Shown here one piece after another: positions 1 to 64,000 of a DNA stretch of 64,000 bases (position 1 is its first letter; every line of letters begins with the position of its first letter). The position numbers and the translations under genes were made by a program. The notes beneath the pieces were generated by a model. That model worked only from the letters and a program-made list of their open reading frames with translations. It was not told the origin of the DNA and made no database searches. This DNA is from Podarcis melisellensis (Eukaryota), in assembly GCA_964234715.1 (NCBI GenBank), contig OZ174290.1. One strand, 5' to 3'.

Positions 1-621
1 CTAGTTAAAGCTGCCCAAGCGTTTCCATTCCAAAAAAACCCAACAAAAAAACACCCAACCACCACCCTCGGTTTCATTTGCTTCACATTCTTAACTTCCA
101 GGCTGAGGTTATTCTGCACCCGACCCCCTTCTTCAAGCACAGTCCCGACAGTGAAGCTTCTTAAATATTTCAAGTAAAAAAGGGCTTGTTCCGTTGCAGC
201 AAGTTGTAGGAGTGATGGTTCAAGGGAAATCACTGGAAAACAGGTACAAGCTGTTTTGAGATCCAGGCATGATGAAAAGCAGGATATTAAAAATAAAAAT
301 AAAAAATTGAAACAAAAGGAAAGAGGATTAGGAGGGAGGAGATGAAAACAAAACCCCAGCAGTATTTCTTAGTTACAGAGTTCTTGGAACAACCAGGTGG
401 AATAGAAAGAGCTTGAGCAGAGGAAAAGCTAAAAGTTGCTGGTATTTCAGTGGAACCAATGGAGAGAACCTGGAATCCCATTTCTCTTGCTTTCCTATAG
501 CCTGATGGAATGGCTGTATGCCCTCCATTCACTTTCTTTACTTCATCTCAACTGCTCCACTTTTTGAAACAATGGTTTTGATGTTGCTTGCCACGTACAT
601 ATGGTATATGCATGTTCTATT

Positions 622-798
622 GGGAAGGTAAACGGCGTTTCCATGCGCAGCTCTGGTTCGCCAGAAGTGGCTCAGTCATGCTGGCCACATGACTTGGAAG
701 CTGTATGCCAGCTCCCTCAGCCAGTAAAGCGAGATGAGCACTGCAACCCCAGAGTCATCCGTGACTGGACCTAACGGACAGGGGTCCCTTTACCTTTA
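622..798 (+). mobile_element. Sauria SINE, 5'-truncated (3' half)
   Basis: GGGAAGGTAAACGGCGTTTCC...CCCCAGAGTC...GACTGGACCTAA...GGGGTCCCTTTACCTTT; homologous to the full-length copy at 28034-28399; ACCTTT tail. Confidence 0.9.
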
Positions 799-874
799 TT
801 GGTTATAGCCTGATCTAAGAGAGTGCAAGATTTTAAGCAGAAATCTCCATACCTTCTTTTGATTGTGGAAATGT

Positions 875-914
875 GTGTGTATTTGTGTGTTGTGTGTGTG
901 TGTGTGTGTATGTA
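875..914. repeat. (TG)n microsatellite, imperfect
   Basis: directly visible. Confidence 0.9.
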
Positions 915-1949
915 TGGAAATATTTGCGAATATATGTATATTCCTACTGGTTCCTAGGCCACCATTTGGCAGCAGGGAGCTGGCACAGAAAGCTCCCTGG
1001 CTTGGCTTTATGAACTTGTACATGTTCCTTTCAAACATGAATGCAAATAAATGCCCATGCTGGTGTGTGAAAAGGGGTTCAGCCAACTGAGCTTGTTCTA
1101 CAGAAGCCACCGTGGAGTGAGAGTAATGACCATGTGAGGAAAATGAACCTTGTAAAGCATTTTATACAGGATTTCCAGACGGCAGAGGATAGCTGCCGCC
1201 GCCGTATAATATGTTATTTTGCAGCAATCAGAGACGGCAAGGAGAAGCCACTGGGCAACCTGTTTCCTATTAGGGCCACTTAGGCATTGGTTGAGATGAC
1301 AAAGGGGCATTAAGGGCTGCACCAGCTGCAGTCGGTACATGTCAAACAAGATGTTCTGTGCTGCAGCAGGGTCGTGTCAGGTATCTAGATGCTACTGAAT
1401 CGGAGATTTACTTCAAATGACTGGGCTTTGGAGCTACTCAGGGAAGAGTCTGGCCCCTTCAATGTGCTCATTGCAGTTGTGTTGTGTGGTAGCTGACAAG
1501 AGTTTGTGGGTCTCTCTAGGTGCAGTTTTTGCACTGAGAGCATGATAATATCACAGATACAGGTGTGTTCTTTACAGAACTTGGCTGGAAAGGTCTCAAA
1601 GAGTGGGTGCAACTTCAGCCTAATTTTTCTGTTGACATGCTATAGATGTGTGTGTGTGTGTGTGTGTGTGTTTATGAATGAAACAAAAGCTATTTGCTCT
1701 GCAATGCAACTCTTCCCTTCCCTCTCCTTTCCAATCCCCACCATAATGCCCCCTCATTTAACCAAGTGATCACTGAAGTCACTCAGACCAGAGTGCTTGC
1801 ATAGCTGGACTTGTGGTTCTCAGAGTTGAAGGCTTCCATTAGGTCCATAGAAACTGCAACAGCGTATTTATCGATCCCTGTTATCCATCACCATAAGTAA
1901 CATCCTTTGTAAACTCTGCAGCGGGAGATCTGATTTGCAGAGGTACTAA

Positions 1950-1950
1950 A

Positions 1951-1992
<42 letters not shown>
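1950..1992. repeat. compound (AC)n(AG)n microsatellite
   Basis: directly visible. Confidence 0.95.
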
Positions 1993-1993
<1 letters not shown>

Positions 1994-2849
1994 CACGCAC
2001 AAAGTTCCTTATTAGAGAAGTCATTTATTACTGGGACCTTTACTGAAATTTTCTTGTATCTCAGAAAGCACCAGTGCAGAAATAATAGAGGTATTAGTTT
2101 GTTGCCCATCTCATAGGAAAATATAACCTAGAGTGGACACAGAGATCTCCTACAGATGACAGTGATAAGGTCTGGCCATGGAAAAATAATCCTTGGTCCC
2201 CAGGCCAGAAAGATGCTTCGTGTTCCCCTTTGTGTTGCATGATTCATCTTAGAATTAGGATTGTAAAAAGCTGTGTTATGTATTGTTATACAACTGGCCC
2301 ATTTAGCTCATCACTGGAACAACTAGCTGGGATATTTGATAGGTGTTGTACACATCATAAAACATGTGACCTACCACTAAACTATCACTATCCCTCAATA
2401 CAGGGTCTGCCTTCCCCACTTCCCTTAATGAAGTTTAGGTTTATTTATATGTCTCTTTTCCACAGCAAATTGTGCCCAAAGCAGACCACAACAATCACTA
2501 ACTTATTATCAAAATGCATACAACTGAAAATGATCTGATGTGAAGCATACAAATACATTCAAACAAGGCAAAGCAATTTAGTAAACATAGATAAGTTCCA
2601 TATTACAATGAGATAATCTAGATCAGGGGTTGCCAGCATGGCACCCATGGGTGCCAGTGTGTCCATCAATACCCCCATGGTGCTCAAACAGTCTCCCCTA
2701 AAAAAACGTAATTACTCATAATGCACAAGAAGCTGTTGATGCTTCCTCTTTCATTGACTCAGCCTCTCATACATTGAACATTCCTTCTAAAACATGGCCA
2801 CATTTCATTGGATGCCAGGGTTTGATACAGCGTGTTCTCCAATAAATGA

Positions 2850-3665
2850 GAGCACGTGTTGCGGTGTGGGCCACCAGGCCAGGCCTCTTGTTGCCAGGCA
2901 GGTTAATAATTGTTGCCTGGCATCATGATTGGGTAACCAGGTTGCTGGGGCAAATTGTATGTTGCAAATTGGGTGGGAGGGACCATAGTCTTTAAATATT
3001 GGTGCACTCTGGTTTCTCTTTCTCTTTGCAGAGTGCATCAGATCACCCGCCCACCCGCCCTCTTTCCGGTTGACCTTGCTTTGCCTGTCATGGGGTCGTC
3101 TGCCTTGGAGCAGGGGCCTAGTAGGAATTTTGCCATTTGGTGATTGGCTGTGCCATTTGGTTTTGCCTACTACTCAGCAATTCGTCACAACTTGTAAGGT
3201 TGCGGTTAGGCATTGGTTATAATATGCTGGTGGTGGAGGGGTTCAGGCAGTGCCTGCCCCTCCTATTTCGCTGAAGGGAATTCCGTTAAAGGAATCCTGG
3301 GGCTTGCCATGATTTCGTCCAATCCCTGTTATGGGACCAGGGCCGCCCAATCCCTGTTATGGGAATCCTTGTTATAGGACCAGGCAGGCAAGCTTTCGGG
3401 GAGCTGCTGGGGTGAGCGGCGTGGGTCCGACTTTTAGCTCAAATGACCCCCAGTTTGACTTTCTCTTCTACTGGCTACTGATCGGACCTCGGGATGTCAG
3501 TTCTGTCCCAGGCGGGGGGACAGATAGTCATAACCAATGCCTAAACAACCACTCACTGATTTTGTATTTTAATAAAGTTGTGGCCAAAATAGTGCCCAAA
3601 AAACCAAAACTAAAATTACGTGTTATGTGTGAAGTTATTTGAGGGGTGGCCTGGGGACCTACACA
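2850..3665 (+). mobile_element. probable LTR-like or DIRS/Ngaro retrotransposon terminal remnant
   Basis: GC/CpG-richer block with CACCCGCCCACCCGCCCTC motif, short internal tandem (CCAATCCCTGTTATGGGA x~3 at ~3319-3380) and AATAAAGTTGTGGCC near the end; family assignment from memory only. Confidence 0.35.
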
Positions 3666-3789
3666 CGCAACTGGATATGATTCCAAACAGAGAGATCAAA
3701 GGTGTAAGCATGGTGGCGGCTGACGTTGGTGCCTTTTCTCTCCATTTATGGGGTGGCTATCAATTGTACTTTCTCTCTGTCTCTCATTA

Positions 3790-4152
3790 TTCCAACCTTC
3801 TCTTCAGTCTGACTCATTTCCTCAGCATTGTGTGATTTTTCTTTTTAAAAGTCCCCAGGCGATTTACCTGCATTTTTGGATGTAGTTCTCTAAACTTATG
3901 CATTTTTGTATACAATCATGCCTATTATACATGTTTTCACAAACAATGTACCCCAATGCAACATAGCGTTATATGCTTTTTTCACCAATATATGCACTAT
4001 TTGTACACACTTTTGGTTGGGGAACTGCATCACAAAATGTGGAGAAGTGTGAGTTTTGAAAGATAGCTTTTGGTGTGCTTATCACTTCAGGAAATGTGTT
4101 TCACGTAAGTCCACGTTAAAATACACACCAAGCAAATTTCTCCCCCATCCCT
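3790..4152. mobile_element. old non-autonomous DNA-transposon-like repeat (related pieces at ~12470-12545, 22020-22390, 39650-39950)
   Basis: shared degenerate motifs (TATATGCATTTTTGTACAC, GAACTGCAT..CAAAAT, AAATTTCTCCCCCATCCCT terminus) between copies in this window. Confidence 0.5.
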
Positions 4153-5134
4153 CCTTGGGACCTCCAAAATTTGTCTTGACATTTCACTTTTATTGAAACT
4201 CTGCACCACTGTAGAGACATATAGAGCCTCACTGAGAAATACAGGTACCTTTAAAGTTGCTTCAGAAAACACTGCCTTCAGTGAAGTTCAAAAGCCCATG
4301 AGGTTGATTTCTTTGTCCCCTCCACCCCTCAGCAATAAGCATCTGGCGCTGATCAAAGTCACAAATCTAGAGCTTTCCCCATTGTGCTTCGTACAAATAT
4401 TTCCCTTCTTGCTCAGTCTGTTTGTTGTCCTCCATTCCCCTCCTTTGCCATGCTTTGCTTTCCTTCAAAGATGACACCGGCTAGTGTAGGAAGTGAACTG
4501 GGGATAATGCTGTACTAAAAAAGGCAGAACATGAACCATCTGATGCTTTCTCTCATCCAGCTCTTTCCCCTCCTCCTCCATGGGGAAATTCTAGGCGTGT
4601 TGGAGTGATGGCTCTGTGCAAATTCCCAGCTGACAGGTTGCATGTTTGGACTGATTGTCTGGGCTGGAATTCATTAGGAACCTTTGTCTTTGCAGCTGTC
4701 TCTTGGATTATATCTTTATTGATCCTGCCTACCCATGACCAATGGGAAATATGTGGAAAATGATGAAGCTTCTTCAGAAGGGGGAGTTCATAATCTTGTT
4801 CTAACAAAGCTGAGGCCCTTAGGGGAGGATGAATAGCCTGTGTGTAGAGCCTATTTCAAAATGATATGGCTATCACATCTTGTTCCCCTTTGTTTTACCA
4901 GGATAACATTCAATTACCCCTTGCAACAGCAGCTTCTCTTAAGGGTGATTGTGGCAGCTAATCACTTGCCCCTGTTAGTCAGAGACTAAAATACAAACCA
5001 GACTATGGGAGCCCACCTGGGACAATAAGTAGAACCAACTGTATCTAGGCAATGAGAAAAGAGTGGGCAGAGGTCTATCAACACCAAGTACTTGTTAGTT
5101 CCCTCTGAATGGAAGGTTGTTTTTTCCCCCTTCA

Positions 5135-5315
5135 GTGTCCACAAGTTGTCAACATCAAAATGCTATCCCATTCCACAACCCTTGAAACTGGATCTATGGT
5201 TTCTGTGGAAAATCTGATAAATAACCCCACCCAACCTGTAAAGAAACAGTAACTTCTGATGAAAGGATGGGGAGGATAAGGGGTGGCATTTTGATGAGGT
5301 CAACATTGTGCAGAT
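5135..5315. mobile_element. degenerate palindromic MITE
   Basis: inverted repeat CACAAGTTGTCAACATCAAAATGCTATCCC ... GGGTGGCATTTTGATGAGGTCAACATTGTG. Confidence 0.5.
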
Positions 5316-6699
5316 AATACAGTCTGCATGCATGAGCAACACTGATTCCAGTTCAGGGCAGGGGGTGCATTAGGGAAAATGGGGCATTGTCTCATTAACC
5401 TCAGTCTGACCTCAGCCAGTTCCCATCTCTTTGCCTTCTTAATTGCAACCAGTCCAAGGGCTGGCTGTCGGCTTCCTCCCCCTTAGTCTCAGTTTTGCTC
5501 TTGCAGTATTCAGCAGAGAGGAGAATGGGGGCAAAACTAGAATTAGTTGGCTCCACTTATCACTGGCTCTCACTTGGTCTGTCTTTGGTCTCCCTGCTTT
5601 CTGCCCTACCAATCCCAAAAGGCCCCAGCTGTCACTGACTACATCCACAATAAACTTACACATGGAACTAAATTGCACAGGTCTGGAATACTTGTTTTCA
5701 TCATCATTTGTACAGCCATTCAGCTTCTGCTACATATGGCAAATGCCAAAGAGTTCCTGACCACTGAAAAACTGAGCCCCTCTGCAGAGATTGCCCGCAC
5801 ACACTTTAGAACATATCTTCACATATATTAAGGTCTCGAAACTTCATTTCTCACATATAGGAAAAAAAACAAAAACTGAGAGATACTTTGTTGCTCCTTT
5901 TCATTTCAATTGGGTTAACACAGAATAGCTGCTCAGCAGTTTACATTATTGATAATAAACAAATAATAATAATAAGCAGCTCTATTTTGAAAAAATACTG
6001 TGTAGTTTTCATGCCCTGCTAAGGAGCTCCCAGACGGAGGCCACTTTTGCTTGCTATTAGCCTGTGTTCAGTTACCTGGGTGCCCCCAAAGGGAGAGAAG
6101 AGTCCACTGGCCAATTCCATATTCCCCACAGTCGCTTCCATTTTCAAAAATCAGAAGCCATCCTGCAGAATTGCAACAGCTCCGCTTAACCCAAGCCAAA
6201 TTTGAGCTCCAGAGCCTTCCCCAGAGTATGGAGATAAACACACTGTCTTTGCCATGTCTGCCTTGGAGAACCTCACTAATCCTTTCAGAAACCCCCCTGA
6301 GGGAATCCAAAGCTGCTTTTCATTAGCCTGACAAGCCCAACAAGCTTTCCAGCCAGCTCATACCCACTGATAGGATGCAGGCACTTGCCTTCATGCAATA
6401 AATGGAGGGAGCTGGGGAGAGGTGCAGAAGGAACGGCTCATTCCGTTTGCTGGGAGCAGCAAGACAAAAGCCTTCAGGAAGATGAAGAGGCGAGAAAGGT
6501 GGGAGGGGGACACTATGCATGTGACTGTGATTATTTGGACTTTCTAGCTGTATCACCAAGAGGACAAAAGGGGGAGGGCAGAGCCACTTGATAGAGTTCA
6601 TCCCTGCATGGAACCAATAGTTTAGAGTCAGAAAGAGCTGAAGGGGTTGGGAGACTGGTATAATTTCAAGAAATCTCCCTTCTTGGCTTTGGCTTGAAC

Positions 6700-7150
6700 C
6701 CCTCCCTAGAATTACTGCTTAATGCAATGTTCTTCTGTGGCTTCTTTTTCCTCCTGCTTTTGACCGATAAGGTTCCACATCTTTGGCGTCCCAGTGATAA
6801 TCTTGCTGTGGTGCATAAATGTAGTATTGGTCTGATTTAGTGAGTTAAAAGAAGAAGAAAAGGAAAGATCTAAGAGTTTCCCATTCCAATAAGAAACTCT
6901 GTTGTCTTCATATAGACTTAGCAGTTTGGCCACTGTGTTAAGATTCTCACTGGAATCAAGATCTTTGACAAACATGGCCCACGTGTATTAATACATGATG
7001 GGACACTGTGGCAGGTCTCAGCCTCTTGGAGGATTAATATCTTAAGATTGTGACTCTTACCGTGTCTTGTCTTAACATCTGAGACAATGTAATCTTCTTC
7101 AGGCTGCTTTGATGCCAAATACCTCTCACCAGCCATGTATTGAGGTTTTC
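6700..7150 (-). mobile_element. possible decayed L1-clade ORF1 fragment
   Basis: overlapping minus-strand peptides (DYIVSD..KILILQEA; FVKDLDS..NRVSYW..LLDLSF) loosely resemble the L1 ORF1p RRM/CTD pattern. Confidence 0.3.
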
Positions 7151-7294
7151 CAGCCCATTCAGTTTCGCTGGCAAACTTCAGGGAGCAAACGTCAGAGGTT
7201 TTTCAGCCTTTAATGGGCTGTGTGGGGCACAGCAGGCCACAAGCTGTGCAGGCTCTCAGTAGTGATTTGATCTTTAAATAAAATCTGCACAACA

Positions 7295-7460
7295 TTTGAA
7301 TATTGGGCTACTGTGGTGTGGGGCTTCCATTGAGAAAGGTCTGGAAACTGCAGCTGTTGCAGATTCTTGCTGCAGTCAGGTTGCTGAGTAGTGCACTTGG
7401 ATGTGCACACCTTACAGCTCTGCTAAGGAATCTGCACTGGCTGCCGATTAGCTACGGATC
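7295..7460 (+). mobile_element. L2 LINE ORF2 C-terminal fragment
   Basis: peptide GYCGVGLPLRKVWKLQLLQILAAVRLL...HLTALLRNLHWLPI matches the L2 motif DYCN..GLP....KLQ.VQN.AARL...H.TP.L..LHWLP. Confidence 0.85.
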
Positions 7461-8789
7461 TGGACAGCACTGTGCAAATGCATGGGCAGCAGCGCTGGAT
7501 TAGCCCCATCAATTCACTTCAACTGCAATGATCTGCACACTGGCTCTCCTTCCTGGAAAGCAACAGTATCTGTTGGTGTACTGGCTCCACTCCACCTGAC
7601 ATGCCACTTCTATGGAGACCAAATCCAAGTATTTCCATTTTCTTCCTCTTCATCCTCTGCCTTGAAACAACCTTTAAAATGGATGGTAAATGCACTAGTA
7701 TGGCAGAACTATGTCTTTCTTCTCTCTAAAGAAGCCCCCAAGAATATGAGACAGGCTCATGCTAAGATGTATGCAGGTGAGGACCTAGCATGGTATACTG
7801 GTATACAACATGTATGCATACATTAATACGGTGTAGAGCATTCTTTTCTGCTGGGGCAATATCCTCAATGCCTTCACTATCCTGCAGAGCTAGACAGCCC
7901 ACACTGTGTGTCTTGCTGGTGCATCAGCTTCTTGAGACAGCATCCTTTTGGTTGGCTCCAGGAGAGAAGCAATGAAAGCGCAGACTGTTCTCATTCCCTT
8001 CCTATGATTTCTGCTCCAGATTGCTCTCTCTCTCTCCCCCCCCCCCCATGAGCCACTAATTTCTACCATTTTCTTCCCGTTGGTGACAGAACATTTTAGT
8101 TCTCCTGGTGTGAACCCCATTACCGAGGGCTTTATTCCCCCACCTGCCATTGGCTGAGTTCTACAGGGGCTCCGCAAATGCCCCCCCCCCAACACTGCGG
8201 AATGAAATCATTCTGCACTATATTAATTCAGATGGCTTTTCTTTCCATTCCATCGGCCGCTATTATGGCAGCATTGGTTGGCAATGAAAGACCCTTTAGG
8301 GTGGAGAAAATCAAATAATCTTCTACAAACACAAATGTGTCTGGACTATGATTATCCTAATGCAATTGGTGAATGAACTCTGATTATGGGTGTCGTGCAT
8401 GTGTGTGTGTGTTGGTGTACATCGTTTCTTAAGACACTTATATGCTAATCCATTGATTGATAGATTGGCACTTGCATGCCTTTGTGGTGTGTAGATTACT
8501 ATTCATTAACATCAGACAGCTCAGACCAGCCTGGCCTTTTTCTTTTGTGAGATGATTTTGGGATGAGCTGTAGCATTGGAAAGTGGTGTCTATACACAGA
8601 TTCTGTTAATTTTGCCCATGTAAAGGCTGGAGGGAAAGGACTGTGAACATGGAAAGAGCAGAGCCTAGTATATACTGCAAATGTTTGTGTTGGCCAAATT
8701 TTTGATGGGGTTTGGTGGCTTAACTTTAAGGAAAACAGATCTTCTTGTGTTTCTGGGAATACAGGGCCAGGCCCAGACAGTCTGAGCTG

Positions 8790-8925
8790 CCTAAATCCAA
8801 CTTTAGGTCCCCAAATGTTGTTGGAGTGCAATTCCCTTTGTCCCTGGCTATTGGCTAAACTTGGTCAGGATTATGGGCATTGTAGTTCAACAAAATCTGG
8901 GGACCCAAAGTTGAAAAATGCTGGT
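8790..8925. mobile_element. degenerate palindromic hAT-type MITE (family of 53704-53839)
   Basis: CAACTTTAGGTCCCCAAATGTTG ... CAACAAAATCTGGGGACCCAAAGTTG inverted arms. Confidence 0.7.
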
Positions 8926-9084
8926 CTAAATTCTGGGATATTAACATACAGGAGGAGCTTTTTCGAAATCTCTTTATTGAAAGAGGCATGAAGAAGATAG
9001 TGGAAAGCTGTATTATGGGATGCACAAACAATAAGCTTGAGACTTGCAATAATGTTAGAGCAGATGATCCACAAGCCAAGGTGC

Positions 9085-9220
9085 AGGAATAGGCAGCCTG
9101 GTGCCCTCCAGATGTTATATGATTGCCACCAGCCTCAGCCAGCATGCCCAATGGCTAGGGTTGATGGGAGCTGTAGTACAACAACAACAACAACTAGAAA
9201 GCTCCATGTTGGCCACTCCA
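9085..9220. mobile_element. degenerate palindromic hAT-type MITE (family of 53704-53839)
   Basis: GGTGCCCTCCAGATG...GATGGGAGCTGTAGT similarity to the young copy. Confidence 0.65.
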
Positions 9221-10596
9221 GATATAGTGGAAAATATATACAATCTGCATATAAAAACAGCTGAGATGTACATTCATGCAGTTATTCACATGCAACAAGT
9301 GTACAATCTGTGCACCTGTGCACAGAAGAGTTGAACCGTGCAAATTGGCAAACATGCACTCTTTCACACAAACTCTTATTTATGTGTAGAGCCAGTTTAG
9401 ATCTGTGTTCAGTAAAATGTGTGAACTAGTCTCATGTTATGATGCCCTGACTCTAGAACACCCATCTCACAGAAGTATGACTTTCTTTCTTTTCCTTTTA
9501 GCAACAGGTCAAAACGTTTTTGTTTGGTCAGGTGTATTCTTTGTTTCATTTTGAAGACTTTCCTAATGTGCTTCACTTCCACTTAAAGCTGTTCTGATGA
9601 GAGAGAGAGAGAGACAAGGGGGGAAGGATAGGGAAAAGGAGAGAGAGTTGTATCTAAGACAATTTTAGGTCTTATATTACCTTGTACACTGCCCAGATAT
9701 CTAATTAAAAGAGAGAAAGGCTTTTTTAAAAAAAATCAGTTAATTACGCAAACACATTGTGACCCCGAATTTGGTGGCAGCTCCAGTAATTTTTATTTTA
9801 AAATGAGGCTGTAGATATGCAGTCCCAAAGATCCAGTCCCTTAGTTAGTGTACATTGGCGGAGCAGCACTGACTTTTCTGTAAGTCATCTTGACAGTGCA
9901 GCTGAGCAGATTTATGCACAGGCTGAGATGCCGGTTTGTAAACTTTTGCAGCCTAAAGCAGGTATAATCTTGATTTTAAATGAAGAGCCCTGTCTCAACC
10001 CAGCTGAACTTTCGTATAAATAGCCTAGCATGAACCCAGCATGGCTGTGCTCTTGCTGGCTTAGCTTGGCTATTGCCGTTAGCAGTTTATTAGCTAGCTC
10101 GGCTGCCCATGTTTTTGTCCTTTTGGAGAGCCTCTTTATTGCTCACCTTCTTTCTTTAATATAAAGTTGTTTTGAACTGTTTCTTTTTAATGTTGTATTT
10201 TAATTGTCAAGGCCTGCCCTGGGACCTTGAGGGTTACGTGTGGCTAATAAAGTGTATTATTATTAATAATAATAATATTAATCATCTGCTAGTGCAGATT
10301 ATAAGGTGAAAATACAAATGTGTGCAGTAGAATATAGGCAATAGCATGCCCATTCTCACAAAATTAATTTGTTCTTATTTATAGTTCTTAGGTTAGGAAA
10401 ACTTTCTTAATACTAATGGTAGCAATATGATAGTGAAATGCTGGATATTATAACAAAAAGGGGCCTCTGGCAGTGCAGTGCATACCTTTGCCTTCTGTAC
10501 ACAAGGGTATGTTACCCTTCCTTGCAGAATTCCCTGGTGCAGGGCAGGTTTTTCTGTCACCACACCAATAATTCTCAAGTGCAATGTCATACATTA

Positions 10597-11035
10597 AAGA
10601 ACAAAAGAAGAGCCCTGCTGGATCAGGGTAAAGCAGGGGTCAGCAAACTTTTTCAGCAGGGGGGCAGTCCACTGTCCCTCAGACCTTGTGGGGGGGGGAC
10701 GGACTATGTTCTGAAGGGGGGGGGGTGAACAAATTCCTATGCCCCACAAATAACCCAGAGATCCATTTTAAATAAAAGGACACATTCTACCATTCGCTGG
10801 CCAGATTTAGAAGGTAATTGGGCCGGATCCAGATCCTTAGTTTGCCTACCCATGGGGTAAAGGCTCACCTAGTCCAGCATCCTATTCTCACAGTGATCAA
10901 TCAGATGCCCAAATGGGATGCCCAAATGGGATGCCTGGAAGCAGGATCTGAGCACAAGGGCACCCTTGTTTCCAAAAACTGCTATTCAGGGGAATAATGC
11001 CTCTGACAGTGGAGGCAGAACATAGCTGCTTAGGA
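10597..11035 (-). mobile_element. CR1 LINE 3' UTR fragment interrupted by a hAT MITE
   Basis: AAGAAGAGCCCTGCTGGATCAGG..AAAGG.TCA.CTAGTCCAGCATCC; homologous to copies at 13696, 15847, 35728, 43165, 60838. Confidence 0.85.
10634..10854. mobile_element. hAT-superfamily MITE
   Basis: TIRs CAGGGGTCAGCAAACT / AGTTTGCCTACCCATG; perfect 8-bp TSD GGGTAAAG (10626-10633, 10855-10862). Confidence 0.9.
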
Positions 11036-13695
11036 CTGAATGGCAGTTGTTCACTCATATGGGAGGAAACAAATGGGCACAATGAGGAACAATTCTGTGC
11101 ATTAGGGACTACTTAATATGTCTATTCTGGCTAGGGGTTTGGTTGTTTATTTCTGGAAGTGTACATGCCCAGGTGTATTGGTGAATAGTTTCCCCATTTG
11201 GATGGAGCAATATCAGCCATAATAATATGAGCACAGTCTTTCCAGGGAAACATGATTGCGCAGTTGAAAATGCTGCAATTGCATGGGAAGTTGCTTCACA
11301 CAAATTGGATTTCACTGCAATTGGTGCTTCTGATGCTGATGACTACTATGGCCTCAGCACATTATCTCCTCCACAATGCTGCTGTCTCCAAGTGCTGCTC
11401 CCACAGAAGTGGCAATGGAAAAGGCAAGTATCAAGGCTAAAATTGAAGGCCTTTGCATTTCTAAATTCACTTCTACAAATATTGGGTCAGGATGTGGTGA
11501 TGGATGAACACACTTCAGGTAGTGTCTTAGTGGCTGGACCCAACTGAAGGGCAAAACAGACCAGTCATTTTCCCCCCATCACTTGTCTCCTTTAAGAAGA
11601 CAAGAAAGTCTTTCTAAAAGCTGGACGATGCATTCATATACAAGGTGGCCAACCAGAGGAAATGGCTTGTATCATGAAGGTTGCCTCCACACAATTTTGT
11701 GGGAAGAGTCAAGTGCAAACCAGAACTATATGTTTGCCCTAGTGCAACAAATCCATTGTAAAGAAGAATTCGACTTTTTGCAGTTTTAAAAGTGATGCAT
11801 TTCACAGTGTAAAGTGAACAAATGACTGATGGGAAGACCTATAAACACCCCGTGGCTAAGGAAGTCAGAATGACTGTCAGATAAGTGTTCTTTATTGTAT
11901 AATCACTCTGCAAACAAATCAGAATGAAGGCTCAATAAAGAACAGATTTAATCTAACCTCTGTGCAAATATTTTGCAAGCAAATCAGGATGGATGCTGAA
12001 TAAACAGGGCGCTGAGAGGGCAGGGTTGCCATATTTCAAAAAGTAAAAACCAGGGGGCCACACTTCTGATTTGGACAGTGAATTTTGCTGCCTGTCAGGG
12101 GAAAACTAAATTATTCCTTACTTGTGAGTCCTGCATGCTAAAAGTGAGCATTTCATTTCCAGGCCTTTTAGAGACTACGTGACAGGAGTCATGAACTTGC
12201 ACATGCATCATTGCCTCTCTATTTTCTTAAACTCTGCCCTGGTGATTTATTTAAAGTCTCGTTTTAGAAAACATCCCATAAGCCCAGCCAAAAATGGCTC
12301 CTGAAATGAGGACTGAATTAAACATTTGGTGGCACTTCCTAAGGGCCCTTAACTCATTTAGCATAGCAAGGAAATGGCAAACATGTGAAAAGTTAGTCCA
12401 GGTGGCCCAAGTCCTGATCTTGCACACTTCCTATTAGGGTCTGTCACCAATGTGTATCAATTAGTGATGGGCAAATCTATCAATTTTGGTATCTCTCTCT
12501 CTTAAAAAATCCTATCTTAAGTTCGATTCTCCATATTTCCACATCATTGGTGCTAAACACCACACTAGACCACATCAGACTTTTCACTTTTGTTATATTT
12601 TACTTGCCAGTAACACAACGGTGGCCTCCTCCTTCAAATTGCCTGCTTATTCCCATTTCCACCCTGCACGCTCAGCACTTAGCTTTACCAACCAACTTAC
12701 CAAACAAAGAGGGGAACTATTATCCTCTTTCCATGAAAATGTTAAGTCACCCTGGGCTGGGAAGTCAATGCGCAGAAGAAGGGGGATGAAGAGGGGAGAG
12801 TGCTGATGGAGTTGAAAGAGGCAACATAAATTAATCAAACGAGGCATCTCACAAGATTGAATTAGGCTCTGATTTATAACTGCAGCACTTGCTGCTGGGG
12901 TGCTGCCGCCATGTACTCATCCCTCTCTTTCTGATTTATAGAGCATTTGATGTGCTTGGGCTGTGTGAAAGGGTCTGCATCTAGATGGATGGATGGATGG
13001 ATGGGGGTCACAATTTCAGCTAATTCTGCATTTCCCACTTCCCTCCCCATTTTGTTCTTGGGACTTTACTTCAGTTTATCATATTTATTTGGGGCACTGA
13101 CTTGGATCCCTCCTGTGTTAGGTAGCAACTTTGGGCCCCTCAGATGTCCTTTTCATTTTATATGATTACTTTTGCTCATGATGTTATTTGGGCAGTTATA
13201 TGCAATCCCACTTTCAACTGAGTTTGTACCTGCAAAAGCTTCAGGGCAGAAATATTGCTTCATTTCTAGCTGGTGAATGTCCCAAAACTAACTGCTGAAA
13301 CCCTGTAACTTTTTATACCACAAATGTTCTTTCTCTGTGTTTTGTGCCACTTTTATTGCATTGCCCCTTCAAATGGCAATACTGTTGTAACATTGCAGAA
13401 AAACTAATAAAGTAGAATGTTGGGTGGATGGTCCAACACAAAGGCGATAGGCAACCTCAATTACATATGTCAGCATTTTATATACGTAGATGACTTCTGC
13501 ATATAGAGTTCCATCAGTCTTATGGGTTTTAACCGTGTTTAACCTCACACACATTAAATCCAGGCCTCCTTTCAAGGAATGGGCAGAATAGTGTAAGAAA
13601 CAAAAGGCATGCATGAAAAGATGCATGTGAAATCTCATAAATAATTCTTAGAAAGCTGAACATGTCATTCTCATATATATATATGAGATGATAGC

Positions 13696-14008
13696 ACATA
13701 AGAACATAAGAAACTCGTGGCTCAGCCCAGTGGCTCATCTAGTCCAGCATTATGTTCTCAGCCAGATCTGGCCAGCCAGATGACGGTGAAAAGCAGGACC
13801 TGAGAGCAAGCGTCCTCTGCCATCCTATGGTTTCCAGCAACAGCTATGTTGAACCATTACAGCCTCCAACTGTGGAATCAGAACATAGCCACCATGGCTA
13901 ATAGCCGCTGGTATCCTACTCCTCCATGAATTTTTCCAATCCTCTTTGTAAGCCATCTGTGTTCGTGGCCATCACTGCCTCCTGTGGGAGTGAGTTCCAC
14001 AGTTTAAC
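13696..14008 (-). mobile_element. CR1 LINE 3' end (ORF2 C-terminus + UTR, (TTCTTATG)n tail)
   Basis: ACATAAGAACATAAG tail; minus strand encodes LWNSLPQEAVMAT..DG..RGL.KFMEE. Confidence 0.9.
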
Positions 14009-14065
14009 AACAAAGCTAACAATAATTTCACTTATGAATCACTCCTCATGAAGCATAAAGTTATA

Positions 14066-14342
14066 GAAGAAGGAGGAGGAGGAGAAGAAGAAGAGGAGGA
14101 GGAGTTTGGATTTGATACCCCGCCTTTCACTCCCCTTCAGGAGTCTCAAAGCAGCTAACATTCTCCTTTCCCTTCCTCCCCCACAACAAACACTCTGTGA
14201 GGTGAGTGGGGCTGAGAGACTTCAAAGAAGTGTGACTGGCCCAAGGTCACCCAGCAGCTGCATGTGGAGGAGCGGAGACACGAACCCGGTTCCCCAGATT
14301 ATGAGACTACCGCTCTTAACCACTACACCACACTGGCTCCTG
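14066..14342 (-). mobile_element. MIR/Ther1-derived SINE (Squam3-type), full length
   Basis: tRNA-like head (GGAGCCAGTGTGGTGTAGTGGTTAAGAGC on minus), CORE-like GGGTGACCTTGGGCCAGTCAC, L2-type tail with (CTT/CCT)n; 13-bp TSD GCATAAAGTTATA (14053-14065, 14343-14355). Confidence 0.9.
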
Positions 14343-14725
14343 GCATAAAGTTATACATATAAATGCAATTTTAAAAATTGCATAAACATTACACCCCCCC
14401 CACACACACCAATACTCACTACCAATACTTGGGGGGGGAAAGATCTTCATTTATAAGATTAGTTGAGATTTTGACAAGTCATCATCTTCAAGGGCAAAAA
14501 GATCTTATTCTACTACCCTGTTCCATTACCCCTTGTTGTACCTTGTTCACCAGGTGAACAGCTATAACAAGGTAATAGGACCATTCTATCCTCTTGAAAA
14601 GTTTGTGCTCTAAGTCGCAGAGCATGGGCTTTTCAAGAGGAGAAAATGGTCGGGGGGGGGGGAGGAATGACCCATTTATTTTTTTCCTTTCTTTGTTGCT
14701 GTTCTCAGTCAGTATTTTTTGGACT

Positions 14726-15010
14726 CTATGGTAGCTTGTGCCCATTGGGACCAGCGGGGCAAAAGCCAAAGGGGCCAGCAGTAGTTGGCACCTGAGTCAA
14801 TGGCAGCAGGATCCAGCTAGTTCTAGGTTTGCTTCCATCACTCTCCCTGCTGAGCTCTACAAGGGGCAATGCCAAGTCTTAAAGAGGAGGAAGCTGGCAG
14901 GCAGGGCCACAGCCTGGATTGGCTACAAGTAAGAAAGCAGGCAGGTGAGGGTTGGCTGATAGTAGACTGAGACTGGAGGGACAGTGCCCCTAATGGATGA
15001 GCCTCCACTG
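14726..15010. mobile_element. old hAT-type MITE (family of 61945-62139)
   Basis: end GAGCCTCCACTG; degenerate TSD TTTGGACT/CCTGGACT. Confidence 0.5.
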
Positions 15011-15846
15011 CCTGGACTGCCACTGCTATCTTGGTACCATGTGCCCAGTGCTCCTTCTTCCTCATCCCAGACATTCAGGGTTGTCGTTCACAAAGGATCC
15101 AGTTAGGGCTTGTGATGATGTCCTCATAGTTCAATGTAACCAATACAGAGCAAGAGCAATATTTCTGTCACATTGAATGCAAGTCAAATCCAGAGGGGGC
15201 TCTGGCCATCATGGGGGTCTGGTAGGGAAAGGGAGTATAGCCATTCCACCAGGTCCTTATACCTGAGAAATCTTCCCCATGGTAACCCAACTGGTTCATC
15301 TAATCCATGATAGGAAAGTCTCGTCATATTTTGGAAAACCCTGTCTTTCGGTTCTAAAGTTTAGGACAGCAGTACAAAAGCAGCAGCCCAGTTTTTTACT
15401 GCATTGGCAATCTCTGGGTACCTGACACCAGAGGAAAATAATGGGAAGAGATATTCCACCTTCCTGTGGAGTATTGATTTCTTTCCCCTTTTGCTCTTCA
15501 CCACAGCCTTTCACTCATCTTTTCCAAAAGCTGGCAGGTGAATGAAATACAAGGTTTGTGAGTCTGAAACTACAAAAAGTGACAGCTCCATCCCTCCAAG
15601 TGATAGCTTTTCAAAGGAAAGCGTGTCCTGGACAGACAGAGCAAAACCCAGATGCCTGCAGAGGCCAAATAAGTTTCTTTTCCTCCCCCTTTCAATGCAA
15701 AACATAGCCAGGAAAATCAAAACAGCAGGTAGATTCAGAGTGAGTTGATGCTCAACTCACTCACTCATGAAGTGGAAAAGAGTACATGTTGAGAACTACA
15801 TTGATCCGGAATGACAGTCCACTTACCACCACCAAGATCTGATAAT

Positions 15847-16072
15847 CATAAGAAGAGCCCTGCTGGATCAGATCAAGAGCCAATCTAGTCCAACTCTCTG
15901 TTCCCATAGTGGCCAGCCAGATACCCATGGGAAGTCTGCAAGGAGCATCTGAGTGCAATCACTTTCTCCTTACCTGCAGTTTCCAACAACCGGTATTCAG
16001 AGGCATCCTGCTTCCAGGAGTGAAGGTAGACTAGTCATTGATCACATATACATTGTGACTAATAGCCATTGA
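15847..16072 (-). mobile_element. CR1 LINE 3' UTR fragment
   Basis: CATAAGAAGAGCCCTGCTGGATCAG... homologous to other copies. Confidence 0.85.
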
Positions 16073-16252
16073 AGGATGTTGCACAAGAAGTGTGCACATA
16101 GTGACCCACCACTCCTGATGTCTATATAGTGCTTCTAAGTTAGCTAAGATTTAAAGGCAAAAGAAATGCAATGTCTGTTAATTTATTTAAAACATTCAAT
16201 TTGTTTATTCATTACATTATTCTCCAGCCCTTTCCTCTAGGAGTTCACAGTA

Positions 16253-16403
16253 CAGTGGTACCTCAGGTTAAGAACTTAATTCGTTCTGGAGGTCTGTTCT
16301 TAACCTGAAACTGTTCTTAACCTGAAGCACCACTTTAGCTAATGGGGCCTCCTGCTGCTGCCGCTGCACCACTGGAGCACAATTTCTGTTGTCATCCTGA
16401 AGC
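16253..16403 (+). mobile_element. Tc1/mariner (Tigger-like) MITE, left half only
   Basis: TA + CAGTGGTACCTCAGGTTAAGAACTTAATTCG; near-identical to the 5' half of 35447-35688. Confidence 0.9.
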
Positions 16404-16700
16404 GATGCTGGAGAAGGGCCCAGCAGGGAGAGAGGCAGCTCATCGGCTGGGGAAGGAAATCAGCGTAACACCAGGGATAAAGGGGGGCAGATGGGGGAAT
16501 CGACAAGGGGGCTCCAAGACTCCTCGCGGGAGACCAGCGGGGAGAGCATGGGTCCTCCGCTGCCCACAGCCACCCTGCACAGAAGACTTCCGTGCAGGGA
16601 GAGTAGGCGGAGACTTGGCGTCAAAGAACATCTTTGCTGGAAGAGGTTCAAGAAACGCCCAGTGACGGATTCTGCTAGCGACTGAAACAGCCACAAAGTG
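16404..16700. mobile_element. probable LTR-retrotransposon LTR fragment
   Basis: abrupt switch to purine/GC/CpG-rich sequence at the MITE truncation point; no termini visible. Confidence 0.35.
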
Positions 16701-17741
16701 AAGGGCTGTCCAGACAGAAAAGGTTTAACCAGGCAACCTAGCCAGGAGTGGCGGCAACTTACGCACGAGCAACCCCTATAACCATTACAATCACCAAACA
16801 AATGGTACTGGGAGAAGCATTCCATAATCATGGTGCCAACCACTGATAAGGCCCTATTAAGTGGAATGGTGAATTCAGCTGCAATAGTGTTGGGATCTTT
16901 TCTTTCAGCCTGTCTTGTGAAGTTTCAGCTGTGGGCCAGGACTTGAAGCCTCCTTCCTTTGGGTGGAGATGGGAGACAACACACTGCAGCAACTGTGCAG
17001 TAGACATTCCTCCTCCACCACCACCCTGTGGGCTTCTGGGTAGTTTGGAGATAAATTCATGGAAACACAAAGGGATTCCATTTTGTGGTATTTGCTGCTC
17101 TGTAGAAGGCCCTCCTCAGAAACCAAGAAGTGTAAATCATAATTTTCCAGGAGAAAAGTTCAATGAACTTATTGTCAGGGGGAAACATAAAGTCTAGAGA
17201 AAGAAAAATTCAATTTTCTTGGGGAAATTACAAAACACAATTTATCCTTTTAGATTGACATTTAGAAGCAATATTGTCTATTCATTTCATCCCCACATTA
17301 CTATTATTATTATTGTTTGTTTGGTTTGAAGAAACTCAAGTGAAATGGCATGTTTGGAGCTTTATTGCAATCTAAAAGTGATCCCTTTTTGTTGTGATGG
17401 TGGTTCTTTCAGTCTGACATTTTCAGAAAGGGAATGCTTAGTTTCACGGCACTTTATGACATTTTTGCTCAGGGCCAAATTGCAGACTGATTTTGAAATG
17501 CTGATATATCCCCCAAGGTAGGATTTCTGTATTTGAAAAGCTCCAGGACTCATTTAAGAACTTAATGTTGTTGTTTTTTAAAAAAAGTAGAGGGGGGAAA
17601 GTTTGAAGATATATATAATACCTATGTTCCATAATGAATTGGTTTTTTATTTTTATTTCATTTCAGGAGAAATAGAATATCAAAATACCCATTTCTTATT
17701 TCCCGCCTTAGCTGATCCATTATTTGACTGTAGTCCCTACA

Positions 17742-17905
17742 TGTAGCTCAGCTGTAGATCACCTGCTTTGCATGCAGAAAGTCCCAGGTTCAAAAGAACC
17801 TTGTATTTTAATGTTTGAAATGGTTATGTTTTTTATGTATAAAATTATCAAAAACCCAATTTTCAATCCCTGGAATCTCCAGTCAGTGTTGGCAATAGTG
17901 AGCGA
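17742..17905 (+). mobile_element. tRNA-derived SINE fragment, interrupted by ~70 bp AT-rich insert
   Basis: GTAGCTCAG..GTAGA.CACCTGCTTTGCATGCAGAAAGTCCCAGGTTCAA ... TTCAATCCCTGGAATCTCCAGTCAGTGT. Confidence 0.7.
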
Positions 17906-17916
17906 GCTCTTAATTT

Positions 17917-18092
17917 GGGTTATTACATTTCTATGCCATCTCTCTCCCCCCCCCCATGAGCCAAGGTGATTCTGCACCCCCCAACCACTTTTCTCCCTCA
18001 CAATAACCCTGAGAGGTAGTCTCTGCTGGAAGACCAAGGTGACCTAATGAGTATTGCTGAGTGTGGATTTGAACCTGGTTTCCTAGGGTCCA
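17917..18092 (-). mobile_element. old MIR/Squam3-type SINE
   Basis: CCTCACAATAACCCTGAGAGGTAG...CCAAGGTGACC...GGATTTGAACCTGG (B box on minus). Confidence 0.7.
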
Positions 18093-18176
18093 GAAGTGGA
18101 TTTAGGGAAGCACAACTGTTAGCTATTTGTGACTGAGAAATATAAGCCTTACACAAATAGTTAAAGGTAACTTTTA

Positions 18177-18927
18177 CCGTATTTTTCGCACCATAGGACG
18201 CACTTTTTCCCCTCCAAAAATGAAGGGGAAATGTGTGTGCGTCCTATGGTGCGAATGCAGGCTTTCACTGAAGCCTGGAGAGTGAGAGGGGTCGGTGCGC
18301 ACCGACCCCTCACGCTCTCCAGGCTTCGCGGACCTCTTCGCAAGGAGCGGGAGCACTCCGGCTCCTTGCGGGGAGTTGCCAGCATGGCGAAGCCTGCGCG
18401 CGCTGAGCTCAGCGCGCCCAGGCTTCGCGGACCTCTCCGCAAGGAGCCGGAGCGCTCCGGCTCCTTGCGGGGAGTTGCCAGCATGGCGAAGCCTGCGCGC
18501 GCTGAGCTCAGCGCGCCCAGGCTTCGCGGACCTCTCCGCAAGGAGCCGGAGCGCTCCGGCTCCTTGCGGGGAGTTGCCAGCATGGCGAAGCCTGCGCGCG
18601 CTGAGCTCAGCGCGCCCAGGCTTCGCGGACCTCTCCGCAAGGAGCCGGAGCGCTCCGGCTCCTTGCGGGGAGTTGCCAGCATGGCGAAGCCTGCGCGCGC
18701 TGAGCTCAGCGCGCCCAGGCTTCGCGGACCTCTCCACAAGCAGCGGGAGTGCTCCCACGGCTTGCAGAGAGCTGCCTGTTTGCGGGCTGGGGTCGGGGGA
18801 AGCTCGAGCTTCCCCCGCCCCAGCCCCGCGCCTGGGGGGGGAAAATAATTTTTTTCCCTTTATTTCCCCCCCCAAAAAAATGGGTGCGCCCTATGGTCCG
18901 GTGCGCCCTATGGTGCGAAAAATACGG
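18177..18927. mobile_element. young Tc1/mariner (Tigger/pogo-type) MITE with internal palindromic minisatellite
   Basis: TIRs CCGTATTTTTCGCACCATAGGACGCAC / GTGCGCCCTATGGTGCGAAAAATACGG; TA TSD at 18175-18176 and 18928-18929. Confidence 0.92.
18321..18776. repeat. 99-bp GC-rich tandem repeat (4 full units + diverged partial)
   Basis: units start at 18321, 18420, 18519, 18618, 18717 (AGGCTTCGCGGACCTCT...); units 2-4 identical. Confidence 0.97.
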
Positions 18928-19438
18928 TACTTGCCAGTTGAATGGTTGAACGACAAGTATGATTTGCAAACTCCTCCAGACAGCATCTGCATGATGTCTC
19001 CACACCTCTCACCTTCAAAGTCAAGAGAGGACTATCAGAATAACCAACCAGCTCCCACTGCCAATTACCAGTCGCCACCTTCTTTCCCCAACACCACTTA
19101 CTCTTTGTGAAATACATTTCCAATGAAATTACATTGCAAATTCTAACATCAAACGGTGCGGTTGTGCTGGCTGCAGACCCTTGGGGGTGTTGCAGGGGGT
19201 GTCACGACTATGATGTAGAATGGAAAGTAAGACGTTGGGAGCGCACCCCAAATTTTGGCATTGCTGGAATTTGAGACCCCAAGGTCTCCCACTTCAGGCC
19301 CTAGTCTAACACTCTAATCACTGGCTAGAAGGTACCAATGGGCCAAGTCAGCTTCCCGTGTTCCTGTTTGAAGCAGGGTGGAGTCAGATACCGTGAAGAA
19401 AAATAAACAAACCTCAAAACAGTTGTCAAATGGCAAGT

Positions 19439-19457
19439 GAGCCACAAGAGGGCAGTG
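19439..19457 (+). promoter_or_regulatory. candidate CTCF binding site
   Basis: GAGCCACAAGAGGGCAGTG closely fits the CTCF core CCASYAGRKGGCRS (one mismatch); motif match only. Confidence 0.45.
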
Positions 19458-20164
19458 GTCCTCCAACCTCAAAGTATCTGCAAACAGAGAAACTCAATTA
19501 GGATGTTCATTTACGGTAGAGTGATTTCGAATTAAATGCATTTTCTAGCTTTTCATGCAACTTACAATAGAAATAAAAAGAGAGAGGGGGGACATTTTGT
19601 TTTGTTCAAGCAGAAAAACTATGCACCCCCCCCCCTCGATTGAGATCCGCAAACAGCACCACTTTTCTGGGTGATTTTCTATCGGCTGTTTGTGAAAGTG
19701 GCAGGCTTCAGGCTTCATATCATGGCTTGTATGCTTTGTTGTGGTCGTAGTAAAGTCTTCCTAAGCATCTGTTAACACAAGGGATGTAAAACCTACATTC
19801 CACAGGCAAAATTTGGCCCATGTAGCCATTTTCTCCCAACCACACCCACATGCACATCTACAACACTGGTGCATTCTGAAATGGCAGCAGGGTTTTGTTT
19901 TTTAAATGGAGTGGGGGTTAGGGGGTTGTTGACACCTAGTCTAGTCCTCATTTGTGGATTTCCCCAATTCATTTGACACATTAAAGTGTCTTTTATTTTT
20001 ATTTTTTTTAAAAATGTGAAAAATTCAATATAATTCTTCCTATACTGGTATTTCCTCAATTTACCATCTGAGGCAACCAACTGAATTCTTCCATACACCA
20101 ACCTTCTTCCCTCAATTGACAATGATTTTGTACTGAGATGTAATGCCAAACCATTTTATTGCAG

Positions 20165-20300
20165 TCTCACCCACCTTGGTGTCCTCCAGATATCTAAACT
20201 ATGACTCCCACCAGCCCTGGCCACCATAGCTAGTGATTATGGATGGATGGGAACCGTAGTCTAAGAAAAAATCAGGAGGACACCAGTTTGGGGAAGGCTG
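20165..20300. mobile_element. degenerate palindromic hAT-type MITE
   Basis: TGGTGTCCTCCAGATA...ACTATGACTCCCA ... TGGGAACCGTAGT...GGAGGACACCA inverted arms. Confidence 0.7.
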
Positions 20301-20429
20301 ATCCTGAAAAGGCACTTAGATCCCCTGGGCTCACACACTCCGCATTCCTTGTCCTACTCCACTGTGGTTGTATGGAGATGAGAGGTTTCTGCTTTCCTTT
20401 TAGATTACTTGCAGTTCAGCATTTTATTT

Positions 20430-20562
20430 TATTTTCTAAATATACACATAACTCCACCTTGGGACCAAAGGCAGAGAATGTCTGGTTCCTGATGAGTTAC
20501 CCATCCAGGCCTGCTTAGCTTTAACAAGGTGGTGGCTTCATGTGCCCAAGAGCTATGCCACC
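20430..20562 (-). mobile_element. degenerate 5S-rRNA-related SINE
   Basis: minus strand AAAGCTAAGCAGG..CCTGGATGGG resembles the 5S internal control region (box A AGCTAAGCAGGG; box C TGGATGGG). Confidence 0.45.
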
Positions 20563-21220
20563 CAAACCCTAAACTGTGGCTGGTCTTAACTGTAGTTAGT
20601 GAAAACAAGGCAATTTCATAAGCCAATATTAACTGTAGTTAATATGAACCACAGTTTATCCACTTTTGGATGTCAGGACAAACTGCGGTTAATCAACAAA
20701 AGAAGCAAAAGCTTCTGAACTCCTCCTCATGGCTGCACCAGAACATGATTGGAGGAGGGGAATGTGCAAGTCAGCTGGAGGAAAGCTGAACTCTGTGGTT
20801 TAGCATTATGTCTCACCTAGCCAGTGCCTCTTAACATGCCACTTCCACTCACTTCTTCTGCAAGAATTGCTAAATTACTTGCAGAATTTGCACAGCACTC
20901 CTCTGCTATAGATGTTTTCTATTGCATTCGTAACTAGCTGGTCCTTTAGGACAAATTGGATGCTTCCCCACTGAATGCAGCCCACACCCAATTGCCTTCT
21001 TATTTCACAACTTAGCCCAGGGGATGGCATTAGCTGTCAAGTTCCTTCTCTTTGGTCCCCATAGAATTCAGTAGGGGGAAAGATGGGGTCAAGACTTGGT
21101 TTAGTTGATTCTGTCTGCCATTAGCTTTGACACCATCTTACTGTTGGCCTCTGTGCTGCTTGGCCTATTCAGTATCAATGGGCACCCGCCACCACTGGGT
21201 AACAGTATTGCTAAATTGGC

Positions 21221-21232
21221 AAAGAAAGAAAG

Positions 21233-21305
<73 letters not shown>
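21221..21305. repeat. (GAAA)n microsatellite
   Basis: directly visible. Confidence 0.97.
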
Positions 21306-21306
<1 letters not shown>

Positions 21307-22844
21307 GCTGGAAGGAAGTTTTGAGCTCACCCCCTCCCCCTTTTTTTGGCAGCCGACAGGCTGGCTTGGGAGATTTCTCTCTGTCAGCCGAATGAAGGCG
21401 AGAGACAAAGCGAGAATTCGTGTGGAGTACCGAAGACTGTCGGACTCAATTATATGTAATGGGCTTTGCAACCCAGTGATTAATTTGGTAATCAAAGCAG
21501 ATATTACAGCAACGACTGGCAATGGGGAAAAATAACCTAAAATAGATATAAAACATTTTTCGCCTCAAAATTGGCAGCTGATATCTTTCTGTTTTATGAG
21601 AAGTGGCAGGGAGGTGAAAGAGAATGGGAGAGGTGCCTATCATAGCAAAAAGGGAGGTGGGGGAAGGTTTCTGTGTTAACTCACCCGGGCTCGCAACTGC
21701 TTGATGTTTCCTTTCAAAAGCAAATCAGACAGTGCTCTCTTCTGCTTTTGAGGTCAGGGGTGGGGGTTGCACTCCCTGTATTATAACACTCGTATAGCTC
21801 AACTTTTTCCACCCTTCCAGTTTCAGAATGCTTTAAGGAAAGGCGCCAGCTAGTTATATTACTATCAATATTGCATTGTACACTTTGAGTTCTTATGTGA
21901 GTCTTAATGGGAACAAGGCTTCGGTGCTATCCTAATCTGTGCTAGACCCCAAAAGCCATTAACACCCTTCCAAACACCTGGATTAGGGATGGGTGAATCT
22001 GTTGATTTTGGTTTCTCCCACAGTTTTTCATTTGACCAGTCTTTGATTCCATTTTCCACATCCGTTTGCAATGATATTAATAATAAAAGGTTCTCATGAA
22101 ACCAGACCAGCATTTTAGTGCTGATTTCTCATAGTGAATATTTTTTGCAAAGCAATTTTCCCCAATATAATGCATTTTGCATGTCTTTTTCACTAATGTA
22201 TACATTTACATGCACACTTTACCCAGGTCTGTGTATTTTTGTACACATTACTTGGCTTGAGAGTTGTGCTGCAAAATTCAGAAACATGTACATTTTGAAG
22301 CATGGCTGTGTTTCACTTTGCTTATTGTTTTGAAAGGTGTGAATTATTTAGGCTTGCCTTTAAATGTGAACTGATTTGGTCCCCACTCCATTCCTAGCTA
22401 GGATACAGTGATAAAGTAGGTGGGATTTGTGGGCAATTAACACCTGTCAATGTAACTGAGAAGCCAGAATCACTTTCCAGGTAAACAAGGATCCAGTGTA
22501 GGAGAAATGAGGCCTCACGACCATCTTCTCAGTATAAAATTCAGAAATGTACCGCTATGTTTACTGTGCTGACCACAAAGAGGAGGAATTAGTTTTGCTT
22601 TTGGCTGTGCAAATGGTCCAGACTTTACAAATAAATCAAAGAACAGGGTAAGACCATCAAGTTAAGTCTCTATCGAAAGTGAAGACTATGACTCAGACAA
22701 TTGAAGGACTGTACCCAGTGGGTACTCTAGCAATGCATGCATTTTATTAAATGAACAAATAATCTAGATTGATTCTAGAACCTGCTCTCCACAAGGATGA
22801 CTGTGATTACTTGATACATGTTTGGAAACCCATCCCTTGATTAG

Positions 22845-22971
22845 GGACCTCCTGCTGCCACCGCGCCACACGCGATTTCTGTTCCCATCCTGAAGCAAAG
22901 TTCTTAACCCGAGGTACTATTTCTGGGTTAGCATCTGTGACCTGAGGCATCTGTAACCCAAGGTACCACTC
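22845..22971 (+). mobile_element. Tigger-like MITE, right half only
   Basis: CATCCTGAAGCAAAGTTCTTAACCCGAGG...GTAACCCAAGGTACCACT matches the 3' half of 35447-35688. Confidence 0.85.
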
Positions 22972-23919
22972 TAGACACACTGCAGGGTAATGCAGAATCA
23001 ATCTGCAATGAGTCCTGTCCCCCCTCTCCTCCCCCTTTTCCCAGATTGAAACCAGTTTAACAGAAAGCACTTTTCATGGAGGGTGAGGTACAGATGCAAT
23101 AGATCTAGGTTGTGTGTGGACTACATATAAAAAGCAAGTGCTGAGTCCTCATTGAATCTAGAATAAAATGCTATGTTGCACGCAGCCTATCCCTATAACT
23201 AAGTGCTTACTAGCCCAGTTGCAAAATCTGGAAGAGCAATGGTGCCCTGTGCTTTCTCTACCCTACCAGATTTTGCCTTCCTGTCGAATACCATGGATTA
23301 GAATGTGACTGTCAGACAATGTAGGGGAAGCATTCAAAGCCATTTGCCCTGTAGGGTAAACTGTCCACTGAGAATGCTTTGCTATAACCACGTCCTTCCG
23401 CTCTCCTTCCCCTAAGCCTTACTTCTGCTCTCAGTGGGATTTTGAAGCCAAGCAGCAGGAAGTGTCTATTTTTTCATGGAAGCAGCTGGACAGAGAAGGT
23501 GATGGAGATGGGAGCAATGCATTTCCCTGACCTAGACCTGGCTAAAAGCATAGGGCACAGTCTAGGTGGCAGGCAGGCACATTTGCTCTGTACTGGGAAG
23601 ATGAAGAAGAAAGCCATTTGCGCAACAGCAAGAGACACATAGTTTTTACGGCCACATTTGCAGCTAAATTACCATCAGACCCAGGATCATCATCCATTAC
23701 CCACTGATGTGAAGAGAAGTGCCAGGCCAGATACCTGCAACAGCTGTTATCTTCCTTGGTTCTTATATTTTTGGACCCCATCTCTGATATGCACATCAGG
23801 GACAGGCAGCTCTCAGTGACATGGTGTAGAATGTGCTTTAATCCTTCCCACAGAATAGTGACACACTGGAGGCTCCCATATATCTGTATGTATGAAGATA
23901 CAGATATAGACCATATTAT

Positions 23920-24190
23920 ACTGCAGTATCACTTTAAGGAGCCATGGCTTTCTCCAAAGAATCCTTGGCACTGTGAGTTGTTAAAGGTGCTGAGAGTTAT
24001 AGGTAGGAGTCTCCTCTTTCTCTCCCAGAGCTACAATTCCCAGTCTTCCCTGGGGAGAGGGATGGACTTTTAAACCACACTGATAACTGTAGCTTTGTGA
24101 GGGGAATAGGAGTCTCCTAACAACTACAGTATAAACACCCTAAGCAAATGACCAGGATTCATTGGGGGAGACATGGTACCATAGTGTCTT
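23920..24190. mobile_element. old palindromic MITE-like repeat
   Basis: inverted arms CCATGGCTTTCTCCAAAGAATCCT / AGGATTCATTGGGGGAGACATGG and AGAGCTACA / TGTAGCTTT. Confidence 0.6.
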
Positions 24191-24455
24191 ATTATTAGTT
24201 TTGGGGTTATTAGTTGCCCACTCTTCACCATAAGGTCCCTGGGTGGGTTACATCAACCAAAACACACCATTAAAAACAGTTTAAAATGACTTGCAATCAC
24301 AGAAACAGGTCCTAAAAATATACACCTCATCAACATCCAGCATAAAAAGAGAGGCGTCTTCAACATTTATTGAAATATGTACAACGAAGGTTCCAGATTC
24401 ACTTCTGTGGGGAGGCAGTTCCACAACTTAGGGGCTGCCACAGAGAAGGCCCTTT
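24190..24455 (-). mobile_element. L2 LINE 3' end fragment
   Basis: TTCCACAACTTAGGGGCTGCCACAGAGAAGGCCC (minus: AFSVAAPKLWN); L2-type tail. Confidence 0.7.
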
Positions 24456-25549
24456 AATGTACAGTGTGGAGGCAGCCACAGTTGAAGATATGGTAGCCCG
24501 CTGTCCTTTTTTAGTTTCTCCTGTACTGGACTCCTGCAGCCAAAGCCTGTGTGTTTGCTTTGTGTCAGCTCATCAGGTGCCTAGGAATTGCAATAGTTTT
24601 CTCCATCTCTCTCTTTCTTTGGCTCTGTTTCACCTTTGCCTGTCAGACAGCTTTCTGGATAGTGGAACACAGCTTTTTTATTATTACCTCTTGAAGAACA
24701 AAAAATAAATTAACAACATTGAAACAAAAAGGGGGGATCTCACCTAACTTTGACCTCTTTCTATTATGCTTCACACAAGTAGACGGGGAGAGTTCACTCC
24801 AGGGCTATTTCTTGGATGGCTGAGAAGAACCTAAACTTTTCACTTTCAAATTAACCTGTCAAATCATATATTCGTTTATGAGGCCAAGCGAATGAGGGGC
24901 CAGGATATTCTCACACATCAATTAAAGGGGAATTAATTACAATTTTCTAGTCTTAGCACATTAACACTCCCTAAACAATAGAGACGATATTATAGACTTG
25001 ATATAAGGAGAAGTGGGGGATAACAATGCACTTTGGTGGCATTTCTTGATTGTTGAAATGGCCCTCACAATGCAGGCTTCTTTCTTTGAACTGGATACTA
25101 CCAGCTTTTGCTTAAATGGAACAGTTTTCTTTCTTTGGACCCGTCCAAATTACCAGTTCATTGAGCATCCATCTTGATTTGTTTCCAATGAGATTATATG
25201 ACACTGCATCAAGCATTATCCCACATTTCCCAGAGAATTTTCCTGTCACTTTCACTTAAAAAACCTCCTAACTAATCATTAGTCAACTCCCCCCCCTAAA
25301 AAAAACCTAATTAAACTTTGGTTCACACATTAAAAGCTTTCCCTGTCTCCCAAAGCAGGTTAATGTTCTTTTCAAATTCTTACATATTTGTGGGCACTGG
25401 GGAGGGTATTCCTTAAAACTGGGGCAACTATTGGAAGGGCCTGCTTTTAGCCCAAACATGGGACACCTATCTCATCAAAGTATTTCAAAACCAGTATAAT
25501 CCACTGATCCTAACAAATGGTGGGCCTAATATCCTGCCATGTATAAAGC

Positions 25550-26161
25550 CATACCCTCCAACATTTCTCTGATGATAATTTGTTGTTGTTGTTGTTGTTT
25601 AGTCATTTAGTCGTGTCCGACTCTTTGTGACCCCATGAACCAGAGAACGCCAGGCACCTCTGTCCTCCACTGCCTCCTGCAGTTTGGTCAAACTCATGCT
25701 GGTAACCTCGAAAACACTATCCAACCATCTCGTCCTCTGTCGCCCCCTTCTCCTTGTGCCTTCCATCTTTCCCAGCATCAGGGTCTTTTCCAGGGAGTCT
25801 TCTCTTCTTCTGATGATAATAGGGACATCCTATTCAAATGATTATAAATATAATTATATCCCACCCATCTGATTGGGTTGCCCTAGCCACTCTGGGTGGC
25901 TTCCAAGATACATAAAAACATAATAGAACATTAAACATTAGAAACACTCCCCTATACAGGGCTGCCTTCAGATGTCTTCTAAAGCTTGTATAGTTGCTTG
26001 TCTCCTTGATCAGGGATTGCAGCCATACCCTCCAACATTTCTCTGGTGAAAAGAGAAATGTCTTAAGGGAAAGCAGGACTTTCCAGAATCAGTTCAGAAA
26101 CAGGGACGGCTTCTGTAAATCTGGGACTGTCCCTGGTAAATAGGGACACTTGGAGGGTCTG
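25550..26161. mobile_element. composite hAT-like non-autonomous element (duplicated left end, captured L2 tail), host of Bov-B insertion
   Basis: left TIR CATACCCTCCAA at 25550 and again at ~26024; right TIR TTGGAGGGTCTG ending 26161; related copy begins at 63918. Confidence 0.65.
25580..25808 (-). mobile_element. Bov-B (RTE clade) LINE 3' fragment
   Basis: TTTAGTCGTGTCCGACTCTTTGTGACCCCATG...CCAACCATCTCGTCCTCTGTCGCCCCCTTCTCC; (CAA)n tail; 12-bp TSD TCTGATGATAAT (25568-25579, 25809-25820). Confidence 0.93.
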
Positions 26162-26784
26162 TATGGTATAGAATCCATACCAAGGCTGACAAGCAAAGTG
26201 CATCAGTCTCTTAGCACATGACAACATTTTCATTATTTTGCCCTGCACTGACTGCTTGTCTTTATCATTTTTTAATACTTTGGGGGCACACACACACCCC
26301 GGACCAATCACACACCACATCTGGAGGACACAACACTTGACATATTTTTTCTGGGATCTGACATTTCTAAATCAACCACAGCAAACTTCTGAATGCCACC
26401 AGCTGTTCAAGGAATTGCATCTTGTTTCCAGACAGGTGTTGCTGTCTGACTCTTCCAGTTTATTAAATCCCATATTTCCCCTCCATCATGGATTCATGTA
26501 GACTCTGAGAACCTTAGGGGTGATCTTTGTGGTCATGTGTGTATCTGGTCCTTCTCTCTATACTTGTTTTTATGCCTATGAGATGTGAATGGTATATCTG
26601 CATCAAGTTACCACTTTTCTTAATATAAACATGAAGAAAGGGGAAGAAACGCACGCAAGTACTCTCTCACAGACCTCAATAATAACAGTTTGATAAGTGT
26701 ATGGCATTCTCAATCAACGCATATGTATTTTGCATCCAGTTCTGTATCCCAGCTACAAAACAGATTACTTGGTTAGAGCATGGT

Positions 26785-26862
26785 GCATATTCCTGCATTG
26801 CAGGAGGTTGGATTAGACGATCCTCAGGGTCCCTTTCAACTCTGATTTTATGATTCTCTGAT
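26785..26862 (+). mobile_element. CR1 extreme 3' tail
   Basis: TCCTGCATTGCAGG.GGTTGGA.TAGA..GGGTCCC.TTCAACTCT..ATGATTCT. Confidence 0.8.
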
Positions 26863-27355
26863 TCATTACTACAGCAATAATTCCTGATAATAACTGAGGC
26901 AGTGCCTACTTCGCAAGGGAATTTTGCAAGCCCTCTGGTTAAGCTGTGCCACCATGCCTGGGAAAGAGTCCAGGTTGCCAGTATTATCCCATATATTTGG
27001 CATAGAGCCAAATTATGTGCATGTTTACTGGACTAATGTATTGTTTGGGAATCCAGCCTTGCCTTATGAAGGGCATTTCAGCTCCATGTGGTACACTTGG
27101 ATCTGCTCTTTATGAGTGCCACACAGAGATAGTTGAAGAATGCTCTTCTTTCCAAGCACCAGATAAGCCCAAGGCATGGTGAGGTGCTTTTAGTAGCCCA
27201 GGGCAGCTCTAACAGGCTAAGGCTCTCAGAGCTTTGAAGTCATCTGAGGATGGAGGAGGAGGAGGAGGAGGAGAGAAAGAAGAAGTAGTTGTTTCTTCTG
27301 AGGTGATCTCCCTTGGGGATGATGAATTGGTAAAGAAGAGGACCAGAACACGAAT

Positions 27356-27555
27356 GGGCGGTAGCGCAGTGAGTGGTACAGCATCTGCTTTGCATGCAGA
27401 AAGTTCCAGGTTTAATCCCTAACAGCTCCATGTAGTGCTAGGAAAGACTCATTGCCTGAAACCCTGGAGAGTCACTTGTCAGTCATTGTAGACAGTACTG
27501 AGCTCAATAGACCAATGACTTGACTCATTAAAAGGCAGGTTCTTATTATCCTATG
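27356..27555 (+). mobile_element. tRNA-derived SINE with CR1-like tail
   Basis: A box GTAGCGCAGTGAGTGG, B box GGTTTAATCCC, body CCTGAAACCCTGGAGAG...ACTGAGCT..ATAGACCAATG. Confidence 0.8.
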
Positions 27556-27676
27556 CTAATGCAAAGGAGTCTCCTTTGCCTTGAACAGACTGCATTGCAG
27601 TGCTAAAGTCAGCACTGTGAGGTCTCATCTGTCAACATGTGACAGGGATGGGAAAGAAATCTGCCAAATTGTGGAA

Positions 27677-27907
27677 GGACCATAGCTTGGTGGTAGAACA
27701 TATGCTTTGATGGAAAAGGTTCCAAGTTCATTCAAAGTTGGGCTGGCACCGATTCCTGCCTAAAACTCTGGAGAATTGCTGCCAGTCAGTGTAGACAATG
27801 CTGAGCTACTTATTTATATTTAAACAACATTTGTATGCCACACAGTAGTGGCTTAAAATAACAACTAGGTGGACCGATGCTATGACTGAGTATAAGTCAG
27901 CTTCCTA
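27677..27907 (+). mobile_element. tRNA-derived SINE (same family), degenerate
   Basis: CATAGCTTGGTGGTAGAACATATGCTTTG...GCTGCCAGTCAGTGTAGACAATGCTGAGCTA...CAGCTTCCTA. Confidence 0.75.
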
Positions 27908-28033
27908 ACCTCTGGCTGCCTTACAACCTACGAGGAGCCTTAACGAATTAGCCAAGATTTAGAGGTTTTGAATGTATATGTGTGAGAGATTTGTAGGGCT
28001 GAGAGTTATTTAGTACACATACAATGCAAACAA

Positions 28034-28399
28034 GGGGACGCAGGTGGCGCTGTGGGTTAAAGCCTCAGCGCCTAGGACTTGCCGATCGAAAGGTCGGCGG
28101 TTCGAATCCCTGCGGCGGGGTGCGCTCCCGCTGCTCGGTCCCAGCGCCTGCCAACCTAGCAGTTCGAAAGCACCTCCGGGTGCAAGTAGATAAATAGGGA
28201 CCGCTTACCAGCGGGAAGGTAAACGGCGTTTACGTGTGCGGCTCTGGCTCGCCAGATGCAGCTTTGTCACGCTGGCCACGTGACCCGGAAGTGTCTCCGG
28301 ACAGCGCTGGCCCCTGGCCTCTTGAGTGAGATGGGCGCACAACCCCAGAGTCTGTCAAGACTGGCCCGTACGGGCAGGGGTACCTTTACCTTTACCTTT
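28034..28399 (+). mobile_element. Sauria SINE, full length, young
   Basis: A box GGTGGCGCTGTGGG, B box GGTTCGAATCC, CpGs intact, (ACCTTT)3 tail; left TSD copy TACAATGCAAACA at 28020-28032. Confidence 0.95.
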
Positions 28400-28559
28400 T
28401 AATTAGTAAGTGGGCTATGATTCCTCTCTCCACCAGGCCTAGGGTGGGGCCTGACAGGCTTCATAAGAACTGCTGCTTCTGCAGCTGCCCAGCAAGGACT
28501 GGGGTATTTTGGGGGAAATTTGTCAGGAGTTGTTGCTGTTATTGATACAATTTTTTTGT

Positions 28560-28729
28560 ATACTTTTATGTGGACATTGTTCAGTTTGGTTATGTAGTCT
28601 TGATGTGTTTTATTTTCATGACTACTTTGCTATATTCGTAACCATAAATCTTTTCATATTGTAAGCCGCCTTGAGTGTTGTTTTAACGGTGGAAAGGTGG
28701 CATTTAAATAAAATTATTATGATGATGAT
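28560..28729 (+). mobile_element. L2-type 3' tail
   Basis: TGTAAGCCGCCTTGAG...GAAAGGTGGCATTTAAATAAA + (ATT/GAT)n. Confidence 0.65.
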
Positions 28730-28731
28730 TA

Positions 28732-28998
28732 CCGTATTTTTTCTGTGTATTATACGAGGTTTTTTGACTCAAAAATCACGTCCAAAACCAGGGGTCGTCC
28801 TATACACGGATGTGGGGGGGGGGGAAGTGGCGCATGCACGAGCACAACTTCCCACGATCTAGGAGTGTTTTCTGCCCGCAGCTGCATGGGGGGAGAAGCT
28901 CAACAACTTTGGGCCACCTCCTCTCATTTTCTTAAAATTGAGTCCCCCAAACTGGGTGGGTCTTATACATGGGACGTCTTACAGATGGAAAAATGTGG
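28732..28998. mobile_element. old Tigger/pogo-type MITE
   Basis: TA + CCGTATTTTTTCTGTGTAT ... GTCTTA..GATGGAAAAATGTGG degenerate TIRs related to 18177-18927. Confidence 0.7.
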
Positions 28999-29159
28999 TG
29001 TCCAAAAGCAACAAGAGAAAAGGAGCAATATGAGCAAAGGCAGGTGTGAATAAAGTGGGACTTACTGAACCAATAATGGATTGTGACCATTTTCTTTTTC
29101 CGGCACAGAAATGGCACGAAGACTACAGTTTGTTTCGCAAAGTATCGATTTACCTCTTA

Positions 29160-29258
29160 ACAGTGCTGGCCCCTGGCCTCTTAAGTGAGATGGGCGCACA
29201 ACCCCAGAGTCTGTCAAGACTGGCCCGTACGGGCAGGGGTACCTTTACCTTTACCTTT
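29160..29258 (+). mobile_element. second copy of the Sauria SINE 3' end
   Basis: 97/99 identical to 28301-28399; followed by TSD TACAATGCAAACA (29258-29270). Confidence 0.95.
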
Positions 29259-29935
29259 ACAATGCAAACATACAACACACATACCCATCTGCTTAGTAAG
29301 TTGGCATGTATGTTGGGTAAAGCATGTACAGAATTGTGGTTTTGCAGCAGTGCCTCTACCAAGCCTTACTTGGCAATGCAAGCAAGCAGACTTGGGGAGC
29401 TTCCCTAGCTATTCCTCTGGGCTGCCTTGCTCTCGCTGCAGCCACTCTCCCACGCTTTCTCCTTCCATCCCTAACTCATATCAGATAGCTCTGCCTTCGT
29501 CTCCCCAGATAATCCTTCTCTGACCGCTTTGCCCAGAATCCCAAATTGAATGACTGCTCTTCAGAAATGAGGATTAGCGTGTTGATGGGATGAGTTACAC
29601 ATGGCCACAAAGGTCACCCCTGAAGGCCAAGTTGCTCAGAGTCTGTGTGCATATCCACAAGGGAGAGAGACGGAGGGATTTAATGAAATGGAAGAACCAG
29701 GCAGCAACACCCGTCTTGAAGCAAGGTGCAATTTATTTAATAGCTGGTGGCATTCAGCAGGCTGCCATGGCTGATTTTCTTTTCTTTTTTTTAATGTTGG
29801 ATGCCAGCAAAGGAATCAGAGTTGCTTTCCCCAGATGTGTCGGGTGTTTTGTACCTGTGTGTGCATGCACACACAAATGCACAGGACACAAAGCATTAAA
29901 AACTAGTTAGAACCTGCTAACCTCTTTCCAAGTGC

Positions 29936-30136
29936 CATTAGGAAGAACTTCCTGACAGTAAGAGCTGTTCGACAGTGGAATTTGCTGCCAAGGAGTGTGG
30001 TGGAGTCTCCTTCTTTGGAGGTCTTTAAGCAGAGGCTTGACAACCATATGTCAGGAGTGCTCTGATGGTGTTTCCTGCTTGGCAGCGGGTTGGACTCGAT
30101 GGCCCTTGTGGTCTCTTCCAACTCTATGATTCTATG
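29936..30136 (+). mobile_element. CR1 LINE 3' end
   Basis: encodes IRKNFLTVRAVRQWNLLPRSVVESPSLEVFKQRLDNHMSGVL*; tail CTCTATGATTCTATG. Confidence 0.93.
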
Positions 30137-30612
30137 TACAGAGTCAACAGCAATCTGTATAGACAAGAGATATAATAGAGGAAACATTCGGGCTTGAGGA
30201 AGGAGCAGAATCATTGGCAAAGTGAATCCATCACAGAGGAGACCAAGGACAGAGAACCTCCAGGTATTGTTGGGTTTCAACTCCCATCAGCCTCTAACCC
30301 AGCATGGCCAATGGTCAGAGTTAATGAGAGTCACATTCCAACAACATCCAGAAGGCCACAGGTTAGGGCACTCCTACATTAGGCAGCACTGGGCTGGATG
30401 GACCAATGATCTGAGTCTGGAATAAGTTAATTTTAACATGTACTTAGCTATACACATTGTTTCTTTATTTAATGTTTGTTCCACAGGGCTTCAAAGCAAT
30501 CATTGCGAGATAAAACAACAGAGGACATAATAAAAAGAAGTTTTAAAACACAATCGACAGGAAAGCTAGATGAACCCAACTGTCTGGGGAGAAGATATTA
30601 ACTTAAATTAAT

Positions 30613-30614
<2 letters not shown>

Positions 30615-30672
<58 letters not shown>
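30615..30672. repeat. (CT)n microsatellite
   Basis: directly visible. Confidence 0.97.
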
Positions 30673-30677
<5 letters not shown>

Positions 30678-31459
30678 TGGCAGTTTATGAATCTTTGAAA
30701 GGTTAAGAGGGAAGTGGCTAGATGCACTTTTCAAGTCATAGTATCTGGTCCTGTGACTAAGAAGGCTCAGTCCAGAAGAATCCAATCTTTTGTTCCTTCC
30801 ACTTTTCCATCTTTCCCCCACCCATTTCCCCACAGTCCATGATGGACTGTGGACCTCTGGCTGAATTTTTTTAATCCCATCCCTGGTTAAGAGGCAAGAG
30901 GCAAGTTGCAGCTCACAATTTCTAGTATCTGGGTCTGTGACTGAGAAGCGTCATGTCAGAATCAAATCTCTTTTCTCCTCCCACTTTTCCCCCTATCCCC
31001 ATCGCTGGAATATGGCTGCTGGAAAGTTGTCTGTGGTAGAATATGACCTTCAGGCTGGAAGGTATTCCCTACTCCTGGTTAGGAGGGAAGAGGATAGTTG
31101 CCTCACCCAAGTTCTAGTGCCTGGGTCTATGGCTGAGAAGAACATAACCCTTGGTCATGGTGGTGATAGATCTCTGTAGTCAGGCAGGCCCATGTGGGAG
31201 CAGGCGGTCTGCTGTTGACTGAAAATAACTTTAAAATAAATCCTGCACGTCAGATTCTAATGCAATAGCTTCCACGCATTCTCCTAGCAATGACAAGAGT
31301 AATATAAATACCATATGAAATATTAAGGCTGTTGAAATACTAATACTGTTGAGAGATGACAGACACCCACTATTTGTAGTTTCTGAAAACAATGTAAGGC
31401 ATTTTTGCTTTTCAGCAAGCTTTTCCCCATGCATTTAAAAAATAAATAAATGTTTAGGT

Positions 31460-31949
31460 CAGGGGCCTGCAACCTTTAAGACAAAAAGAGCCACTTGGAC
31501 CCATTTCCGAAGAAAAAAAACTGGGAGCCGCAGAACTCGTCATTATAAAAATAACTTTTTTGTCACTTTTTTATTATTTCTTTGTTTGACCCCTCAGAAT
31601 TACTCCTCCTCATAGAAATAAACGTTAAATTAACAAGTTACCTTTTTGTGTGTGTGTGTTCTTCACTCCCCTTCAAGACAGTGACCAGCGTACATGCCCC
31701 CTTTCAATGCAGTGACCAGCGTACATGCCCCTTACAATGTAGTGGGCAGGTGGGCAGGAAGGTGACGTCGGGACGGTGCGTGACTAACGCACACACCGCC
31801 CCCATGCGACGTCACAGCCAGTACAGCGCCCGCCACAGTGGGGAGTGTCGGGCCACACAATGTGCCTCCTCCCCTCGCTAGTATCCGCCTCGGAGTAAAG
31901 GTGTAAAAGAGCCACATGCGGCTCCAGAGCCGCGGGTTGCTGACCCCTG
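31460..31949. mobile_element. hAT (Charlie-like) non-autonomous transposon
   Basis: TIRs CAGGGGCCTGCAACC / GGTTGCTGACCCCTG; subterminal AAAGAGCCAC; perfect 8-bp TSD GTTTAGGT (31452-31459, 31950-31957). Confidence 0.92.
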
Positions 31950-32335
31950 GTTTAGGTCTCTGCTTTGGGTGTGGGTTGTAGCTGATTTACCTCTACTCAG
32001 AGCTGACCCACTGGTTTGCTCTGAGTATGACTAGCATTTGCTTCTAAATGTGTTTTAACTGTTTTAGTGTATGGTTGCAAATAACCTTGAAGTTTAAAGG
32101 AAATGTGATGCATAAATTAACTACCACAACCATGGAGAGACTGCCACCCAGGGACTACCCGTGGGGGCTGGGGGGGGGCAGCATCAGAGAGCTTGTGCTG
32201 GAGTAGCCTGATTGTTTATGGGTGAATTTAGATGTGGGGAGTATTGTATTAGTTTTTTCTGATTATGATGCTAACACTTTGCCATGCTTTCTAATGTTAC
32301 TTTCATGCTGCAATACCTGTGGTATTACGGAACTA

Positions 32336-32551
32336 CAGTGGTACCTCGGGTTACAGATGCTTCAGGTTGCAGACTCCACTAACCCAGAAGTAGTACCTCG
32401 GTTTAAGAACTTTGCTTCAGGATGAGAACAGAAATTGTGTGCTGGCGGCGCAGCGGCAGTGGGAGGCCCCATTAGCTAAAGTGGTGCTTCAGGTTAAGAA
32501 CAGTTTCAGGTTAAGAATGGACCTCCAGAATGAATTAAGTTCTTAGTCTGA
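32336..32551 (-). mobile_element. Tigger-like MITE (reverse orientation, one end eroded)
   Basis: TA + CAGTGGTACCTCGGGTTAC; reverse complement of 35447-35688. Confidence 0.9.
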
Positions 32552-34679
32552 GAATTCACACCAGTGGGTGTCGGACGACACTGCTACTCTCTCCTTTTCC
32601 CACAAGCCTGTTTCTGTCCTCTCATGATAAAAATGGCAGGAATGAACTATGTTGGTATAGCACCTGAAATTTTGTCACTTTACTCATGCAATTTTCCAGG
32701 TAAAGGGGCCTGCAAACAGGTCCTGCCCCCCCGAATCAGACAGCACATAAATGTGTGTTAAATGCACACTATATTCCATTAATTTTCTGGAGGTGGCTTC
32801 TACATCATGTGAAAGTTCAAATATAATGTGGAAATAAACAGTTAGGGAAATGTCAGGGAAAGGGAATAATCTGTTATGTGAATGCAGCCTAAGTCATCCA
32901 GCCAAGATGTATGGAAATTTTTTGGTACATCTTAGGTGCAGATGTGCAGTTAAGGTGCAATGAAATGCCCATCTGTATGTACCCTAAGCGTGCAAACTTG
33001 TCCATGCCTACTCAGTCAGAAGTAAGCCTCACTGAGTTCATTGGGGACTTACTCCCAAGTAAGTTGTTGAGTAGGGTTGCAGACTCAAATGCTAAACCAT
33101 TTTCCAAACTGCAAATTAAGAAGTATCAATTGCAACTTAATTCATACCTTTGCAATTCCTGAATAAACTGTGAATTATTCAAAGCCACTTAAAAGTTCAT
33201 TGACATTCCCTAAGGGAAGACAGGGCCTGAATTTGAATAGTTCTGGGAAGCAAACAGTTGATTTGTAAATTTGCAGAGCGTTATCTATTTATTTCAAGCC
33301 TGGCTCAATCATACCTGCTAATGTCTTATGATTTAAAGGCTCACAATAACAGCTTTACCTCCACTCACATTTTAAGGTTGCACTTTTTTAATGCTGACTC
33401 CAGGAAACCTTTTAACAATCCAAGTCATACACTCAGGGCAGTTAATGAATCAAAGAATGAATCTCTTTTGTGGCACTCCAAATATTGCTGGACTATAGCT
33501 ATGATCAGCTCTGGCCATTGACCACTTTGGAAGGGAGCTGAAGTCCAACAACACCTAGGGCTGGAAGTCTCCCCATCCCTGTGAAAGATGCCTATAGATG
33601 GAGCAGAGAATTTAAGCCCTGTTTGCAATTGTAAACATGCGTCCAGGGACTGGTTGCTATTCTGTATTAATTTAGAGACCTAGTGTTTTACATATACTTT
33701 ATTCATCTCATGCTACCAATAACTCTGCAACTGCAGCCCCCTATTCGTAACTGCAGGAAAGTACAGTGAAATATGTAGTTTAAAACAATTGATTCCACTG
33801 AAGGATTTGTTAGGAACAAAGGAAGCTGCCTTATATTGAGAGGTTTTGCACATGACAGTAAACCATAGTTTAGCATTCCAAGGATGAGCCAAAGTGAGCT
33901 TCAGGCTCCCCGCCTCTGTTGGTGTGGCTGTGAGGAGATTGAAACGTTCTGCTTGTCTTAGAGTAACTACAATTTAGCATTGTGCACTGAAACTGATTAG
34001 TCTTAACTGTGGTTTATGGAAATAAGTTAACTTATTAAACTAAAATTTGAACATAGCTTGAGTATTCAACATACCCTACTTAAGATGAACCACAGTTTGC
34101 TGGGTATCAACAACACAAGAAACTGATCAATTTAACACACCGTACTTAAGGCTACCCACAGTTTGTTGGGTATTAAAAATAGAAACAAAAGCTTTGGAAC
34201 TCCTCTTCAAACTCTGTTGGTGGAAGAGGGAGGGGCATGTAAGCCCAATATGCTCTGCCACTGAGTTGGGAAAGGTCGAGGCACTGTTTTAGATTTGGGA
34301 AAAACTTTTAGCCCTACATCAATGTACATTTAGAATGAATGAAACTGAGAGACCGGGCATTTAAAAAAGAAGAAAGAAGAAGAAACGGTGGGATTCATTG
34401 TAATTCATGATAGAAGCTCCATATGTGTTTGTGTTTATTTAAACCAACACAGAATGATACAAGATAACACTGGGCGAAAATGTATCAATAGCTCAACCTT
34501 GATTGTTTCTTTGTCATAAAACAGTGTGAACATGGGCATGGGTTTCTGGGAAGGTAATTTTCAGAATCCTAGCTGATATGTAAGAAGACCATGATTATAG
34601 AGGATAAGGCAATCAGTCACAACTAGTCATGATGGCTATGTTCTACCTCCAATGTCAGGGGGTGGATGAGCTCATTCCC

Positions 34680-34835
34680 AAGGCTAGTTTCTTGGCCTGA
34701 ACCTTCAGATAGGATCACAACTACTGCAGTAACAGTTCCTCCACTGCCCATCTCACAGAATTTGTCCAAAAGGGCATGATGATCAATGATACCAAAAGCC
34801 ACTGGGAGATCAAGAGGAAGGAGAAGGGTCACACT
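34680..34835 (-). mobile_element. L2 reverse-transcriptase fragment
   Basis: peptide TLLLPLDLPVAFGIIDHHALLDKFCEMGSGGTV = RT motif LLDLSAAFDTIDH.ILL.RL..G..GT. Confidence 0.85.
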
Positions 34836-35446
34836 ATGTAAATGTCACTCATCATGGCCACTAAGACTTCCTGTGAGTTCAGTAGGCTTTGCTACACCAT
34901 GCACACAAAGAACACAAACACAATCCACAGAACCTGAACATGAAAGAAAAATAAGAAATCCCTCAGCTGAAGTAAGACAAAATGAAGGGAGCAACACAGA
35001 ATCCTGCCAGTTGCAGGTGGGAAGTACATGGAAGGGTCAATCCAGAAACCACAGAAGCTGCACCATTTCCTCTAACAAGCTGTTTGGAACTGAACTGATC
35101 AGAGAAGGCCATGCCCTGGCTCCTTCTGGGATTGGCTGTCATGCCCTCTTTGGCAGCTGAAGGAATTTCATTCCTTTAAAATTTGATGGGCTTTGCCTTT
35201 TCACACTGCTCACATTCCTTTTCCTGCTGATCCAAAAGACTCAAACAAAAGGAAGAGGTCTGACACGCTGCCTCTTAGGAGAAGACCAAAGTGGATTCTC
35301 CAGCTATGTCCAATGCCATCTTAACTTCTTTATTTGTAAAGCTGATATGAATTTGCTTCCCAGAATTCTCTTCTGTAAATGTTGCTCCTGTATATTCATC
35401 AGATTTCCTCAGAATTGTCAAATATTGGGAATTTTCCTACCCTATA

Positions 35447-35688
35447 CAGTGGTACCTCGGGTTAAGAACTTAATTCGTTCTTGAGATCTGTTTTTAACCT
35501 GAAACTGTTCTTAACCTGAAGCACCACTTTAGCTAATGGGGCCTCCTGCTGCCGCTGCACCGCCGCTGCACAATTTCTGTTCTCATCCTGAAGCAAAGTT
35601 CTTAACCCGAGATAATATTTCTGAGTTAGCGGAGTCTGTAACCTGAAGCGTGTGTAACCTGAAGCGTATGTAACCTGAGGTACCACTG
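35447..35688 (+). mobile_element. Tigger-like MITE, full length (242 bp)
   Basis: TIRs CAGTGGTACCTC.GGTTA / TAACCTGAGGTACCACTG; TA TSD both sides. Confidence 0.95.
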
Positions 35689-35727
35689 TATTTGGTACCT
35701 GTATTTGACATCTGTTGATATTTGAAT

Positions 35728-36370
35728 TAAGAACATAAGAACATGAGAGGCAAATGGATGAGGCCAATGGACCATCTAGTCCAGAATACCGTTCTCACAC
35801 TGGCCAACCAAATGTCTGTGGGAAACCTGCAAGCAGGATCTATGCATAAGAGCACTCTTCCCTCCAGCCTTTTCCAGCAACTGACATACAAAAGCATTAC
35901 TGCTTCCAACCATGGGAGCAGAACATAGCCATTATAGCTAGTAGACATTGATAGCCTTCTCTGTGAATTTGTCCAATCCTCTTTTAAAGCCATTCAAGTT
36001 GGTGGCCATCACTGCCTCCTGTAGGAGCAAGTGCCATAGCTTATGCGCTGCATAACTATCGATCCTGAATCTAACATTTAGCTTCATTGAATGTCCCTGA
36101 GTTCTAGGGCTACGAGAGAGAAAGAAACAAACTTGTTTTCTATCCACTTTGTCTAAGCCATGCAGAATTCTATAAGCTACTATTGTCTCACCTCTTACTC
36201 ACCTTTTCTCTAAACGAAAAAAGTCCCAGATGCTGTAACCTTTCCTCATAGGGGAACTGCTCCACACCCTTGATCATTTTGGTTGCCCTTTTCTCAACCT
36301 TTCCCAACTCTACAATACCCTTATTGGGTAGAGGTGACTAGAACTGTACACAATATTCCCAATGTGGTCA
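35728..36370 (-). mobile_element. CR1 LINE 3' fragment (ORF2 C-terminus + UTR)
   Basis: peptide RTQGHSMKL...LWHLLLQEAVMATNLNGFKRGLDKF; TAAGAACATAAGAAC tail. Confidence 0.92.
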
Positions 36371-37103
36371 AATTCAGTATTTGGTGATTGGCATGGATTG
36401 GTGGTGTGCAAGAGATCCTCCTTCTATAATTTAGGCTGTGACTCAGTTCAGAATGAGCTTAAGTAAAAATGTGCGAATAAATAAATAAATAAATCAGAAA
36501 GCAAATCCTTTTAATTTTGAGTTCTGAAGTTCGCCTCTTCCGGTGATGATATGAGGAGTGCAGTGGGCCTCAACAGGTATAGTGAATGTGGATCACACTA
36601 GATGATGGGAGTTGAGATCAAAACAACATCTGGAAGGGTCACAGGTTTCCCATCCCTGGCCTAAGCTCTGGAGCTGTCTTCTGTCTTCTATAAGAATATA
36701 ACTCTTCTGGGTTTCACCACTCCCTTATGCAGTTCTGCTAGGGAGTTGATCAAAGTCAGTCGCCCTTTCTTTCTCCTCACCCCCATTTTCCTTTGGTCCT
36801 CTCCTGACCATCTCTGGACTTCTTCCTGCTGCTCATCATTAGCTTGGTGCATGACCATTCAGTGCTGCAGCTGAAGCTAACCAGTGGTGTGTGTACGGAG
36901 TTTCTGTATGGGATAATGAGAACTTGCAGTACATATCACTCTTCCCCACCACCACCCCTGTGGTATATTTGTGCATCTGTGATCCATGGCAGGAATCCAG
37001 CTTGGTTAATTACATTCTGCTTACCTAAATTCCCTCTTCTCTGCATGGACAAGTTATTCTTTGGTGGCTGTCCTGAAGTAAACTTCATTACATTCTGGCT
37101 GGT

Positions 37104-37180
37104 CTTCCTTCCTTCCTTCCTTCCTTCCTTCCTTCCTTCCTTCCTTCCTTCCTTCCTTCCTTCCTTCCTTCCTTCCTTCC
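37104..37180. repeat. (CTTC)n microsatellite
   Basis: directly visible. Confidence 0.97.
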
Positions 37181-38138
37181 TGTTGAGAAGGAGAAGCAGT
37201 TCCTCCTTGCAAGTGCCTGCTGTTAGAATGTTGTATTGTTTATTCAATTCTTTGTTAAGGAGGGGGGAGATTAGACAAGCATAAAACATGAGACGAAGGC
37301 AACAGAACCTGCAATAACTGAGATCAATAGGAAAGGGGAAGGGGGTGGGGGGGAGGATGAGATCCACGGTGCTCTAGGCATCCTTTCTGCATGCTAATAA
37401 GAGCTGTTATTAATATTATGTGGTGCCTTTCATCCCAGAGGATTCCAAATCACTTGCAAATTACCCATCTAAATCACTTTGGCCCAGCACTGAACATGAC
37501 CACCTCTAGGGTGCTGTATAACAAGACTTTAACTCTGTAGTTGCAGTTGGACAGAGTATTAGCTTGGAGGGAAATGAATGGTGTGGGTGGGCTGATCTGA
37601 GGCAGAATGCTGTAAACCTGGATTATGGCAATATGGAGCTTCGGTGATGTGACATCTAAAATACTGTGTTTGGGCTGAATTGGATGTGACATTATTATTC
37701 CAAATACCAGTTGTGTGAATTGTTTGTGCCCTTTACCTACCCTGCTAAATAGCCTAATCTACATACACAGCACTAGAAAGTGGTAGAATAGATTGTACCA
37801 ATTCATATTGCATTTGGGAAATCAAAGTTTGAAATCTTCCTTATATGTGCATGCTTGTGTGCAGCGATCTCCCTGCAAGTAGAAAACTAGCCTAGCAGAG
37901 AGATACCTGGGAGAGAGCCTGTCTCCCTGATCTGCTAGTTTGGGGCATTTTTAAAAAAATCGTAGAGTTGGGGGTCCAGCTTCAGTCTGGCTTCAGGCCC
38001 AGTCATGGCACCAAAACCACCTTGTGACATTTGTAGAGAGAGCTGGGAATGGGGGAATGTGACCCTGCTCATTCTCCTTGATCTTTCAGTAGCCCCCTGA
38101 CTGAGATGGGGGTCAACTGGAGGACACTTTCCCCTTCA

Positions 38139-38778
38139 AAGAATCATAGAATGGGAAGGGACCCAAGTGTCATCTAGTCCAACCCCCTGCAATGCAGGAA
38201 TCTCAGCTAAAGCATCCATGGGAAATGGCCACCCAACCTCTGCCCAGAATTGGACACAATATTCCAGGTGTGGTCTGACCAAGGCAGAACAGAGTGGTAC
38301 TATTACTTCTCTTGATCTGGATACTATACTTCTGTTGATGCAGCCTAGAACAGCATTAGCTTTTTTTGCTGCTGCATCACACTGTTGACTCATGTTAAGC
38401 TTGCAGTCCACCAAGACCCCTAAATCCTTTTCACATGTACTGCTAATAAGCCAGGTGTCCCCCATCCTATATTATTCCTGCCTAAGTGCAGAACCTTACA
38501 TTTGTCCCTATTTAAATTCATTTTGTTAGCTTGCGCCCAGTTCTCCAATATGTTACGGTCATTTTGAATTCTGATTCTGTCTTCTGCGGCATTAGCTACC
38601 CCTTCCAGTTTGGTGTCATCTGCGAATTTGATGAGCATCCCCTCAGGTCCTTCATCCAAATCATTTATAAAGCTGCTGAACAACAACAGGCCCAGGACAG
38701 AACTCTGCGGCACACCACTTGTCACTTTTTTCCAGGATGACAAGGAACCATTAATGACTACTCTTTGGGTTCGGTCAG
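38139..38778 (-). mobile_element. CR1 LINE RT fragment, internally deleted and joined to its 3' tail
   Basis: SGVPQSSVLG..LF..FINDLD...KFADDTKL and [16 protein letters not shown]...[12 protein letters not shown], then jump to the 3' UTR (GATTCCTGCATTGCAGGGGGTTGGACTAGATG..TTCTATGATTC). Confidence 0.95.
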
Positions 38779-39364
38779 CTGTTCCTCACTCTCCAACTTT
38801 AATAGTATTGATTGCAGAGGATGATTTGTTTTTCCAGTGATGCCCCTTATGGTTCTATGTGCCAAATTTAACGTAAGGGAACAAATCTTTCAGGAAGACC
38901 TGCAACAGATGGCCCTGCCAGACAGTGAGAAAAGTGAAACAAAACATGATAATATGATCATTAAAAGAGGTGAATGAATAGAATTTTGGATCCTCTCCAG
39001 CAGGTAAACAAGCAAGATAGTGTTGTATCTACTCCCCTCCCACTTTATAGTGGCCTACTGGATTTCAAACCACAACCAACAATTTGCATGGATACACTCA
39101 AATGAGGTTTCTGTTGCACAGTGGGTCGTTGCCTCCAGCAAGGGCAGTTTGAAAGCATTTAGCATTAATCTCCTGTACTGTACCAGTATTTATTACTCTT
39201 CATAACTGGTTAGTCAGATTCTTTGTTCTGGATCATCTTGTAGACTCTCTGGTGAATCATTAGCAAGGAGAACATCTTCATATGTGTCTCTCAGAGAGAT
39301 CATGTTGTCATCATTTGTATCTGTGCTCAGCTGGCTGGAAGAATTCCACCCACCAGCCTCCTAT

Positions 39365-39525
39365 AACTAAGCTGGTTCAACATTCTATAGCCTTTTAAAT
39401 GTGTTTGTGGAAGAGAGGTTATTGGTTATTTGGTTTTTATTATTATGTATTTTGTGTTCTCATATTGTGTTTTTATGTTGTGAACCACCCTGTCATCTTC
39501 AGGTAAAAGGCAGTATATAAATTAT

Positions 39526-39563
<38 letters not shown>
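39365..39563 (+). mobile_element. L2-type 3' tail ending in (AAT)n
   Basis: TGTTGTGAACCACCCTG..ATCTTC.GGT.AA.GGCAGTATATAAAT + (AAT)n at ~39528-39563. Confidence 0.7.
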
Positions 39564-40967
39564 CCCTGTGTACGAAGCTTCATTAGGAGCAGCCCTTGAT
39601 GTTGCTCTGTGAACCACAATTATGGCATGGTCTATTCTGCCACATAAAGGGATTTCGGTGGTGGGGATTCACTCAGTTCTCCTTTCAGTGTGAGCCTACC
39701 TGATTTGCATTTTCTGAACCATTAAGCAGACGTGCTATCCAACATCCACACCCTTCTGTGAGATGTGCACAGTTAGTGAAACTAGCATGCATTACATTAG
39801 AGGAAAATGCTCATTCTGTATAGGTATCCCCCCCCCCGTGAATTTCTGAAATTAAAAATTGCAAGCTGCAAGTAAAAATTGGGAGAACTTAAGGTTGGGG
39901 GAAAATTGGGAAAGTGAAACAAACGGAAACTGTCATGTGTGCCCACCCCTAGCTGAGACTCTCAGATGATATGATGGAGATGTGTATACCACAGCCGGTG
40001 TCAGCCATCGGCATAGTTAGGCATAGTTATGACACATGAAGGGGACTCCACCACCAGGAAGCACCACACCTCCATCTTGATTTTTCCAGCCAGGCAAAGG
40101 CAAGCCATAGAGGGTGTGCCCTGGGTAGAGTCCTGAGGGGCAAATAGAGATGTATGGAGGGCCACATTTGGCCCCCAGATGTGAGGTTCTTCTCTGCCCT
40201 TGGTTTAAAATTCTCCAAAAAACATGAATTTGCTGCTGTCTCTTTTTCTTTCCCTCCTGGAAAAAAAGGGAAGCAACTGAGTACTTGTTCCTTCTCCACG
40301 TGGGTTCAAAAGCCAAGGAGGGAGGGTGGGCCTTGGTTGCTGTCCAAACTGGGTGGCCTTTCTGGCCCATGGCAAAGCTGTGCCCAGGTGCGTCTTTTCA
40401 AAGAACGATAAAAGAACCCTTCCACGTGGGCAACTCCACTGTGGCGTGAATTTCATGAAGCTGGCCAGATGGCCCACAATAAAACAAATTTGGATGAAGG
40501 AGAGAAGGAAGCTTCTCTAGAGGCGAATGTGAGGACAAGAGATACATTTTCCTTGACTTGGCTACTTCTAAGCCAGGTGCATCCAGGACTATAGTGCTTA
40601 CGGGAAAAGAATTCTTTCCGGAAGTGGTGTCTTTGAATGGGGGTTACTCACAAACACATGCACAAACTCAACATGTGTCTTCCTTCCTTTCTCCTGTGTC
40701 TTCCTTCTCTTCCTTCCTTTCTCCTGTATCTTCCTTCTGTGTCTTCCATTAGGTGGAGTGAAACTGGGAAATGGTCACTCTTATGTCTAATACCTATATC
40801 TCTTTGTTTCTCAGTTCATCCACCCTGCCAGTGGAATGGTGCAAAACCTGTGCAAAACACTTTTTTTTAGTTGAATTAACAACTTACCATAAATCCCAAG
40901 TCGAGTTTGCTATGGTGAATGAAACATGGGGGGCGCTAGGGTGCTTTTTTAATAAGAAGCCATTTAT

Positions 40968-41418
40968 TCTAATATTTTTATTGATTGTGTTAAGAAGTGG
41001 ACACATAACAAAAAAGAAAGTGAATGAGGAGTAAAAAACGTAAACCATCAAGCATCACAAGGACAAAAGCCCAGCTACAAAGGAATAATAAAGTACTAAC
41101 TCATACAAGTATTCTTGTTACAAATAACACAGATATGTAAAAATGAAAGTATTCTCCACTTCTGAGTTTCACCATTATTGAGAATGAAAGCTCTATAAAG
41201 TCTTAGATGAGCCAGACATTTGCATATTCAGCTGACTGTATGCCTCAATAGTTGTATAAGAAATAAAATCGTGCTATAAAGCCAGAAAGGCTGGGGGAGG
41301 TCACTCAAGCTTTCTCTTTTAAATATTTTTTAGTTTATGAGATACCTTTTCAATGAAGGCCATTTGCTGGATACTGTTTCTCTGCTTATCCTTCTTACCC
41401 AACAAGAATGGTATGAAC
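40968..41418 (-). mobile_element. probable L1/Tx1-type 3' fragment flanked by a long duplication
   Basis: T-rich left end, minus-strand peptide QQMAFIEKVSHKLK resembling an L1 ORF2 C-terminus; flanking ~53-bp direct repeats. Confidence 0.4.
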
Positions 41419-41639
41419 GGTGAATGAAACATGAGGGACCCTGGGGTGCAATTTATAAGGAGCCATTTATCCATGCTTCATAATGGTGCTGAATGGCTTA
41501 ATCCAGTATCACTAATTGTTCTTTATCTTCTTTTGCATTCTTAGCTATTGCAATTTCTTTCAGTGAAAAGTCCTTTAAAGGAAAAACAACCAAAACCTAT
41601 TGTTTGTGGCTTTTAAATTCACTGCCCTTTTGACACAAC

Positions 41640-41915
41640 ACCAGAGATGTGGAGCCTATGGCCCTCCAGATTATTTTTGACTGCAGTGCCCATCAACTGA
41701 AACCAACATGGGCAATAGTCAGGAATGATGGGAGTTGTAGCTCAGTAATACCTGGAGGTTTACACATTCCCCACACCTTAGACCAGGAGTAGCCAATGTG
41801 GTGCTCCCCAGACATTGTTGGACTCTGTTGGACTCAGCCCCAGAAAGCATGGCCAATGGTCAGGGATGTTGGGGGTTGAAAAGTATCTGGAAGACACCAT
41901 GTTGGCTCCCTTGGC
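41640..41915. mobile_element. two adjacent degenerate palindromic hAT-type MITEs
   Basis: GGCCCTCCAGAT..GATGGGAGTTGTAG and GTGGTGCTCCCAGAC..CATGGCCAATGGTCAGGGATG..CACCATGTTGGCT. Confidence 0.7.
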
Positions 41916-43164
41916 TGTAGACTATGGCTTTCTCCCAGTGTATCCAGACAAACTATAGTTTGATGGCTATGCTGAAAATGCTCAGTTATAGATCTGAACT
42001 CATTTTGTAAATCATCTTGTAAATCTATTTTACCTGTAAGCCTTTCTAGTAATATTCGCCACAATTGACATGTGTCATCTGAGAGAACCTACTTTTTAAA
42101 AGCTTCCTGACTTGTCTGACTAGAAACCACAGGTGACCAGGCAAATGAGTGTTTACATGCCCATACTAACAACCCCCCCCAAAAATAAAAAAATCCGATT
42201 TGCTTTGCACCTGCTCACCAAGCATGATCCTCTCCAAGGGGACCCCTCCTGCGCTCTGGGTCGTCTGCCCTTAATTCATTTCTGAAACCTCTGTTTCAAT
42301 TACTATCTAGGGTGCTTATTAGGGCTGTGTTGCAATTGCCCAAAGGTGCAGCAAATGCTTTCATGCGAACACACACATATATAAAAAAAGGCAAGGTAGC
42401 AAATAAAAGTGGGGCGAGATGGTGGGGGGAATTCAAATCCTTTCTTTTGTAGAGCGAAAATTGACTTTGCCTTGAGAAATCATCCACCCCTTTTTGTTTG
42501 TGCTTATGACAGAGCAAACAGAGTTCAGAGCTTTGGCCGAGGGAGGTTACGGTGGAATTAAATTAAAAATGCCACTCAAAAGCCGACAGGGATGCTGTGT
42601 GTCTTCCGCTGCTGATGGTGGTGTGTGCCTCTGATTCAGACATGGCAATGAATGCTCCCCCCCCCTTCTTTTTGCTCTGCCCTCCTTTTCAGTTGTACAA
42701 ATTATCACAATGCGTTAACATGCGGCTGGCGTAACCACTCTGTGCTGTGACGCTTCCCGTGTGATGCTCTGTTCTTGTGTTTCTACACGCGGTGCGTTCA
42801 AGTGTTCCTCTTGTTACGCTTTCCCCCTCCCTGGGCTACAATTTGTGTGTGCTTATTCTTGGCCGTGTAGCAACTGTGAGAAAAATAAAATTCTAGCTTG
42901 TTTCTCTGGCAACAGAAGGGCACAAAAGCAGGAAAACAGAACCTCCCTTCTTGCTAAACACGGCAAGGAGTCACTCTGCCTGCCTTCTTGGTTTCTTCAG
43001 TATGGGGGGGGAAGTGTTCCCCCCCCCTGGATTTTTTTGGGGTGGGGAAATGCTATGTGTCCTGCGTCACAGTGGGCAATATTCTCTTTGGAGAGCTGTT
43101 TAAAGATAAAGACCCCAAGGGAAGGAGAGAAGGAGAAGCCTTGAAGATCCCCAGTGACAATTAC

Positions 43165-43565
43165 TAAGAACATAAGAAGAGCCCTGCTAAATCAGGCCAG
43201 GGTGGCCTGTCTCATCCAGCATTCTCATATAGGCCCACCTAATGCCTCTGGGAAACCAGCAAGCAGGTCTTGAGAGTGGCGTAGCATGGGGGGTGCAGGG
43301 GGGGCCGGCCGCACCGGCCGCAACATCTGGGGGTTAGGGTTAGGGGGCACAAATCCACAGGTTAGGGGGCGCAAATCCACAGGTTAGGGGGTGCAAATGA
43401 CTTGCCTTGCCCCGGGTGCTGACAACCCACGCTACGCCACTGGGTCTTGAGCATAACAACACTTCCTTCTCCCATGGTTTCCTACAGCTGGTATTCAGAA
43501 GCTTGCTGCCTCCAACAGTGCAGGCAGAGAATAGCCATGATGGATAGTCCCACTTTGCCTTGTCA
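43165..43565 (-). mobile_element. CR1 3' UTR fragment interrupted by a hAT MITE
   Basis: TAAGAACATAAGAAGAGCCCTG...CTGGTATTCAGAAGC..GCCTCCAACAGTG. Confidence 0.85.
43274..43442. mobile_element. hAT MITE with TTAGGG-containing 22-bp internal repeat
   Basis: TIRs (G)AGTGGCGTAGC / GCTACGCCACTG; 8-bp TSD GGTCTTGA (43266-43273, 43443-43450). Confidence 0.9.
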
Positions 43566-45319
43566 TACACCCTGCTAGGGCCAAACCAACACATGAAGAG
43601 AGTCCTAAGAGCCAGACCAAGAGGTCCAGAGAGTGTGAGGTCCAGAGAGCGTGAGAGGTGAGTTTCACCACCCCTGGTCTAAGGCCCTAAGTAGGTTCCT
43701 AGTAGAGGAGAGGTTTGAACTGGGGTTTTCTTGATTTCCAACTTAGTCTCTGGTGTTCAGAAGCATTTCTGCCTCTGACTGTGTGTGGAGGCACAAAACA
43801 GTCCTCATGCCTAATGGTCATTGATCATCTTCTTCCTAAGGTAGGGCAGTAGACTGAGAAGGCACATGAATCACCTGGGGTGGTAGCCTATTAACATGTG
43901 CTGTCAGTACAAAGATTTCCATTTGTACAACTTCTCCCTGTGCATACCTACACCTTTCCTGAATCTGTTCTGGAGGGTTGGGGATAATCTAGAACAGATG
44001 CAAGGGGTGCACAGCGGAGAACAGAAGAATCCCATTGTGCAAGCGGAAATCATTGTGCTGTCAGAAGGCATCAGTTTGGATACAACTCCTGGTGTCTTTC
44101 TCTTTATAATGAGATGCATTTCTAGTTCCATTACAGTGATGGTTTCCTTATTTACATTTATATGCATAAATTAGCATATCTGAATTTTATGCTTTTTGGC
44201 CTCTTTATTGGATGATGCATTTCTGCTTTTTGGGTGATGCTGGATATCTACCCAGTTGATGCAAGTTTCTTGATGATCCAGTGACACCATTGGTCCTGTT
44301 CTTGGGTCACCTGTGGAGTCTGGCTGCCATGATTGCATGTTCAAGTGGGTCCCATGCTTTACCAGTAAAACTAAGAAAGGGTTTCACACATCCAGGGTAC
44401 TGATTAATGCTGTCTTCCTCAAACAAAGCAAATCCTGGTGCCAACCAGCCAAAAATGACTTTAGCATAACAAAATCAAACTATCCCCATGTAAGTCATAA
44501 TAAGATCTAAAAATTAATGTGCAGAATTTAATACCAATAACAGCATGATTAATATAGCCCACATTAAACCTTGACTACAAAAAATCCTAAACAATATCCC
44601 ACATCAAGAGTCTGTAGGTGTCCTGAGAAGCAGGTTTTGAAAGAATAGCAGGCAAAATGATCTCTGAGCTGTTCAGCAACCTCAGCTTTTGTAGCATGAG
44701 CCTGTCAGTTAGTCAGTAGACAGACAGACAGATAGATGAGAGTTCTGCTTTTAGTTTATTTTAAAAAAAATGAGCAGAGGGAAGGTGTGGTCAACTTTTA
44801 AACTACAGGAATGTTATAGCCAAAATACTTTTACATTCATCTGGCCATAGCATTCCGTATAGCCATGCCATCTGGCGTGTTAAGCATCTACCTTCTGTAT
44901 TCTGCAATATTTAGCTGTTTCATACGTGGTGAACCACTCTATGCCTATGTACATTGTTGGACTGTATTTACTTTTCACATCTTGTAAAAGATATAATGTT
45001 TAGCCACAAAGAGGGTGGATGTAGTCCATTATATTCTGCCCTGGCATAAGGTTCAATGTAAAAACAGGAGGCTGAATTTGCCTGGTAGCTTCCAAATGTG
45101 CTGCTGCAGATTTCTGGGGCCCTGCAAACTTCATAGTTTTGATGGTGAACATTATTCGGAGATGGAGAGGACTGTGACTTCTCCACCTCCTCTTCCCCTT
45201 TCTTCCACTGAGGCATGGTGGGTTGCTCTCTGCTTACATCCCTGCACTATGAGGAACTTGTTGTACATCAACACAAGGCTTCCTCTTTTAATCTGTCACA
45301 CATTATCCCCTCCAATCTC

Positions 45320-45390
45320 TGATGATTCCTTATCCAAGGGCTAACCCTGCTTTAGCTGTGAGATCTGACAAGCCGCCAGCCCTAGCTGGT
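45320..45390 (-). other. degenerate 5S-rRNA-derived fragment (SINE3 head or 5S pseudogene)
   Basis: minus strand CTTGTCAGATCTCACAGCTAAAGCAGGGTTAGCCCTTGGAT vs 5S CTCGTCTGATCTCGGAAGCTAAGCAGGGTCGGGCC...CTTGGAT. Confidence 0.5.
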
Positions 45391-46614
45391 AAGGTTGCGA
45401 CTTACTTTGGAATTTATTGCAGCAATTAGTCATGGAGCCTTGGCATTGTGCAATATTTATATGTGTGGTTGGCCTGTAAAACGGTGATTATCGAAGAGGA
45501 ATAATTGTTTGCGGTTGTGCATTGAAAGCTTTCTTTCCTTTGGCTTCTGGGACTAACTCTATGTTAATCACTGTCAAGCATGCAACTTAAAAAAAACAAA
45601 AAAACAAAAAACCAAAACATTTATTTTTAAACCAGCCATTATCTCAGCAGGACTCCTTCAAGCATCTGGATGGCATTGAAAGGGTTTTGTCCGAAAGAAG
45701 GAACTTAAATATAGCTGTATAGCTTTTCATTTCTTGCCATAGAGATCACTTTGGAGAAAGGTGAAGAGCAGCCAATTGTTGAAATGTCACCAGGGAATTT
45801 CCAGGAACTGCAGTGGAAAACTCTGAAGTAGGGCTTGGATGAGGCTCCTGTCTTTGATATGGTAACAGAAAAATCCACAGTCTGATAAGGAGGCACCTTG
45901 GCAAGAGAGGTGACCATGAAAAGGCTCCCCGGGGAGCCTGCCTTGCTTCTCAAGTTCCTACCATCTTTCATCCACCCCCCTCTTTGTGACTGAAGAGGTC
46001 TCTCTGACTGTAGCTTGCTTGCCCTTGTCAGAGAGTAGAGTTTTCTAACAGAAGAAATGATTGAAAAGTCTTTTATTTTGTTCCTCGTCCCCTCTGGAAT
46101 GGCTGCTAAATATATACTTCCTCTTCTTCCTTAAATGTTACCTGCTGCCAACAGGCAGAGTGAAACATTTCTCTTTTTTTGGAGGAGGGTGGGTGAAGAG
46201 AGTATACATGGTACAGGACAAATTAAGTCCTGCCTGGAGCTTGGTTGATGCACAGGAGGAAAAGGGAGAAAGCCACTGCATGATGAAGAGTGGGGGGGGG
46301 CATGTCATTTTAAAGCAGCAGGACTCCAGCTGCCACCATCACTTAGCATCAGCCATTTTGGAGGGCCCCACAATCCACATCCCCACATTGAAGAGACTCA
46401 CTGACAGTAAAAGTTTTAGCTAGATATTTGAAATCATTAGGTAATGCAGATGATGATATCCAACTGCACACAAGTGTCCTCTGCCCATTTTTCCTTATCT
46501 GAGTTCATTCACCTCCTCTCTAGCCCTTCCTCTGGACCACTCCCAACCCTCCTGTCCTAGTCTCCTCACTTCCTTTGGCTTCTTCTAGTCTCCTCTTCCG
46601 CCACCACCACCATT

Positions 46615-46790
46615 ATAGGCGATATCCTTCTGAATACCAGTTGCTAGAAACAGTGGGAGGGGAGAGCGCTCTTGTGCTCTTGTCCTGCTTGTGGGTTTCC
46701 CACAGTCATCTGGGTGGCCACTGTGAGAACAGGATGTTTAACTAGATAGGCTACTGGCCTGATCCAGCAGGATTTTCTTATGTTCTTATG
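46615..46790 (+). mobile_element. CR1 3' UTR fragment
   Basis: GGCCACTGTGAGAACAGGATG..ACTAGAT.GG...GGCCTGATCCAGCAGG..TTCTTATGTTCTTATG. Confidence 0.88.
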
Positions 46791-46937
46791 TTTCCTTGAC
46801 CAGCTGTTTAGCCTGCCCATCTCCAGACATAAGCAGCTTCAGTCAACTACTATCAGAAACTTGATTGGTCTAATCTGTTCAGCCAATGGAAAGCAATATC
46901 TTCCCTACCCTTCCTTTGATAGTTAGGCTAACCTTAG

Positions 46938-47108
46938 GTAAAGGTAAAGGGACCCCTGACCATATCTACTTGCACTTTGACGTGCTTTCGAACTGCTAGG
47001 TTGGCAGGAGCAGGGACTGAGCAACGGGAGCTCACCCCGTCGCGGGGATTTGAACCGCTGATCTGCTTATCGGCCAGCCCTAGGCTCTGTGGTTTAGACC
47101 ACAGCGCC
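46938..47108 (-). mobile_element. Sauria SINE with large internal deletion
   Basis: tRNA head and body up to CAAGTAGATA joined directly to tail TGGTCAGGGGTCCCTTTACCTTTAC; 8-bp TSD AACCTTAG (46930-46937, 47109-47116). Confidence 0.9.
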
Positions 47109-47749
47109 AACCTTAGTGTGTTACAATACTTGTGATGCATTAGTACCACTGTGTATCTTGGGGGTTATGAATGGGGAGGTCAGAGTGATGGTGCTGAGTT
47201 GAGAACAAGAGGAGGAGGAAAGTGGCAGTACATTCACTGTAACACATTTTTCAAGGGCAGCAATTGCTTTGATTTCAAAATCCCCCCCAAACAGAAACAG
47301 ATGAGAAGAAGCTCAGAAGCATGTGAGGTTGTTGTGGAGGTACTTTGGGATGCTGGTTGTTAACACCATGACAGTTTGGATAACAGGTTCACTGGCTCCC
47401 TTTTCAATTCTCCTGACATGTCAGTTTTGCTCAAGGGAAGCTGGGTATTAAAAGCTCAGTGATGCTCCATAAATTCTTCTGGGGAAATGTGAGGAGACTG
47501 TATATTTTCATTCCTCTGCTGGAGAATCCTGGCGGGATACATCAAGATGCATTTGGGAAGGTGCACATCTGGAGATGGGGTCATAGCCTAGCAGGAGAGG
47601 ACATGCTTTGCAAGCCAAAGGTTCCAGGTTCAATTCATGGTAAGTCCAGTTAAAAGAATCTCTGGTGGAAGATCTTAGAAACTTGAGAGGCAATGGCCTT
47701 ACGCAGTGCAAGGCAATGTAATTTGTAGTGTAAGTGTTTAGTGTGGAAT

Positions 47750-47882
47750 ACCCAACATGGTGTTCTCCAGATGTTTCTGGACTGTGACTCCCAGAATCAC
47801 CAACTACTAGTCATGCTGGCAGGGGCTGATGGGAGTTGGAGTCCAGCAGCTCCAGAAGGCACCGGATTGGGGAAGGTTGCCT
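47750..47882. mobile_element. degenerate palindromic hAT-type MITE
   Basis: CCCAACATGGTGTTCTCCAGATG..GGACT..GACTCCCA / GATGGGAGTTGGAGTCCAGCAGCTCCAGAAGGCACCGGATTGGG. Confidence 0.7.
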
Positions 47883-48481
47883 TAATGCATTGTTGTGTTG
47901 CATAGGAATTGAGCGTGACAAATAGTTAAGTCTTCCCTTCCCGCGCTTCACTTTTTTGTTCTTTTCTCCTGAGATAGATGCCACAGAAGAGAGAGAAGTA
48001 AACATGACAAAATGTCATTCAGGGTGGGAAAGAGGTCAGATTCTGGTGAAAGATAGTGCCAGTTATACAGAGCATGCTGTTTTGCCCTCAAGGGAATGGC
48101 CTTATCAAAAGCCTTGAGGATAATTCATTTACTTTCATGTCAGTGATGGTGGGATGGAATCCCCAGACTGTAGCAACTGGGTGAAGGAATGTGACCCTTG
48201 TTATTGGTTTCCAGGTGTATTTGAGAGAGTAACTGAATGGCAGCTTGCTGAACTGCCTCCTTTGATTAGGCCTATCAACATTAGTTTTTCTCTTTATGTC
48301 CCACCTCTCTTGTTATTATGTTTGAGCCAATGTTGTTACCATATTGGTGCACTCTTTTGTGTGTTAAGGCTTCCAAATGTGGTGCCTGGATCTTAGGCTC
48401 TTTTGGGTTTCCTAAAAAAAGTTCAACAACTTCTTGAAATATGGCAACCCTAGTGTGTATAAACCTCAAGGCCACAAAATC

Positions 48482-48484
<3 letters not shown>

Positions 48485-48526
<42 letters not shown>
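48485..48526. repeat. (AC)n microsatellite
   Basis: directly visible. Confidence 0.97.
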
Positions 48527-48528
<2 letters not shown>

Positions 48529-50499
48529 CCAATATTCATAGATGGATTCTCATCATAAGATAGTCACAAAGTGTTTTATGCAACAATCAATAAAACTATC
48601 AGTCAAAATAATAAGGTATTTTAAAGCATAATAAACAGGCACAGTCCAACTTACTTGAGCTACCATTGGAACTACAAAGGTCTTTGTCAAGTACCTTCCT
48701 ATGAAGGTGAGGACATCCTGGAGTTTTCAGGACATGTGGGCACACAGGAAGGTTGCAGAACACCAGTTATATTATTCATAAAATGAAAGAAAAGACACTC
48801 CCAAACACCCCTTGGGCACCTTAAAAGTAAGGCAAGCGGAACAAAACCTCTGCATCCCATCCTTGATAAATTCACACACAAAAATCTTGTTTTCATAATT
48901 TTTGAATGCAATTTCTCATGAATTAAAGGAGATTGGTTAAAAAAAAATTAATCAGAATAAATGTTCCACACAGCACAGCTAGGTGGCAGCTGTTTCTTGA
49001 ATGTCTGCTTTGGAAACAATGCGAGTAGTAAAGTGGGCTCTTAATTTTGATGGGCCACCACAGAGCCATTTCCTGTGGTAGCACCATATCGTAGACTCAC
49101 TCACAGCTAAACTGTGGGTGCCTTCCAAGGGAATGGAGAATATCTGTGCTCACTGTGCTATCTTCCAGGGCCATTCGGCAAACGTGTCTCCCTTCTGTCA
49201 TCCAAGTATCTCACTGGTGGGAGAAAGAGAGCTATGCTCAAGTAGCCTCTCAAAATTTTCCACCCTCTTTGTACACCATTGCTGTTTTTTGGGGGGCTTT
49301 TCTTCAGGAAACATTTTGCCAAAATTACCCAGGGAAATTTGGAATTCCCCAACTGTTTGTGCAGGGTGGGTCTCTCCATTGGTAACAGAAGAAGCTTTTA
49401 CTTTCCTGCACCCCAACAGCAGCCTGACCCACAGTTTGGATCCATCACATGATTCAAGAGCATTGTGGAGGTGGAAGGAGGTGGGCAGCTGCCAGCAAAG
49501 GCACTGGAGAATATTATTACAAGCCACTCCAATCTCTGCCGAGTGGTAGCAAGATTCCAGGGGTCTTGGCAATTAACCAGGGTTTGTGTTTCTTCGGAAT
49601 GAGGCACAGTGGAGAATTTAGTGTATTTAAGCAATATGGTTTGTTCACACATATTTACACTTGAGTTTTATGTAATTACATCTCAAGAGGGGCTTGTCCT
49701 TCCCAGACGTGCAGCGTTGGCTCCAGCCAGCCAGTATGGCTGCTACCCTTCAGTTCTGCCCATTTCCTCCTTCTCCTTCCCAGCAACACTTGCAGAAAAC
49801 AGCTCCTCCTCTTCCTCTTCCAGCATCTCCTGTCTGGTCACCCTGGCCACCTCTGTTTCCCAAGCAAAAGGCAAATGCTTTATCATATTGCTCCCACTCT
49901 GAACCTGGGAATTGTAAGCACCAGCTATGGGTGAGAACCATTTTGAAATTCAGCCCCTCATTCCACCGAAACAAACAGACGTGAGAGAGAGGTGTAATTT
50001 CCTGAAAATCTCATTGTGGTGGTGATGACAGCCATACTATCCTTGGCCCTACAGTAAGCCTGTTTCCCACCGCCACCCCTATTAAAAGAATCTCTGAGTA
50101 TATAACATGCTCTTTGCAGAAAGGTTGGACATCCAGAAATGAAGTTCACTTTCACAAACAGAAGAGACAATCCAATTTGCTCTCAAACAGCCGCTTCATC
50201 AGTTTTCTCTGTGTGGATTGGTCTGTGGCTAACCACAAGGTTAAGTCTCCTTCCCCTCTGGTCTGTCAATTAATATAGTGGACTCTCGAGAAAAGGGAAG
50301 TTCATTGTAGTATAAGCAAAATGTCCATTGTGGTGGATGGAAGGTATGAGGAGACATGATCTGCACATTTCAGGAGACCATGGAGGTGCTATATGCCTCA
50401 ATGTTATACATGCACTGGGACATATTGCACCTGTCAGTGGGAATTCTTGTTGGCAGATGGAAGGGCAACTAGCCTCAAGGGCAATGTGCAGGTATGCCC

Positions 50500-50640
50500 C
50501 CCCCCCATCCTTCACTACATCTTTGAATACCAGCTGGTAAAACTCACATGCGGTGAGAGTGCTTGGGTCCTGTTTGTGCACTTTCCATGGGATTTGGTTG
50601 GCCACAAAACATTGGACAAGATGGTCAGTTGGCCTGGCCA
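50500..50640 (+). mobile_element. degenerate CR1 3' UTR fragment
   Basis: TTTGAATACCAGCTG...GGTCCTGTTTGTG..TTGGTTGGCCAC...TGGACAAGATGG..TTGGCCTG similar to 46615-46790. Confidence 0.6.
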
Positions 50641-51344
50641 CTAGATCCCCCCCTTTTTTTGCTGATATGTATGCAGTCAAACTCAGTATTCTTGTTCTTT
50701 TCCTTCTGTGGCTGAATGGAAGCCATCCATTTATCTGAGCAAATATGCAGAGGTTCATTTCAGGACATCGCTGTTCCTGCCCTTGGCATCCTAAGTGCTA
50801 GAGGGACAAGCAGAGACCATGGGGCAGATTGGTAGGTTTCACTGGCCACCTCTGACTTGCAGACGAGTAGTTTTGTGCCTCTTCCCTGTAGTGTGACAGG
50901 ATCCAAGATCCAGCTTTTAAAAACATATATTGATTTTAAATAACAACACCAACATTTTATATTAGCTCTCTGCATGGATTTATTCCTGTGCCATCTGAAA
51001 GTAAGACATTGAATCATTCACTTTCATACCTGGAGATCCATGGCTGACTAGACTCGAGGAAGTTGGAGACCACAGTAAGGATGCTTATTCATCTTGGGAG
51101 ATTGTGCTTCAGTCCAGATATTGATTCATATCCAATGGTAGTCCTGCAAATAGTACACCCATTGACATCAATGGGCTTATGTTACTCATGCCCACTGATT
51201 TCAGTGGGTATACTCTGGATAGTCTTTAAACTTCAGAAAGAAGAAAGTAGGGGGTGGGGGGGGGAGAGAAGAGAAGGAGGGAGAATTCTCACCCAACACA
51301 AACATCCACACCAGTGCTTACATAGACTTTGGAAAGTTATACAA

Positions 51345-51558
51345 ACATTTATTTATTATTGCATTTATATCTCACCTTTCCTCCAAGCAGCTCCAGGGGG
51401 TGCACACACTTTTCCACCTCCCTGTTTCATCCTCACAACTACCCATTGAGGTAGGTTAGGCTGAGAGACTGTGACTGGCCAAGCTTTATGGCTGAGTGTA
51501 GATTTGGGCACTGGGCTCCCAGGTCCTAATCCAATATTCTAACCTCTATGCTACACTG
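51345..51558 (-). mobile_element. MIR/Squam3-type SINE
   Basis: ATCCTCACAACTACCC..TGAGGTAGGTTAGGCTGAGAGACTGTGACTGGCCAAG...TAACCTCTATGCTACACTG. Confidence 0.8.
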
Positions 51559-51823
51559 ATTATCCTATTCCAGAGCAGATGGTACTCTATAAGATCCAAG
51601 TGCAACCTAGATGGGAAGACAAGATGAAATAAAGTGGCCAAAGCAAAACAAACAAAAAAAAAAACAAAAATCCCTCCAGGGTGCTAAATATTACAGTCAT
51701 AGGGACCAGTGAGCTGTTGAAACAAACAGGACTAATTTGAGAGCTGTTGTATTGGAAATACACACCTTAACTAATGGTTCAAAAGGGTTGCCAGAAATCT
51801 TGTACTGGGAGAATGGGGTACAT

Positions 51824-51826
<3 letters not shown>

Positions 51827-51860
<34 letters not shown>
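51827..51860. repeat. (AC)n microsatellite
   Basis: directly visible. Confidence 0.95.
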
Positions 51861-51865
<5 letters not shown>

Positions 51866-53703
51866 GCCTGTAGCCTGTGGAAGTGGGGCAGGAAAGGGAC
51901 ACTCCACTGTCTTGTAAGTGAGGGACAGGGACATGAGCTTGCTCTCACATGCTCTTGGAGCAGAGAGCAAGCCGTTAGGCTGCATTGTAATTTGCCATCC
52001 TTTGTTCATAGAAATGGCATTAGGAACAAATGCTTTGTATGAAAGATTTCGCATAGAGAAGCACATTTCTTCTTCTGTGATCTTCTAATCTTGGTTAGCA
52101 TTTTGGAAAATATCACCAGGAGTTAAATAATGTCTCTGGTTTAAAAACAAAACATTTGCAAAGTGCAAATTATGCATTTTGTGAATTTGCATGTTTTTTG
52201 CTGAGCCCGATCCTTGATTTCCACCTACAACATGCCCAGGGTTGCCCTGCATGAGAACAGGATTTGTTGCCATTGCTGTTTTGGCTGCAGCCTGCTTCTC
52301 CCTTGCCCTGACATCATCTGCATGGGAGCCACATCCAACAACAGCAGTAGCACAAGCTTTCCCATCAGCTCCATCTAAAGAACTGCCAATCTGGGCTCAT
52401 CTTGCATGTCCATTGACCCAGATATATGTGGTCCTGCCTGTTTTGGATTCCTGATGCTTCCAACCCCGCTCTTCATGGATGTTCTCATCTCATTCCAAAG
52501 CGCAAGCCTCCTGTCCATAAACAAGAGTCTCAGTCTGTCACTGGGCATTCACTGGTCAGCTTCGGGTCTCATTCAGTGTGTTAAAAAAATACCTGGCACA
52601 ACGAGCTTGTGCATTATAGCAATGGCTGCATTAAGCAGACAGAAAAATGAGCCAAGCCAACCTTCACCATCTGTGGCTTGTGCTGGGCATCTTTTCCTGA
52701 TATTGTCTGTCTGTCTGTCTGTCTGTCTGCCTGCCTGCCTCTTTCTCTCTCTTTCTCTTGGGTTAGCATTTTGTGATGAAAATAACCATAATAAAAGGGG
52801 AATTAAGACAAGCAGGCAAACATCAAATGAGCTGCGGCTTGAGCGTCTGTGCTTGATTTTCATCTTCCGTATCAGGGCCGTGTCATTCCACTCTAATGGC
52901 ATCTCCCTCTTCTTTTTCTTGTTCTTCACCAGAGCCCTTTGTGGTGGTCATAAATAAATGCAAGCAGCTGAAAGGGGCGATAACAAAGGAAATGTGGAAC
53001 AGAGGTCTTTATTGTGGTTTAGACAAAACTGCCATGACTATTAAAAAGGGAGATTGGAGGAGAGCAATAATAAAAAAAAGACCACCATGCTATTGTGCAG
53101 CTGCCTTGTTCATGTCAGCATAAGATCTGGCTGCAGTTGGCTGGCAGGTTGTCTGGATAAACAGATTTGGGGGCAGGACAGATATTTTGTGATGGTGACT
53201 TCGAGTACTACGCCCAAGCTGAGGAGCAGCAGAAGTATTGTCAAGGACATAGGAGGCTCTATAAATCAGGGCAGGGCAGGGTTCTTTGTGTGTGTGTTTG
53301 TGTGTTCTGTCTAAAAAGTCTTATCTCCCAGTTCGTCCAGGCAATTTTTGAGGCCTCTCCAGTGCATTGCCTTCCCCTTATCACAGCACCACAGCTTTGA
53401 ACGCAGACAGATACCCTTTAATGGAAGCAACAGCAGGAGTCTCTCTCTCTCTCCCCCCCACCCTTTGTAACTGCCAGCTTATAATTTACTTGCACACCCT
53501 CTGGCATCAACACATCTATCAGTGTGTTGTCGATGTTGTTTTAGGAAAGACTGCAGTATGTGCATGTGTGTCCCTTTCCTCAGATTCCAAGGGTTTCTTT
53601 CTTAAATCCATCTGGGATCCTTTGCAAAATTTTATGGGTGATTCTCAGATGACACACAATAGAGGACAATTTGTGTCTGAGAAGTGAGACCGTTCCTTTA
53701 GAG

Positions 53704-53839
53704 CAGGCATGGCCAAACTTGGCCCTTCAGATGTTTTGGGACTACAACTCCCATCATCCCTAGCTAACAGGACCAGTGGTCAGGGATGATGGGAATTGTA
53801 GTCCCAAAACATCTGGAGGGCCAAGTTTGGTCATGCCTG
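53704..53839. mobile_element. young palindromic hAT MITE (136 bp)
   Basis: ~58-bp near-perfect inverted arms CAGGCATGGCCAAACTTGGCCC... / ...GGGCCAAGTTTGGTCATGCCTG; perfect TSD CTTTAGAG (53696-53703, 53840-53847). Confidence 0.95.
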
Positions 53840-53847
53840 CTTTAGAG

Positions 53848-54048
53848 GGAGGGCCAAAACCTAGTGGTAGTGCATCTGCTTTGCATCCAGAACGTCCCAG
53901 GTTCAGCTCCCAATGCCATTTCCAGGTAGGGCTGGCAATGTCCCTTGCCTGAAACCTCAGAGAGCTGCTGTCAGCCAGTGTAGATGATACTGAGCTGGAT
54001 GGATCAATTGGTCTAACTAACTCAGTATAAGGCAGCTTCCTATGTTAC
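53848..54048 (+). mobile_element. tRNA-derived SINE with CR1-like tail
   Basis: AGTGGTAG.GCATCTGCTTTGCAT.CAGAA.GTCCCAGGTTCA...ACTCAGTATAAGGCAGCTTCCTATG. Confidence 0.85.
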
Positions 54049-54082
54049 TATCATATTCTTGGAGGGGGACTATTGTTTGACT

Positions 54083-54785
54083 ACTATTGTTGTTGGCATC
54101 CGTCTGTCTCAGAAGACAATGGAATGCGCCTCCAAGGGTGATGTCAAACTGCTGCATTAGCAGCACTGAAGTGAGCTCCGCAAGGCACAAGCCTGGACAG
54201 TGTGTATGAAGGTGCTGGGCTGCCCAGACCCTCCTCTCAGTTTCCTTGATGTGGTCCAAAGGAAAGCTGAGCAATATATTTGGCACCAGCTTGGCATCAG
54301 GAGTTGCCAGAAGGAGGCGTACAAGGTGTCATCCAACCATCTTAGGGGTTTCTGTAGGGTTTACTCCTTAGCTTTTTTTTCTTCTCCTGAAGATACCCCA
54401 CAAGGCAGTGGAGGTTTAGGATCAGAGTTTTCCTTTCCCTGATGGTTGACAAGCCCCACTTGCCCCTCACTTCCCCCTACAGCACATGCAGAAACTGCCT
54501 TATTGATCGTTGGACCAAATGTTGGTCTTGTCCGCTCAATCCACTGGAGCCTGTCTTCGCATGCGGGGGAAGTCCATAACTCAATGAGGGTTTGAGACCC
54601 ATGGGCTACCCTCACCTGGTTTAGCTGACCAGTTGAAGCTGTTTCCTGGGATGTGGCCACTGTCTCAGACTGACAACTTCTAGGAGCCACAGGTGAGAGC
54701 TGAGTACAGGGTGAGGACAACATGTGGACAAACTACCCCAGAAAGAACACAGCGTGTCCCCCATCATAGTTACCATCCCTCCTCT
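54083..54785 (-). mobile_element. non-autonomous bipartite RTE-clade derivative (5' UTR + 3' terminus)
   Basis: minus-strand 3' end CCATTGTCTTCTGAGACAGACGGATGCC + (AAC)n typical of RTE-1-type LINEs, joined to non-coding 5'-UTR-like sequence (GCTAAACCAGGTGAGGGTAGCC; GGAAAACTCTGATCCTAAACCTCC); no RT coding remnant. Confidence 0.6.
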
Positions 54786-55787
54786 AACATCCCGTACATT
54801 CCATACATAGTAGTATTGTACTGTGTAGGAATTGAGACCCATGAAATAGAGTACTGGTTGATGAATAATATTTCCTTCTAACATATGTACACATTACATG
54901 GAATTGGGGCATGCATGTTCATTCAAGTACGCAGGCACATCCTTCTCCAAGAAATGTCACCAGGAGGATATTGTTTGTTTGTTTGTTTGTTTGGATTTGA
55001 CTTAAAATTTCATAGAACTTTTCGCTCAGGCTTTAAAAACGACAAAATTTATTCTGAATTTGCTCTAGGGGAAATCTGGTGTCAATTTATGGAAAAAAAA
55101 TCTCAAAAGATGTCGGCCTTATTGGAGCTTACTTGGCTTCTCCCCAAATTCCTTACATATTTTTGCACTTATGAGTTCATTTTTGGAGAAAGCAAAGTGA
55201 CAGCCTAGGATATGCAGAAATCCCCCAAGAAATTATTTTAGCTTGTCTTAGAATCCTTTGGCTGTTTCGCTGAAGGAAGAACCCACAGTTTTACTTAAAA
55301 TGTTGCTTCAGGTGAAAATCAATTGCCAACTCTTAATACACAGTCATTCCTGAGCTCAAGACTGAATTTGGAATTTGGATGGAAGCATCTTTTGAAATAT
55401 ACTACAAAAGTCATGGAAATTGTGAAGCAAGGACTTGCATGTTATCCTTTTACAAGAATATATCTGCTTAAATTCTGATGTGGTCCCAAAAATACGAAGG
55501 AAACACATTTTCTGGATACAGATCAACTGAATTCAAAGTGGATAAGACCACCCACTGGAGTCTTCAATATTTTACTAAAAAAAATTCACCACTACCCTCA
55601 ACCTCTTGATATAATTGCACTGGCCATGATGAAGATCTCAATCACCTCTGCCGTAAGTGATAACAAAAGTTTTTAAAAGGAGGCGGGGAAATAAACAATT
55701 TCCCAGCCACCTGGGATACATGAGTGTACCCCAAAACAGTGTTTTCAAAAATGCACCCAATACTACCCCTATTTTCATGACATCCAC

Positions 55788-55838
55788 CGTGTGTGTGTGT
55801 GTGTGTGTACGCACGCACGCACGCACACACACACACGC
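55788..55838. repeat. alternating purine-pyrimidine tract (GT)n-(ACGC)n-(AC)n
   Basis: directly visible. Confidence 0.9.
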
Positions 55839-57958
55839 CTGTAGGTCTGTCTCTTTTCTGTTGTGGCTTCTTCTCCAAGACCTTACCTTTTTGCCTATAG
55901 TTATGTTTCACCTGACATTTGGTGACATCTTTACTTGGAGGCATACCTATGGTAGAAACCTCATTAAGGTTTAACAAGGCTTAAGGCTGGTTAAGATAGC
56001 TAAGGTCCTGCAGGATCTGGTGTCGTGTGTGCATGGCATTCATAACTTGCCAATTAAGGTGTCCAAATGCCCTGTCTACCTCTGTACCTTCTGGCTGTGG
56101 CAGCCATCAAGAGCCAAGTAACTGTCCGTCTCACTCTCTCATTCGGTTTGCTTACTTAAGGTTGCTTATCACTGTCTGTCCTTGCCTCTTTCCATCTCCT
56201 CCTCTCAGCAGCGAGTGACTCTTCAGCACCTTGGTCAGCTCCTCCCCACCAAGTTGCCACCAGCAGCCTTCCTCGGCAGATGGCTCCTTTCACCACCGCC
56301 TTCCACCACCAGCTATTGCTTGTGCCTTCTGGCCAGAACCGCATGTTGCATTGGCTGGTGAGCGGCTCTCACCTGTAAACATTCAAAGCAAGCTTAATAG
56401 CCTTCTCCTCTTTGCCTCACTGGGCTGTGACTGAAAGGGAAGAGGAGAGCTGTGTGCGCCGTTAATTGCTTCGGCCTGTAATTCCCAAATGACAAAAAAG
56501 ATTAAAAGGGAAGGAAAACAGCTATTATATCTCTTTCTTGAAAAAAAGGGGGGTAGAAGGCTTGTGGTCGCACATGGCTCATTAACATCATTAGTGTTTC
56601 ATTAACCTCTAGCCAGACAAATAAGCTGGAAGTAATTTAACAGTGCAAGGAGGGTGTGTGGGGTGGAAGGAGAGGAGAGAAATTAGAAATTACCCTTCTG
56701 TAGGTGACATTCTCCTGCTCCGAGCCTCCCCCCATTTTGATTTGAAGGGAACATCCCATTCCTGCTCGGAAGAGGAGCCAAGCATTCTGATGACGGCTGA
56801 AAGGTGGTGATGAGCAGGGGAAAGCTATTGATTGTGATGAAATGAAATTCACTTTTAACACAACAACATCTGTAATCTTGAAAAGGAAACACGATGCTTG
56901 CAATGCCGCCTTGAAAAGAAAGCGTTGCCTGCTCTAAAATGACTTCCTTTGTTTGAATAATAATAAAAAAAGCTTTTCTTCCTCCGCATACAGATTTTCT
57001 CTCTCTCTATGTGATTTTTATCTCCCCTTCCAAAAAAACTTTTATGCACCTTCTTGCCCTACCCTCTGCCCTCAAACCCTGCACACAATATCTCTTACAG
57101 CATGACAAATTGTCAAATGTAAGTCAGCTTTTTATTCTCCTTTTTTTGCCTTAACGAGATCCTTTTCCATATGAAAAGAGACTTTGTCAACCAAAGTTTA
57201 GTCTTCAGAATGTGGACTTTATGAATGCAGAGGGAGGGGGAGGGAGATGGTAAGTCACGTATAATGGACCAAAATGACTGTGATTTTTATTATTGTAGAC
57301 GATCAAAGCCTTGTTCAGCCAACAATAAGCAGTAGGGAGTTTAGCTGTTTGCTTACTTACCTGGCACTCCTCCGTGGAAGGGATGCAAGTCTAACAGTGC
57401 ATGCATTATACCTGTGGAGAGCAAGCAAAGTCTTTCAAATGGAGCATCGGTTTTGTACCCAGGATTCCTGAGTTCAAAAACTAGCTCCTTAATCTGAAAT
57501 GGTTGCAGGGCATCTTCTGACATCTCATGATGCAGTAACATCACTGAAACGAAGCAGTTTTGGATAGGAAAAGAATAGATTGGTCTGTTTCTCTTCTATC
57601 ACAGTGTTACGTGTGTTCATTAGTCAGTCCCTTCTATCAAATTTGTGCATTGATCTTTTTTTTTTAAAAAAAAGTATGAAAATTCATATTGTAATACATA
57701 GTTAATTTATTGTCAATATGTCTATCTTGCCCTTTCTTGCTAAGAAATCCCAGGGCAGGGTGCAAAATAAGACAGATGCAATAAAACCAATGGGGATAAT
57801 GTTATATTGCATAAATATTGGAAATATGGCTTCCTTCCCTTCTGAGTTTTAAGATCAGCTTTTAGAGTCCCTCCAGGTAGTTCCATCACCATCAGAACCT
57901 TAAGGGTGGTAGTGGTGCGAGACAGGGCATTTTGTGTGATGGCTCCTAAGTTGAAACA

Positions 57959-58025
57959 AAATAAAATAAAAAATCCTTCCAGTACCACCTTAGAGACCAA
58001 CTAAGTTTGTTATTGGTATGAGCTT
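57959..58025. mobile_element. Penelope-like element terminal fragment
   Basis: CCAGTA.CACCTTAGAGACCAACTAAGTTTGTT.TTGGTATGAGCTT, recalled as the squamate Penelope pLTR end; truncated before the hammerhead core. Confidence 0.6.
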
Positions 58026-58039
58026 ACCTAAGTTGTGTG

Positions 58040-58125
58040 TCATGGATGCTTTAGCTGAGATTCCTGCATTGCAGGGAGTTGGACTAGAGAACCCTTGGGT
58101 CCCTTCCATATCTATGATTCTAAGA
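58040..58125 (+). mobile_element. CR1 extreme 3' tail
   Basis: GATGCTTTAGCTGAGATTCCTGCATTGCAGGG.GTTGGACTAGA...CTATGATTCTAAGAT. Confidence 0.85.
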
Positions 58126-58302
58126 TACTTCACTGTACAGTTTTGGTTGAATGTGGAAGATCCACTTTACCCTCGTCTTTGACACCCAAGTTGCATATTT
58201 TTAGGACCCACCCTATTGTGATTGCAATGTGTTTTAAACTATGTTTAATGCTGAATCTTAAGTTGTTAGGGCCTTGGAGTGAATGGCAGATCATTAACAC
58301 AT

Positions 58303-58490
58303 GGGAGCCAGTTTGCCATAGTGGTCTGAGTGTTGGACTGGGACCTGGGAGACCAGGGTTCAAATCCCCACTTGGCCATGAAGTTCACTTGTTGACCTTG
58401 GACCAACCACTGCCTCTCAGCCTTAATCTGCTTCACAGGGTTGTTGGGATGAAATGAGATGGGGGAGAACCATGCACACCACATTGAGCA
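58303..58490 (+). mobile_element. MIR/Squam3-type SINE
   Basis: GGGAGCCAG...TAGTGG..GAGTGTTGGACTGGGACCTGGGAGACCAGGGTTCAAATCCC...GACCTTGG..CA..CTCTCAGCCT. Confidence 0.85.
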
Positions 58491-58514
58491 CATTGAGAGA
58501 AAACAACTTTACCC

Positions 58515-58842
58515 CTACTGGATTACTGTGTTCAGTTCTGCACACCTCAATTTAAGAAGGTTACTGACAAGTTGTAACACATGCAGAGGAGGACAACCAA
58601 GGTGATCAAGTGTATGGGAACCAAGCCTTCTGAGGAATGGTATGGGCATGTTTAGCCTGGATAAGAGGAGATATGATAGCCATCTTCAAATATCAAAAGG
58701 GTTGCTGGGGGGACGATGGAGCAAGTTTGTCTTCTCCTGTTCTGGAGGGTAGGACCTGAACCAATGGCTTTAAGTTAAAAGAAAGGAGATTCTGACTAAG
58801 CATCAAGAAAAAATTTCTGACACTAAGAGCTGTTTGACAGTG

Positions 58843-58889
<47 letters not shown>

Positions 58890-59492
58890 TCTTTATTGTC
58901 ATTGCCCCCTCTCGGGGACAATGAAATTACTTGCCTGCTCCATAAAAACACTAATTAAAACAATACAGTATAGTACAGCAAGGAAGATTAGATGACTTTC
59001 AAAGTCCAGGCTTCCCATTCAGGGCCGAGATCGCTCTGGAGAAGAAGCTGTTCTTAAGACGGCTCGTTCTTGTCTTCATTGTCCTGTATCTCCGTCCCGA
59101 CGGCAGGAGCTCGAAGAGACAGTGATGGATCTTTTACTATGTCCAGTGCCTTCCTATGGCACCTTGTGGCATAAATCTGCTCTAAGGTGGAGAGTGGGCA
59201 GCCAACAATGCTCTCTGCTGCCTTAACAACTCTGCACAACCCCATCCTGTCCTGGGTAGTACAGCTTCCATACCACACACATAAGCCATAAGTGAGCATG
59301 CTCTCAATGGCACAGTGATAGAAGGTAAGCAGAATGGACTCCCTTGGGAGGTGGTGGGCTCTTCTTCCCTGGGGGGTTTTCAGAAGAGGTTAGCCATTTG
59401 TCAGGGATACCTTAGCTGAGATGCCTGCATTGCAGGTGGTTGGACCAGATGACTCTCAGGTTCCTTCCAACTCTACAGTTCTAAGATTCTAA
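58515..59492 (+). mobile_element. CR1 LINE 3' fragment split by a Rex1 insertion
   Basis: LDYCVQFC.PQFKK..DKL..MQRRTTK; RT.TNGFKL..RRF.L.IKKKFLTLRAV.QWN | GLPWEVVGSSSL; tail TTCTAAGATTCTA. Confidence 0.9.
58847..59331 (-). mobile_element. Rex1/Babar-clade LINE 3' fragment
   Basis: LLTFYHCAIESMLTYGLCVWYGSC...RVVKAAESIVG.PL...IY..RC..KA..IVKDPS and (frameshifted) LFELLPSGRRYRTMKTRTSRLKNSFF; 3' UTR TGACAATAAA + (ATT)n; GAAT duplicated at both junctions. Confidence 0.88.
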
Positions 59493-59496
59493 AACA

Positions 59497-59630
59497 GACC
59501 ATTGGACAGTGATTGGCAGCAGCTCTCCATGATTTCAGGCAGGTGTCTCTCCCAACCCTACCTGGGTATCCCAGGGATGAATGTAGGACCTTCTACTTGC
59601 AAGGCAGATGCTTTATCACTGTGCTATCCT
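59497..59630 (-). mobile_element. tRNA-derived SINE, degenerate
   Basis: GGCAGCAGCTCTCCA.GATTTCAGGCAGG..TCCCAACCCTACCTGG...GGACCTTCT.C.TGCAAGGCAGATGCT. Confidence 0.75.
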
Positions 59631-60344
59631 TCTCCAAAGGAAAGGACACCACTGCATCCCTACTCAGGCTTTCATCAAAAACAGCTACATCAGACAGGAG
59701 TCACCTGAGGCACTCTATTGCACAGCAAACTTTAAGAAAATTTCAAAGGATGAAATAACTGTTAGGTCAAGTTTTCGCAACACACACACACACACCTTCC
59801 TCTACCAAACCTGCAGAAGGGGAATAACTCTCTACACAAATGCTTTCAGAAGCTTGGGTGCTGCTTCGCTACAGACACAGCTTGCAAATAGCTTTCAATG
59901 TTTGACTGATTGCTTTGTGGGGAGAACATGTTACCAACAGAAATCCTGCAGGTGTAAGACAGCCTCTCCTGCACTGACACGCCCGGCTGGGGATGTGATA
60001 ATTGGTGCGATGACTTGCGGAATCTTTCAGTTCAGGTTTCTGCTTTGATTATGCAAAGGGTCAAAGGCTCAAGGACAATCAATGCTGGCATTCATATCTA
60101 AGGCCATTTCACACACCCAAGGCTAGATTTGCTGCTCCTCACAGATCTCTCGCTTAATCCTGATGTGCTGATGAGCCTCACCTCTATGGGGTACATGTTT
60201 GCAGATGCAGACAGATCCTTTACTTGTATACTTTACTTTTGTATTATTTTATAAAATCTTAAGTGCACATTTTAAAAACACAAAATCTGAAGCTGCACCA
60301 GATTGATTCATTTATAAAATATTGGTACCACTTTTGTATAAAAA

Positions 60345-60475
60345 TAAATCCCAAGGGTTGTATTTAGTTCTAGTCCTACTCAGAGTAGACCCATTGAAGT
60401 TTACAGCAATGACTAACTTAGGTTCATTACTTTCAGTAGATCTACTCTGAGCAGATCTCAATTGGATACAACCTG
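60345..60475. mobile_element. short palindromic repeat family (also ~31975-32035, 33005-33080, 51110-51220)
   Basis: CTACTCAGAGTAGACCCATTGAA ... TTCAGTAGATCTACTCTGAG inverted arms. Confidence 0.65.
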
Positions 60476-60599
60476 ATATATCATTTCTATAAAAATGCAA
60501 TGACGATCAAATAAAACTTCTTTTAAAAAGTTAAATGAAAACAGTGCAAAAGTATATATCATAGACGGAAGAGGACGGTACAAAAAAGGCTCACAAATA

Positions 60600-61560
60600 G
60601 GATTCAGGGTCCAGGAAAGGAATATAAAGGTCTTTAAGAAGTGTTTAAAGCTGGTTACTGCCTTTGAAGCCACCCAAAAGAGAGGTGTTATACCTAGGAG
60701 TCCCCCTTCTGTGTTGTCAAGAAGTGGTAATCGGCTAACCCATGCAATGACCAGTAGGGGTTCCTTGGAAGGTCTTAAGACTCAACTTGGTCTGTACTGG
60801 GGAAGGCAGTCTGCTAGGTACCCTAGTCCCTAGTTGTTAAGAATGTAAGAACATCAGAAGAAACTGCTGGTCCAGGCCAGTGTCCTATCTAGTCCGGGAT
60901 ATTGTTCTCACAGTGTCCGACCAGATGCCCTTATGGGAAGCCCCCAAAGCAGGACCTGAATGAAACAGAATGCTACCCATTTGTGATTGTCAGCAACAGG
61001 CATTAAGAAGCATACTTCCTTTTTCAGTGGGGGTGGAACATAGCTACCTTGGCTAGCGATAGCCTTATCCTCCATAAATTTGTCCAATAAACATTTAAAG
61101 CCATCAAAGTTGGTGGCCATTTCTACTTTGGTTGAGGTAGGGCAATTGCGGTTTAACTATGCAGTGTGGGTATGTTTAGGGCTTTAGATGTCAGCAATGA
61201 AACCTTGAACCTAGCTCAGTAGGTGATAGGAAGCCAGTGCAATTTTTTCAACACTGGGGTAATGTGTAGAAAGCTCGGTGTTCCACTGAGCACCCTACCA
61301 GCTGTGTTTTGCACTATATGTCACTTATTTTTATATATATTATTGTTTATTAAATTTGTATACCGCCCTTTGTCTGAAGATCCTAGTGTGGTTCACTTCT
61401 GAACCGGGATAGTCCCAAATACAGCACATGGCTGTTCTATAAACGTCAGGTGATTAATACAGGGACTGCTATGTGACAATGCTATCCCTGTTCAGGGAAC
61501 AATGGTTGCTTGTGAACCTACCAAAGTTGGCAAACTACCCACCATCACCTCTCACTGGAT
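60600..61560 (-). mobile_element. decayed L2 LINE fragment hosting a CR1 insertion
   Basis: GTTTAGGGCTTTAGATGTCAGC..AACCTTGAA..GGAAGCCAGTGCAA (minus: LHWLPI..RFKV) and GGCAGTCT..AGGTA.CC (YL.D.L). Confidence 0.65.
60838..61168 (-). mobile_element. CR1 LINE 3' end
   Basis: peptide MATNFDGFKCLLDKFMEDKAI; TAAGAA..TAAGAAC tail. Confidence 0.88.
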
Positions 61561-61944
61561 TGGTTCTGTCTCCCACAGGCAGAGCAAACCCAGATTAGGG
61601 ATTGAAAATGGACCACTGTCAGATAAAAGGTCCTTGTGCATAAAACACATTTTGCCTCCACTTAAAGAACCTCTAAACAAATGCTGAATTGAAAGTGCTG
61701 AAGTGTCATCTCTGTATTTGTGTGTGTAAACAGGTGGGCGGTGATTTCAGGACAGTGTTAAAACCTGCAGATGGTTCTGCAGAGATGGTCTTACTACTGG
61801 CCACACACAGTGAGGATTCCTCCTCTTTTCAAAACTCAGTTTGGGTCTTTTCGAAGCTTGAGGACCATGCTCTTTGTTGGTTTTTTCTTTTCTTTGCTCC
61901 TCATCTGAGTGCCAGCCATGTTCTTCTCCTACAATTGGTGTCAG

Positions 61945-62139
61945 CAGTGGTGGCTGGTGCAATTTGGGATTGGTAGGTTGGAAGGTTAGGAGCCCAACAG
62001 CAGGTGGCGCCAGAGCTAACAGCAGTCAGAACCACCTTGGTTGCTTGCACATAAGAAGGAAGTTAGGTGGGACTGGCAGGGAGCAGACTGTGGTTGGTGG
62101 GGCAGTACCCTGTTTGCCCCAATAAACCAGCCTCCACTT
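61945..62139. mobile_element. hAT MITE carrying a CTCF-like motif
   Basis: TIRs CAGTGGTGGCTGGT / ACCAGCCTCCACT; TSD GGTGTCAG / GGTGTCTG (7/8). Confidence 0.75.
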
Positions 62140-62904
62140 GGTGTCTGGCTGTTGCTCCCATCATATCCCTGATCTCCAACAATGCTGAAAACCTGCTGCT
62201 TTATTCAGGACACTTATTTGTAGCCATGAGTATTTTCATTTCACTTTGGGAATAAAATTAAAGCACAGAGATTCATTGCAACTCCACCCTTGTTCTCTTC
62301 TGTTCTCTGCTGGTGACAAGCCATGCCCTGGATCATGTGGTTTAATCATAGTGGCCGTCAAGTTTGCTGGATTTATTGGTCTTCTTGTCTATTCTATTCA
62401 TATGATTCAGAAAATTAGTTGAGAACCAGTTTTTTGGTTCTTGTTTTTTAAGACAGAGCAATATGGAGCAATGTGTAGCTTTGGAAGGTACACATCGCCC
62501 CCTTGTGGTTTCTTTAGGGTGGTGCATGCATTGCAAAACTATATTGGTGGTAAGATTTGAATCTCAGGAATTTTTGACAATAGCAACATAACTTGATCTT
62601 GGTGTTCTTTTATTATGTATTTTCATTATTTTGAAATAAATTGAATTGCATTTTCTGTGGATATTATGGACATATTATGGACAGTGATAGGTGTATGTGC
62701 TTTGGCTATGCTCTGGTGAAACCCATTGTGCCTCATGTTCTAAAAAGTAACCTTTGCAAAGGACATAATTATGACCCACATTACTTCTGCAAAGTCACGT
62801 GTGTTGTTTCCTTATATATATTTTTCTGTCCATTTTTTTAGCTTTCTTGTTTGTCTTTCGTAGAACAGGGAACATTGTAATTTAAGATACTGTGTTGAGA
62901 TGTA

Positions 62905-63721
62905 CAGTGGTACCTTGGTTCTCAAAGCATTCCAAACCCAAGGCATGCTTTCCCATAGAAAGTAATGCAAAACGGATTAATCCGGTCCAGACTTTTAAAA
63001 GCAACCCCTAAAGCAGCAATTTAACATGAATTTTATTATCTTTCAAGACCAACATTGATCCTTAAAATGAAAGCAATAAACAATGTACAGTGGTACTTCG
63101 GGTTACAGACGCTTCAGGTTACAGACTCTGCTAACCCAGAAATAGTGCTTCAGGTTAAGAACTTTGCTTCAGGATGAGAACAGAAATCGTGCTCCGGCGG
63201 CGCAGCAGCAGCAGGAGGCCCCATTAGCTAAAGTGGTCCTTCAGGTTAAGAACAGTTTTAGGTTAACTACGGACCTCCTGAACAAATTAAGTACTTAACC
63301 TGAGGTACCATTGTACTGTACTATAAAATAAATAAAACAGTATTTTAGATAAAAATTAAAATTGTTATTTTTTCTTACCTGCACTGATGATAGTCATTGT
63401 TTGGATGGGGGGGGGGGGGCTTTTATCCATTTCTGCAATCACACAATCAATCAATCAGTAGCTGAACTGGGATCCACACAGTGACAAAAACAATTTAACT
63501 GAAAAAGCCTCAAAACAAAAAATGCAAAATAAATAGCAAAAACAAAAGCACCAAACAAAAGCTCCAAATATCACCTCAGAACACTGCAACAGTGCAACAG
63601 GAAACACAGGGGGACTCAAAACGGAGCACGTTCGGCTTCCGAAAAAAGTTTGAAAACTGGAACACCTACGTTTGCAGTTTTCAGGTTCCAACTAAGCTGT
63701 TTGAAAACCAAGGTACCATTG
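62905..63721. mobile_element. Tigger-like non-autonomous element
   Basis: TIRs CAGTGGTACCTTGGTT / AACCAAGGTACCATTG; TA TSD both sides. Confidence 0.88.
63088..63313 (-). mobile_element. Tigger-like MITE nested in the previous element
   Basis: reverse complement of 35447-35688; TA TSD at 63086-63087 and 63314-63315. Confidence 0.92.
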
Positions 63722-63917
63722 TATTTTATTTCTCTTTAAGTGATATCCATTATTTCTAAATGTGCACCTATATATACACATACATGCACAGAGCTGTCTC
63801 TGAGGACAATTTGGTAACTTCAGCTAGTGCAGAATTCAGTGGCCAGGTTGCTCAATGCGGCAAGATGGTTTGAGCATATTATACCAGTCCTAGTCCAACT
63901 GTACTGGCTGCCAATTA

Positions 63918-64000
63918 CATACCCTCCAACATTTCTCCAATGAAAATAGGGACACCCCATTCAATAATTATAATTTTACTATCTATACCCTTCACATCTT
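63918..64000. mobile_element. start of another copy of the composite hAT-like element (runs off window)
   Basis: CATACCCTCCAACATTTCTCCAATGAAAATAGGGACA..C.ATTCAA..ATTATAA aligns with 25550-25579 + 25821-25870. Confidence 0.7.

Follow-up and report, generated by a model that had tools for sequence, protein, structure and literature searches.

The window (the whole 64-kb stretch of DNA that was analysed) harbors a composite of 1,238 bp, in which a full Sauria SINE is followed by 760 bp of other DNA and then by the end of the SINE again, the whole being bracketed by an exact 13-bp repeat. The features of the composite are listed below.

28009-28021, plus strand: Tn-TA target signature of the Bov-B/Sauria type, read from the sequence, with the signature as given in PMC13295347
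28020-28032, plus strand: left (5') target-site duplication of 13 bp, TACAATGCAAACA, of which the empty alleles have one copy
28033-28399, plus strand: full-length Sauria SINE of 367 bp, assigned by sequence, contig depth and comparison by eye with P. muralis copies
28301-28399, plus strand: last 99 nt of the SINE, first copy (repeat finder)
28382-28399 and 29241-29258, plus strand: first and second SINE tails, each of three ACCTTT units (sequence)
28400-29159, plus strand: 760-bp copy of a locus elsewhere, unique in the window, with donor pieces in four runs
28731-28999, strand unassigned: possible MITE-like element of ~270 bp with weak terminal inverted repeats of ~25 nt (local score 19)
29160-29163, plus strand: right-junction microhomology ACAG, common to the donor and to SINE positions 269-272
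29160-29258, plus strand: last 99 nt of the SINE, second copy, with a three-unit tail (repeat finder)
29258-29270, plus strand: right (3') target-site duplication, which shares its first T with the tail (sequence and empty alleles)

The 13-bp repeat adjoins the 5' end of the SINE on the left and the second SINE tail on the right. Behind the first tail it is missing, the sequence from 28400 onwards being TAATTAG, and the copy at 29160-29258 is the sole SINE sequence that adjoins the 3' duplication. For two element boundaries specified beforehand, the probability of a 13-mer match by chance is about 4^-13. The two 99-nt copies are identical at 97 of 99 positions, and both close with three ACCTTT units; the two mismatches are C/T at 28305/29164, within a CpG, and G/A at 28324/29183. 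No further copy of the 760 bp was found within the 64-kb window. A preliminary description had proposed one duplication around a full SINE, the 760 bp and a second SINE 3' end, with the repeat present only behind the second tail and with two SINE ends of equal tail length and 97/99 identity; every one of these structural statements was confirmed in the sequence and with the repeat finder.

According to Nakatsuka & Ohshima (2026, PMC13295347), Sauria SINEs end in (ACCTTT)n, and their target duplications begin with T and then A about ten nucleotides downstream of three thymines. Both traits of a Bov-B-mobilised Sauria SINE were found here: each copy ends in three tail units, and a TTT at 28009-28011 lies 9-11 nt upstream of the T-A (28020-28021) that opens the target-site duplication, of which the empty site carries one copy in four runs. 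Judged from its bases, the outer target site fits the published Bov-B/Sauria signature, and because the outer duplication bears it, the frame of the composite can be regarded as an ordinary SINE insertion with a full-length 5' end. The SINE itself is called full-length because the family homology, seen in thousands of contigs and at very high contig depth, starts at about 28035. A near-consensus box A (28045-28055) and box B (GGTTCGAATCC, 28099-28109) were recognised by eye, with no tRNA reported there by ARAGORN or Rfam; both programs, run on the SINE and on the whole window, returned nothing at threshold. Approximately 190 nt at the 3' end of the SINE appear almost base-for-base like P. muralis copies in the supplement of PMC13295347, a comparison made by eye with three incidental copies. 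Two older, partial Sauria SINE copies lie in the window (622-798, and 46936-47109 on the minus strand), with 74 % and 83 % identity to the young SINE. Their tails comprise 2 to 2.7 units, which indicates that tail length varies between copies.

The flanks of the composite were found in runs of eight organisms, and four of these runs were compared over 27400-29900 on the basis of the best-supported contigs: X1, which bears the same species label but comes from another sample and another study, and X2, X4 and X13, from three related species. In each of the four, one single-copy contig joins 27779-28019/28020 directly to 29258/29259 onwards, with a single 13-mer and nothing between the flanks. 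The contig in X1 (record 2) is 481 nt long, has a depth of 10.7 compared with about 11 for neighbouring unique contigs, and is wholly explained as an empty allele. The flanks differ from those of the window at 5 of 1,237 positions in X1, and by approximately 2-4 % in X2, X4 and X13.

These precise empty sites in four runs settle that the 13-bp repeat is a real target-site duplication. As they occur in a sample of the same species and in three related species, the whole 1,238 bp is one derived insertion, and since it is missing from another sample with the same species label, it is very young. The orthologous empty site with a single TACAATGCAAACA, for which the preliminary description had suggested looking, was thus found in 4/4 runs, and the finding that would have told against its reading, namely the 760 bp in place at orthologous loci without the SINEs, did not materialise, all four runs being empty there. 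Old DNA already in place beside a coincidental repeat is ruled out by the same empty sites. A plain-SINE intermediate allele was not seen among the contigs listed for the four runs. In addition, at 27931, 27944, 29040 and 29812 all four runs, X1 included, share a base unlike that of the window; these are changes specific to the window haplotype, and 29040 lies inside the copied 760 bp. Compared with the window, the flanks in X13, the most divergent of the species examined, are longer by 11, 17 and 8 nt at 27731, 29335 and 29377, respectively; these small insertions look like ordinary indel divergence.

A very improbable explanation is that reads from a plain SINE and from the donor locus were mis-joined during assembly. 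The composite junctions are known from the assembly, and X1, the sole conspecific compared, is without the insertion. However, a mis-join driven by repeats would not lead back, exactly 760 bp later and from a point of 4-nt microhomology outside any repeat, to the tail of the same SINE with the matching duplication behind it. The structure appears to carry the hallmarks of biological junctions and not of assembly ones, which makes an artefact unlikely.

A short high-copy repeat lies just upstream of the insertion site (27736-27819, also 27400-27567); in all four runs its contigs add up to a depth about 2,500 times the single-copy value. Numerous contigs diverge at 27808, and joints between 27471-27476 and 27777-27782 are likewise numerous. 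A tRNA-like match under the Rfam threshold (RF00005, 23.9 bits against 29) at 27355-27430 may be the head of another tRNA-derived SINE, and a perfect (TC)29 microsatellite occupies 30615-30673. Many contigs of X13 join a SINE tail (29253-29263) to a SINE head (28032-28043) with 1-30 nt between them, for example TACCTAATAT or AGTA. Head-to-tail SINE pairs thus seem common, which points to an attraction of new Bov-B nicks to the sequence immediately behind the T-rich tail. As the contigs of relatives show SINE heads so close behind SINE tails, we considered whether the 760 bp and the second SINE end had entered together by a second target-primed insertion behind an existing SINE tail; this is disfavoured, as no second target duplication flanks the two.

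Concerning the source of the 760 bp, a single-copy contig matching 28923-29163 was found in each of the four runs (X1 record 5, X2 record 20, X4 record 28 and X13 record 14), and single-copy pieces covering 28486-28778 were found in the related species; taken together, there is a single-copy donor for at least 28486-29163 in the four runs. By contig depth in these runs, moderate repetition extends over 28408-28995, and strictly single-copy sequence is confined to 28996-29159. A retroposon-tail-like stretch (~28640-28730) and the possible MITE-like element, within which contig depth is raised at 28828-28995, both fall in the moderately repeated parts in all four genomes. The segment in the window differs from the X1 donor at 2 of 241 positions, in line with allelic diversity. 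In all four runs the donor contigs continue for 82-251 nt past 29163, unlike a SINE tail, and they are unbranched at 29163. A protein word search with a frame crossing the left junction yielded no candidates, and an exact-pattern scan for the donor's upstream flank in metagenome contigs gave no match.

Our comparison showed that the 760 bp were copied from an older single-copy locus at another place in the genome. The donor locus is ancestral, as it is present in genomes without the insertion, and the composite is derived; the donor homologue has no SINE 3' end behind it. The earlier proposal of a young SINE insertion with DNA derived from another locus therefore holds, the site being empty in four runs and the ancestral donor present in all of them. 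As the donor contigs do not branch at 29163, there is no second copy of the composite in the four genomes. A multi-copy mobile chimera, for which several composites bounded by target-site duplications had been envisaged as evidence, is ruled out there, the region of the segment and its right junction being single-copy and the contigs passing 29163 unbranched.

The donor also bears on simple 3' transduction, in which a SINE read-through RNA would have extended through the 760 bp to a downstream SINE end, possibly giving a multi-copy chimera. The layout is superficially like a SINE, its flank and a priming tail within one duplication. However, the donor runs on past 29163 without a SINE tail, so that in four genomes the donor segment does not end in a priming tail, and Pol III could not read through the segment, which contains 13 runs of at least four T (a T7 and two T6 among them), in addition to a T4 formed by the SINE/segment junction itself. 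We consider this explanation extremely improbable: Pol III read-through and plain 3' transduction are ruled out by the T-runs together with a donor lacking a terminal SINE piece. The point made in the preliminary description that T-runs speak against Pol III read-through is therefore upheld, and the plain 3' transduction that it had offered as part of one of its models is excluded.

At the right junction, the donor match reaches 29163 and the SINE homology begins at 29160, which leaves a 4-nt overlap, ACAG. The 8-mer CCTCTTAA occurs here at 29153-29160 and again at 29177-29184, as the preliminary description had reported, but its reading of this octamer as a signature of templated repair did not stand. 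The first copy is native donor sequence, the donor contigs matching through 29163. The second copy needs the A at 29183 for its completion, and the same variant occurs in a P. muralis Sauria SINE copy (GGCCTCTTAAG, PMC13295347 supplement). In addition, the junction itself made use of another homology, the 4-nt ACAG. For these reasons the signature is weak, and the octamer match is probably coincidental. A 12/13 match between TTAGTAAGTGGGC and TTAGTAAGTTGGC was likewise set aside, as 2.3 kb should contain about 1-2 matches of this kind by chance.

Three models had been outlined for the composite: repair by strand invasion of an ectopic SINE copy, 3' transduction or template switching during retrotransposition, and templated insertion with a 99-bp duplication. 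With the exception of plain 3' transduction, all of these still fit. The most likely mechanism, which we put forward tentatively and without great confidence, is a repair templated by another SINE copy and its flank. A Sauria SINE (A) would first have inserted normally, and a break would then have arisen in it, at or upstream of SINE position ~269. Because a hemizygous new insertion would have no allelic repair template, the left broken end would have invaded a near-identical SINE copy (B) elsewhere, and extension would have proceeded through the last ~99 nt and the tail of B into 760 bp of its 3' flank. The released strand would then have rejoined the right broken end by annealing at ACAG. 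Such a process would combine homologous invasion on one side with microhomology end joining on the other (i.e., long-tract ectopic gene conversion plus end joining), and its product would be a SINE that is a mosaic of A and B, followed by the flank of B and the last 99 nt of A, all within the original duplication of A. In a variant of this pathway, the nascent second strand would take the same detour during the integration of A itself.

Several observations are consistent with repair from an ectopic SINE. The left junction lies exactly at a complete SINE tail, which would be automatic if the 760 bp flank another SINE copy. The junctions are those that such a repair would leave, with the left one in continuous SINE sequence, the right one at ACAG and a 99-nt repeat of the recipient. 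The precise empty site, the single-copy ancestral donor in four runs and the 4-nt microhomology at 29163 all agree with it, as does the signature of the outer duplication, by which the frame is an ordinary SINE insertion. The segment starts with TA (28400-28401) like the target duplications of Sauria SINEs (PMC13295347) and hence resembles a SINE 3' flank, but this is weak evidence, as the T at 28400 could be the fourth U of the terminator tract of the SINE RNA. The copying of flanks from ectopic templates is, moreover, experimentally established (Nassif et al. 1994 and Richardson et al. 1998, as cited in PMC4888836). On the other hand, two rare events, an insertion and a break repair, would be needed in the short time since the haplotypes split, and the contigs listed include no plain-SINE allele as an intermediate. 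The identical three-unit tails would also have to be a coincidence, as the other copies seen carry 2-3 units.

The two mismatches between the 99-nt copies bear on whether these copies came from one SINE or from two. They were found although the flanks differ from X1 at just 5 of 1237 positions, and the P. muralis variant at one of the two sites suggests two different SINE sources. Repair from an ectopic SINE would explain this 2 % difference, for which the insertion itself is much too young. Given the mutability of CpG, however, two mismatches in 99 nt would be only mildly improbable for a true duplicate (an estimate of ~0.05-0.15). A true 99-bp duplication of the SINE's own end around a templated insertion, with a donor lacking a SINE, is an explanation that we regard as unlikely. 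It could have arisen by a template switch of the MMBIR/FoSTeS type, by the capture of a fragment where two nicks lay 99 nt from each other, or by a second target-primed event in the opposite orientation, nicked at the boundary between tail and duplication and leaving a 99-bp target duplication. The tail length is indeed identical in both copies, and both mismatches fall in the first 24 nt by the junction (estimated p ~0.06), as error-prone repair could give. Furthermore, on the minus strand the boundary between tail and duplication has TTT at -10 to -8 followed by T|A, which is Tn-TA-like. Nevertheless, unless an endonuclease nick accounts for it, the left breakpoint would have to fall precisely where the SINE ends. 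Two differences in 99 nt also exceed what would be expected of so young a duplicate, and one of them is a variant known from a P. muralis SINE copy. The variant with a second event in the opposite orientation would additionally demand that an RT of the stringent type copy an RNA without its cognate 3' end.

Two SINE sources would also be involved if the composite arose in one retrotransposition with two RT template jumps, yielding a tripartite chimeric retrocopy, an explanation that is possible although we incline against it. At the nicked target, the Bov-B RT would have primed on a SINE RNA, copied the last 99 nt of this RNA, switched at ACAG onto an unrelated RNA from the donor locus, of which 760 nt would have been copied, and then jumped onto the 3' end of another SINE RNA that was copied to its 5' end; integration would have left the single 13-bp duplication. 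Tripartite chimeras formed by double template switching of a LINE RT have been described as B2-U6-L1 in mouse and WEIRD-MgSINE-MGL in Magnaporthe (Gogvadze et al. 2007, PMC2104539), and the layout here is that of these direct-repeat-flanked structures. All parts are co-oriented within one canonical target-site duplication bearing the endonuclease signature, the part at the 3' end is a 5'-truncated version of the element on which the RT primes, and the 5'-most part is complete at both ends. The composite is absent as a unit from four genomes, with no intermediate among the contigs listed, which makes one event parsimonious. The two mismatches between the 99-nt copies would fit two different SINE RNAs, and a microhomology of 4 nt is usual for RT switches.

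Against two template jumps, the middle template would have to be a low-abundance, non-coding and repeat-rich RNA, and nothing at 29159 looks like a natural 3' end, AATAAA being absent within 30 nt. The TA at the start of the segment would be due to chance, and the literature that we found documents no such chimeras for Bov-B or other RTE-clade elements. RNA folding of the SINE gave no useful hint of a switch point. That the Bov-B RT made the composite in one integration, as a SINE-bracketed retrocopy of an arbitrary cellular RNA, is conceivable but rather doubtful in our view, and a repair templated by another SINE copy and its flank remains the mechanism that we tentatively prefer.

Our analyses thus present a natural example of ordinary single-copy DNA whose copy was carried to a new chromosomal site by a dispersed repeat, and show that Sauria SINEs are able to duplicate ordinary DNA into a new place. 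Empty site, ancestral donor and the two junctions can all be seen here, and the event is so young that another sample of the species lacks it. If repair from an ectopic SINE is correct, SINE homology seeds a repair that drags in flanking DNA. If the RT jumped between templates, the RTE-clade RT joins a process so far documented mainly for L1-type and fungal LINEs, and if the product is a SINE-bracketed retrocopy, lizard genomes with 'stringent' LINEs could retro-duplicate unique sequence without poly(A) recognition.

Compared with known systems, the composite is a new variant of known processes and not a new kind of element. It shares with ordinary Sauria SINE insertions made by Bov-B (PMC13295347; Nishiyama & Ohshima 2018, PMC6007223) the ACCTTT-repeat tail, a 13-bp duplication that opens with T-A about 10 nt past a TTT, and the full-length 5' end, but differs in the 859 extra bp, consisting of the 760-bp segment and the repeated 99 nt, between the tail and the 3' duplication. 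As in LINE and SVA 3' transduction, a single target-site duplication surrounds both the element and additional DNA that does not belong to it; here, however, this additional DNA lies between two SINE segments, Pol III terminators fill it, and the donor is without a terminal SINE piece.

The tripartite chimeric retrocopies (PMC2104539) likewise comprise three co-oriented parts in one short target-site duplication, with a 5'-truncated RT template at the 3' end and a complete copy of a small RNA at the 5' end. In the present composite, by contrast, the outer parts on both sides belong to the same SINE, the enzyme would presumably be the RT of Bov-B, a member of the RTE clade that recognises the 3' end in a sequence-specific manner, and the middle part is 760 bp of ordinary, repeat-rich single-copy DNA instead of an abundant RNA, its RNA origin being hypothetical. 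In the systems of ectopic break repair reviewed in PMC4888836, P-element gap repair (Nassif et al. 1994) and mammalian long-tract gene conversion (Richardson et al. 1998), non-homologous flank was copied after homologous invasion, and end joining completed the repair. Those systems have in common with the present structure one junction in homology and the other at a microhomology of a few nucleotides, as well as a partly duplicated recipient and a donor flank copied without loss of the donor. They involve induced breaks in reporter constructs, whereas the composite described here would be a natural germline event with a dispersed SINE as the proposed homology; the recipient SINE is so young that it is absent from a conspecific, and the SINE on the donor side is putative.
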